From Hypanus sabinus (lineage: Eukaryota): a stretch of DNA of 64,000 nt. Position numbers and translations under genes: made by a program. The notes below the pieces were generated by a model. That model did not search any database. It was not told the origin of the DNA and saw only the letters and a program-made list of their open reading frames with translations. This document shows positions 1 through 64,000 of this stretch, in pieces; within the stretch, counting starts at the first letter, position 1; each line of letters starts with the position of its first letter. Where the stretch lies: positions 27,404,001 through 27,468,000 of the forward strand of contig NC_082722.1 of NCBI RefSeq assembly GCF_030144855.1, given 5' to 3'.

Positions 1-229
1 GCCGCTCCGCTTAACCATTCTGTATTTCAGTACGTCGATCTAAGTTACCTTCGCTGATAGGCCCCACACGATAGACCAATGACCGCGAAGCTCTCGTTTT
101 AAATAACAGAGATATCAGTACCGTCTTTAAGCAGGATTTTGTTACCAGAACACTGCAAAGTGGCTACTGCGCATTCACTCAGTAAGGCCCGCAAGTGCAG
201 GTAGTGAGCCAACTAGCGGTGCCGGGAAA

Positions 230-770
230 AGATACTGAATGAAGGACAAAATCTATCAGCATTTGGAAAGGCAAAGAGTGTAAAAGTGACCGTCATAATG
301 AGTTTCTCATGGGGAATCTCTCTCAGAAATTTGATTCAGTTGTCTAGAAGAGGCTGTGCTGAAAATTGCTATGGGAAGGGCGGTAGACTATATCTTAACT
401 AAATTTTGCAAGGTCCCGTATGACAGTCTGGTATAGAACGTTGGTTGACACGGGAGCCAGAGTGAGGCAACCAACTGAACACAGGAATATATAATTGGTT
501 TCCCAGAGGAATCAGACGGTGATAGTGAAGATTTGATACCAAGATAAAGGCCTTCAACTAGTGACGTATTGAACAAGTCGATCCTAATTCCAGTATTATT
601 TGACACCTCTGAAATATTTAGTTAATAGCATTATTAGATTGTTAATAAATTTTAGGGTGCAGCGGAATTAGTGGTATACCAGACAGTGAAAGTTAACTAA
701 GACGAGGGCCTGGGAAAGTGCGCCAAGCAATTGCACATAGATTTTAACTTGGATATTTGCAAATATTGGT
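230..770 (+). mobile_element. Highly degraded CR1 LINE ORF2 (RT) fragments
   Basis: Short stretches resemble CR1 RT DNA seen intact elsewhere in the window (aggacaaaatctatcagcatttggaaagg; ctgggaaagtgcgccaagcaattgcacatagattttaac). No ORF remains. Confidence 0.4.
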
Positions 771-938
771 TCGTTGCTTTTTGCTCAGGTAAGCTACGTC
801 AGAAATTACGCAATAGAGTTCCCTGGGCGTTGAGGTAGAACACGGTGACTGAGAAATACAGGCTCGTGGATCTGTAAAATTGTCGACAGAAGTGGGCTGG
901 CTGGTGAAGGAGTTGTTTATCACCATTGAATCGACAGT

Positions 939-2075
939 TTAGAATCAGAATCAGTATCACAATCAGGTTTATTATCACTCACATGTGTCTTGAAATTTGT
1001 TAACTTTGCAGCAGAAGATCAATGCAATGCATAATCTAGAGAAAGGGAGATCAATAAATCTAATAGACTTTGCGCATAAATCGAATAGATTTAAAACAAC
1101 GTGCAAAAAGAGAAATAACATATATATAAAAATTAGTCGTATTCACGGGTTCAATGCTCATTTAGGAATTAGATGGCAGTGGAAGAAGCTGTTCCTGAAT
1201 CGCATAGTGCGTGCCTTCAGGCTTCTGTTCCCCCTACCTGAAGGTAACAGTGAGAAAAATGGCATGCTTTGGGTCCTCGGGATCCTTAATAATGGATGCT
1301 GCCTTTATGAGACACTGTTCCTTGAAGATGTCCTGAGTACATTGCAGGCTTGTACCCAAATTGAAGCCGACTGAATTTTCCGACCATCTGCAGCTACTTT
1401 CGGTCCTGTAGCCCACGCCTCCCCCACCATGCCAGGCAGTGACGCAGCCTGTCTGAATGCTGTCCACAGTACAGTTATAGAAGTTTTTGAGTGTTTCTGT
1501 TGATCACATCTCCTCAAACACTAATGCAGTATCGTCGCTGTCTTGCCTTCTTTATAGCTGCATCGATATGTTGGGACCAGATTAAATCCTCAGAGAGCTC
1601 AAAGCCCAGGGACTTCAAACTGATCCTTCTCTCCACTGCTAATCCCTCTATACGGATTGGTGTGTATTTTTCGTGTTAACCTACGTGAAGTACACAAGCA
1701 TCTCGTTCGTCTTATTGACGTTGAGTGCAATTTATGGCAATGAGTACAGGATCTGGGACGTCATGTTCAACTGTTCAAATCATCGGTGAATCAGTTGCAT
1801 TCGTTGGTGGCAATATGCTGTGTATTTTGATCGCCAACTGTACAAAAGATGCGATGAAGCTTGAGAAAGGGCAGAAAACATTGACAGGTATGTCAGTAGG
1901 ACAGTCTGACTTTAACCGTATCAAGAGACTGGGGCTATTCATCACTAGAGCACAGGTGCTTGTGCGGTGACCACATATATGTAACGTCAGGATGGCCGCA
2001 GGCAGGAGTATGATCACAGTCTTTTCCCCAGAATCGGATAACTGAAAATGAGAATACATCGATTCCAGCCGAGCG
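939..2075 (-). mobile_element. Rex1/Babar-type LINE 3' fragment (RT C-terminus and tail)
   Basis: Minus ORFs give IIKDPEDPKHAIF and SLLIRLKSDCPTDIPV, which match the RT C-terminal region of this LINE type. An agaatc-repeat tail with a tttatt (AATAAA on minus) sits at the left end. Confidence 0.7.
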
Positions 2076-2700
2076 AGAAAATATTTCAAACGAGTCGAGG
2101 GCAAGCTTTTTCCACAAAAGAGGTTTGGTAAATGGAATAGAGTACCATATGAATCTATAGAAGTGGGTACGAATCCAATGTGTGAAGTACATTTAGATTG
2201 TTACATGGCAGGAATCAAACGCAGCTAAATGTGAACAACTGGCGTTTTCAATTGTCCAATAGTTCAATACTTTCAATTTAATATCAGAGAATGCAAACAA
2301 TATACAAACTGAAATTTCTAGCCTCCGCAGACATCTTGTAAACAGAAGAGCACCATAAACAATCAATGACAATATACAATTTAGAAACCTAAAGCCTTCA
2401 TCCCCCCTCCAAAGACCACAAGAGAGTCCATGATCTGCAGTACAGAAAAAAAAACTAAGCGCCCATACAACCAATGCAAAATGCCCCATCTCTCTCTCTC
2501 TCTTTCCCCCTAACAAAGGGACAAAGAGGTGTCACGCAGCGAGGGAGGGCAGCACCAAAAGCAAACAACTCGTGGAGTTACGGTGTTAAAGTCTGCCGCG
2601 TCGCTCTTTATCAAATTCTCTGACTCGATAATCGGCAACAAACTCTCCCCAATCAACGAGAGAAACTATATGAGTGTACGTGCGCGCGCGCCCCGCGCGA

Positions 2701-2735
<35 letters not shown>

Positions 2736-2745
2736 GGAGAGAGAG
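2701..2745. repeat. Compound microsatellite (GT)10 followed by (GA)n
   Basis: Directly visible in the sequence. Confidence 0.9.
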
Positions 2746-3797
2746 TAAGCAAAGATTGGAACCACACCTATGAAATTAATTCCGTTGCAAAAGTACCGAC
2801 GTGGAGTTCAGAACTGCAAGCTATATTCTCTGACTAGAAGGTAATGATAGGAATCGCATTCGAGGGTAAAACAAAGTACAGATGTCTTAAGAGTTTAAAA
2901 TGCACTTCGCAAATACTGGCCTGATTGTTAATTATTATACAGATAATTGTCAATTGAAATTTGTGTTGAAAAATGTATTTATTTCTTTATATGTACTGAT
3001 AACTAAGAAAAAAAAACATATGTTCCTGTAGATCTTTAGCTGAAAGAAGAAATTGAACAGTGGAGTACGGCTTGGACGAGGGACCGTCCCGACCACGAAC
3101 GAGGTTTTTACGTAATTGTTATTATACCTGCCTCTGCGATGATACCACTTCCTTTGGCAGTTTACTGTATAAATCTACCATCTTCTATGTGAAAACCATT
3201 CCAGGCACAGACCCCCTTTATATATTTGCTCTCTCAACTCAGAGCGATATCCTCTAACTTTAGATCTCCCGGCATGTGAAACGGACTGTAGGCATCTACT
3301 ATATTAATATCTGTTAACATACTTCTTTCAATTTTCAATGCTCTGCAGTGAACAATCCAAGTCTGTCCGATCTCTCTGTGCCACTAAAACCTTCCATTCC
3401 AGGGAATATCCCAATAAATGTCTTCTGTAATATTTCTAACTCCACCATGTGCATTCGATCTTTTGGTGAACAGAAGAGCACACAATGCTCCAAGTGTGGC
3501 CAAGCAAAAGGCTACAGAGACAAATTATGCCCCAACACTCGTGAATAACTGCCAAGAGAGTGCGTAGGCTTCTTAAAATTATTCTCTCTTATGTGGCTGG
3601 GGCCTTGTCAGAGACCGTAATCTCCAAGTGTATTCAAAATGCGTTTTTCTCAGCGGTGCAAGTTGTAATACGTTGAATTTTTTAATGGATTATATTCACA
3701 AACACTTGTTAAATTACTGGGTATTTCACAATTATATTAACATAGATTTCAAAATTATCTTAATATATTTTCTCTATTATATTAATAATATATGAAA

Positions 3798-4014
3798 GAA
3801 ATTCCAACAGTTTGACAACTAAGGCTATGTGTGGGGGAGCATTTCAATTTTTGTGCGGCCACACCAATACAACTTAGAGGGAAAGTGCTGGCGAGTGTTT
3901 CCAGAGTACAGAGGGGAGGGAGGTTGATTTCGTAGGAAACGGAGCTGTGTCCACAATGCTCGGCTGTTTTTGTGGTTTTGTGGAACCTCCTGCTCATAAT
4001 ACGTTGAGTATTGT
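3798..4014 (+). pseudogene. Possible decayed Ig V-domain exon (paralog relic of the 51 kb receptor)
   Basis: With frameshifts it reads VGEHFNFC...KV-W(RVFPE)...FRRK...LFLW/VLWNL...YC. Spacing approximates the intact V (F-C, W at about C+13, E at +18, RR at +27/28, LxLWN). Contains stops and indels; manual alignment only. Confidence 0.3.
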
Positions 4015-4427
4015 TTTTGAGTCGAAGCTTGCATATAACTTTGAATCACTTTACGTTTGAAATTACTTCACATTGTGTTCAATGCAGACGAGTAATATTC
4101 ATTCCGAAAAAAACCTCTCTATATGGACATCTGCATTAACAATTGGTCAAGGGACCGATATAATACTGATGTTCGAATAAAAAATGGAAACATCTCATCA
4201 TCATGCAGAAATGTGTACCCTATGAATAAACGATGTTGTTTCAAACCAACATCTGCACGTTGCATTCACAAAGAGTCATGCAGCAACAAACTACTTCTTC
4301 AACAATGTCCAGAAATCCTGAAACTTTTAACAACATGACAACAATGGCCACTGGAGACACGTTGCCCTATTATTTGAATTTCTGTATATAGATTTATGAA
4401 TACAACTCTGTTCCTTTATTGACGTAG

Positions 4428-4649
4428 AGTTATCACGTCAGGTGTCCCTATCGAACAGCGCAGTCAAATGATTGCTTCTTATTGACATATGCCGGAAGAA
4501 TTAAATATTGCCCAACGAGGAACAAACTTTATACTCTGTTATTATAATTAAGTTACTCAGTGCGTTACCATGAAGCTTTGAAAGTGAAATCGATTCCCGT
4601 ATCTACTTGTTTTCCCTGTGTGTTGGACCACAATTCAGTGAATGCTTAA
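4428..4649 (+). pseudogene. Possible decayed Ig C1 exon
   Basis: Acceptor ...ttattgacgtag. PEELNIAQR (4492) vs intact PEKIEIVWQR. EALKV...FPCVLDHNSV (4611-4640) vs EAISSLEV...YTCLVMHVSL, the C1 YxCxVxHxSL hallmark. Frameshifted, with stops. Confidence 0.4.
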
Positions 4650-5148
4650 AAGATGCTAAGATCAGTTATTTGTTGTTTTCTTCTTATATTACCGTCGAGT
4701 CACAGAGTCAGTCCGCCTCACAGATACATTATTTATTCCTCAGATAATTCTGTAAATTCTATAAATTTGCTGCAGCCCAATGATTATGAAGCTTGTTTTT
4801 GCATCGAGTCCTTTAAGAAAGAATTGTCAGTAGCGGGCTAAGCGAAACTGAGTGGACACTGGTCTACTCTCTTGTTCGATACTTCTTTATATCAGTTTCT
4901 GATTTAGCAGTTCTGCCACGTAATTCATTACAAAAACAAGTGCTTTCGGAAGCCGCAGGTGTCTGCTTAGCGATATATAGCCTTCAAAAACAGATTTTGC
5001 CAGAGTAAAGAAATTGCATGATACCCTGCTTTCAATAAGAACAACGCAATGAAAGACGCATCATTCTTTGCACAAATGCACATGTCTTACAGAGTTACAA
5101 AGTTGTGTTAATGGCACATTACATAAATGGCAAGTTCTTCACACATAT

Positions 5149-5183
5149 TCACGAAAGTCTGAAATGAAAACTCGATGGATATC
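5149..5183 (-). other. Conserved 35-nt core of a local duplicate (copy 1); candidate terminal micro-exon
   Basis: 33/35 identical to 25446-25480. Preceded on minus by a polypyrimidine tract and CAG. Reads (G)YPSSFHFRLS-stop with only synonymous differences between the copies. Confidence 0.35.
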
Positions 5184-6062
5184 CTGATTGGAACGAACAA
5201 CTGAAAAAAAAAAAAAGCAGGAAACAAAAAAGTAGCTTTGCAAAAAAAGGAAGGCATACTCCATTCATGTGTAATTTTGTGTAATTAACAGTATTAATGC
5301 AAGAATGAGAATTAACATTTCAAACTAACACCGGCTAAATATGTCGTTTAAATACACATATAATTTGGATTTCACTTTGGCTTGATCTGACCAATAGTCA
5401 GGATAAACACCTATCAGGTTCTGTGCTAATGTTTTGAACAATTTCAACATAGTGACACAATAATTCAACAATTTTGTGTGAATTAAGTCCTTCTAAGGAA
5501 TCCTGGGCCACTCTTCCGTCAGCTCCTTTTTAATCTCCTTTCAATCCAGTTCTGCGGATCCCAAGCATTTCCTACATTGTTAACAACAATTCCTGTCATT
5601 CTCTCAGTTACCTTGACTGTTCATGAAGCTATGTCCCCTGCACTTCACACTCTAGTTACACGTTGACAGCTGGCCTTAGAGAGCATTTGGCCAGCAACTT
5701 TGCAAGTAGGACTTCTGACTGTGTTGCATTTAATGTTCTACCTCAGTACCTTTCTCATTTTGGCCCTCAACGATTTTACCACTCTAACTGGACAGCACAA
5801 TCACAGCTGCAAGAATACCATAATTAATGATTTCAGTGCGTATCCTCCGGGTTTTCAGACAGCTGGTTGTAGTTCTACTGCAGCTGTTTAATGCTACTCT
5901 AGAACAGTTTTTCCCAGCCATTTCAGCCCAACGCCCCCCCCCCCCCCCACCAAAGCACTTTCATGCTTTCTAACGCCTCATTAAAGAAAATTCAAACTTG
6001 CCAACGCCGCTGTTAGGCACAATAAGCATATCCGCGCTCCCTAGTGTAACACATGTCTGCTA

Positions 6063-7667
6063 CAGTAGCATGTAAAAGTTTGGGCACCCCGGTCAAAATT
6101 CCTGTTAATATGAATAACTAAGCGAGTAAATGATGCACTGATTTCCAAAAGGCGTGAAGTTAAAGATGACACACTTCTTTAATATTTTAAGCCAGATTAC
6201 ATTTTTTTAATTCCATCTTTAATAATTTCAAAGTAACAAAAAAGAAAAAGGGCCCGAAGGAAAAGTTTCGACACCCTGCATGGTCAGTTTTTAGTAACAC
6301 CCACTTTGGCAAGTATCCCAGCTTGTGAACGTTTTTTGTAGCCAGTTGACCGTCTATCAATTCTTGTTTGGGGGATTTTCGCCCGTTCTCTTTTGCAAAA
6401 GGTATCTAGTTCTGTGAGATTCCTGGGCTGCCTTGCATGCACTGCTCTTTTGAGGTCTATCCACAGATTTTCGATGATGCTTAGGTCCAGGGACTATTAG
6501 AGTCATGGCAAAATCTTCAGCTTGCGCCTTTTGAGGTTGTCCATGTGGATTTTGAGGTGTATTTCGGATCATTATCCAGTTGTATAAGCCATCCTCTTTT
6601 CATCTTCAGCTCTTTTACAAATGGTGTGATGTCTGCTTCCAGAATTTGCTGGTATATAATTGAATTCATTCATCTCTCTATCACTGAAATGTTCGCCGTA
6701 CCACTGGCTGCAACACAAGCCCAATGAATGATTGATTCACCCCCGTGCTTAAAGTTCCGAGCTGTACTTTTCAGGAAATTCTGCACCTTTTTTTTCTCCA
6801 ATCATACCTTTGCTCATGTTGGCTATAAAGTACTATTTCAAAATCATCAGTCCACAGGGCTTGTTTCCGAAATGCATCACGCTTGTTTAGATGTTCTTTT
6901 GCAAATTTCTGGCGCTGAATTTTGTGGTGAGGACGCCGGAAATGAATTATTCTGATGTCTCTTCCCTGAAGGTCATATGTTTGCAGGTGCCGCTACACAG
7001 TAAAACAGTGCACCACCACTCAAGTGTCTGCTAACTCTTCGTGATGGTCTTTTGCAGTCAAACGTGGGTTTTGAATTGCCTTTCTAGCAATCCTACGAGC
7101 AGTTCTCTCGGAAAGTTTTCTTGGTCTTCCAGACCTCAGCATGGCCTCCACTGTTCCAGTTAACTGCCATTTCTTAATTACATTACGAACTGAGGAAACG
7201 GCTACCTGAAAACTCTTTGGTATCTTCTTACAGCCTTCTCCTGCTTTGTGGGCATCATTTATTTTAATTTTCAGAATGCTAGGCAGCTGGATAGAGGAGC
7301 CCATAGATGCTGATTGTTGGGACAAGGTCTAGGGATCAGGGCACATATAAAGTTTGAAAGTTGCATTTAATGGCCTTTCCTAACGAAGATCGTGAACAAA
7401 CTATAGCCCTAACAAGTTAACTAGACCTTGGTAAAAGTTATTTGATAGCTCAAATCTCTTGGAGTGCCCAAAATTTGCATTGTGCTCCTCTACTATTTTC
7501 ACTCTAAAACTGTACAAAAATAATAAACTATTCTTGCTAAAAACGTTGAAAAGAATGTTTCATCTTTAACTTTATGACTACTGGAGATTAATTCATCTTC
7601 TACTTAATTAACTAATCACAGTGACAGAAACTTTGACCAGGGATGCCCAAACCTTTGCATGCCATTG
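6063..7667 (-). mobile_element. Tc1-family DNA transposon, IR/DR type, defective (1605 bp)
   Basis: TA flanks at 6061-62 and 7668-69. Terminal inverted repeats of about 210 bp (cagtagcatgtaaaagtttgggcacc / ggatgcccaaacctttgcatgccattg) with inner direct repeats near 6255-6280 and 7460-7489. Minus ORF 7020-7325 carries HTH and GRPRK; downstream DNDPK and ENLWIDLK catalytic-region motifs are broken by frameshifts. Confidence 0.92.
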
Positions 7668-8384
7668 TAGATGCTAACTTGAGTAAAATAAATTCTCAGG
7701 GTTGGCATGTTCACTGATTGACTCCAATTTGTCGTTTGGTTCCAGTCAAGCGCTATACCATTGTTCGACCCGTTTTCCGTACGGCTGTAGAGAAAGTTGA
7801 GAGGGTGTACTTGGCTTACCAACTATTAAATTGTATGATCTCTCTCTATATCACGAGTCCAGGGGAACTGTTGGGCAGCATTGCTGCTAATCTATGCATT
7901 CCAAGTAATATCTGGTCGATTGGTAAGGTTGGATGAGATTGCGGAGTTTCTGAAGCGTTGTGACGGCGAGTGCTCGCCACATGCAGAGCGATGTTTTTTT
8001 TTTCGGGTGTTCCAGTACTTCATCCTTTCATTGTGAAGTGTCTGCTCTAACGGTCGGACAGCTTTCGTGCCTCAAGTTAGAGTGCCGCTTAACACCCACC
8101 CCCTCCCTCCGCCAATAATCATGAACGCCACCCCCCCCCCCGAACGACTTTTATTTTCCCCAATGCCCTCTTAGGACAAGTAACAGTCCCCACTTGTCGG
8201 AATTACTGCTTTATAGTAAAGGAGGTCGTGTTTCCGTGGGATGACTTACCTGCGTCGCTGTTCCTGGTGCTATTTACCAGCATCCTTGAGCATGTCAAAT
8301 AATCATTGAAATAAAAAGAAACAGCTCAACGAACTCAATGGCCCAGGCAACGCATGAGAAGTTAATAGGACGTTGAAAGCTTAG

Positions 8385-11300
8385 AGCGTGGATCAGTACT
8401 TGGAGCTATGACGCGGTGGTCAGTACAGAGACTTGGAATGTTCAGGAAGAGGAATGCTTACTTTAAGTGTCAGGTTTTAGACGTTTCAGAAAGGACAGGG
8501 AGGGTGTCAAAAGAGGTGGGGGTGTAACGCGGTTGATCAGAGATAGCTGACGGCTGCAGAAGTGGTGGACGTCATGGAGGGATTGTCTACAGGGTCTGTG
8601 GGTGGAAGTTAGGAACAGAAAAGGGATAATAGCTCTATTGGGTGCTTTTTATAGGCCGCCCAATAGTAACAAGAATATCGAGGAGCAGATAGGGAAGCAG
8701 ATCCTGGATAGATGTAATAATAAAGTCAAGTCACTTTTATTGTCATTTAGACCATAACTTCTAGTACAGTACAATGTATAAATGAGACAACGTTTTTTCA
8801 GGACCATAGTGTTACATGACACAGTACAAAATTAGACTGAACTACGTAAAAAAGAAACAACACAGATAAAAACTACACTAGACTATCGACCTACCCAGGA
8901 CTGCATAAAGTGCACAAATCAGTGCAGGCATTACAATAAATAATAAACAAGACAATAGGGCAGTAAGGTGTCAGTCCAGGATCTGGGTTTTGAGGAGTCC
9001 GGTAACTTGGGGGAAGAAACTGTTACATAGTCTGGTCGTGAGAGTCCGAATGCTTCGGTGCCTTTTCCCGTCAGGAGGGAGAAGAGTTTGTATGAGGGGT
9101 GCATGGGCTCCTTCATAATGCTGTTTCCTTTGCGGATGCAAGGTGTATTGTAAATGTCCATAATAGCGGGAAGAGAGATCCTAATGAACTTCTCAGCTGA
9201 CGTCACTATCCGCTGCAAGGACTTGCGGTCCGAGATGGTGCAATTTCCGAACCAGCCAGTGATGCAGCTGCTCAGGATTACCTCAATACAACTCCTGATG
9301 ATGTGATGAGGATGGGAGGTGGTGAGAGATGGACTTTCCTCAGCCTTCGCAGAAAGCAGAGAATCTGCTGGGCTTTCTTTGCTATGGAGCCGGTGTTAAG
9401 GGACCAGATGAGATTCTCCGCCAGGTGAAAACCAAGAAATTTGGTACTCTTTACGATGTCTGCCGAGGATCCGTCGATGTTCAGCGGGGAGTGGTCGGTA
9501 CGTGCCCTCCTGAAGTCAACAACCATTTTTTTTTTCGTTTTGTTCATATTTAGAGACAGGTTGTTGGCTCCGCACCAGTCCGTTAGCCGCTGCACCTCCT
9601 CTTTGTAAGCTGACTCGTCGTTTCTACTGATGAGACCGACCACAGTCGTGTCATCGGCGAACTTGATGTGGTTCGAGCTGTGTGTTGCAACACAGTCGTG
9701 GGTCAGCAGAGTGAACAGCAGTGGACTGAGCACACAGCCCTGTGGGGCCCCCGTGCTCAGTGTGATGGTGTTGCAGATTCTGCTCCCGATCCGGACTGTC
9801 TGAGGTCTCCCAGTCAGGAAGTCTAGTATTCAGTTGCAGAGAAAGGTATTCAGGCCCAGTAGGCTCAGCTTTCAAATCAGTTTCTGCAGGATGATTGTGT
9901 TGAATGCTGAACTGAGGTCGGTGAACAGCATTCGAACATACGTTTCTTGTTTGTCCAGGTGGGCTCGGGCCAGGTGGAGGGAGTTGGCAGTTGCGTCGTC
10001 TGTTGAGCAGTTGGGATTGTACGCAAACTGCAGGGGGTCCAGTGAGGGGGGCAGCAGGGTCTTGATATGCCTCATGACGAGCCTCTGGAAAAACTTCATG
10101 ATGATGGATGTGAGTGCAACGGGACGGTAGTCATTTAGGCAGGACACTGAAGACTTCTTCGGCAGGACGACGATTGCGGCGGGCATGAATTAGGTTGGAA
10201 CGGTGGCGCTGCTCAGGGAGATGATGAAGATGTCATACAGAACATCTGCTAGCTGGTCTGCACATTCTCTGAGCACTCTACCACGAATGTTGGCTGGGCC
10301 AACAGCCTTCCGTGGGTTGACCCTGCACAGGGCTCTTCTCACATCGGCCACGGTGAGACACAGCACCTGGTTATTTGCAGGAAGGGTGGATTTCCTCGCC
10401 GCCACGTCATTTTCCGTCTCAAAACGTGCGTAGAATTTATTCAGCGCATCTGGGAGGGAGGCATCACCCGCACAGTTAGGTGATGTTGTCCTGTAATTGG
10501 AGATGTCCCGGTTGCCCTTCCACATGCGCCGTTGTCCTGGAAGTGGCTGTGGATTCGCTGGGCGTGTGCACTCATTGCCCACCCCCACCCCCGATGGCCC
10601 TGGACACTTTGGCCCTTGCTGTTGATAGGGCTGCCTTGTCGCCTGCTCTGAAGGCGGAGTCACGGGTCCTTAGCAGCGCACGCATCTCTGCAGTCATCCG
10701 TGGCTTCTGGTTGGCGCGTGTAGTGATGGACAGAGTAACATCATCAAAGCACTTGCTGTTGTAGTTAGTCACTGATGCTGTGTACTGCTTTAAGTTGGTA
10801 GAGTCTACCTCGAGCAAGGGGTTTAGATGGAGTGGAGTTTATTAGGTGTGTTCAGGAAAGTTTCTTGACACAATAATCAGATAAGCCTACAGGAGGAGAT
10901 ACTATACTTGATTTGGTATTGGGAAATGAACCTAGTCAGGTGTGAGATCTCACAGTGGGAGACATTTTGGAGATAGTGATCATAATTCTATCTCCTTTAC
11001 AATAGCATTGGAGAGAGATAGGAACAGATGGGTTAGAAAAGCGTTTAATTGAGTACGGGGAATTATGAGGCTATCAGGCAGGAAATTGGAAGTTTAAATT
11101 GGAACAAATGTTCTCAGGGACTAGTATGGAAGAAATGAGGCAAATGTTCGAGGGAAATTTGTGTGGAGTTCTGCATGTGTACGTTCCAATGAAACAGGAA
11201 AGTTAGGGTACGTTACAGGAAGGGTGGTGTACAAAGGCTGCAATAAATCTAGTCAACAAGAAATGAAAAGCTTACAAAAGGTTCAGAGAGTTAGGTTATG

Positions 11301-12960
11301 TTAGGGATCTAGAAGATTATAAGGTAACAAGATGGAGCTTAATAAGGACATTAGGAGAGTCAGAAGGGAACATGAGAAAGCCTTGGTGGTCAGGACTAAG
11401 GAAAACGCCAAGGCTTTCTACAAGTCTGTGAAGAGTAAGAGGATAAGACGTGTAAGAATAGGAGCAATCAAGTGTGTTAATGGGGAATTGTGTATGGAAA
11501 CGGAGGAAATAGCGGGGGTACATATTGAATACTTTACCTTAAGTATTCGCTATCAAAAGGATCTTGGTGGTTGTTGGGCAGACTTGCAGCAGACGGAAAA
11601 GCTTGAGCGTGTAGATATTAAGGAAAAGGATGTACTGAAGCTTTTAGAAAGCTTCCAGTTGGATAAGTCGCTGGGACCGGATGGAATGTAACCCAGACTA
11701 ATATGGGAGGCGAGGGAGGACATCGCTGAGCCTCTGCAAATGAACTTTGACTCATCATTAGGGATGGGAGAGTTACCGGAGGATTAGAGGATTGCGGATG
11801 TTACTTATATAAGAAAGGGTGCAGCGATAGCCAAGGAAATTATAGACCAGTGAGTCTTATTTCGGTGGTTGGTAAGTTGATAGAGAATATCCTGAGAGTC
11901 AGAATTTATGAACATTTGGAGAGGTATACTATCATTAGGAACAGTCAACATTGCTTTGTCGGGGGCAGGTCTTGCCTGAAGATTGAAATGAATTTTTTGA
12001 GGAGGTGACCAAACCCATTTATGAAAGAAGAGAAGTAGATCTATCTATATGGTTTTCAGTAAGGCATTTGATATGGTACCCCATAAAAAGGCTTATTGAG
12101 AATATAAGGAGGCATGGGATCCAAGTCGCCATTGCTTTGTGCATCCAGAACTGTCATGCACACAGAAGGCAAAAAGTGGTTGTAGACGGGTCATATTCTG
12201 CATGGACGTCGGTGAACAGTGGAGTGCCTCAGGGATCTGTTCCGGGACCCTTACTCTTTGTGATTTTATGAATGACCAGAATGAGGAATTGGAGGCATGC
12301 GTTAGTAAGGTTGCTGATGACACATATGATGGAGGTGTTGTGGATAGTGTGGGGGGCTGTCAGAGGTTACAGCGGATCTTTGATAGGATGTAAAACTGGG
12401 CTGAGAGGTAGTAGATGGTGTTCAACCTGGATAAGTGAGAAGAGATTTATTTTCGTAGGTCAAGTATAATGGCAGAATATAATCTTAATGGTAAGACACT
12501 TGCCAGTGTGGAGGATCAGGGGGATCTTGGGGTCTGAGTCCACAAGCGCTCAAAGCAGCTGTCCAGGTTGACTCTATGGTTTAGAAGGCACACGGTGTAC
12601 CGGCTTTCATTAAATTCAATTTAGGAGCCGGGAGGTTATGTTGCAGCTATATAGGACACTGGGCAGACCCCTCATGGAGAACTTGCCCACAGAAGGCAGA
12701 GTAGATATAGACAGCACATACTCCGTAAGGAGGTCCGTGACCAGTGGTGTGCCTCGGGGATCTGTTCTTGGATCCCTTCTCTTCGTAAATTTCATGAATG
12801 ACCTGTACGAGGGAGTTGAGGGATGGGTTATTAAATTTGCTGATGACACGAAGGATTGGGGTGTTGTAGATGGTAACCCAATCAGAGGTTACAGAGGGAC
12901 ATCTATAGGGTACAAAACAGGGCTGAGAAGAGGAAGATGGATTCAACACAGATAAATGTG
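8385..12960 (+). mobile_element. CR1 LINE ORF2 (endonuclease to RT), degraded, interrupted by a Rex-type LINE; a second CR1 RT piece restarts at about 12672
   Basis: ORFs 11332, 12005 and 12638 give CR1 motifs (DKSLGPDG, SGVPQGSVPGPLLF, KFADDTK). The endonuclease sequence is collinear on both sides of 8723-10805. Confidence 0.85.
8723..10805 (-). mobile_element. 5'-truncated Rex1/Babar-type LINE (copy A), nested in CR1
   Basis: Minus ORFs give [26 protein letters not shown] and [13 protein letters not shown]. The 3' tail is aataaaagtgacttgact. Confidence 0.9.
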
Positions 12961-12965
12961 AGATG

Positions 12966-13095
12966 ACACGAGTGAATCTGCAGATTCTGGAAATAAATAA
13001 AAACACAAAATGCTGGCAGAACTCCACAGGCCAGACAGCGTCTATGGGAGACGTTAATGACGACGTTTCGGGACGAAACCCTTCATCAGGACGGT
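12966..13095 (-). mobile_element. Penelope-like terminal repeat with minimal hammerhead-ribozyme-like core (13059-13093)
   Basis: Minus strand reads CUGAUGA-AGGGUUUCGUCCC-GAAA-CG-UC. The same ~130-bp repeat family recurs near 25.2, 34.5, 38.0, 39.1, 49.9-50.1, 59.9-60.4 and 63.4 kb. Confidence 0.65.
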
Positions 13096-13099
13096 TAGG

Positions 13100-13975
13100 A
13101 GAATTCAGGGTTACTTGGATAGGCTGGGTGAGTGGGCAGATACTTGGCAGATTGCGTTTAATATGAATAAGTGTGAGGTTATCCACTTTGGGAGTAAGAA
13201 CAGGAAGGCAGATTATTATCTGAACGGTGTAGAGTTGGGTAAGGGAGAAATACAAAGAGATCTCGGAGTCCTAGTTCATCAGTCACTGAAGGTGAATGAG
13301 CAAGTGCAGCAGGCAGTGGAGAAGGCTTGTGGAATGTTGGCCTTTATTACAAAGGGAATTGTGTACAAGAGCAAGAAAATCCTCTTGCATTTGTACAGAG
13401 CCCTGGTGAGACGACACCTGGAGTATTGAGTACAGTTTTGGTCTCCAGGGTTAAGGAAGGACATTCTGGCTGTAGGGAAAGTGCAGCGTAGACTCGCGAG
13501 GTTAATTCCTGAAATATCTGGACTGTCTTACGCAGAGGGGTTAGAGAGACTGGGCCTGTACACGCTGGAATTAAGGAGACTGAGACGGGATCTGAATGAA
13601 ACATATAAGATTATTAAGGGGTTGGACAAGATAGAGGCAGGAAATATGTTCCATATGCTGGGAGAGTCCAGTACCAGAGGGCATGTTTTGAGAATAAGGG
13701 GTAGGTCATTTAGGACAGAGTTAAGGGAAAACTTCTTCTCCCAGAGAGTTGTTGAGGTCTGGAATGCACTGTCTCGGAAGGTAGTGGAGGCCAATTCTCT
13801 GGATGCTTTCAAGAAGGAGCTAGATAGGTATCTTATGGATAGGGGAATCAAGGGATACGGGGTCAAGGCAGGAACCGGGTATTGATAGAAATTGATCAGC
13901 CATGATTTCAAAATGGCGGTGCAGGCGCGAAGTACCGAATGGTCTACTTCGGCACCTATTGTTTGTCTATTGTTT
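13100..13975 (+). mobile_element. CR1 LINE 3' end (RT C-terminus and tail)
   Basis: ORFs 13115-13429 and 13481-13885 (FNMNKCEVIHFG...LVRRHLEY; RRLRRDL...FFSQRVVEVWN). Tail ttgtttgtctattgtttg. Confidence 0.9.
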
Positions 13976-14167
13976 GAAACATAGAAAGATAGAAAAAAAT
14001 CACTTCCTCATCCAGGTGATTTATAAAAATCTCAAAGTGCAAGGGTCGCAGAACAGATCCCTGGCGCACACCACTAGTCTCCGGCCTCCATTCAGAATAT
14101 GAGCCGTCAACAACCACTCTTTGCCTTCTGTGGGCAAGCCAGTTCTGGATCCACAAAGCAATGTCCC

Positions 14168-14425
14168 AAAGCAGCGCACCAATAACCATAACTGCTGACA
14201 CTTCAACTCTGCTGTCGGCGCTGTGCACGAACAGTTGTTCGGAGGAATATGGCAATCGCTCGCTTTCTTTAGCCGGCAGCCCCGTCGCCCCGAAACTATG
14301 TACAACACTTTCGACCGTGAGTCTCCAGATCTCTATCGGACTGTTTTGCAATGCTCAGGTATATCCGTTAGAAAATTTCCCACGAGTCATGGACTCACAT
14401 TCAAGGACTGTTCAGCTTATGTTCT
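14168..14425 (+). mobile_element. Isolated Ty3/Gypsy RNase H fragment
   Basis: ITADTS...EQLFGGIWQSLAFFSRQ...MYNTFDRE resembles the Gypsy RH signature (TDAS...PLAFFSR...YSTFDRELL). Confidence 0.6.
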
Positions 14426-17039
14426 GGATACTTATTGTTTATTATTATTATTGTTGTTGTTGTATTTTTTCCCGAGCTCAAGCTGTTAAAACTTGAGGTA
14501 CTGATAAAATAAGCAGACCTATTTCTTAACTGTTATGAACGTTCGAATTATTCTAGTGGTGTTTAGCACAGTGGCTTTCAGAGAAATTACAGAATATGAA
14601 GACTTAAGTAAATATCGATATGTCGGCCTGATTATTTAATGCTATTTTCTAGTGACTTTGGGATGACACCTGTTGTGGATATCCTGCAGTGTATACCCTG
14701 TTCATATTCCATAGGCTTTTAATTTACTCTCTTAATTCAGCATTATTTCTGATATTGAATTCTGTCTGTTGTGTGTGCGTCCCGAATAGCTATATCTAAT
14801 TAGTAAGTTGTTCATGTTTATTTAGTACAGGCAGTTATTATGAATTGTCCTGTCTGTAATAATATATTGGTCGTAATGTAATTTGTGGAATTCTGACTCA
14901 AAAACTGGATCAGGCTTGTATTTATAGTAAGGTATGGTGTCTTTTATTATTTTGTATTTTAAATCAAGATTTTATGGAATGGTATTTATAACTTGATTGT
15001 GCTTGTGAAAGTAATCAGATTGATTTAAACTGCTGCAAGGTTATGTAATGTGTTGGATATTCCTGGTTTCTCTTGGCATTTTCTACTTTAAATGTCATCA
15101 ATGTGTTGGTATTATTGACATTTTTTGTATTAAACACCTACTTCATCGCCACAAGGAATCTATCTGCTTCCAACCATTAACATTATTATTATTATTATTA
15201 TCTTTCAATCGCCAGCTCTGGCAGCAGTAGACTGAGTTTGGAAAGCCCATTTGACGGTGAGTAGTGCTGCCGCATTGACTTGGATAACAGGTGAGGAGTT
15301 GGGCTTGGGTTTTAGGGAGAAGACATCCACCGGTATAACATGAGCCGCACCCCCTTCCCACTCCCGGTCCTAAAAAAAGTCCAGACACATCTGTACCCAA
15401 ATTGGGCGCTGCTCTGGTCAGCGCCTGTTCTCCATGTTAGTTGCGGCTGAAACTAAAATTTGGCTGTAGATTAAAACAAATCTAATCCCTTCCAGTTACG
15501 AAATCAAAAGGTGTCTGCGGAACAGAGCGATATGGCCGATGACAGCCGATCGGCAGGATATGACAGAAAGCGAGCCCCTAGTGGCGTAATGCTGAATAGG
15601 CCCGCAGTTTCCGAGTAACACGAGAAAGATACTGCCAGCACTTAATGTAGCCCATCGACACCACAGGCTGCGTGTGCTGCAAGCGTTGCTCAGGGGAGCA
15701 GTCCCATTTCAACTGAGACCACTCAAGTCACTCCCACCTAAATCATATCCATATTCCCCCATCGTCCTTATATCCAGGTGTCTATTCAAACATTTATTAA
15801 AAGCCTCTATTTTACTTGCCGCTACCACCATACCAGGCAGGGCATTACAGGCATCCAGGAGTCTCCGAGTAAAAATGATTACCTCTCACATCCTCCTTGA
15901 ACCTATCTCCTCCCACCTTCAATTTCATTTCACGTTTCAAACTTGAGCAACCGATACTCTCTATAAACTTTCTATGCTTCTGACATTCCTTTAAACCACT
16001 CTCAGATCTCCCCTCAGTCTCTGACGCCCCAAAGGAAACTACACAAGTTTACCGAGCCTCTCCTGATGGTATAGACGTTCAACTATATTTTCGTTATTCT
16101 TTTGGTGAGATAACGGGGAGCTGTGTTGAACTTAGTCCGATTGCAAAATTATGTTACGTTTGGTACCATTGGCAGAAGTGATAGGAATCTCTCAGGAAGT
16201 TCGGTTCTATCGGCCGAGAGAAACCGTGTTCACAATTCAAGTTGATAGTTTTTCACTCCGCCATGAACAGCAATGTTTCGTATTTTCCCCTCTTTTGGGA
16301 AAGTTCATGACCGGCCAAGGCTTCCGCATGGTTTCTGCTTAATTTCGGCTCATAAACCCCGTAATGCTGTTTTCCATTAATTACCCAGCTTTCCATTAAC
16401 GACCTAACTTGATATGCGATAAACACATGGAGGCATGGCCCTGCTTCATCTTTCATTCGTCTTTAAATGCATCGTGAAAATATTTTGGTTAAAAGGCATC
16501 TCTTGACATTGTCTCATCATGCCAGTTTTCGACCAGTTCCTTACCCAATTAACACTGCATATAAGATGATGAGTACAGCACAGGAATAGGACCTTCGGCA
16601 AAGCTGCCTGTCGCGAACGCAATGTCAAATTAAATTAAATATTTGCGAGCTGTGTATGCTCTGTATCCCATAATTCAATGCATATTCGTGTGCACATTTA
16701 AAAGTACGTCCTTCTGATTTCACCGTCTTTAATGTCTAAGCATTTTTGTTCAGTTCCTGCCAGTGACGCACGTGTAGTTCCCGACACTCCTGCATTTTAT
16801 GCGAACTGATTTTTTAAAACTATTTGGTAACGCATTTCTGCGGGTCTGTAGAGAGAAAAAAATATACAGTTTAAGTGAAAGGGCAAGATTTTCAACTAAT
16901 TCTCAATGTATTTTCTAACTCGTTTTAGTCTGGAACGCACTAAAGTCATCAGATGACTATATATTTCTCAGTGAACCGAAGCGGATATTATTTCATGTAA
17001 TCAATCAATTCTGATATGATTTACACCATCTAGAAAACT

Positions 17040-17660
17040 ACACGGTTGCCAGGAAAGAGCACAAGAATAAAATTAAGAGAGATAGAAGGAGCCATGAGAA
17101 TCCTAGGCGAGCAGCCTTAAGACAAATCTCAAGGCATTCTACAAGCATGTGAAGAGCGAGAGGTTGAGCCATGAGAGAATGGGTGCAATCAGGTGGGAGA
17201 GTGGAAACGTGAGCATGGAAACGGAGGAGGTAGCGGAGGTGCTTAATGAATACTTTACTTCAGAATTCACCAGTGAAAAAGGTCTTGGCAATTGTGGGGA
17301 TGAGTTACAGCGGACTGAAACGTTTGAGTGTATAGACATTAAGGAAGAGTACGTGTTGGAGCTTTTGAAAGGTATTATCATAGGGACGGTAGAAATACTG
17401 GAGGATTGGAAGGTTGCAAATGTTGTTTTTGTCTACAAAAAAGAAAGCAGAGATAGCCCAGGAATTTATACAGTGAATCTGACTTCGGGGGTGGCCCAGT
17501 TTTTGGAGAAGATACTGATAGGCAGCACTTGTGAGCATTTGGAGAGACATAGTCTGATTTTGGATAGTCAGCATGGCTTTGTCAAGGGCAGGTCATGCCC
17601 TATGAACCTGATTAAATTATTTGGCGATGTAACATTGATGAAGGTAGAAATGAATTGAAT
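17040..17660 (+). mobile_element. CR1 LINE ORF2 internal fragment
   Basis: ORF 17149-17658 contains EDWKVANV, NLTSGVAQFLE and SQHGFVKGRSC. Confidence 0.8.
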
Positions 17661-18504
17661 TGCATTGAATATTTAAATGCATGCTCATCTCTGTCTAAAG
17701 GTGCAATGCACAAAGTACAGTAACTCATAATAAATAGTGTGTACAACAGGATAGTCATTATAACATAGAAACAAAGTTGTGTCGGCATGAGTTAAGCTGT
17801 TCGATAACCTGGTGGAGGAAGCTGAACTGGAGCCTGCTGTTCCTGGCTTTTATCCTGCGGTACCGTTTCCCAAATGGTAGCAGCCAGAAGAGTCTGTGCC
17901 AAAAACTTTCTTTACGAAGCTTTCTACCTGTGACGCCACTTACAGCAAATTATGCAGCTATTCCCAGATCCTTTTATTCTATCACACTCCTCTGTGCACT
18001 GCCATTCACCGTGTAAGACCTACCCTGGTTGGCACACAGAAATGCAACATCTCTTACTTGTCCACATTAAGTTCCAACTGCCATTTTCAGCCTATTTTTT
18101 TCCTGCTGAACCAGATCACTCTGCAGCCAGGAAAGCCTTCCTCGCTCTCCACTACACCCATAATGTAGGTGTAATCCTCAAACTTTCTGATCTAGTTATC
18201 CATATTATCATCCAGATCGACAATATAGCTGACAGACAGAAATCTACCCTGCACGCATACCACTAGTCCTCCGATTAGAGAGGCAACCATACAGTGCCAA
18301 TTTTTGGCTTCTCCCACAAAGTCTATGGCTAATCCAATTTACTACCTCTCAGTGAATGCCAGGCGATTCTACCTTCTTGAGCAACTTCCCATGTCGGTCT
18401 TGTCAAATGACTTAATAACGACAATGTAGGCAACATGCACTGTCTTCTTTTCAAATACTTTCCTGGCACGGAAATCTCTATAAGATACGTTCGATATGAA
18501 CTAT

Positions 18505-21500
18505 CATGCACGAAGCCATGCTGACTATTCTTAACATGACAGTCTTCTCAAAGGAATTCAGCCTTCTCATGATGTGGCCAAAATATTTGAACTTTTGTCT
18601 CATAATCAGTCTTGTAATCAGCAGTGTAGCTGTATTTCAACAAATATTGTCCTGTTGGATCTTCCTACTGTCCAACGAAATCTTAACAATTTCTTCCAGT
18701 AGCCAAGTCAAATCGTCGATTCTTTCGTATTCAGCCTTATTAACAGTCCAGCTCTCACAGCCATTCATCACAACTGGAAATACCGTTGACTTGACATCGC
18801 AGACAATGTTATATCTCTGCTCTTCTGTATTTTATGTAAATTTTCCGTTACTGAGTCGACGTAGTAGTAGTGCTATTGCTGACCTCTGAGAAGTAAGCGC
18901 TGTTTAATTTCATGGCTGCAGTTACCATCTAAAAAATCTTTGAAAGGAGGAAAACAGAATCCGTCACTGCTTCCAATTGTTTTCCATTTATTACCACGGA
19001 ATTAATAAGGCTGGTCGACATAATCTTGGCTTTATTCGTATTGAGCGAAAGCACTTCCTTCTTTCACTTTGATTTGAAGCTTCCTCAGGTCCTACTAACT
19101 GTCAGCCATTGTAGAGGTATCATCTGCATATCTGAGTTTGTTAATATTTAGTCCGGCAATTTTGATTCCAACATTTAGGTCGTCTAGAACAGCATTCCTC
19201 ACCACGTGCTCAGCATATGCTGTAAATTAAATAAGTACGGTGACAGTATGCAGTCTTCTCGTACTCTTCCCAATCTTGAAACAGTTGTTTTTTTTTTGTT
19301 CCATGTTCAGTCTTAACTATTGCTTCTTGATCTTCGTACAAGTTTATCATCAGGCAGATCAGATGTCCAGGTATCCCTATTTTGTTAAGTATTTGCAATA
19401 GTTATGCCACACTCTGTCAAAGGCTTTAGTGTAGCCAATAAAACATAGATAAACATTCTTCTGGATTTCCCTCGATTTATCCATTGTCCAGTATCGGTTA
19501 GAAATTTGGTGTCTGGAGCCCCTGCCTCTTCTAAAACCAGTACATCTGGCTTCTCTCATTCCATATAATGCTGAAGTTTTGCTTGCATGACCTTTAGAAT
19601 TACCTTGTTTGCATGTGAAATTTCGTAGAAACAGTCCGGTATTTTGAACATTATTTTACATTCCCCTTCCAGGGAATTGTGATATAAACTGACCTTTTCC
19701 TGTCTAAAGACCATTATTAGGTTTTCCAGGTCTGCTGGAAAATTGCATGCAACACTTTTACACAACATCACCTTTTAAAGTTTCAAACAATTCAACCGGA
19801 ATCCTGTCAGATCCTGCGGTCTTTTTGTTGGCAATGTTTTCTATTGTCCATTCAACATCACTTTCCAGAATGGCTGGCTCTAGATCGATGAGTGCTTATT
19901 TGCAGGCGGCTTCGCTATTGGGATCTTTCCTGTTCAAAGTTTCCTGTCATCTCTTATGACTGAATGGCGGAGCAGATTCATTTAGCCGAACCGCCCTTTT
20001 CTGCTCCTATATATTATGGACATATGGTCTCTTTTTGATGTCTTCTGCTTCTGTGTGGTCCTTCCCTTATTTGCCTTTTACTATACTGATTCTGGAATGA
20101 AATATTCCTTTCATTTTTCTAGTCTTCTTGAATAGATCACTTATTTTTTTCCAATTCTTTCGGCTTCTTCAGCTTCTTTGCATCGCTTAGTTAAGCAGGT
20201 TTGCATATATTTCATTGCTGTCTTCTTGAACATTGTGTTCAATTGGAGATATTTGTTCCAATCTCCATTGACTTTCACAGATGGCGAAACTACCAACTTA
20301 GAGGAGTCCACAGCATCAGTGACCAGCTACATCAGCAAGTGGGTTGATGATGTAACCCTGTCCAAGACCATTACTCTACCTGCTAACCAGAAGCAATGGA
20401 TGACCGCGGAGATGCGTACGCTGCTGAGGACCCGTGACTCCGCCATCAGAGCAGGCGACAAGGCAGCCCTAACAATAGCAACGGCCAAACTGTCCCGGGC
20501 CATCAAAGGGGCAAAGCGTGCACACGCCCAGCGAATCCACAGCCAAATCTAGGACGGCGCATCAGGAAGGGCATCCAGGACATCATCAATTACAGGGCAA
20601 ATTCACCTGACTGTGCGTGTGATGCGTCCCTAATAGATGCGCTGAATAAATTCTAAGCCCGTTTTGAGACGGAAACTGACGTGGCAGCGAGGAAGTCCAC
20701 CCCTCCTACAAATGACCAAGTTCTGTGTCTCGCCGTGGCCGATCTGAGACCCATGTGCAGGGTTAATCCACGAAAGGCTGCTAGACCAGACAGCATTTCT
20801 GGTAGCGTGCTCAGAGGATGCGCAGACGAGCTAGCAGATGTTGTCACTGACATCTTCAACATCTCCCTGAGCAGCGCCACCCTTCCAACGTGCTTCAAGG
20901 CCGGCACCATCGTCCCCCTGCCGCAGAAGTCTCCAGTGTCCTGCCTAAATGACTACCGTCCCGTTGCACTCAAATCCATCATTATGAAGTGTTTCGAGAG
21001 GCTCGTCATGAGGCATATCAAGACCCTGCTGCCTCCTCCCTGGACCCCCTGCAGTTTGCGTACGATCCAAACCACTCAACAGACTACGCCATTGCCATCA
21101 CCCTCCACCTGGCCCTAACCCACCTGGACAAAGAAGACACGTACGTTTGAATGTTGTTCATAGACTCAGTTCAGCATTCAACACAATCATCCCTCAAAAA
21201 CTAATTGGAAAGCTGAGTCTACTGGGCCTGAACACCTTCCTCGCAACTGAATGCTAGACTTCCTGACTGCAAGACCTTAGTTAGTCCGGATCGGAAACAG
21301 TATCTCCAACACCATCATATTGATCACGTGGGCGCTCCAGGGTATGCGTTCAGTCCACTGCTGTTAGTTACGCTGACCCATGACAGTGCTGCAACACAGC
21401 TCGAACCGCATCATCAAGATAGCCGATGACACAACCGTGCTGGGTCTCATCAGCAAGAACGATGACTCAGCTTACAGAGAGGAGGTGTAGCGGCTAATGG

Positions 21501-23340
21501 ACTGGTGTAGAGCCAACAACCTGTCTCCGAATGTGAATAAAACAAAAGAGATGGTTGTTGAATTCAGAAGGGCATGAAGCTACCGCTCCCCGCTGAACAT
21601 CAACATCTCATCGCTAGACATAGTTAAGAGCAAAATTTCTTTATTTTCATCTGGCGGAGAATTTCACCTGGCCCCTTAACTCCAGCTCAATAGCAACGAA
21701 AGCCCAGCAGCTTCTCTACATTCTGAAAAGGCTGAGGAAAGTCCATCTCCCACCCACCCTCATCACATTCTACAGTTATATTGAGTATACCCTGAGTAGC
21801 TGTATCACTGCCTGGTTCGGAGATTGCACCCTCGGATCACAAGACCTTGTAGCGGATAGTGAGGTCATCAGAGAAGATCATCGTTGTCTCTCTTCCCACC
21901 ATCACGGACATGTACACGACACGCTGCATCCGCGAAGCAAACAGCATATGAACGACCCCACGCACTCCTCATCCAATCTCTTCTCCCTCCTGCCGTCTGA
22001 GAAAAGGCACCGAAGCATCCGGGCTCTCGCGACCAGACTATGTAACAGTTTCTTCCCCCAATCTATCATATTCCTCAATACCCAAGGCCTGGACTGGCAC
22101 CTTACAGCTCTTATAAATGCTGCCTCGCCTGCTGTTTCCATCAGAATTTTGTGTGTATTGTTTGAATTTCCAACATCTGCAGATTTCCTCGTGTTTCTGC
22201 CTTACTGCCTTATTGTCTTGTCTATCATTTATTGTAATGCCTGCCCTGTTTTGTACACTTTATGCAGTCCTGGGTAGGTCTGTGGTCTAGTGTAGTTTTT
22301 GTCCTTTGTTGTTTTTTAAACTAGTTCAGTCTAGTTTTTGTACTGTGTTATGCAGTACCATGGTCCTGAGAAAACTTTGTCTCGTTTTTTCTATGTACTG
22401 TACCAGCAGTTATAGTCGAAATGACAATAAAAGTGACTTGACTTGATCTCTTCCCTGCTCAGCTACCCTTAGAGCTTCCGCAGAAAGCCATTTTTGTTTC
22501 CTGGGCTTCTTTTTCTTCACAGTATTTTTTTGTTGCTACCTGTTGCATATTCCTCATTACTTCCATCCATATATTTTCTGGCTTTCTCTCTGGCAGGTTT
22601 AATCCATTAAATAAGTACTTCACCTCCACGGTATATTCTAGAGGAATGCTATCAAAATCAAACTTTGCTGGTACATTGGTTTTCAAAAAGTCGTCAGTTT
22701 CATTCTGAACACTGCAACAAGCAGCTTCGCCTCATTTCTATTGACTGTGTGTCCGTCTCCTGAGTAAATGCAAATAAGATGTTCTCCATCTCTTTTGTAT
22801 GCATGGATGACCTTAATAATATTCCAGAGGACCCATTGCGTCCCTTGCAATTCTGTTACTCTTAATATATCTGCATAAACCTTTAGGATTGTCCATTACC
22901 TTCTCTGCTATGGCAAACTCGAGACATCTTTTAGTCTTTTAGTCCTCAAAATTTCTTTCTTAAGTATTCTCTTGCATATTGTATAACTCATAGGCACCCC
23001 ATATTTTTCTACTTGGTCATACATGCTACGCAGCTTCCTTTTCATAAGCAGGGCTTCAACATCTCTTGAAAAGGAAGGTTCCCAACACCAGTTATCGTTA
23101 CCTTTCTTTCGGACAGGCATATCCAAGCTTTATACTCTCAAAATTTCACTTTTGAAGGCCTTGCTTTTCCCAAGTACACTTTTACAAGAATTTCCTGTCC
23201 TAATCCACACTTGCCAGATACTTTCTGATACCATCAAAAATAACCAGTCAGTATTTTAGAATATTAACCCACGGACTAGAGCTATCATTTTGTATATCTT
23301 TTAAAATAATGAAATTGAGATCACTGCATACAAAGTCTCC
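18505..23340 (-). mobile_element. RTE-clade (BovB-like) LINE, degraded, split by a Rex-type insertion at 20280-22445
   Basis: Minus peptides GFRRGRGSRHQISN...EIQKNVYLCFIGYTKAFDRVWH, GIPGHLICLMINLYEDQEAIVKTEHG and IPLEYTVEVKYLFNGL resemble RTE/BovB ORFs. Sequence is continuous across the insertion (ggaagaga|tgtgaaag on minus). Confidence 0.8.
20280..22445 (+). mobile_element. 5'-truncated Rex1/Babar-type LINE (copy B), nested in the RTE
   Basis: ORF 20681-21118 contains [22 protein letters not shown]. Tail aataaaagtgacttgacttg. Same family as copy A, opposite orientation. Confidence 0.92.
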
Positions 23341-23869
23341 TCTGACGCAAACTTTTCTGACTTGCCCCTTTTCAATACTAATACCAGATCAGGTATCGTT
23401 AGGATGTCTGATAATGATTTTGATGATGGCATTTGTTTGTCTCGAATGTGCAATGGATTTGTGACACTGAAGTGGCCTCCCCAGGATACAAGCCTGGACG
23501 GAAGGTATGGGGATCTTCACCTCGTGACGATTTTCTGCTTTGTCTCACGGGGCTCAAACGAGTGTTCCAAAAAAGATTGACACAATATGTTTTGCACCAG
23601 CTTGGCTGCAGGAGCTGCCGGAAGGATGCTTAGGGACGTCCACTCCCCTTAGGTACCGCGCTCTGGTTTTTCTGCCTGTGTTTAATCCTGTAGGCTTTGT
23701 CCCTACCACGGCTGCACACGAGGCTAGGGGTCAATTTTCCCATAGCTGGGGATCTGGTTTTCCAGCACCAGGACATGTCCCCATCCTCTGTAGTTCAGCA
23801 TGCGTCCGAAACGTGTTCATTGGCGTATGTTATTAGGGAGGTGGCACCACGAGGCTTGCTGTAGAAAGG

Positions 23870-25310
23870 CAGTGCTATGGCAGGGGGAGACTTATGCTTT
23901 CAGCTCTACTTGACGAGGATCGTCACCACTTTTTCTTTAATTCCTGCCGCTCTGTCCCGTCGAAAACAATTACCTGGGAATTTTAAGCTATCTCTCCTGC
24001 ACCTCCTGCAATCAAGTCTCACTAATGGCTACAATATCATCATTCCGGGCGTTGCTGCGTGCCCTGAGCTCACCGCAATTTCCTACTATAGGTGACATTT
24101 TGCCTATCTGTCATTAATCACGCCATGCTCGACCTTCTGGCTCCTGACTTTGTCTGAGGTTATAACAACATCTTTTCCACAACCTCTCCACGAACTGTTC
24201 CAGCACTGTAGTTCCCTGAAAGGCAGCCCAATGATCCAAAGATCTATCACTTTCCTTCCTACACCAACTCCTCAGCCAGGGATTAAACTATATAATTTTT
24301 CGAATCCAGTGACACAGTCAGCAATCCCGAGATCGCAAATCTGGAGGTCCAGCACCTTAATTTAGCACCGAACTCTCTGAATCCACATTGCAAAACAATG
24401 TCTCTATTCATTCTTATGTCATTGGTAGCCACATGGACAACGACCTATGGCAATTCATTCTCCTACTTAAGAATACCAAGAACTCAATACGAGATGTCCT
24501 GGACCCTCGCACCCAGGAGGCAACGTCATCGAAAATCTCGTTCTCGACCACAGAAACTCCTTTCTGCTCTCCTAACGAATCCCAACAGCTAACATCCTAA
24601 CATCAACAGCTAGTTGTTCAGCCAGGAAATTAGATATTGAGAAACATCGAAATCGCTTCTTCTCCTCTCCCGAAGCCGCCCCACTCCTCCACTTCCCTTC
24701 TGAGTCGCAGAGTCAGGCTCAAGGCTAAAGACCCGACCGCTGTAACTTTCCAGTGATAGATCACTCTCTCAAGCAACATCCAAACTAGTATACCTGCTAT
24801 CGAGGGCGATCGCCACAGGGTACTCTGCGCTGGCTGTTTAGATCCTTCCGCTCCTTGCCTGCCATCCAAACATAAGTTGCAATTAAGCATTCTACAAGAA
24901 CAATAATATTACTTGGATATAACATTGAACTCCAACTTCCGGAAAATCCCTCCCCTTCTTTTCCCCCATTTCAATTTCATTCTGTCTGCTCCTCCAGCTG
25001 CCTATCACCTCCCTCATGCTTCCGCCTCCTTCTACTACCCATAGTGCTTTCCCTTCACATTCCTTAACCCCTCGCCCACCCCTTGATCTTTCCCCTTACT
25101 GGTTTTTCACCTGGCACCTGCCAGCCTTCTCCTTCCCAACCTCCCCTCACCTTCTTTATAGGGCTGCTGCCCCCTCCCTCTTCAGTCCTGACGCAGGGAG
25201 GATCTCGGCCAGAAATGTTCACTGCTCGTTTCCACGGATGCTGCCCGCTCTGCTAAGTTCCTCCAGCGTGTTGTGCGTGTTGCTTCGAAAGCAGCATCTG
25301 CAGAACCTTT
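23870..25310 (+). mobile_element. Degraded Penelope-like element (N-terminal ORF relic, pyrimidine-rich 3' region, terminal repeat with broken hammerhead-like motif)
   Basis: Ends in the same cagtcctgacg...gaaa...gatgctgcc...ctccagc terminal repeat. Body assignment is from recognition of the family and was not verified. Confidence 0.55.
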
Positions 25311-25445
25311 TGTGTTCATAACATAACTTGATTCGTGGTTCAATGAGAACAACGCACTTTCACCACTACACAAATACACGTGACTTGCAGAGTAGCAAGG
25401 CTGAGCTAGTGCACACGACATGAATGGCAAGTACATTAACCATGC

Positions 25446-25480
25446 TCAGGAAAGCCTGAAATGAAAACTCGATGGATATC
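25446..25480 (-). other. Conserved 35-nt core of local duplicate (copy 2)
   Basis: Paralog of 5149-5183. Weaker homology extends over roughly 25338-25510 versus 5030-5215. Confidence 0.35.
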
Positions 25481-26581
25481 CTGGTGAGAATGCACAACTG
25501 AAATATACAAGGAAATAAGTGACAAAGCATAATGATCTAAGCGCAGGTATTGTACAGTAATGAGCAATGTGTGTATTTAACAGAAATTCTCGTTTTTATG
25601 CAACAATGATCATTATTATTTTAAAATAACACAATCTAATCACGTTATTGAAATATATATTAGTGAAGCTTTAAAGTAAAATATACTGAGTTTCCAGGGA
25701 ATTATTAATAAACTTCATTGTTCCTTGGAATATTTACAAGCATCTTTGAAAATATCAAATAATAATTGAAATGAAAGGAAATTACTCGACGAATTCGGTG
25801 GGGCAAGCAATGCCGGTGAAGACATGCTGGTATTTAATGTTTTGAGCTGGAGACTCGGGATTTATTTTGTAGAGAGAAGATGCGCAATATATGAATGTGA
25901 AAAGGAGGTGTGCGACCGGTGACGGAAGGAACCAAGCTCGTGAGTGTCATAACCACGGATTCGGTAACACAGTAGATACGACAATTGCGTTTGTGAATAT
26001 GCATTTTTCAGCAAATTATTATCTAATCATGATAGTATTTAACTCCATATTTGTCGTCGTTGTGGTTGTCGAGAATTGGACAAAGCACAGCAATTCTTCC
26101 CTGTCTGCTTGCATTCGATTTTCCTTGAGGAATTGGTCTTCCGAGTCAACTGATTCTGAAGACTAGTAGCCTTTCTTTAATACTTAGATGTTCTTTTCAG
26201 CCGCAGTGTAGGTTTCGTTTCACGTTTCAGAGTTTTAGATAACGGCCCTGTTGGGCATAGAGTTTGTTGTTTTGTTTTACCTTTAAAAACGTTCGCATTA
26301 AAATTTTGTGAACTATCAACCCGCTTCCGTGTCTCTCACTCCGCACTTGAGCAATTTCCGAACCTGGTGACAATGGGTTGGAGTGGTGGTGTGTTTGGAA
26401 GCGTAACGAGAAAGGTTTGATCGAACTTGCTCATTACAGATTCCTGCAAAGACATATAATAACGGTCAGGTCAAACATGTCTCATTAAGATGGATTAAAG
26501 GATATATATTGGACAGTTAATGGGAGAAATTCTCATCATCCACTTTGCAGTGCAAAGCGACATTTATTTAAGATGTATAAT

Positions 26582-26614
26582 TGTGGTAAACTATGTGAAT
26601 ACATGTCTGGACAC
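26582..26614 (+). repeat. Extra LTR-start fragment upstream of the 5' LTR
   Basis: tgtggtaaactatgtgaatacatgtctggacacg matches the first ~33 nt of both LTRs. It is preceded by ataat, which matches the right flank gtaat at 4/5 positions (possible TSD). Confidence 0.8.
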
Positions 26615-26650
26615 GATTCAGTGTTGTATCTAAAGTCCAAAGTGTAGAGG

Positions 26651-26867
26651 TGTGGTGAACTACATATACCTGTCTGGACACGCTCCTCTGCTGACTGTTC
26701 CTGTGGCTCCTCCCACAGACCCCTGTATAAAGGCGATTGGAGGCACTGCTCCTCCCTCAGTCTCCAGGATGTTGGGTGGTGGTCTCTTGCTGCTGATCGT
26801 GGTCTCTTGTAGCTAATAAAAGCCTATCGTTCGACTCCCGTCTCCGAGAGTTACTGATGGTGCATCA
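26651..26867 (+). repeat. 5' LTR (217 bp)
   Basis: TG...CA ends, TATA-like tataaa, AATAAA at 26815. Confidence 0.9.
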
Positions 26868-29800
26868 ATTTTATTAGCAGCAATTTTAAAACATGGAGAA
26901 CATTTTACTAACCGACAGATTCGATATTGACCCTCAATCACCGGAAGCCAGCATCGCTTTTGAACTCTGGCGTGCTTGCTTCCAATCGTAACTGGAAGAG
27001 ATTCGTGTGACCGAGCCTGCAACGATGCACAAAATTCTCCTATCCAGGGTCAGTCCATGGGTCTACTCCCTGATCAGGTACCTACCAACCTACCAAGGTG
27101 CACTGGACGCCCTCCAAAGACAATACCTGCGGCCGGTGAACATCGTCTAGGCAAGACATCGCATAGCGACACCGGGTCAGTGGGCCGGAGAGTCAAGTGC
27201 TTAGTTTGTCCCGGCTCTACAGACACTCCTGCGAGCCTGCGACTGCAGGGGACCACGGCAGAACAGCATGCAGAGCTGCAGGTAAGAGACGCCTTCGGTA
27301 CGGGGACCAGGTCAGAGTACGTGCGCCAACAGCTGCTGGAACACGCCAATCTTACCTTACATTCGGCGATTGAACAGGCCGACATGATGGAGGCCGCTCT
27401 GCACTACGCTGACGCTCTCCAGGCGCGTGATCTTCCGCCGGCCCCATGGACGCTGCAGACCCCGCAACCCGCCGGCGAATCGACCTCGGCTGCTGCCAGT
27501 CGCAAGTCCGAGCTGTGTTACTTCTGCGGTCTCGAAAAGCACCCCCGAAAACGCTGCCCCGCCCGAGAAGCTACCTGCTCCAGTTGCGGAATGAAGGGCC
27601 GCTTCGCCAAGGTCTGTAAGTTCAAACAACGAGCGAGGTCGAGCAGCATCGCGTGCGAGGCATGGGGGTCGCCATCTTTGTCGCTGCCATCTTGCCTGCC
27701 CGCCTCGTGCGAGGCATGGGGCGGCCATCTTTGTCGGCGCCACCTCGCCCCGACCACGACCCACGGGTGCTTACCGGGCACCTAGACGGCTATGCAAATC
27801 CGGCCTCCATGACCCTCGACCAAAGCGCTCCACACCAGCTCGCAAAGTTAATGATGGACATCCTAGTAGAGGGGCAAAGGACTAGCTGCCTGTTTGAAAC
27901 GGGCAACGCTGAGATTTTTATTCACCCGGACACAGTGCAACGCTGCGGACTCGTGACACAGCCGGTAAGCCAAAAGATCACCATGGCTTCTGGATCGCAT
28001 TCCACAGACATCCGAGGGAGGTGGTTGTGTAGCAACATTTGTGGTGCAGGACCCAGAATATGGGAACTTTGCGTTATTGGTCTTGCCTCAACAGTATGCC
28101 CCTGTGCTATTGGGGCTCGACTTCCATAGCCACCTGAAAAGTGTGATAATGGAGTATGACGGGCCCCTCCCACCAATAACTGTCAGAAATCCTCAGGTTT
28201 GTGGGACTTCGTCATATACCCTGCTACTGACAACACACACACACACCAACCCGCACATCCTACCCAACATCATGCCAACGGCCGCGCTACTAACACCACT
28301 TTCAGCCTCGCCAACCTCAAGATCCCTCCCCCACCGCTGTTCGCCAACCTGACCCCCGACTGCAAACCTGTGGCAACTAAAAGCAGGAGGTTCAGCGCGG
28401 GGGACAGAGCCTTCATTAAGTCGGAGCTGCAGCAGCTGCTCAGAGACGGGATCATTGAGCCAAGCACAAGTACTTGGAGGGCCCAGGTGGTCGTTGTTCG
28501 GAGCGGGCAGAAAAAAAGGATGGTCGTGGACTATAGCCAGACCTTCAACAGGTTCACGCAGCTTGACGCGTACCCCCTACCCCGCATCGCTGATATGGTC
28601 AATCAGATAGCTCAGTACAAGATGAAATCGACCATTGACCTGAAATCCGCTTACCATCAGCTCCCCATCCGCCCGGAGGACCGCCCCTACACCGCCTTCG
28701 TGGCGGGCGGCAGGTTCTATCACTTCCTGCGCGTCCCCTTCGATGTCACGAATGGTTTCTCTGTCTTCCAGAGGGAAATGGACCGGATGGTGGACGAGTG
28801 CCAACTGAAGGCCACGTTCCCATATCGGGATAACATCAGCATGTGCGGTCACGACTGGCAGGATCACGACACCAACCTCCAACGATTTTTCCAAGCGGCC
28901 AAAGCTCTCAACCTCAGCTATAACTGGGACAAGTGTGTGTTCGGAACAACCCGACTTGCTATCCTCGGGTATGTCGTGGAGTACGGGGTCATTGGCCTTG
29001 ACCCCGACCGTATGCGCCCCCTGCTGGAACTCCCTCTTCCCGGCACCCTCAGAGACCTCAAACGGTGCCTGGGCTTCTTTTCCTATTTCGCCCAATAGGT
29101 CCCTCACTACGCAGACAAGGACCGCCCCCTGGATAAGTCCACCGCATTTCCCCTCTCAACCGAGGCCCGCGCGCCGTTCAGCCACAATAAAGGAGACATT
29201 GCCAAAGCAACGATGCATGGGGTCCACGAGACCATTCTTTTCCAAGTAGAGAGTGATGCCTCCGACTTCGCGCTGGCTGCTACCCTCAATCAGGCAGGAA
29301 GACCGTAGCGTTCTTCTCTCGTACCCTTCAGGGCCCTGAAGTTCGGCACTCAGCGCTGGAGAAAAAAGGCCAGGCCATAGTGGAAGCTATTAGGCACTGG
29401 AGGCACTATCTCGCCAGCGAAACGTTCACCTTGCTGACGGACCAGCGCTCAGTTGCGTTCATGTTCAGTAACCAACAGTGGGGCAAAATGAAAAATGATA
29501 AAATTTTGAGGTGGAGAATAGAACTCTCCACCTACAACTATTACATTCTGTCCCGGCCTGGAAGGCTCAATGAGCCCCCTGATGCCCTATGAAGGGGAGC
29601 GTGTGCCAGCGCGCAACTCGAAAGGCTGTACGCCCTCCATGCAAAACTTTGCCACCTGGGAGTCACCCGACTTTACCATTTCGTGAAAGCCCAGAACCTG
29701 CCTTACTCCCTTGAGGAAATGAGGACGATGACCAGGGACTGTCAAGTCTGCGCTGAGTGCAAACCGCACTTCTACTGTCTTGAAAAGGCACGAATTATCA

Positions 29801-30845
29801 AGGCCAGCCGCCCCTTTGAGCGACGGAGTGTCGACTTTAAGGGCCCCCTTCCCTCAACCGACCGCAATCTCTAATTTCTAAACACAATCGACGAGTACTC
29901 GCGCATCCCCTTTGCCACCCCCTGCCCCGGTAGCACTGTTACGTCCGTCATAAAAGCCCTGCGCCAGTTCTTCACTAAGTTCGGATATCACTGCTATATC
30001 CACAGTGATAGAGGGTCCTCGTTTATGAGTGACAACATGAGCCAGTACCTGCTGGCTATTGGTATTGCTATTAGTAGGACCACGATCTATAATCCCTGGG
30101 GAATGGACAGGTGGAGAGGGAGAATTCCACTGTGTGGAAGGCCACACTCTTAGCCCTTAGGTTAAAGGGATTGCCGGTCTCTCGCTGGCAGGAGGTCCTC
30201 CCCGAGGCACACCACTCCATCCACTCCCTGTTATGCACGTCCATCAATGCCACCCCACATGAGCGACTCTTTTCTTTTTCCAGGAAGTCTGCCACTGGGA
30301 CCACCCTACCTGCTTGGCTGACGTCCCCAGGGCCAGTGCTGCTCCGGACACATGCGAGGAGCAATAAATACGCCCCCATGGTCGAGTGGGTTCGCCTACT
30401 TCATGCGAACCCCCGGTATGCCTACGTGGTCTTACCTGATGGGCGGGAGGACACGGTCTCCGTCCGCGACCTGGCGCCCGCAGGAGCACCCGACTCCTAC
30501 CCCGAACACTACACGGTGAATATGAACCCCGCACCCACCGATGTATGTACCCGCGAGACATCGCCCACACCAAGCCCTACACAGACTCCTCACGGCACTC
30601 CAATACCGGCCGCCACACACACGCATGAGGGATTACTGACGCCTAACGGGCTGGCACCTCAAGTCAGGCCGGTGCCAGCACAACCACCGTCAACGGTGCA
30701 ATCGCCACCGGCACTGGTGCAATCACCACCGGTGCTACAAAGATCGCAGTGACAGACTCGAACACCTGATAGACTTAACGTGTAAATATACTTGAAATAA
30801 ACTTCGCCCTTTGGGGACTCCCTTTTAAAACAAAGGGGGGTTGAA

Positions 30846-31029
30846 TGTGGTAAACTATATGTATACCTGTCTGGATACGCCCCTCTGCTGACTGCCCCTG
30901 TGGCTCCTCCCACAAACCCCTGTATAAAGGTGATTAGCGGCACTGCTCCTCCCTTAGTCTATAAGGTGTTTTGGTCACTTCTGTGCTAATAAAAACCTAT
31001 CGTCTTCGAGAGTTATTGATGGTGCATCA
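30846..31029 (+). repeat. 3' LTR (184 bp)
   Basis: TG...CA ends, preceded by the PPT. Homologous to the 5' LTR but with many substitutions and about 33 nt less. Confidence 0.9.
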
Positions 31030-31659
31030 GTAATGAAACGCATTTTGCATGTAATGCATCCTCAGTGATTCCCCAACGCTTTTTAACATATTTCGTCCTC
31101 TAATTCTGAATTGAAACAAAGTGAGAAGCCATGTTTCAAAATCACGTTCAAAATAAGGTAGAGAGTTTATCGTTTATTGTATTGTTTGCTCACAGTGGAG
31201 TGTTTCGAAATAGATTATAACAGCGCAAAGCGATGGATTTGAGGGAGGGGTACGGTGTGGAGGTATCGTCATAACAGCGTAGCTATCAGAGATGTCGCCC
31301 TCTCTCAGGCCGTCGCAGTAACCGAATGGACTTGATTGGGATGATACCGGGAATTTCCAGTTTGCAAATATTTAAAAACCCTAAACTCATTATCGTTTAT
31401 ATTATTGTATTTATTTACTTTCTTCATTACATTGTACTGATTTTTTCCATTTTATCGACGGGTTTCTTAGTTTTGGCCATCTCTTTTGTTTCATTTCTTT
31501 TGTCATATCCCTGACGTTCCTCAAAGTTTTGTGCATGGGTTTTACCCGATCCGTTTCCCTCACGCAGCCCGTCAAATAATTTTATCTGGATCCTGTAGCA
31601 ATACGGGAGTTCAATCTCCACTGTGACATTTTCAAAAAATTTCCAGAGAGCTTCAGGGT

Positions 31660-32110
31660 TAATTTCACAGGGGCGTGGTCCGACAGCGCAATGACGTCAT
31701 ACGCACACTCTTCAACAGTACATAACAAGCGTGTATCCAGAAAAAAATAATCAATTCTTGAATATTTATGATGAACGTGTGATTAAAAAAAAAATCTTTG
31801 TCATTAGGGTGGTTGTATCTCCTGATATCTACCAGGCCATATTCTAAGAGATAATAATTAATACAGGCCTCCGCATTATTAGGAAGCGCCGGACTGGGTT
31901 TTGACCTGTCAACCGCCGGATTAAGGCAACAGTTTAAGTCACCACCTATTAACAATTTCTGTTCATTTAGATTCGGTAGCTCAGAAAAAAAAGGGATTCT
32001 TAAAAAATTGAGGACTGCCTGAATTTGATGCGTAATCACACACCAGAGCTACCTTTTGACCGCATATTAAACGAGTAACAAATAAATATCTTCCAATCGA
32101 ATCAGTAACA
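31660..32110 (-). mobile_element. L1-clade LINE endonuclease fragment
   Basis: ORF 31665-32039 reads LPNLNEQKLLIGGDLNCCLNPAVDRS...GLVDIRR...HP (APE-type GGDFN motif in L1 context). Confidence 0.7.
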
Positions 32111-32315
32111 CTATTAAAGTATACAAAAGGTATTTAAAAATTAACAAAAATAGATACCCATCTAAATTTATTTGTTGATAAGGAATGATATAAAGGATCC
32201 TTCCAAATTTTGAATAAAAAACAAACTTCTTCCTGTCTTCGTACTTGCGTCTCTTGGGCGAAAATAATATCCGCATGAAATATTTTTAATTTCTTAAAAA
32301 CCGTTTTACGCTTAA

Positions 32316-32710
32316 CAGACAGACAGACATACTTTATTGATCCCGAAGGAAATTGGGTTTCGTTACAGTCGCAAGACCAAGAATAGTGTAGAAATATAGC
32401 AACATATAACCATAAATAATTAAATAATGATAAGTAAATTATTCCAAGTGGAAATAAGTCCAGGACCAGCCTATTGGCTCAGGGTGTCTGACAATCGGAG
32501 GGAGGAGTTGTAAAGTTTGATGGCCACAGGCAGGAATGACTTCCCATGAAGCTCAGTGTTGCATCTCGGTGGAATTAGTCTCTGGCTGAGCGTGCTCCTG
32601 TGCCTAACCAGTACATTATGGAGTGGATGGGAGAGTTTGTCTAAGATGGCATGCAACTTGGACAGCATCCTCTTTTCAGTCACCACCGTCAGAGAGTCCA
32701 GATCCACACC
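32316..32710 (-). mobile_element. Rex1/Babar-type LINE 3' end with (tgtc)n tail
   Basis: ORF 32471-32707 contains SHPLHNVL...KSFLPVAIKLYN. Tail is acagacagacagac plus tttatt. Confidence 0.8.
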
Positions 32711-33904
32711 AAGAAAATAAACCTTCTAATCTTCATCCCCGGCCTTCTCCTTTTCGTTTTTGTAACTGTTGAACGTTTATATACTTTTAAACATATTATG
32801 TTTTTATTATTTAAATCATTCATATTTACATACTTGAAACTTTATAGATGATTTAAACACTTTAAGAAGAAATGTTTTGTCAATCTAGTTAAGACCAGAA
32901 ATTGTCTGTTAAGTTAGTTCTACATTTCATATGTGCGGGTCATTTGTGCATCCCAACTCCCTAGATTCCATCTATAACGCTAAACTCTTAGAATGTACAT
33001 GGCTTCATCCTGTAGACCTTCCCAAATATTTCCATGATCTAGAATACGGAGAGCTGCTGCAGGTAATATTGTTCTGATATCTTCCCAAGATTACTGATGG
33101 GATCTGCTGGGTTACGACTCACCACACAATCAATACAATCGAACCACACGGAAGAAACGTAAATGTAGACGGTTTTGGAAATAGCTGATTATTTTGGCAT
33201 CTTCTGTGAAGAGAAAAGTAGGCTGGAGAGCTTTCACCACGCAATAAACCCGAAAAAAGCATAACCTGGCATTTTTCACAATGCTTCCTGAGTTGGTGTG
33301 GACTCTAAATTGGCTAAAGCCAAGGCATTTGCTTCCATCCGCACTCAATTCACGGACACAAAATACTACCCAGCTTATTTACTACTTTGTTTCCTTGTTT
33401 CTTTTCATTTGTCATTTATAAATATAATGAAACTTCGTGATCCGAGAACAAACTGAAAATGCCTGCCAATTAACGCAGTAGTACAATATGAGTATTTTTA
33501 TCCTGCATCGCGCATCTCGAGACTTCACGCACGAACCATTTCAACATTCAGCTCAAAGCATTATTTTCAATTCTCATTTGGTTAATCGACTCTGCTGTGG
33601 AACATTTCTGATATGCTTTGACAATGTGGTATGAAATAAATGTACTATAATCAAATGCCAGTGTCCACAATATCCATATACCCTTTGTTTTAACTGAGAT
33701 TGTGAAAATTTCTTCCGTATTTAAAAAGTGAAAAGCTTCAAATCTTTTATCCACATTCCAGATCTCTGTTCGTTACAACACACATGACAACATGATAAAA
33801 TACACTTAATTCACATTCAGTATTCTGAGATTTTAAACGTACAGAAAATACTATGCATCCATAAACAATACTTGTCTAGAATTTTTTGGGTGGTTTGTGC
33901 TTAC

Positions 33905-34095
33905 ATTCATACAAGGCAATTTGTCCTCAGTGTCTTACCGTAACCTTAAGTGATGTCACCTGCATTCTGAGAGGCTAATGCTTTAGCTGAAAATAGTCGA
34001 CCATTTTTCCAACTGGACATTTTCACGATACATTTGTTCGGCGGATTAAAGGAGAGTTTCTCTCCTGGTATTGACTTGTCGAGTTCTGAAGAACG
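33905..34095 (-). repeat. About 190-bp segment duplicated in inverted orientation at 38048-38223
   Basis: Reverse complement aligns from ttcttcagaactcga through aaaatgtccagttggaaaaa, ctcagaatgyaggtgayatcacttaaggtta and actgaggacaaattgc. Roughly 80% identity by eye. Confidence 0.8.
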
Positions 34096-35699
34096 GTCGG
34101 TTATGATGTTATTATAACGGTGATGTTATTCCACTGCACATTGTTTCTATTTTCATATTATCTAACTGGCTGAGTCTGCTATAAACTGTTGCTCTCGTAT
34201 GAAAATATATTTTCAGGATTTTACAAATATTACAAGGACTTTTCCATAAAGATCGGATGCTAACGGGGAATAAAATTGAACCGGCAGTCGAAAGGCTGCG
34301 GAGCTTGGCAATTGTAACGTCAATTGTTCAAAGGAACCATCTCCGATCACTCGGCGCAGAATATCTGTCTACTCGATTACGTTGGCAACTATGGTACTTT
34401 ATAATACTAATACTATTAATAATAATACTCATTAACCTATTCTTCTGGGATAACATCTTGGCTCGAAGCCCAACTGGAAAATGTATAAGGAAAATGAAGA
34501 ATTAAAATCTAAAATTTTAGAAAACGCAATGTACATTCGAACACAAGGAAATCTGCAGATGCTGGAATTTCAAACAACACCACACACAAAATGCTGATGG
34601 AACACACAGCTGTCGACAGCGCTTCTCCCCATACATGTACATTCGAACGTGCTTTGGTTAATACTAGTTAGGACAGAATGGGAAAGTGGAATAACATGCA
34701 TAAATAAATTTTGTACAACGGTCAGATAAAATTTCTAAGGATATATTTTCATCAAGGAAAACAGGATTCAGCATTTCAGGGGAGCCCTTGCAATTCTGAT
34801 AAGGAGAACACGCCACTAAACTGATATTAAAGTACAGACAGAAAAATGAAGAAATTATCACTCTATGGGGAAAATAAAACAAATTTACCAATGGAAGAAC
34901 ATGACCGTCCTTGGAAACATCCCCAGGATCTGGGCAGATTAGATGTCATCAAGGAAGCGTTGAAGCCTGCCTCGGAGTTGCAGACCTCCTCTCGGAACTA
35001 TGTAGTTCTTCATGGCATAGAGGAACAGGTGGTCAACAGAAAAAAATATCAAAAATACAGAATAAGAAAACCAACAATGGTAAGACGATTCATGCAGAAA
35101 ATAACAAGAGAAACCAGAAGCAATCAAACATATAACAGGATCTTGCAGCAGTTGAAGTCAAATCTATTTACTTACACAGGGGCAATCAAGCGGAAAACTT
35201 TGTATACCAAAATCTTGCTTTAAGTTTCAAACTCAGAAGTGGAACCATACCTTACGATAAATCAGTGTCTGGCTCACGTTGAGAGCTAGAGTCTCACAAG
35301 CTATATTTTACCTCATCCATTATTACAAATGGGACCATTTATAATAACCGTCTGCATATAAATATTACAGTATAAACAAGCAAAATCTACTTACTTAATA
35401 GATATAGCCAGGCCAAGTACGCACAATATATAGAAATCAATGATTGAATATCACATGAAATTAAAAGAGAAAATTGGAAGATTATGGTACATGAACAAGG
35501 TATATATTGCCCAAATCGTGATATCTACAACTGATATCATCCCAAAGTCATTACACTAAAACATTAAGCAATTAGGTCTACACAATAATATTTATTGAAA
35601 AATCTCCAGAAAGGCACAATGCTGAACACTAGTCTGAATTTTGCAAACAGTTGAAAAATTAACTTGCATGTCTATTCTCGCACTCCAGGCTTTACCAGC

Positions 35700-36520
35700 A
35701 CGAAATAATAACATAGAACACTACATCACAGTACAGGCCCTTTCGGCCCACAATGCTGTGCCGATCCTTAAACCCTGACATGGATATAACCCTCCACCTT
35801 AAATTCCTCCATATACCTGTCTCGTGTCTCCAATATTTCACTAGTGTATCTGCCACCACCACTGACTTAGGTAGTGCATTCCACGCACCAACCACTCTCT
35901 GAGTTAAAAGCCTTCCTCTAATATTCTCTTTGAACTTTCCACCCCTTACCTTAAAGCCATGTCCTCTTGCATTGAGCAGTGGTGCCCTGGGTACGAGGCA
36001 CTGGCAGTCAACTCTATTCCTCTTAATATGTTGTGTACCTCTATCATGTCTCCTCTCATTCCATAAGCTTCTTTAACTACCCTAACTACCTGTGAGGGAA
36101 CTTGCAGAGAACTCTGGACATGTACCCCCAGATCCCGCTGCTCCTCCACACTTCCAAGTATCCTGCCATTTACTTTGTACTCTGCATCGGATTTTATCCT
36201 TCCAAAGTGTACCACCTCACACTTCTCTGTGTTGAACTCCAACTGCAACTTACCAGCCACCTTCTGCATCCTAACAACGTCTGTCTGCAATCGTAGACAA
36301 TCTTCAACACTGTCCACAACACCACCAACATTTGTGTTGTCAGCAAACTTGTCAACCCAACCTTCCACTCTGACATCCAGGTCGTTAATAAAAATCACGA
36401 AAAGTAGAGATCCCAAAACCGATCCTTGTGGGACACCACTAGTCACAGCCCTCCAATCCGAATGTACTCCATCCAATGTAATAATGCCTGCATTAGCTTG
36501 GCGATTGTTAATTTGAAGCA
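35700..36520 (-). mobile_element. CR1 LINE RT/3' fragment
   Basis: ORF 35946-36596 contains SGVPQGSVLGSLLFVIFINDL...KFADNT...KCEVVHFG. Confidence 0.85.
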
Positions 36521-38224
36521 CAGGGACACCTGAATAAAGGTAGGTTGTGAGCCCTGGATGATAGCTCATGTGGACGTTCCCCGTAATGCACCACACAGCT
36601 TTGTAGGAACGTAAGTTAATGCAAGATGAGCGAAAAGGTGTGCAGTCAACAATGGGTGCATTAGTATGAAGATGGCACTGTTACAGAAAGCTAGATGTGG
36701 GGACATGCTGTGTCCTAGCGATTAACGTGGCTTAATAATTCAGAAAATTTCGTGTCACTGTCACTGAGAATGTGCGATGCTTGGTCGACCTTCATGGCTA
36801 CTGTGCTGGGAAAGCAATCGTACTGAACAGTTTCAGAATACTGCAGTCCGAGTAGATGCAGTGGAAATGTCTCTCTTTGTGCTTCTTTGTGCACTCTTGG
36901 GCGAGAGGACATTACTGTGGGACTGTATATGCGTGCCAATGTGGATGTCCAATTCCAAGAACTGGTCTCTATCCCTGCATGACTGGTTATGATATGTGTA
37001 TGCGACCCGTTTATCTGAAATCTACGCAATCACCGATACACTCTGCCACTTAGTGAAATAAAACACGGATTTTATAATTTTCATTCATCCTTTCAAATCT
37101 CTCTATGTTTTTGTTCCTCCAGATTCTATCCCCTTTTTCAGGTCCACCCCCAGAGCTGAAAGTATACCTCGGCTGATTGGCGATGTACTCTATCTCCCAA
37201 CCCCCAATGATCCTCACTTTTCCACGACGAACAATGCTGAACTTTTGCTCTGGATTTGTGTTTCTATTCTTTTTTGTACTCCTTTTCATAACCTTGCTTT
37301 TTGTGTGTTTAACGGCTCACTCACGAGTCATATTATCTGAAAAGCTCAGAATCAGAACGTGTTTAAAATTATTCTTTTTGCTGTGCTCCATCAAGATATG
37401 GTAACGATTTTAAAACGGCATCTAAATAATTCTTCGTGCCGCATATATAGAACCTATTGTGCAATATTGTGTTTATGTAGTTGTGTTTTGCTTCGACTTG
37501 ATGGAAATTAAATCATTTGTCGACAGAGGCACATATTCTGCACGTGTTCGCGATTTTAAATCCTCAAGTGCAAACTTTTCTACCTCTGCAATGGCAAGAT
37601 GCATCTAGTTTTTGCTAAACGAGACAGCACACACAGGAAAATAACTGCACCCACAGTTAGCTGGTGACAAAATGGAAACTCCATGCGGTCAGAAGATTCA
37701 CCGCCTCAGGCGAGTAGATTGCAAGTAACCACGTTATCGCGTTTAACGCTTAAGTGAAAAGTAAGAAAGTTAATTTAAGCAAATTATGTGTAAAGCTATT
37801 TCTGAAAGTTATGTGTTTCTGTACTCACGATATGTCATTCATAAACAACGGATGTATTTCAACTATTTTATATCTGTTAAACACGCGTTTTAAATATTCG
37901 AATATTTTTGCTAAGAACATCGAATGATTGCAATTTGTAATTCTAGGCTGGATAAAATTCATAACCCCAAGATTTTCCGCTGATGTGGAAAATCCAGAAC
38001 TACAGTACACCAAAGGATGAAGTAACTCGACATTTCAGACCGAGACCCTTCTTCAGAACTCGAATAATCAATGCCAGGGGAGAAACGCTCCTTTAATCGG
38101 CCGTACAAATGTCAAAATGTCCAGTTGGAAAAAATTGTCGATTATTTTCACCTAAAGCAGTAACCCCTCAGAATGTAGGTGATATCACTTAAGGTTAAGG
38201 TTATATACTGAGGACAAATTGCTT

Positions 38225-39240
38225 TTATTTTGCACAGGGACGCCCTGTAGAGAGCAGATAGTGGGCGGGGTGGGGTGGGAGTAGGGAAAGGTGTGCATGG
38301 TGGTGGGATCCTGTAGGAAATGTTGGCAGAAACATAGAATGATATGCTGGATGCGGAGGCAGTGAGGTTATACTTGAGGGCAAGAGGAATCTTATCCATG
38401 TGTGGCAGTGAGAGGATGGCACGAAATGCAAGAGATGCTGATGAGGGCAGTATTGGTGTCCTGGTGGAGGAAAGAATGCTTCTTTCCGTAAGAAGGAGAA
38501 CACCTCAATAGTACTGGAATGGAAAACCCACCAGGAGTGTGGATGCATTTTTACAAGTGACAGTGTAGGAAGGGTTGTAGTCCAAATAGTTATGATAGTC
38601 AATGAGTTTATAATATATATCCCTAGTTAGACTGTCTTCAGCGATTGAGACAGATAACGAGAAAGGGGAGACATATTTCATAAATTGTACAATTTGAGGC
38701 CAGCATGGACGTTGGAGGCAACTTTGATGAAATCGACGAGCTTTTTATGGATGCAGGAAGCAGCACCAAAGCAGTCGGCAATGCAATGTTGCAAGAATTC
38801 GGCAGCCATGCAGGTGTAATATTGGGACATTGTCCGTTGCACATGGCCAATGAGAGATCAGGCATTGCTAGGACTCAAGCGGTTGCCCATCGCTGCACAG
38901 TGGGTTTGAAGGAAGTCAGAGGATCCCAAGGATAAACTGTTGAAAATGAGCTCCAGATCTGCCAGACAGAGGACAGTGTAGCTGGTTGGTTCTGCTGTCG
39001 AGGAAGAAGTTGAGAGCGAGATCGAGAGCGTGTGAAGCGTCACGGATGTAGTTACGAAGGGTCTGAAACAAAGTTCCTCCTCTCCCTCTTATTCTGACTT
39101 CTGTCACGTTCTTTCCAGTTCTGATGAAGGATCCCGGCCCAAGAAGTCAACCGATAATTATGCTACGTAAATGCTGACTGGCCTGCTGAGTAACTCCAGC
39201 ATATTTTTACGTGTGGCTTCAGATTTTCAGGATCTGCAGA
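38225..39240 (-). mobile_element. Degraded Penelope-like element body, followed by a plus-orientation terminal-repeat relic near 39115-39245
   Basis: Purine-rich plus strand typical of this family's antisense. Degenerate ctgatgaagg motif at about 39121. Family call from recognition only. Confidence 0.5.
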
Positions 39241-39649
39241 TGTCTGATTTCATTACACTTTGATAGCATTCATTCCCAGCCGCAACTGGTGGGCTTCCTT
39301 CATTCATTCAAGATCAATCTGGAATGCTCCCTTCGCCCATGATATGTCTTCATGGACCTGTTATAAATTTATTGGTCGCCAGGCTTGATGCCTGTGATCT
39401 GACCTCAGCAGACTTCAGACGTCATGGTTCATCCTGGCCTCTTGGACTCACTTCTCTGCAATTGTTTGTTTTTTTTGCACACGTCCGTGATAACCGTGAT
39501 GTATTAATTCAGTTTCGTAGACGAGACCTTGAACACAGCCCAGTCCACCGACTCGAAGAAATCCCGTGGTCTTTCCTCTGGCTCCCGCGACCACCTTTTT
39601 GTTGTCCTAACCTCTGGAACCTTGCTCGTTTCATTTTGCTTCTATGCAG

Positions 39650-39765
39650 GTAGGAGAAGGTCAGACAAGTGGTCAAATGTGGCTTTTGTGCTTGGAAGTG
39701 TAGGCATTTCTTATCTATTTATACAGTAACAGTGGTCTCATGTGTCTGGTGTTCTGGTGCTACAG
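39650..39765 (+). pseudogene. Possible frameshifted transmembrane exon of a paralogous receptor
   Basis: Acceptor ttttgcttctatgcag. Restoring one T at ggcattt gives GRRRSDKWSNVAFVLGSVGIFLSIYTVTVVSCVWCSGAT, phase 1 to 1 with donor cag|gtcata. Confidence 0.35.
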
Positions 39766-40423
39766 GTCATATGCTGAGGGTAATTGGGCAAATATTTCTT
39801 TAAACAAGCCTTATTGAATTCCCCGACTATGATTTGAAAGGTATCGAAATAGAATGTTACATATTTGGCGTTGGCAGCATGCAGTATCTCAGTCGGACGG
39901 TGGTCGTATGTAAACTGCGGTCAAGATCATTAAGGAGTAATCTCCTGGTAAATAGAACGGCCGACGTTTGATCGGTAGCTGTTCAAGTTTGGACGAACAA
40001 GATTACGAGAAAACTGCCACATCGGAGAAGCAACTTTTATAATCAAATAGATCCCTCAAACTTTTACCTTTTCCGAATCACTAGTTCGACTCATCCTGTG
40101 GATCGAGAAGCCATCGCTCTGTTCGCTTCCCATATTTCGTTGGAGTCCTGTTAAAGCACTATCCGACTTGCTAGGCCAATAATTAAAAAAAAACTGTTAT
40201 CACGAAAGCGGATGAAATTCTCATTTGGGCTAACCAAGAATTAAGGGAATATAGCTTTATCATCTTAAATCAGTTATGATCTGCTAGATCTTTCCTGGTG
40301 ATTGACAGTGCAGTACCTTAGTCGTGGGCACCAATATCCATACAATTCGTTAGTTCATGAGTTGGACGCATCTCGCACGCTGCCCGAACGAGGTTTGCAG
40401 TAAGATTTTCTTCACTGTTCCAG

Positions 40424-40575
40424 CATTTAGATTACATGGCGTAAGTTATATCAGTAGCTTGCTGGAGAATTTTAGAAAGCAATTGAATAGCGACAATGTA
40501 AAGCTGATTTATAGCGATGTAAGTGGCAGACGAAAAGGAAAGCAGTATCTAAGTTTCTCATTGGATCAGCCATGA
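40424..40575 (+). pseudogene. Candidate cytoplasmic ITIM exon of a paralogous receptor
   Basis: Strong acceptor ttttcttcactgttccag. Phase-1 open frame AFRLHGVSYISSLLENFRKQLNSDNVKLIYSDVSGRRK contains LIYSDV and FRK, like exon 61193 (FRK...IIYSPV). Perfect gtaagt donors at 40441 and 40519. Confidence 0.45.
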
Positions 40576-40659
40576 TCGTGAGCGAGGAATCTGGTCTGAT
40601 AAATTTAGTGTGTGTGTATTCAGAGGGAAGATCATAACGATTTACGAGAGTGATGCAAA

Positions 40660-43600
40660 TTACTTCCTAGCCTGGATCCACCTATTACTCTCCAACTCTT
40701 ACTCCAACTCGTTCTGGACTTCCCCAACATCGGAAACCATCTTTCTGCATCTAGCCTGTCCAATTCCTTTAGAATTTTATACGTTTCAATAAGATCTCCA
40801 CACAATCGTCTAAATTCCAGTGAGTATAAGCCTAGGCCATCCAGTCTTTCTTCATAGGAAAGTCCTGCTATCCCAGGAATCAATCTGGTGAACATTCTCT
40901 GCACTCCCTCTATGGCAAGAATGTCTTTCCTCAGATTAGGGGACCAAAACTGCACAGAATATTCTAGGTGCAGTCTCACAAAGGCCTTGTACAACTGCAA
41001 TAGAACCTCCCTGCTCCTGTGCTCAAATCCTTTTGCTATGAATGCCAACATACCTTTTGCCTTTTTCACCGACTGTTGTACCTGCATGCCCTCCTTCAAT
41101 GACTGGTGTACTATGACACCCAGGTCTCGTTGCACCTCCACTTTTCCTAATCGGCCACTGCTCAGATAATAATCTGTTTCCTGTTCTTACAACCAAAGTG
41201 GATAACCTCACATTTATCCACATTAAATTGCATCTGCCATCAATTTGCCCACTCACCTAACCTATCCAAGTCACCCTGCATCCTCTTAGCATCCTCCTCA
41301 CAGCTAACACCGCCGCCCAGCTTCGCGTCATCCACAAACCTGGAAATGCTGCATTTAATCCCATCGTCCAAATAATTAATAAATATTGTAAACAAATTGT
41401 GTCCCAGCACTGAGCCTTGTGGTACCCCACTAGTCACTGCCTGCCATTCCGAAAAGATCCCATTTACTCCCACTCTTTGCTTCCTGTCTGCCAACCAATT
41501 CTCTATCCACATCAATACCATACCCCCAATACTGTATGCTTTAAATTTGCTGACTAACCTCCTGTGTGGGAACTTTTCAAAAGCCTTTTGAAAATCTAAA
41601 TATACAGCATCTACTGGCTCTCCCCTATCCACTCAAATAATTACATCTTCAAAAAATTCTATAAGATTCGTCAAACATGATTTTCCTTTCACAAATCCAT
41701 GCTAACTTTGTCCGATGAGTTCACCTCTTTCCAAATGTGCTGTTATCACATCTTTGATAAATGACTCTAGCATTTTTCCCACCACCGATGTCAGACAAAC
41801 CAGTCTATAATTCCTTGGTTTCGCTCTCACTCCATTTTTAAAAAGTGGGGTTACATTAACCACCCTCCAATCCGCAGGAACTAATCCAGAATCTAAGGAG
41901 TTTTGAAAAATTATCACTAATGCATCCACTATTTCTGGGGCTACTTCCTTAAGCACCCTGGGATGCATACCATCTGGCGCTGGGGATTTCTCTGCCTTTA
42001 ATCCCTTCAATTTACCGAACACCACTTCCCTTCTAACATCTATTTCTCTCAGTTCCTCCATTTCACTAGACCCTCAGTCCGTTACTATTTCCGGAAGGTT
42101 ATTCATGTCCTCCTTAGTGAAGACAAAACCAAAGCAGTTATTCAATCGGTATACCATCTCTTTGTTCCCTATGATCAATCCACCTGTTTCTGACTGTAAA
42201 GGACCTACATTTGTCTTGACCAATCTTCTCCTTTTGACATATCTATAAAAGCTTTTACAGTCAGTTTTTATGATCCCTGTCAGCTTTCTCTCATAATCTT
42301 TTTTCCCTTTCATAATTAAGCCTTTTTTCCTCCTTTGCTGGTCTCTGAATTTCTCCCAGTCATCAGGTGTGCCCGCTTTTTTTTTCTAATTTATATTTTT
42401 TCTTCTTTGGACTTGATACTATACCTAATTCCGCTTGTGAGCCACGAGCACACTACCTTCCCTGGTTTATTCTTTTTCCAAACGGGGATGAACAATTCTT
42501 GTATTTCATCCACGCAATCTTTAAATGCTTGCCATTGCAAAAACACCGTCAACCCTTTAAGTATCATTTGCCAGTCTATCTTAGCTAATTCACGTCTCAT
42601 ACCTTCAAAGTTACCCTTCTTTAAGTTCAGAACCTTTGTTTCTGAATTAACTATATCACTCTCCATCTTAATGAAGAATTCCACCATATTGTGGTCACTC
42701 TTACCCAAGGGGCCTCGCACGACAAGATTGCTAACTAACCCTTCCTCATTGCTCAATACCCAATCTAGAATGGCCTGCTCTCAAGTTGGTTCCTCGACAT
42801 ATTGTTTCAGAAAACTATCCGGTATACATTCCAAGAAATATTCTCCCTCAACACCCTTACCAACTTGATTCACCCAATCTATATATAGAATGAAGTCACC
42901 CATTATAACTGCTGTTCCTTTATTGCACGCATTTCTAATTTCCTGTTTAATGCGATCCCTAACTTCACTACTACTGTTAGGTTGCCTGTATACAACTCCC
43001 ACCAGCGTTTTCTACCCCTTAGTGTTATGCAGCTCTACCCATATCGATTCCATATCCTGCAGGCTGATGTCCTTCCTTCCTATTGCGTTAATCTCCTCTC
43101 TAACCAGCAATGCTACTCCACCTCATTTTCTTTCCTGTCTATCCCTTCTGAATCTTGAATATCCGTGGATGTTGTGCTCCCATTCTTGATCACCCTGGAG
43201 CCATGTCTCTGTGACCCCAGCTATATCATATTCATTAATAACTATCTGCTCATTCAATTCATCCACCCTTTTACGAATGCCCCTCGCATTGACACACAAA
43301 ACCTTCAGGATTGTTTTTAAAACACTCTTAGCCCTTATAAAATTATGTTGAAAAGTGGCTCTTTATGCTTGTTTCTCTGGATTTAATCTGCCTGCCACTT
43401 TTACTTTTCACCTTACTACTTTTTACCTCTACCCTCATTTTACACCCCTCTTTCTCTCTGCACTTGTTCCCATCCCCTGCTACATTAGTTTAAATCCTCC
43501 TGAACAACACTAGAAACGGTCCCCCTAGGACATTGGTTCCAGTCCAGCCCAGGTGCAGACTGCCCTGTTTATACCGGTCCCACCTCCCCCAGAACTGGTT

Positions 43601-44335
43601 CCAATGCCCCAGAAATTTGAATTCCTCCCCCTTGCATCATTTTTCAAGCCACGTATTCATCGGAAATATCCTTCTATTTCTAATCTGACTAGCACGTGGC
43701 ACTGGTACTAATCCAGAGATTATTAGCTTTGTGGTACTACTTTTTAGTTTAGCTCCTAAATCCCTAAATTCACCTTGTAGGGCCTCATCCCGTTTTTTAT
43801 CTATATCGTTGGTACCTAAGTGCACCACGAACCCTGGCCGTTCACCCTCCCATTCAAGAATGTCCTGAGACATGCTTGACATTTGCACCAGGGAGGCAAC
43901 ATACCATCCTGGAGTCTCGTCTCCGGCCACAGAAACGCCTCTCTATTCCACTTACAATCGAATCCCCTATCACTATAGCTCTCCCACTCATTTTCCTTCA
44001 CTCCTGTGTCGCAGAGCTACTCATGGTGCAATGAATTCGGCTGCTGCTGCCTTCCCCTGATGACACACATGCTCCAACAGTATCCAAAACAGTGTATCTG
44101 TTTAGCAGGGAGATGAATTTAGGGGATTCTTGCACTACCTGCCTATTGCTACGCTGTCTAGTGGCCACCCCTTCCCTTTCTGCCTGTGTAGCCTTTCCCA
44201 GCGGTGTGGCCAAATCACTGAACGTGCTATTCACGACTTTCTCAGCATCGCGGATGCTCCAGTATGAATCCAATCGCAGCTCCAGTGGCTCAATGCGGTC
44301 TGCAACATTGATCAAAATGCTTCACATTTCACATT
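40660..44335 (-). mobile_element. Long CR1 LINE (ORF1 with SGNH/esterase-like domain plus most of ORF2), degraded
   Basis: Minus ORFs: LELRLDSYWSIRDAE; VHLGTNDI...IISGLVPVPRAS; YRQPNS...MGDF; GKSDHNMVEF; SPAPDGMHPRVLKE; YLDFQKAF; GVPQGSVLG; LVRLHLEYSVQFW. Confidence 0.93.
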
Positions 44336-44899
44336 GATCAAAAAGGTCAAAATGCTTCACAATTGTGGCTAAAACCGAGTCATTTTGCCTTGCTGCAGCA
44401 CGGCTTTCTCGTCATGTACCATGTCCTTTGCAACAAAGGTTAACATGCTGTACCATGTCGGTGGCTTCATATTCAGCTTTCATAATCCACAACACAAGAT
44501 CATCGATACCAAGTTCACCAGTGTAGGTAAACCTCAGTATACTGTGCCTCTGCTCGCCACATCTACTTCTGCCTCTTGGCTCCAAGGCACATGCGTTCGC
44601 CACCTCCCCTCCAAGTTCACTGGACAACAAAGAATTTGCTTTCTGAATACTGCTCGGTTTGTCCTATGGATTGTGTGCTACTGATCGTGAAAGTCACCAT
44701 GAAGTTTCCCTATCATCTACCATTTTACATCGCCTATTTTGATATTTCCATTCATAATTCAAGTCAATTAAATGGTTGCCCACAATGTAGGCTGAAAAGT
44801 TTTCTTCTTGTCAGGGCATTAGGCAGGACGGGTGCTGCATGACAGGGACGGATTTTTATAAAGATTAACACACCGTTTTAAGTGTTTCGTTTAAGTGTA

Positions 44900-46000
44900 C
44901 CTCGGTCAGTGATGATGTTCATGCGCTTGCTCGGCGCACATAGCATGTTGTGTGCATTCATTATAATCAAGTTGTTTTGTTTTCCGCATTATTTGTGAAA
45001 GCAAGATGTATGGCCAATGTTGCATCAACTGCGATGCTTTCTGTTATAATTGTGGCGAGTATGAGCTTAAATCTCAACCTCGGACTTTTCTTGTTCAGAA
45101 AGCCTGTATATTCCACTTTGAGTGTCAGATTGTCGACCAACTCAATGCCTGGGCTGGGCATATTTTTTGCTCAACAGGCGTGATCGATCTGAGAGTTTGG
45201 CTCAGAGTTAGTCAGTAGACAATAACATTCGTTGTACTGATGATATGGCGAGAGCTAGTTCTATCTGACCAGTGTCTCTGGTTTCTCTGTTATAAACAAT
45301 AATGATTTAACACTGCAATCCCCTTTCAGCATCGAGACCTGTGCTGCATGATAATACTCTTGCAGTACTGAAGCCACCAGAGACATAGAGTCTGGAGGAG
45401 GCAGAGGAAGATGAAAATGTTTAAGAGGCAGTAATGGAAAAACGACACTGATACCGATATAGATTTTGAACTCTTTATGTCGAGACAGCCTCTTGTGATA
45501 CGCAATCTGAATTAAATGATTTTGTCAGAGACTTGGGTTTGTCAAAGGCAAAAGCAGAACTATTGGCTTCAAGACTACAAGGATGAAATCTGCTGTCTCC
45601 AGGTACAGGAATTTTCGTGGATGTTTTCGATGTTTGAGAGATGTTTCCCAGAACCGGCGAAAATCCCGTGGAAGGCATTCAAGTATGTTGTTGAAAAATT
45701 TATTGGCAACTACAGAGCAACAAACTAAGTGCAGCTGATTGACACCATACTTCAAGCATACAAAACCATGAAGTACAGAACGTCAGTAAAACATCATTTC
45801 TCCATTCCCATTTAGACTTCTTCCATGAAGATACTGGTGCTGCTCGTAACGAGCATGGTGAAAGGATTCATGAGGAAAATGGCACCAAGGCAGCTGGAAT
45901 CCATCAATGCTGGCAGATTATTGTTGGACACTTATGCAAGGAGCCACAGGCATTGAATACAAACGGAAATCTTCACAAAATATTTTAGTTTAGTTGAATT
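44900..46000 (+). mobile_element. Degraded DNA transposon (transposase with N-terminal FCYxCG and C-terminal HLDFF...EHGERxH...ADYCW motifs; probably TcMar-ISRm11-like, classification from memory)
   Basis: CCINCDAFCYNCGE (45006 ORF); GLSKAKAELLASRLQ (about 45535); HLDFFHEDTGAARNEHGERIHEE and MLADYCWTL (45810-45935). Confidence 0.7.
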
Positions 46001-46059
46001 ATAGTCAGGTGTCATTACCATTATACAATTAAGCGCTTAATATTCAAAAAATTTTTATG

Positions 46060-46490
46060 CCTCCTTTCTCCAATTTTCTATCTTATACAGCTAATGTGAA
46101 TTGACCCTTCTATTCATCGTCAAGCACTTTATCTCATCCACATCTCAAGAAGCAACACTTCCGAAAACTTTGCTACCCAGTGGTTCTATCCATTCACGAC
46201 ACAGACATTTCACACAAAGCCTCCCCTTTCCCCCATCTTGCCCTGGCTCCATCTGCCCTTCACCTTTCTTCTACTGTTCTCCATTTCCCTCACCTTATTC
46301 GTCAAGTTCCAGAACTCTAGGCTTTGCCGTTCTGCTTATCACCCTCCAGAGTCTGTATCTAGCTTGACCTCCCCGACCGTCCTTTCAGGTCAGCTGTTTC
46401 AGCAGTTGAAAGTAGTTCCAAATGGCATACTCATCTCGCGGATCATTTACCCCTGTAGGGAATCAGGGCCCTTACGGATTATGGTAGAAT
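46060..46490 (+). mobile_element. Penelope-like RT N-terminal fragment
   Basis: Degenerate sequence resembling the PKIHK...GRPIVS region. Recognition only. Confidence 0.4.
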
Positions 46491-46999
46491 TAGAAACGGT
46501 TTAAAATTCCATATTCAAGGAATATTAAATATCCTAATAGGAAAGATAACAAAAAATTAATGGGCCATCTCGCCTGACTATTGAATATGGAATGCACGGA
46601 ATATCCAGAAAATAGGGTAAGCACGTACAGGCAGATCGACAGAATTAATATTTCAATTTTTCTTCTTTTCTCAGAATTGTGCTTCTGGACTTTTAAACCT
46701 ACGTTCATGAATTATGAATCCAAGCAATTAAATTAACATCGAAAGAAGTGAGTGCATTATTGTGTTTTCTTTTCTTACTTTATCTGCCCATTTGAAAGGC
46801 CAGCTATTTTGTTCAGGTCCGATGAAGTTTCATATCCTAGCAAGACAAATACACATTCACTTCCTTTTTATAATTCACCAAGACGAATATTTGCATGCGA
46901 GCGTCTGCAAGTTTTCTATAAAAAAAGATGTACTGAATAAAACTTTAGTTCATCTGTCAGTGTACCAAAAATAAAACATTTTTACCTTGTGTTTCTGGG

Positions 47000-47149
47000 A
47001 ACTAGTACGCTACCTGAGAATAGAATTGCACTCACGAGACTGCTGGTGACATCATGGAAAATCTGTGGTCAAAGACTTCATTTCTTGAAAACCTGTATGT
47101 AGCAGACAGCTCGTGTTATCACCCTTGACGCTCAACGGTTGGTCAATAA
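47000..47149 (+). pseudogene. Possible internally deleted Ig V relic
   Basis: One frame reads NCTHETAGDIMENLWSKTSFLENLYVADSSCYH. C-to-W spacing is 13 codons as in the intact V, and LENLYVADS compares with LWNVKVADS. Confidence 0.3.
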
Positions 47150-47509
47150 GTAACTTAACTAACTTATTTGATAACTTGCTTCTGTCTGCTGGATATTTTT
47201 AAAGTTATGCTGCAACGCCCATACTTCCTGTTATTGTGCCATGTTCATTCTGGAAATAAATATACAAAACAATTCCTAAAACAGCTAAATAGCTGATACT
47301 TATGTGTCAATCATTCTCTGAGAGCACTAAATGGAAACCAATTACTTTGCAGATTAAGGGATATTGTAAACCGATGTCAGGGGGAAAACATTCTCCTTTC
47401 TGATTAATTAATTGAAGGACCGCACCTAGCAGATATTCAGTTTAATTTGACATCGTGTCCGTAACGGACAGCTTGGCCGAAAGTCACATTCCTGTGCTGT
47501 ACTCGTCCA

Positions 47510-47712
47510 TTGTTGTATTAACAACAGCGTTAAGGGAACAAGGAACAGGTGGACAACATTACCTGAAGTTGCAATGTCGAGAGTTGCCGTTTTATCTAAA
47601 GCTTTCAACGATACTTTTAAAGACTCGAATGAAATGGGAAGTAAAGTCACGTCGCTTTGAATTCGACTAATATCATTAGATCATTTATTGGACAGCAGGG
47701 CTATTAATGCAA
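47510..47712 (+). pseudogene. Possible decayed Ig C1 relic
   Basis: VLTTALREQGTGGQHYLKLQCRELPFY versus intact ALPTPLEIVPIGGFSSPRKLQCKTAGFY (shared LxTxL, GG, KLQC-x4-FY). Acceptor aacaacag at 47527. Frameshifted tggacagcagggg...tgc tail. Confidence 0.4.
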
Positions 47713-49598
47713 AAACAGCATTGCAGATGTTTGCAATCCGAAATTAAGCAGAAAACATCGCGGACCTTCTTTAAAAGGGGGGAAATACAAATCATTTCTT
47801 TTCATGACCTTGTGAAAAATTATCGACTTGAAGTGTTCACACTATTGCTCTCGGCAGACGCTGTGTGGCTTGTCCAGTATGTCCTATGTCTTCCACTCGA
47901 TAGTAGCAAACAGTAGCTTTAATTTTGCAGTCAGCTCGCTCCAATTCAGCTCCCTATTATCCATTAAAGAACAATAAACACTCAGTTGAAACGTTTATCC
48001 TAAAAGAACTTTGTTTTAAACATTTCGGAATATGTTTGTAATGAAGGCAAAGGCATTTTTAAGGCGCGATATTATAAAGGATTATCTCGTCCGGGGTACA
48101 AAATTGTCTCATAACTTAGAGATCTAGATTTACAGTCAATCCTTTGGCCTAACCAGAGCTCTCTTTAACAGTTAAAAACATCTTGATTTTTTTTCTGAGA
48201 TTGTCATGTATTCAAGCATTTGAAATAAATAAGTAATAAATTAAATGCTTAAAAAAGAGCAAAAGCCTTCCTGCCAAGGCGGAAATTGCTCGTACTAGAA
48301 GGAAGTTTTAAGGTGCTTGCAAGTAGTTACAGAGGGCATGTCAGCGGTAGGTTTTTTAAACAGACTATGGTGAGAGCGTGGAATAGGCGGCCGGCGACGG
48401 TGGTGGAGACGGATACAATAGGGTCTTTTAAGAGACCCCTAGATAAGTACATGGAGCTTAGAAAAATAGAGGGCTATGTGTAACCCTGGGTAATTTCTAA
48501 GGTAAGCACATGTTCGGCACAGCTTTGTGGGCCGAAGGGCGTGCACTGTGCGGTAAGTTTTCTTTGTTTCTAAAGTGTCTTATACTTTCTTGTGCTTTTT
48601 TGCCCCAGTTAATGCTGAACAAATTTATGCTGGTGAATATATAGAGATGTAGGATTTATCTCTAAAGCAATTAAAACTAAAAATGTATCGACTGTCTTAT
48701 TCAATTGTGACCTAAGAGCTGCCACATCAATGCCAACCGTGCTCAAACGAGGCCAATTTTTATCAGCCAACCTGTTTTTAAATGCTTAGTAACCGGTCCA
48801 AGTTACTGCTCCATCCTTGCACACCATGAAGAATGGACTAATGGAGAGCAGAGAATGGTTCATGGGGAACTAATCACAGTTCCCTTATCTTTAGGATTTA
48901 TATGTCGAGGAAAACGAATATCTGAAGATCAGGTCAGAAATCTCGACAGAAAACTTACCTTCTGGAAATAGTGTTTTCTGCTGCAGGCAGACTTTTGTAT
49001 TCGGCATCACAAATTGCCTGTAACGTAAAACTAAGCTGTCTCTCATTAGAATAGTCTGCAGATCCACAGCAAAATAATGTCCATATCTTCTCCCGGCTAA
49101 ACTCCTCAATAAACAGACCTCAATTACATCCCGTGGGATCCAATTGACAAAATATGTGTTACCTATGAACAGCTTTAGTTCCAAAGCGGCTACATAATTT
49201 CAGGTCTGAGAGGACGGGAGATACAATTTAATAATGGTGACAAAGCTCCTATGAAAGCCCCGCATCACCCCAAGCGCTTCGTGGAAATTCGGAAACATAA
49301 CTGCTCAAAATATCGAGGCGTTTGACATGGCAAACAAAATCTTAACTCCGTTCGTAGGAAGCACTTGGAAGCTCAGTATTGTTTTATCGCCCACCAAAAT
49401 GGGTTTGAATATTCTGTGTAGTCATTTTATAAATGGATAACAATTTATGCCCTGACAGGTTGGAGACACATGGGTGCGTGATAATACTTACTTTTTCCGA
49501 ATCAGGTTAAATATATTTATTTATTTTTGCTCGATGGTCTATTCTATTGTCTGCCGTTTACTTTATGAAAATGTAGGAGATACTTGAAAGAACAGCAT

Positions 49599-49629
49599 TT
49601 CCCGGAACGCAACTGTTCGTGCTGATTGG
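49599..49629. promoter_or_regulatory. Perfect GAS/STAT palindrome TTCCCGGAA plus inverted CCAAT, about 1.4 kb upstream of the receptor ATG
   Basis: Motif match only. Confidence 0.3.
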
Positions 49630-49859
49630 ATTTAAAATGGATCCTCGGAACTGCAGTCAATGATTTGAGACTTCTTCGATGCGCTCTTTATAGAATATAT
49701 CGCCGTTTGAACTTATAACTTGCTGTTTGAGCTCCAAGCTCTCTCTTTATGTGATCAACGTCCTATTTCTATCACAGACAGCATTTGCTGCTGCTTTTCT
49801 CTGATTTCTTTGTGCGAGCTAATCACAGCCGCGAGTAAGGAACCTAAGTATGATGGGTG

Positions 49860-50160
49860 GAAACACGAGGAAATCTGCAGATGCTGGAAATTCAAGCAAC
49901 ACGTTGTCAGGGCCATGATCATCTCCCTCTCCAGTTGTGTATCTGACAAGCAACTTTCTAGCATTTAGCTTAATCCCTCCCCCTTCTGTCTTCTCCCATC
50001 ATTTCGGAGCTCCCCCTCCCTCTCCCACTTTCTAATCTCTTACTATCTCTTCATTCAGTTAGTCCCGACGAAGGGTCTGGGCCCGAAACTTCGGCTGTAC
50101 TTCTTCCTATAGATGCTGCCTGGCCTGCATTGTTCCAGCAGCATTTACTGTGTGTTGCCT
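49860..50160 (+). mobile_element. Penelope-like terminal repeat fragments
   Basis: aaacacgaggaaatctgcagatgctgg start and agtcccgacgaagggtctgggcccgaaac (mutated hammerhead-like core). Confidence 0.6.
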
Positions 50161-50895
50161 GAGTGTTATGGGGCCTACTTTGAAAAAAAAAATAAGCCTG
50201 AAATCTGTCACTGAAATTAATTCATGACGTTCACATTATATGCTTTGGTTTCATGAAACTTAGCATTTAAATTAAATGAAAATTGCTGATGAAATAGGCA
50301 TCAGTCCTCAGGATCCACAATCATACATTGTGCCGGAGACGTGTGCGTGACGACGTCCGAGGGAAGGCACTTGCTGTTCAATTCAGTCGCGTTCATTATT
50401 TCCTTTTTGGTTTGTAATCCAGACATTAAGCAGTAATTCTGTAACACCCAAACCCGAAAGGAAATCATCAACAGAAACAAATATTTTCATTTATGTATCC
50501 AAGTCCCTACCCGTCACGGCTTAAAACATTTTAGCCATAATAGCGCAATCGCTTTACGAGAGAAACCAGCATGAGCTATTTCACTGAAGGTGTATGATTG
50601 AAATGGAGCAAAACTTCAAAGGTAAATTGGAATTAAGAAATGCTGTGATTATTTTGTTTGCCTATCTTATTAGACATTCTTCAACTCCTAAGCGGATTTC
50701 CATCTTTACCATCAAAAATCGTAGAGTACAGATTTGAATTTATTTCTCAATAAAGATTTGGATAATTCCTGAATTCAGCAACAGGGTAAAATTTCCATCA
50801 TTATCACGAACGAACTAGGCAGGCCTAGGCAGGCAAAGAAATTAGAACTGTAAGAGTTCTTATTTTCCTCCCAGCCCAGGCAGATTTTAAATCTG

Positions 50896-50962
50896 AACCA
50901 CATTATTCTGAATTACGGTGGCGTCATCCTACGTCATGTTTACATGATCAATACATTTCCTC
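50896..50962 (+). promoter_or_regulatory. Candidate proximal promoter: RUNX (AACCACA), two CRE half-sites (CGTCA), ETS core (TTCCTC)
   Basis: Motifs clustered about 80-140 bp upstream of ATG 51039. No canonical TATA seen. Confidence 0.4.
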
Positions 50963-51038
50963 ACGAAGATCTTTTCCTCCAGCAAATTCTTAAAACACCA
51001 CTTGCATTGCAGGAGTCGGTCCATTAGGATTATGCAAG

Positions 51039-51093
51039 ATGTCGGAGAAATTGACGGTTTCGTACATGGCACTTCTGGCTATTACTTGGCTAA
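51039..51093 (+). CDS. Exon 1: signal peptide MSEKLTVSYMALLAITWL
   Basis: aagATG context, hydrophobic core, phase-1 donor A|gtatgc that joins the V exon in frame. Confidence 0.75.
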
Positions 51094-54000
51094 GTATGCT
51101 GATTTATACCTGCCTCTTCGGAACGGAATATTCTATTTTAAATATTTAATCCTGGTTGCCCGCAGCATATCTGGTTACAGTGTTTCAGCTATTCGTTCGT
51201 CTTTAGCTCTTAGATGGCCAGGGACTTACGTCTTTAGTTTTTTTTTGTTAATTCATTGTGTTTCACTGTTACTAACACTTTTGCTTATTTTTCCGGCAGC
51301 TGTCAAAGTAACTGCGAGCGAAGTATCTCAGTTCCCTAGGGACCTGGACGTCCTGCGAGGTGCGAATGCTACCATGTTCTGCAAATTTCCACTTTTGCAA
51401 GATACTGTTGACGTCCGTTGGTGGAAGGACAGCGAGAAGACATTGTTAGTAAAGGACGACAGAAGACAATTTACTCTCGAAAGGGGAAGGGGTTCACTTG
51501 TACTCTGGAATGTCAAAGTCGCCGACTCCGGAATGTATTACTGTGTAGCAAGGTATCAAGAACGATATCTCGGGAAAGGAAATGGTACCAGGCTCTCTGT
51601 GTTCGGTGAGTGTGGCTGTTTGGAGATTTTCAGCTCTGTGCATTTTACATCAAACTTAGTGATGAGGACAAAATTTTTCGATTTGATAAAACAAACGGCG
51701 AGAATACATTTGTTTCCCTCTTTTAAATATACCCGAGTCCAGATGTTCTAAGTTCATAATTATAAAGATCAGAAGAATTAATCACATTTTATTTCGCTCC
51801 TTTAAAGCGCATAATAGAGTTAATTCTGTTTATCATATCGTACTTCCCCAAACTTTTCCCACTGCAGTTAGTCTAGCCCTGTTCATCAGCTATCTCCCAG
51901 TAAAACATTATGTCCAATGTTTATGATACCTTTGGACTTTGCCCATATTTTCGCGAATGTGCTTTGAATGAAACGAATTACTTTTCAAGCAAGGTTAGAA
52001 CTGTTGTGCAAGAAAGAAGTCGAGATAATATTCATACTAATGTGAATGACTTGAGGTGGATTACTCGATTCGTCATCACAGAGGACGCAAAATATGAAAA
52101 CTTATATAATCTCTATCAAAATGTCTGTATGCAGCAGCACAATGCCCCATTTCCGCATCAAAAGTAGAGAGGAACATTACCCAGATCCAAACGAATTAAT
52201 TCCAACATCACTAACAATTAGTCGCACGCACTGCAAATTGTCATTCCAACTTTTATCATGCAGACTTAGCAAAATATTTATTTCATTCACCATACAAAGG
52301 TGAATATTGTTAGAGTTGAACATCAGCTTGCAATTACCTTCATTACATTCTATCTGCTATTTTCAGCCCACCTGGTCCATAACTCGCTTCGAGCTTTGAT
52401 ACCCATGTGACACAACACTAGTCAAAGGCCTTCGTTCAATGAACAACTATCTGCTACCATACTCTGGCTTCACCCGCGAGGCCAACGCCAGAACAATTTA
52501 CTTCTTCATCCTGAATGCCAAGCCGTCTTACATGATTAGCCCACCTCCCCAATGCAAAGCATTTCCAAAGACCTTGCTAAAATCCATGTTGACCATATCC
52601 ACTGTTATCCTTCATCAAGATCAATGGTAACCCGCTCAATCAGCTCATTAAGATTGGTTAGACACAATCTAACTTGCACAAAACAGTGTTGTCAATTGCC
52701 AATAAAGCCAAGCCGATCTAAATATTTATATATCCCATTCTTTAGAACATCTATCAATAAGCTACCCACTTCTCTGTAATGGCAACTGGTCTATAATATC
52801 CCGGTTTATTCCGAGAGTATATCTCGACCAACGGCAAAACTAGAAACATAATTGCAGAGCATGATTTTGGGAAACTGAAAGATCTGAAGGTAGGTAATTC
52901 ATCTAGACCAGATGATGTACATCCCAGGATTCTGATAAAAGTTGCTGATGAGATTGTGGAGGATGGATGCGATTGTAAAGGTCGTTCGAGAAGTTGTAGA
53001 TTCTAGAATGGTTCTGATAGACTGGAAAAGTGCAAATGTCGCTCCACTCTTCAAGAAGGCAGAGAGGCAGAAAACGGAAATTGTAGGCCAGTCAGTCTAC
53101 CTCACTGGTTGACAAGATGTTGGATTCCATTATTCAGGATCAGATCTTAGGTTACTCGAAGGCACATAATAAAACAGTTCATATTCAGCATGATTTCCTG
53201 AAGGGAAGTTCTCGCCAGACAAATCTGATTGAATTATTAGAAGGGATGAAAAGCAGGATAGATACAGATACGTAGAAACGGCTGTTGTGTACTTAGATTT
53301 TCAGAAGGTCTTTGACAAGACAACATGCACAAGGCTGATTAACAATCTACGAGCCCTAAGTATTGCAGGAAAGATTCTAAGTTTTATAAAGCAGTGGCTG
53401 GTTGTTAAGAGACAAAGAATGGGAATAAAGGGGGCACTTTCTGGTTGGCTGCCCGTGACTAATGGTGTTCCACAGGGGTCTGTGCTCTGACCGGTTCTTT
53501 TAAGGCTATATGTCAATATTATGGATGATAGAATTAATGACTTCGTTACTACGTGTGCAGACAATATGAAGATAGGTGGTCAGGCAGGTAGTTTTTTTAG
53601 GAATTAGAGCGGCAACTGAAGAACTTAGACACATTAGTAGAATAGGCAAAGAAATGGCAGATGGAATACAGTGTCGAGAAGTGTGTGGTAATGCACTTTG
53701 TTAGAGGGTATGGAAGTCTTCTCTATTTTCTAACCGGATAGAAAATACAAAACCATGGATGTGCAAAGGGACTTGTGCATCCGTATGCAGTATTCCAAAC
53801 AGGTTAATTTGCAAATTGAGTCTGTGGTCAGGAAGGAAAATTCAATAACAGCATTCATTTCAAGAGAACTAGAAGAGAATAGCAAGGATGTAATGTTGAG
53901 ACTTTATAAAGCACTGGTGAGGCGTCACGACACATTGTGAGCAGTTTTAGACACCTTATCTTGGAAAGAATGTGCTGAGCCTGGAGGTGGTTCAGAGGAG

Positions 54001-57000
54001 ATTCAAAACAATGATTCCAGAATTAAATAGCTAGTTATATGAGAGCGTTTTATGTCTCTGGGCCTAAATTAACAGGAATTCAGAAAAAAATTAGATGCGA
54101 CCACATTGAAACCTTTTGAAAGGTGAAGGTTCTTGATAGTGTGGAATTGGAGAGGATGTCCCCTACGGTGGGAGAATATAAGACCAGAGGACGCAGCCTC
54201 AGAATAGAGGGGCATCCTTTTAAAAAGGAGATGAAGCAGAATTTTTTTGCCACAGTCAACTATGGAGACCAAGTCATGATGGAAATTTAAAGCAGAGTTG
54301 CTACCTTCTTGATTGGTTAGGGCATGAACAGCTACGGGGAGAAGGCAGCAGATTCGGGCTGAGAGGAAGATAATAGCTATGATGAAATAGCAGAGCAAAC
54401 TTGGTGGCCAAAATGTCTAATTCGGTTCCTATATCCAATAGTCATGTCGTGGTAAAACATTAGTTATACAGTAGTCTTCCGGCACCTCACCCACGAGTAT
54501 GGACATTCTGAATAACTCTATCGGGGCCCTTCCACTTTCTGCACTATCTTCCACCGAGGTCCCATAGGACACCTTGCCATACTCTGGGGACTTCTGTACC
54601 TCAAGGCTGTAATCTGCTTCTGGGCCATGACATTGCTTCTGGTTTGCTTTAGTAATATAGTCTCTGTGTACGTATCACGAGTAAATACAAATGGAAATGT
54701 ATCAGATTTCGCGCCCCCCCCCCACACCGCCACCAAACACACGCATCTCTTTCGGCTCCATGCATTGTTGAACCCGCTGATCTTCAGACGGATCAACCTT
54801 TTCTGTCGCTACCCCTTTATACTGAGTGCATCTGCAGAAGCACTTCGAATTTTCCCCCTTAGGATTGCCTTTCACCTAGAATTTGAGAAGTCCAGGAACA
54901 TTGATGTCGGTATAGGCGTCGGAAGTGGTGTCATCCAGCCGTGACCTCCGGATGGTTATTGTACGCAAAGCGAAATCCTGACTGCTGTGATAAGCAGATA
55001 AACAAATCTAACTGTTGAATCTCTCCTGGTGGACACCGTCCATAGCTGTAGCTGAATCTGCCCACGTTTAGAAAACCTTAAAATTGGGCTCACGTTTTAG
55101 TAAACTTTGTGCATGGTGAAATTGAAGTTGTTCAGTTCATGTTTGACTCACTGCAAGGAATCATTTCCACCAGCGATCCTTTAGCAGTGCCAAGTCACTG
55201 TCGACAGTTTTGCTGCAGGACTTCAGACTTTAGACAGAATAAAACTATAGAATCAATGCACTTAATATCAATTTGCATTTGCGTTTCTGGTTGTTTCGTG
55301 GAGAAGATGATTCGCATCAGTCAATACGGGGGAACTGTTCCAGGAATGGTTCACATTCATGGAACATCTCTATTACTGAATGCTTATGACCAAAAAGTTG
55401 AACTGCCTGAGCAGTTGAGCTGACATACTTTTCAACTCCATGTGCATTCATACTATAGAAACCTGTGATATTTCGGGTTTTGTAGCTCAGACTTGACACG
55501 AAATTAAAAATCCAAAAAAATAGCCAGGATTCCAAAGCTAACGCCCGCTGCAAACCTAACTGTGCAATAAAGCTCAAATGCCATTCAAAAGAGTATGTTT
55601 TCCGCACTTCGGACCTCCTAGCTTCGCCGTTGAGGAGTATTCTCTGAACTCTTCCTTTCATCCTTCTCCCAAACTGACTGTATTTTATTTTGCTTATTTT
55701 GTGACTGTCAGTACTGGATGGTAACTACCCGTGCTGTGTGTGAATATATATACTCTGTTTTGGAACTTGGCCCCAGAAGAACAATGTTTCGCTTAGGGGT
55801 GTGTGTGTATGGTTTAGCAACAATAAACTGAACATGAAATTGAAAGAATTTGTTAAACACTGGTTAATACTGTCGAGCAACTCATTTGATAGTTAAAGTG
55901 TCATGCCAGTTGGTGGGGAGATAAAGGAATCTACCTGCATTGAAATGAATCGAAACTACCCGATATATCTTTGTTTTTTACTGAAGCTCTTCCAACTCCA
56001 TTGGAAATTGTTCCTATTGGAGGGTTTTCGTCTCCTCGAAAACTCCAGTGTAAAACGGCTGGTTTCTATCCGGAGAAAATAGAAATCGTTTGGCAAAGAA
56101 ATAACAAGCAAATTCACACTGGAGCAGAAAATACGACAATCAAAAAAGTGGGTGGCTTGTACGAAGCTATTAGTTCATTAGAAGTCACGCAGTCTACTTG
56201 GGGAAAAGATATTTACACCTGTCTGGTGATGCATGTCTCCTTGACGGTTCCTGCCGTTTTCAGCTACATACAGGAACAAGGTAAGATGTAGTCTTGTTGT
56301 ATCTGGGCCGTAAACGTCGACACTTTAGATCTGCCTGATCGGCTGAGTTCTTCCAGGGTTTTCCGTGATACACTGAATTTCAGCATGTTCAGAATCTTTT
56401 GCGCTCTATATAAGATGGAACACTTATCAGTCATAGTGGCGTGGTCATTGTGAACTTGTTAGGAACAGTAACTGAACAGCTGCCCAAACACGGAAGAATG
56501 ACTAATTTTGAAGCTTAGTAATTGACAGTGAATTTTCAACGTGAAAGATGACAAAAAACGAACGTTTAGTTTAAATCGTGTAGGACAAATTAAGAAATTA
56601 AATTCGTGCAGTATTTGTGAGGTAGCAAACCTCTGAACATTTGCAAAAGTTGTGACAAAGCAAAGCTTAAAATCTATAGTTCATTGTGAGATAACAAAGG
56701 TCGGAATTTGTATTTCCTGTTTTATGATATATTTTCCGAAATTGTGCAGTGAGGTTTGAAAGCAGCATATAAAATATTTGACATTGTTGATTCTCCTGTG
56801 TGCATTTGTTTGTAGATGTATAAATTCTTCACAGTTTCTTGTTTCCCCCCTGTTGATTCACAAGGCTCTGATACTAAATTCATTCTGGCATGTGCAGTGG
56901 GCGGATCGGCAAATTTAGCTCTGATAATAGTTTTGGTGAAAGTCAAGTTAAAGAGATCGCACGGTAAGGACCCTGATCGCTGTGAAATTTCATCTCTATT

Positions 57001-60000
57001 CGAGCAAAATAGATATGCTAAAGGTACTTAACTTCAAAACGAAATCTCATTACAGCATAATTAGACAGGGATTGAGATGCTCGGACCGGATTACATAAAT
57101 ATTCATCAGGCACAATAAAAGCAGGATCTGTAAATGCAATAATTCTACCAGTCCATTCGCTGTATTTACACGCAGTATCTTGTTTATAAGTGCCATTATA
57201 TCCCTTCGGAATACTTCAAATGTCGTTTTAAATACACTGGTCGATCCAGGGTATCAAGGGATAGGGGGAAAAGTTGGAAATTGGAACTAGATGGGAGAAT
57301 AGTTTCGCTCATGAAGGAGTGGCGGAGCAGACTCGCTGGGCCGAATGGCCTACTTCTGCTCCTTTGTTTTGTGATCTTATGATATGTTGAAGCATAAGCA
57401 GCTTCACGTAGGTCTATGCTTACTGTGACTGTGTCAAAAAAATTGACGAAATCGTGCATGTCTCATTGATTTTAATTTCCATTTTACCGACAGTATTTAA
57501 ATGTAGTACAGCTATTCATATTCTGTTATCACTTTACAGCTTTAAAGTCGAAGACTGTTCAGCATAGTTCCACGATGTTTATGCACTGTATTAAGACAAC
57601 TGATACCCCAAAATGCTTTCTAAAAGATCCGTAAATTCAGCAGATCCTGTCAGGAGCCGGTCCGGTCCAAGGACTCCGGACTCCGGGTCCTGCAGTTGTC
57701 CCTCCAGTCACCCGTAAACTAGTTAGGACATTCCTGGCTCAAGGAGGCACACCTGTGACTCATTGAGCTGCAGGTGCTTATAGGGGGCCTTGGGACTGGG
57801 ACCAGGCGGGTGGTGGTTTTTTTCTGTTTCCTGTTCTCCGCCGGCTCCGAACACTTCTCTGCATTCTATTATCCTGCCCGGGCTCAGATCTACTCCTCAT
57901 CATGCTTCTCTGCCCCGTACCAGTACTGCCAGGTTGGTCCTCTCCCCCACCTTTCTTCCCATGCGTTGCTCCCGATTCTCCGTTCGTTTGCGTTGTTCGC
58001 GCTGTCGCGCTGTCTGCCGGCCTTTCCCGATTTTCCTGTTATCATGACTGTTGTGTTGGTCACCCTGGACCTAAGCCCGTTCCTACACCTTGCCTCCGTC
58101 GGGCAGGTCCGTCCGGTCTGCCGCTGCCCGGGCAGAGGTTCTGCCCCGTCCTCCTCATCAGCCCGAACCCTGGAATTGTGCCCCGCAACCGCCTAGGGGT
58201 CCGCGCGTGCCCAGGCCTCCGGTGTTCCCGCCTGGGAGGTGGCCCAGAGAGGGCTCTACGCCAGCCTATCTAGCCACCTAGACCTGCCTTCCTGCCTGAA
58301 CCCCGGGACCTGTCTGCCTTCCTGCCTGAACCCCGGGACCTGTCTGCCTGCCTGATCCCCGGGAAACTGCCTGAACCCCCGGACCTGTCTGCCTGCCTGC
58401 CCGAACCCTCGGACGTGCCTGCCTGCCTGAACCCCGGTGACCTGTCTGCCTGCCTGAACACCGGGAGCCCGCTCCGCTCTGCCTGCCTGAACACCGGGAG
58501 CCCGCTCCGCTCTGCCTGCCTGAACACCGGGAGCCCGCTACGCTCTGCCTGCCTGAACACCGGTAGCCCGCTCCGCTCTGCCTGCCTGACCCTCTACCGA
58601 CCTGAACCCCAGCTCTACCCTTAAATGCCATGGCATCCTCATCCTCTCCTCTCCCTAGTACTTCAGTGTCTGCGTCCTGTGTTTGGGTCCATCCGACCGC
58701 GTTCCTGACAGTTCCTCTTTCGCGGTGAATTCGATTGGTAGCAAACGAATAATGTCCATTGCTTACAAGGCAAATAATTTATTTTACTTTTCTTAAGGGA
58801 TTAACGCAAGTTCTTTGGACAGATGTCAGAATGAACAGACGGTATGTGAAGGGTCGTGTCTGCTTTCTTAGTGGCGTATACATATAGCAGAAATATTATA
58901 AATTTATTTTGTTCTAATATTTTGAACGCAATAGGAAATAATGAAACTCCCCGACAACTCATTATTTTGAAGTATATATCCAAGATGTGTTTGCATATTC
59001 CTGCTTAATCTGCTTCCTTTAGTCTTTGAGGATTCCACACCAGTTTTTAACCGGTTGCATTGAGATGAACGGTAATATAAACCAGTGGAAGTTAGGCAGT
59101 TAATCATTCACTGTGTAGCGAATAATTAAGTATAAATCTAAGCCTGAGGTGATTTAGATGTCAAATGTCGGCTTACGAGAATCACGGTATAGTGGTGAAT
59201 GGCGAAATACTGTACACGCTGAAATCATTTCGCAATATGTGTTACATTTGATTTAAACGAAGAGTCAGCAAAATTGAAAATACAATGAAATCTTGTTTTG
59301 TAACGTCATATGCAGTTTTCAACCCCGATTCCCAATAAAGATCCATACGGTATTGCTTAACCTGCAATAGAATCAAATATGTGTCCAATAAACCGTGTAG
59401 TTTCTGGCGCATAATGATACCCATATGTTAACTAAACTCCACAAGGCGCCCGCTTTTCCACGAGGCTATGCTGAATGATTATTGTCATCAATTTTGAAAG
59501 AAATGCTTCAAAACATATGAATGCATTATCATGTCCCATTTTGGATTAAATCCAGAAGTTAAAAATCTCTAGCGACATCTTGGGAAAGAGAAAACGTTGT
59601 CCTTTCAGGTTGAAAATTCCTCCCCAGAACGTAGCATAAACGTTCATTGTTTCTCTTTGCTCTCGTGTTTCCTGACCACAGTGTGTTTTATTTGTTTATT
59701 TTACTTCAGAGTTCCAGCAGTTCAATGTTATAAAATTTGTGCTACCTGGATTCTCCTGACAGCATAAATTAAAACTCTATCGGTTGTATACCTATCTGTC
59801 TAGAACTGGAAACGTCTACTTGTGTTCAATTACTCACCTTTCCAAAGTTAGCGCGTGTTTTTACTTTTAAGTAACGGTATTAGCTGCGGCAACTTTTCAT
59901 ATCACCAGAACAAGGCTGTCATATCTCACAACACACACAAAATGCTGGTGGAACACTGCAGGCCAGGCAGCATTTATAGGGAGAAGCGCTGTCGGCCTTT

Positions 60001-62191
60001 CGGGCCGAGACCCTTCGGCAGGACTCACGATGTACTCACGTCAGGACTGTGACGAATGGTCTCGGCCCGAAACGTCGACAGCGCTTCTCCCTATAGATGC
60101 TGCTTGGCCTGCTGTATTCCACCAGCATTTGGTGTGTTTTGTTTGAATTTCCAGCATCTCAAATTTCCTCGTGTTTGCTGTTATATCTCTCTGGCTTCAT
60201 GATATTACTAATCCGTTGAAACTTCTATCAGTGTTCGTATCACTTCCCGAAATGAAGGACTGGTTCTGACAGTAAACACGAGGAAATCTGCAGATGCTGG
60301 AAATTCAAACAACAACACACACAAAATGCTGGTCGAACACAGCAGGTTAGGCAGCATCTGAGAGTAATATTTAAGTTGAAGGTGGAATGTTGAAGACAAA
60401 TTATTTACCGTTGCTTTATTGTTCTAGAATGCTCTGTTATTTTTCCTGCCAAAACAAATGCTATTTTAACCATTTTCTGTAACGTGCATCTCCAGTTGTT
60501 CTACTTATTTCGATTGTAACTTGTTGATTCACTAGCAACATCAATAAGCCCAACAGCGGGCAAGATGCCCATCCCGCATTTGCTAACTCAGTTAAGCCAG
60601 GCTGGGACAGTACATCAGGTCTTGCCATTTGTACCAATGTCCTTAACCTAGATAATGCGAGTTTGAAGATCACAGATCCTAATTGAACCATGGGTACAAA
60701 ATCTGGTCCATGCCAATGATTACAATAATTTGTCGGGGTGCATAAGATAAACGCATCTGATAAAGCCCGTGCACAAAACTTGGAAGAGCGGAAGTTATAT
60801 AACCACATAACCATATAACAATTACAGCCCTTCTGGTCCGTGCCGAACACTTTCACCTAGTCCTAGTCCCAAAGTATGACAAAGTCGAAAACAAGGGTAT
60901 GACATAAGACATGAAAAAAAAGGAGATGGCCAGGCCTGAAAAACCGTTCCGATTGATAGGCTAGTTAAAAGTGTTTGTTTGGAAATCTAACCTATACGTA
61001 GCAACTTCAGGCCTGAAATGGGTTTGGTATCCCACGCCCGGTATGATACACGGACAATATCATTATACGCGGACAAAATATTATTCCAACCATTTTTAAT
61101 CATTTTCTATTATTAGATAATCCGAATCAAACTTACTTCGTCATCACTGACCTTTGTATCTGTTATCAGTATTAAGTATATTTTTCTAACAGGCTGAAGA
61201 AGCTGCGGATGAGCACAACACAGACTATGTTTCACTAAATAAGAGGGAGAGCAAAGGATTTCGCAAAGATCGACAAGAAAAGCGCATTATCTATTCTCCG
61301 GTAAAGCAGATACATAGCCATGAATAACATATGAATTTGCTTCAGAGATATAACACTGTAACAGAACCGTCCGGCCCGAACAGTTCGTGCTACCCAATTA
61401 TACCCCTTTGAACAATTAGCCGACTCACGACTACATATTTAGAATGTGGGAGAAAACCCGAACGCCCACAGAAATTCATACGGTCATGGGAAAACTTAGA
61501 AACACACCATTTAGTCGCGCACTGGAAGAAAACCTGGATCACTGCTGCTTTAATAGTGTTACGCTAGCCGAACGATACCGAGCCAGGCAAAACATAACTT
61601 TGCCATATCAAATCTGTTCAGGACTTTTAACATTCGGAATGTTTCTATGAGATCCCCCCTGTTGGTAGGTGTGACTGAGGAACCAATATCTATAGACTAA
61701 ATGGTTGTGGCAATCCGACACATATAACACAAAAATGCGCTAGTGTTTTGAGTTAGCGAAATATGTTTTACTATACCTGCTGGCTTAAGGAGTTACCTAC
61801 TCTCCCAACTCGATTTAGTTAAACTTCATTTCTATAATGAAAGAAACGCTCGTGATTCTACAGGCTGATGGAGTTGAAATACCATATAAATCCGGACAGA
61901 AAAAGTGAAAACAAATGTTGACATAGATTTTGTGTAAAACGACAGAAATCTAAAATCGATAACTTATAAGTGCATCAGTAATTTATTTTAGAATTTTTGA
62001 TTCGATTTGTACAACTCAATGGTTCCTGATTAATCACTGATTTTGAAATATTTTCACAGACTAAAAGAAATGGAGCTGACAAACTGACCTACGCTGCGCT
62101 ACAGCTTCCCGATTCCAAGAACACCTCAGCATCCAAACATCAAAACCAACACACGCTCTACGCAGATGTAAATACATCAAAGAAACTGTGA
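51039..62191 (+). CDS. Multi-exon gene: non-rearranging VJ-C1 Ig-superfamily type I membrane receptor with ITIM/ITSM tail (NKp30/SIRP-like), about 330 aa
   Basis: Six coding exons with GT-AG boundaries: 51039-51093, 51300-51605, 55987-56280, 56865-56963, 61193-61300, 62060-62191. Phases match except TM to cytoplasmic exon 1, which needs a small 3n+2 exon or the downstream AG at 61199. Confidence 0.85.
51300..51605 (+). CDS. Exon 2: Ig V domain with germline-joined J-like G strand
   Basis: Acceptor ttattttttccggcag-type tract, donor G|gtgagt, 306 nt. MFC...RWW...DSGMYYC...LGKGNGTRLSVF. Confidence 0.93.
52820..54440 (+). mobile_element. Degraded CR1 ORF2 in the V-C1 intron (preceded by minus-strand CR1 fragments at about 52360-52800)
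   Basis: YLDFQKVFDK...GVPQGSVL; LYKALVRRH. Confidence 0.8.
54480..54960 (+). mobile_element. Penelope-like RT fragment in the V-C1 intron
   Basis: Degenerate sequence, recognised by family resemblance only. Confidence 0.4.
55987..56280 (+). CDS. Exon 3: Ig C1-set domain
   Basis: Acceptor ttgttttttactgaag, donor G|gtaaga, 294 nt. KLQCKTAGFYPEKIEIVW...YTCLVMHVSL. Confidence 0.93.
56865..56963 (+). CDS. Exon 4: transmembrane GSDTKFILACAVGGSANLALIIVLVKVKLKRSH
   Basis: Pyrimidine tract plus acaag acceptor, donor G|gtaagg, 99 nt, phase 1-1. Hydrophobic run followed by basic stop-transfer residues. Confidence 0.85.
57648..58710 (+). mobile_element. Solo LTR (1063 bp) in receptor intron 4
   Basis: TGTCAGGA...TCCTGACA inverted termini. 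Flanks gatcc / gttcc (5-bp TSD with one mismatch). GC/CpG-rich, no internal coding region. Confidence 0.75.
58446..58589. repeat. 33-bp minisatellite x4.4 inside the LTR, preceded by degenerate 26-30-bp units from 58278
   Basis: Unit ctgcctgcctgaacaccgggagcccgctccgct, seen as SACLNTGSPLR repeats in ORF 58415. Confidence 0.9.
59930..60140. repeat. About 90-bp inverted repeat (hairpin) of two tail-to-tail Penelope-like terminal repeats, loop about 25 nt
   Basis: 59941-59953 pairs with 60117-60129 and 60001-60012 pairs with 60058-60069, same centre (60035), no indels. Confidence 0.9.
61193..61300 (+). CDS. Exon 5: cytoplasmic AEEAADEHNTDYVSLNKRESKGFRKDRQEKRIIYSP
   Basis: Acceptor tatttttctaacag, donor CCG|gtaaag, 108 nt, phase 0-0. 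Tyrosine motifs TDYVSL and IIYSP(V). Confidence 0.75.
62060..62191 (+). CDS. Exon 6: terminal cytoplasmic TKRNGADKLTYAALQL...HTLYADVNTSKKL-stop
   Basis: Acceptor attttcacag. Canonical ITIM LTYAAL and ITSM TLYADV. TGA at 62189-62191. Confidence 0.85.
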   Translation, partial: TKRNGADKLTYAALQLPDSKNTSASKHQNQHTLYADVNTSKKL

Positions 62192-63759
62192 AACTGAGAA
62201 TCCAACTGCAGCTTAGCGCTATAGACTATCAATGAGTGCAGACCGGAGGCATTGCTTCTTTTCATTTTCTGCATCCAGGCAAAAATTGTGATTCTATATA
62301 ACATTTATAATTTAGGAAGGTAAGGGATCAACTTCGTCTGCGATTTGTTAGAAGCGATTATCACTGGGAAAAAAGTGATTAACTTACGAGTAAGATTGCG
62401 AATAAGACATTCCGTCTCTCTCTACTGCCCAGTTATAATCTCCATTGAACAGTCCCCGATCATTCCAGGACAGAAACCTACTTTTCCTAAAGTACCGCCC
62501 CACCACCAAGATATTCCATCCACAGTCCTCAGAGGATGAAAAAAGAAATCAAGAATTTCGTCACCACTAGCGAGAGAAACTTTATTTGCAGGGTAAAAGC
62601 AAACGCCAACTGAGCAGTTTTTTTCTTACTCACTTATTTCAACGTTCAACAGAGGAAACTATAGATTTGAAGATGTGAAAAAAATCGCAACATTTTCTCG
62701 CAATAACTCCTCTGTTTTTGAGTACTGATCAGTAAAAAATTATGAAAAAAATTCAGTATTCTTCTGTTTCTTTTACATTCATGGCTTGTTGCTCAAAACT
62801 AGCTGTATAATACAACTGCACAATCACATGGTAGTGACAGAAATCCCAGGGCACCAACAAGGCGAGAGAAATGCTTTGCAAGCTGTGTACTTATCCAAGC
62901 CCACATTGAAACAGAGGAGATACGCATATAGGCCCATTAAAGGAAATCAGGTTTAACCTAATCAATACTTGACTGAAACACGTGGACATCGGAAAGTAGA
63001 TGTATGTATGAATCACGTGTCTAGATGTGTACTCTCGAAGAATATGATGTTTTACACATAGCTCCTCAGCGATTAATAACTGCATAGTTGCCAAATAGAG
63101 CAAAATAAATATGAAATATGCCAAGTACCACCACCATGATGCCCCTCCTTCTTCCGTTTCTTCCAGGGTGCACTCGCTCCTCCTATCTGATTCCTTCTTG
63201 CACCCTTTTCCTTTTTCACTCATCACTTCCCAGCTTCTACGCCATTCTATTCCCCATTATCCACACACCTTCTGACTCACATGGTTTCTCTTATCACCTG
63301 CCGTACCATGTTAACTTCACCACCCTCATATTCTAGCTTCTGACTACTTCTTTTGTTGTCCTGATAAGGCGTTTCGGCCAGAAACATAGACACATAGACA
63401 GTTTGTTTACCTTCATATATATTGCCTTACCTAATGAATTACATCATCATTTTTCTTTGCATTACTCAAGATTTCCTGCATCTGCAGAATACATCGAGTT
63501 TGTCTTTCTTCTCTTGCTTACATGAATTTAATTTAATTTTTACAATGAGTGACTGGGGGTGCACCCAAGTGCAGGGCACAGGCACGGAGATAGGATTCAG
63601 AGGTGCTTGCACAGATGCAACCGTGGAGAAGATCTTGACACGGAGCTCTGATATGGAGTCTTGACACTGAGACGGGAAATAACTTGAAAGTAGAGCTGGA
63701 CTTAGAACCAACGGTTCCAAATAGTTGGGAAACGAAGTTATCAAACGGGAATACACAAT

Positions 63760-64000
63760 AAACAACAGACAATAGACAGTAGGTGCAGAAGTAGGCCATT
63801 CGGCCCTTCTAGCTAGCACCGCCATTTACTGCGATCATGGCTGAACATACCCAATCAGTACCCCGTTCCTGGCCTCTCTCCATATCCCTTGACCCCGCCA
63901 TCTATAAGAGCTGTATCTAACTCTCTCTTGAATGCATCCAGAGACTTGGCCTCCACTGCCTTCTGAGGCAGAGCATTCCACATATCCACCACTCTCTGGG
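63760..64000 (-). mobile_element. CR1 LINE 3' end, continuing beyond the window
   Basis: Reverse complement of the tail and 3' region seen at 13800-13975. Confidence 0.85.

What the first reader, a model, noticed from the sequence alone, without database searches (positions are those of the whole stretch)
51039..62191. Non-rearranging VJ-C1 receptor: NKp30-like V, antigen-receptor-type C1 and a four-tyrosine inhibitory tail
Seen: one exon encodes V and a J-like strand together (YYC...LGKGNGTRLSV), followed by a true C1-set exon, a TM exon and two cytoplasmic exons with TDYVSL, IIYSP(V), LTYAAL and TLYADV. The ORF track shows only the V, C1 and TM pieces and misses the leader and tail. Known: human NKp30 ends its V in GTGNGTRLVV but is V-only and activating; SIRP-alpha has V-C1-C1 and four tail tyrosines; C1 domains are largely restricted to Ig/TCR/MHC/SIRP/tapasin-type proteins; an unsplit VJ-C1 gene is the proposed pre-RAG antigen-receptor layout. 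Inference: this is a chondrichthyan inhibitory receptor combining those features, possibly an undescribed family.
Basis: partly seen in the sequence, partly recalled or inferred. Interest (0 to 1): 0.88.

Follow-up and report, generated by a model that had tools for sequence, protein, structure and literature searches.

The report
Stingray VJ-C1 inhibitory receptor gene
This is a real, intact Atlantic stingray gene for a cell-surface immune receptor with one antibody-like variable domain, one constant domain and an inhibitory tail; it belongs to a large gene family found so far only in sharks, rays and chimaeras, predicted in public databases but apparently unstudied.

Summary
The window is Hypanus sabinus. 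At 51039-62191 (+) lies one intact gene of seven exons, not six. All splice sites are GT-AG, and the ORF is 345 or 355 aa: split leader, VJ exon, C1-set exon, TM exon and three tail exons.

NCBI's model of this gene stops after the C1 exon and is called "NCR3LG1-like". The tail has one canonical ITIM (LTYAAL) and one ITSM (TLYADV) 23 residues apart. TDYVSL is motif-like. IIYSP becomes IIYSPT after splicing and is not an ITIM.

The gene belongs to a multigene family of over 100 clusters. All 30 V-C1 members whose names I looked up, and every family-level hit of the named profile search, are chondrichthyan. The family has inhibitory members and activating-type members (Arg in the TM, short tail).

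In trees the family is monophyletic and lies outside the SIRP, B7H6-type, UrIg2-like, IgH and TCR-gamma groups sampled. Its deeper affinity is unresolved. A specific NKp30 relationship could not be tested.

It most likely acts as a SIRP-alpha/NITR-like inhibitory receptor that recruits SHP-1/2. The scan had already found this family on other DNA of the same chromosome. I found no paper describing it, but key papers were not held.

The parts
51039..51093 (+). Exon 1: start codon and 18 leader residues plus 1 base (phase-1 donor CTAA|GTATGC); a split leader
   Evidence: Sequence; matches the N-terminus of NCBI model P0001 and its paralogues
51300..51605 (+). Exon 2: end of the leader plus the V domain with a germline-joined J-like G strand (phase 1-1)
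   Evidence: Pfam V-set 3.3e-11; Cys23, Trp and YYC present; GxG is at least 90% conserved across 59 family V domains; AF2 pLDDT above 90
51572..51601 (+). J-like strand GKGNGTRLSV inside the V exon, with no RSS or intron between V and J
   Evidence: the F-G segment best matches rearranged Ig/TCR junctions in the PDB
55987..56280 (+). Exon 3: C1-set Ig domain (FYPEKIEIVW ... YTCLVMHVSL), phase 1-1
   Evidence: Pfam C1-set 1.7e-15; PDB hits to Ig constant domains and UrIg2
56281..56291 (+). Read-through of the exon-3 donor (GKM, then stop) that ends NCBI's 221-aa model of this gene
   Evidence: P0001 sequence; gene span of 5253 bp
56835..56963 (+). Exon 4: stalk, transmembrane helix and KRSH; a second in-frame acceptor at 56865 gives a product 10 residues shorter
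   Evidence: No charged residue in the TM core
58798..58841 (+).
   Evidence: tblastn with P0003, P0005, P0007, P0009 and P0010; splice sites taag|GG and ACG|gtatgt; ORF check
61193..61300 (+). Exon 6: cytoplasmic, with TDYVSL (61220-61237) and IIYSP (61286-61300)
62060..62191 (+). Exon 7: ITIM LTYAAL (62084-62101), ITSM TLYADV (62153-62170), stop TGA at 62189-62191
   Evidence: 81-85% identical to the Mobula tails

Best explanation
An intact seven-exon gene of the Atlantic stingray encodes a type I membrane glycoprotein. Its parts are a split leader, one V domain with a germline-joined J-like strand, one C1-set domain, a short stalk, an uncharged transmembrane helix and a cytoplasmic tail of about 100 residues.

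It is one inhibitory member of a large multigene family so far found only in chondrichthyans. The family's automatic names are inconsistent. It also contains activating-type members with an arginine in the membrane helix and a short tail.

Inferred mechanism: the V domain binds an unknown ligand. Src-family kinases then phosphorylate the ITIM (LTYAAL) and the ITSM (TLYADV), whose tyrosines are 23 residues apart. The tandem SH2 domains of SHP-1/SHP-2 dock there and damp activating signals in the same cell. This is how SIRP-alpha, PD-1, KIR and teleost NITRs work.

Shown here: the gene structure, domain types, motifs, family membership and phylogenetic separateness. Inferred only: expression, ligand, cell type and phosphatase recruitment.
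For: - Gene model: seven exons with GT-AG sites and matching phases give one ORF of 345/355 aa.
- The same exon order appears in NCBI models of the paralogues P0184 and P0198 (same species) and of P0010 and P0012 (Mobula).
- Domains: Pfam V-set 3e-11 and C1-set 1.7e-15. The AF2 model of the V-C1 part has pLDDT 88.6.
- Family: the exhaustive profile search gave 104 proteins at E<=1e-30. All 30 V-C1 members looked up by name are rays, skates, sharks or chimaera, as are the family-level hits of the named profile search.
- Tails versus TM: about 25 representatives carry LTYAAL-type ITIMs, mostly with a TEYAxI-type ITSM. About 15 have Arg in the TM and tails of 5-48 residues. P0004 and P0008 are such forms and are 73-76% identical to this gene's ectodomain.
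- Trees: the family is monophyletic (94; 99*; 89/98) and separate from SIRP, B7H6-type, UrIg2-like, IgH and TCR-gamma.
Against: - No transcript evidence could be consulted.
- NCBI's own model of this gene ends by read-through after the C1 exon. The main product could therefore be a soluble V-C1 protein, or the tail exons could be little used.
- The first tail tyrosine is His in two Mobula members. The last motif reads ALYADV in several Mobula members, which is not a canonical ITSM.
- The best structural match is B7-H6, a ligand.
- No activating partner was seen among the Hypanus paralogues retrieved.
Confidence: 0.72

Rival explanations
1. It is the stingray version of SIRP-alpha: a true SIRP-family member that has lost one C1 domain.
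For: - Many family members are auto-named SIRP-alpha-like or SIRP-beta-1-like.
- The best named non-chondrichthyan hits of the family profile are SIRP-beta-1-like proteins of lizard, sturgeon and bichir, at E 2e-25 to 2e-17.
- Shark members carry LTYAxL plus TEYAxI, as SIRP tails do.
- The AU test does not reject family+SIRP (p 0.10).
Against: - There is only one C1 exon between V and TM.
- SIRP V domains score 21-37 bits against the family V profile, about the same as a bird TCR-gamma V at 27 bits. SIRP C1 domains score 24-36 bits, below B7H6-type and UrIg2-like C domains.
- SIRPs form their own clade outside the family in the V and concatenated trees.
Confidence: 0.13
2. It is a B7-family (B7H6-like) ligand rather than a receptor.
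For: - NCBI calls this gene 'NCR3 ligand 1-like'.
- The best non-redundant structural match is the B7-H6 ectodomain: Z 16.5, rmsd 2.9 over 188 residues, 24% identity.
- PD-L1, B7-H6 and CD276 head the Swiss-Prot fold hits.
- B7H6-type ectodomain C1 domains score up to 47 bits against the family C1 profile.
- The AU test does not reject family+B7H6-type (p 0.32).
Against: - The GxG J-like strand is conserved in at least 90% of family V domains.
- The family pairs ITIM/ITSM tails with activating-type members carrying a TM arginine. That is a receptor design.
- The Z margin over many other V-C proteins is small (16.5 against 15-15.8).
- B7H6-type V domains score only 12-18 bits.
- An earlier scan note places B7H6-family genes with Ig-domain tails on other chromosomes. 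I did not check this.
Confidence: 0.08
3. It is a member of the shark NCR3 (NKp30) family that has kept an ancestral C1 domain.
For: - The G strand GNGTRL resembles that of human NKp30 (from memory, not tested).
- The V domain is short and lacks a clear C'' strand, as I recall for NKp30.
- A shark NCR3 multigene family is published (Kinlein 2021, cited in PMC12227049), but I could not read it.
Against: - This gene has a C1 domain, no TM arginine and a long tail.
- No NKp30 appeared among PDB or Swiss-Prot matches.
- An earlier scan note reports an NKp30-like VJ gene next to DDR1 on a different chromosome of this genome. I did not check this.
- PMC12227049 calls NCR3 MHC-linked.
Confidence: 0.07
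4. The functional product is the short secreted V-C1 protein of the NCBI model, or the gene is decaying, and the downstream exons are relics.
For: The NCBI model P0001 ends with GKM and a stop by read-through of the exon-3 donor. An AATAAA/ATTAAA-type hexamer lies at 56597 in intron 3.
Against: - The donor CAAG|gtaaga is strong.
- All four downstream exons are open, in phase and flanked by canonical sites.
- They are 57-85% identical to the tails of Mobula relatives and of Hemitrygon P0011.
Confidence: 0.1

Closest known systems
SIRP-alpha / SIRP-beta (signal-regulatory proteins)
   Same: V domain with a J-like G strand followed by C1-set domain(s). Paired inhibitory (ITIM) and activating (charged TM) members. 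LTYAxL-type motifs about 23-26 residues apart. Best named non-chondrichthyan sequence hits.
   Different: This gene has one C1 domain, not two. Domain scores are low, at 21-37 bits. The family forms its own clade outside the sampled SIRPs. Binding to CD47 is unknown.
B7-H6 (NCR3LG1) and other B7-family ectodomains
   Same: Two-domain V-C ectodomain. Best structural superposition (Z 16.5). The C domain shares the FYPxxIxIxW ... YxCxVxHxSL pattern. This is the source of NCBI's name for the gene.
   Different: The family has a conserved GxG J-like strand, ITIM/ITSM tails and activating-type partners. B7H6-type V domains score only 12-18 bits.
UrIg / UrIg2 (non-rearranging VJ-C1 genes of elasmobranchs; PMC12227049)
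   Same: Split leader, V and J in a single exon, C1-type constant domain, no rearrangement, elasmobranch.
   Different: UrIg2 has many C1-type domains (nine in nurse shark). Its tail is not reported to carry ITIM/ITSM motifs. It is linked to the Ig/TCR complex. A UrIg2-like V domain scores only 14 bits against the family V profile.
NKp30 (NCR3)
   Same: Joined-VJ, short V domain with a GNGTRL-type G strand (recalled, not tested).
   Different: NKp30 is V-only, has a TM arginine and is activating. This gene has a C1 domain, an uncharged TM helix and an ITIM/ITSM tail.
Teleost NITRs and chicken-type PRARPs (other germline VJ receptors)
   Same: Germline-joined VJ domain plus a second Ig domain, with ITIM-bearing and activating forms. 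NITRs are multigene and lineage-restricted.
   Different: The second NITR domain is I-type, not C1. PRARPs are reported from several non-mammalian classes (recalled from Fu 2019, not held). No bony-fish or bird protein scored at family level.

Membership tests
Pfam V-set / C1-set immunoglobulin domains | Score above Pfam's gathering threshold for each domain | tested here: met
   V-set 43.8 bits (cut-off 26); C1-set 57.6 bits (cut-off 21)
Germline-joined VJ domain (non-rearranging) | YxC ... GxGTxLxV in one exon, with no intron or RSS between V and J | tested here: met
   YYC at 51536-51544 and GKGNGTRLSV at 51572-51601 both lie in exon 51300-51605. GxG is at least 90% conserved in the family
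SIRP family | Ectodomain of V followed by two C1-set domains | tested here: not met
   There is a single C1 exon between the V and TM exons. tblastn and ORF scans find no second one
SIRP family | Falls inside the SIRP clade in V and C1 trees | tested here: not met
   The family is monophyletic and the SIRPs form a separate clade in the V and concatenated trees. In the C1 tree the SIRP domains are not monophyletic, but the family is (99*). A sister relation is not rejected (AU p 0.10). Only four to five SIRP-like proteins, all from bony vertebrates, were available
SIRP family | Binds CD47 | not testable with these tools
   Needs a binding assay
NCR3 / NKp30 | Single V domain, no C domain; arginine in the TM helix; short tail | tested here: not met
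   A C1 exon is present, the TM core is uncharged and the tail is about 100 residues
NCR3 / NKp30 | V domain groups with NKp30 in a tree; MHC linkage | not tested
   No NKp30 or shark NCR3 sequence could be obtained, and Kinlein 2021 is not held. Chromosomal neighbours were not retrievable
B7 family (B7H6-type) | Groups with B7H6-type V and C domains | tested here: inconclusive
   The V tree gives weak sister support (86). The concatenated tree puts B7H6-type with SIRP instead (87/90). The AU test does not reject family+B7H6-type (p 0.32)
UrIg / UrIg2 | VJ exon followed by three or more C1-type exons; clusters with UrIg2 | tested here: not met
   There is one C1 exon. The UrIg2-like V scores 14 bits. 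UrIg2-like C domains group with IgH, not with the family
ITIM/ITSM inhibitory receptors (functional class) | [SIVL]xYxx[ILV] plus TxYxx[VI] in the tail, with tyrosines 20-30 residues apart | tested here: met
   LTYAAL (Y313) and TLYADV (Y336) in the 345-aa form. LTYAxL is conserved in rays and sharks
ITIM/ITSM inhibitory receptors (functional class) | Phosphotyrosine-dependent recruitment of SHP-1/SHP-2 | not testable with these tools
   Needs biochemistry
Paired activating/inhibitory receptor family | Near-identical ectodomains joined either to an ITIM tail or to a charged TM helix with a short tail | tested here: met
   Mobula P0004 and P0008 (Arg in the TM, 73-76% identical to this gene's ectodomain) contrast with P0010 and P0012 (ITIM tails). 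About 15 Arg-TM forms occur across the family. No such partner was seen in Hypanus itself

The most novel reading that the evidence does not exclude
This chondrichthyan VJ-C1 family is an independent, ancient lineage of germline antigen-receptor-like chains. On this reading it is neither SIRP, B7H6, NCR3 nor UrIg, and it serves as the long-sought polygenic, paired activating/inhibitory NK- or myeloid-cell receptor system of cartilaginous fish. That would make it the functional counterpart of KIR, LILR and Ly49 in mammals and of NITRs in teleosts. The concatenated V+C1 tree places it weakly on the antigen-receptor side (87/90). That placement would also make it a further surviving relative of the pre-RAG receptor.
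Probability: 0.25. Interest if true: 0.75.

Novelty: new variant of a known kind. Interest (0 to 1): 0.55.

Why it matters
To my knowledge, cartilaginous fish have Ig, TCR and MHC but no described counterpart of the large paired NK and myeloid receptor families of mammals (KIR, LILR, Ly49, SIRP) or teleosts (NITR). A big, lineage-restricted family of germline VJ-C1 receptors with ITIM/ITSM and charged-TM members is an obvious candidate for that role. It also adds a V-J-C1 layout beside UrIg and UrIg2 to the debate on what the RAG transposon invaded.

On the practical side, public annotation of this gene is truncated. The family's automatic names (B7-H6 ligand, PD-L1, SIRP, tapasin-related, Ig lambda, TCR beta, MHC class II) are mutually contradictory and would mislead comparative studies.

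Tried and rejected
- **Frame problem.** I first tried to fix the TM-to-tail frame with an alternative acceptor at 61199/61200, or with a longer TM exon ending at about 57026. I dropped both once tblastn found the 44-nt exon 5.
- **First AF2 run.** The 11-sequence full-length alignment gave pLDDT 41 and was unusable. It was replaced by a 67-sequence alignment.
- **PDB sequence searches.** Single domains and domain profiles were swamped by multi-Ig proteins and antibodies, so they could not rank SIRP, NKp30 or B7-H6.
- **Foldseek against the PDB.** It returned only antibody light chains with poor TM-scores, because of the hinge angle.
- **The look-up of encoding contigs.** It confirmed the assembly (GCA_030144855.1) but gave no DNA, coordinates or neighbours, so synteny and MHC linkage were not tested.
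- **Papers.** Kinlein 2021 (shark NCR3), Flajnik 2023 (UrIg) and Flajnik 2012 (B7H6/NKp30) are not held. Fu 2019 (PRARP) did not surface in searches. Four literature searches found no paper on this family.
- **Rest of the window.** A scan of 1-51000 found only reverse-transcriptase fragments and no second family member.
Full report
**What is there**

The window has no N runs. NCBI protein P0001 (221 aa, "natural cytotoxicity triggering receptor 3 ligand 1-like", Hypanus sabinus) is residue-for-residue the product of this window's leader, V and C1 exons plus three read-through codons. It is encoded on an 85.9-Mb chromosome of assembly GCA_030144855.1, over a span of 5253 bp. That span equals 51039-56291 here. 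The window is therefore Atlantic stingray DNA.

**Gene model**

Reading the sequence and splicing it in a script gives seven exons on the + strand:

| Exon | Coordinates | Content |
|---|---|---|
| E1 | 51039-51093 | Start codon and 18 leader residues, phase-1 donor |
| E2 | 51300-51605 | End of leader, V domain with joined J-like strand |
| E3 | 55987-56280 | C1-set domain |
| E4 | 56835 or 56865 to 56963 | Stalk and transmembrane helix |
| E5 | 58798-58841 | Short cytoplasmic exon |
| E6 | 61193-61300 | Cytoplasmic, TDYVSL and IIYSP |
| E7 | 62060-62191 | Cytoplasmic, LTYAAL and TLYADV, stop |

- All introns are GT-AG. E1 to E4 follow the phase-1 rule of Ig-superfamily genes.
- The ORF is 345 or 355 aa with one terminal stop.
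Without it, the phase-1 end of the TM exon cannot join the phase-0 start of E6.
- E5 was found by tblastn with Mobula and stingray relatives, which carry GINTSSLDRCQ(N/S)EE at that position. It has a good acceptor and donor.
- NCBI models of the paralogues P0184 and P0198 (same species) and of P0010 and P0012 (Mobula) show the same order: TM, short exon, AEQ... exon, final exon.
- The two E4 acceptors are both in frame and differ by ten residues (VSCFPPVDSQ). I could not decide between them.

**Domains**

- *V exon.* It scores as Pfam V-set (E 3.3e-11) and also as I-set. It is short, about 98 residues. In the AF2 model (pLDDT 88.6) it shows no clear C'' strand.
- *J-like strand.* The exon holds Cys, Trp, DSGMYYC and the strand GKGNGTRLSV with no interruption. 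In an alignment of 59 family V domains, both glycines of the GxG motif are at least 90% conserved.
- *F-G segment.* On its own it matches FR3-CDR3-FR4 of rearranged antibodies and TCRs best in the PDB, at E 7e-5 to 2e-2.
- *Leader.* It is split, with its last residues on the V exon. PMC12227049 describes a split leader as canonical for antigen-receptor genes and for UrIg2.
- *C1 exon.* It is a true C1-set domain (E 1.7e-15), with FYPEKIEIVW and YTCLVMHVSL. Its best solved relatives by sequence are Ig heavy-chain constant domains and UrIg2.
- *Whole ectodomain.* It aligns as one stretch from the second half of V through J into CH1 of antibody heavy chains (E 3e-19).

**Tail**

In the 345-aa numbering the tyrosines are:

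| Tyrosine | Motif | Status |
|---|---|---|
| Y278 | TDYVSL | Motif-like only |
| Y300 | IIYSPT | Not an ITIM |
| Y313 | LTYAAL | Canonical ITIM |
| Y336 | TLYADV | Canonical ITSM |

- The ITIM-ITSM spacing of 23 residues is in the range I recall for tandem SH2 binding by SHP-1/2 (PD-1, SIRP-alpha, PECAM-1). This rests on general knowledge and was not tested.
- LTYAxL is conserved from rays to horn shark and sevengill shark.
- Y278 is His in two Mobula members, and the last motif is ALYADV in several.
- "Four-tyrosine inhibitory tail" therefore overstates the case. One ITIM plus one ITSM is the defensible core.

**The family**

- The word-indexed search found ten close ray relatives.
- An exhaustive HMMER search with the family profile found 2790 proteins at E<=1e-3 and 104 at E<=1e-30.
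- The short hits with a single matched stretch share the V-C1-TM layout, a GTGSxLxV strand and YTCLVSH.
- All 30 such V-C1 members that I looked up by name come from Chondrichthyes, and so do all family-level hits of the named profile search. Genera seen: Mobula, Hypanus, Hemitrygon, Pristis, Amblyraja, Scyliorhinus, Heterodontus, Chiloscyllium, Hemiscyllium, Heptranchias, Carcharodon, Cetorhinus, Mustelus and Callorhinchus.
- Their automatic names disagree: SIRP-alpha-like, SIRP-beta-like, NCR3LG1-like, PD-L1-like, tapasin-related-like, Ig lambda-like, TCR beta-like and MHC class II-like.
- Within a species, the members looked up sit on one chromosome. Six Hypanus models lie on the 85.9-Mb record.
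- About 25 representatives have long tails with an ITIM, mostly also with an ITSM. About 15 have an arginine in the outer part of the TM helix and tails of 5-48 residues. Two of the latter (Mobula P0004 and P0008) are 73-76% identical to this gene's ectodomain. This is the signature of a paired activating/inhibitory receptor family.
- This gene sits in a ray-specific clade. The partial model P0011 of Hemitrygon akajei looks like its orthologue.

**Relation to known families**

- *Named hits outside Chondrichthyes.* The best are SIRP-beta-1-like proteins of lizard, sturgeon and bichir (E 2e-25 to 2e-17). Chondrichthyan members score E 1e-39 or better.
- *Per-domain scores against the family profiles:*

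| Group | V domain (bits) | C1 domain (bits) |
|---|---|---|
| Bichir SIRP-like | 37 | 24 |
| Other SIRP-like | 21-27 | 32-36 |
| Bird TCR-gamma | 27 | 33 |
| B7H6-type ectodomain | 12-18 | 28-47 |
| UrIg2-like | 14 | 37-47 |

- *B7H6-type label.* I checked it for one toad protein, whose ectodomain hits B7-H3, SIRP-alpha and B7-H6 across both domains.
- *UrIg2-like label.* It rests on architecture (VJ plus seven C1 domains plus TM), and for P0023 on an accession adjacent to the published white-shark UrIg2 (PMC12227049).
- *Structure.* The best non-redundant match is the B7-H6 ectodomain (Z 16.5). PD-L2, B7-H3, butyrophilins, Neph/Rst, SIRP-gamma (13.9) and tapasin (13.7) follow closely. Swiss-Prot fold hits tell the same story at 18-25% identity.
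- *Trees.* The family is monophyletic in the V tree (SH-aLRT 94), the C1 tree (99) and a concatenated V+C1 careful tree (89/98). That last tree groups SIRP with B7H6-type. It puts the family on the side of TCR-gamma, IgH and UrIg2-like (87/90, not decisive, with long branches).
- *AU tests.* They reject neither family+SIRP (p 0.10) nor family+B7H6-type (p 0.32).
- *Conclusion.* The family is distinct from every group I could sample, and its deeper affinity is open. NKp30 and PRARP could not be sampled.

**Literature**

- UrIg and UrIg2 are published non-rearranging VJ-C1 genes of elasmobranchs. They are argued to be the best candidates for the gene invaded by the RAG transposon (PMC12227049).
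- NKp30 and PRARP are cited as other unsplit VJ genes (PMC10751288). A wider list adds CD79, NITR, SIRP and CD8 (PMC11599192).
- The layout is therefore not new in kind.
- I found no paper describing this V-C1-ITIM family. However, the shark NCR3 paper (Kinlein 2021), the PRARP paper and the first UrIg paper are not in the held library.

**Earlier notes of this scan (unchecked leads)**

- The same kind of gene was noted 0.52, 0.68 (a tandem cluster), 0.97 and 7.0-7.5 Mb upstream on the same chromosome. One follow-up reached the same "SIRP-like, chondrichthyan-only family" reading.
- An NKp30-like gene next to DDR1, the MHC class I cluster, tapasin and B7H6-family genes were all noted on other chromosomes. 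If correct, this argues against NCR3 or B7H6 identity and against MHC linkage.

**Verdict**

This is a real, intact gene. It is best described as an inhibitory member of a chondrichthyan-restricted paired VJ-C1 receptor family that works like SIRP-alpha or NITR. It is auto-annotated in truncated form and apparently uncharacterised.

Noticed in passing
window 56835 vs 56865: The TM exon has two in-frame acceptors. The upstream one adds VSCFPPVDSQ, which puts a cysteine in the stalk and could allow disulfide-linked dimers. A branch-point-like TTCAC followed by a long pyrimidine tract favours the downstream one.
   Followed up: partly
window 56964-57031: Read-through of the TM-exon donor gives GKDPDRCEISS..., which resembles exon 5 (GINASSLDRCQNEQ). 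This may be the trace of an old duplication, or chance.
   Followed up: no
window 52900-53950 (intron 2): Broken reverse-transcriptase ORFs of a LINE-like element lie inside the 4.4-kb V-C1 intron (RVT_1 E 2.8e-5 for 53287-53487).
   Followed up: partly
window 58281-58589 (intron 4): A GC-rich tandem array with a 30-33-bp unit and about 7 copies (CTGCCTGAACCCCCGGACCTGTCTGCCTGC) sits just upstream of exon 5. The whole intron is 52% GC, against about 40% elsewhere.
   Followed up: partly
window 26976-30752 and 35946-36596: Retroelement remains: RVT_1 at 28199-29095 (+, E 4e-17) and at 35946-36593 (-, E 1e-8). No other Ig-domain gene was found in 1-51000.
   Followed up: partly
Proteins P0018, P0030, P0050, P0113, P0172, P0196 (sharks): A conserved subfamily has a TM helix that starts with Arg and ends in (I/V/F/M)DH, so it carries both a basic and an acidic residue, followed by a very short tail. 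P0030-type genes are 48-64% identical from bamboo shark to rays.
   Followed up: partly
Protein P0026 (Chelonia mydas, 'NCAM2 isoform X3'): This turtle protein has six tandem VJ-type domains, each ending in GxGTxVTI, plus a TM helix. Each domain scores 40-53 bits against the family V profile, higher than any SIRP V domain.
   Followed up: no
Protein P0175 (Heterodontus francisci): This family member has four copies of LTYAAL in a 193-residue tail, which looks like an internally repeated ITIM module.
   Followed up: no
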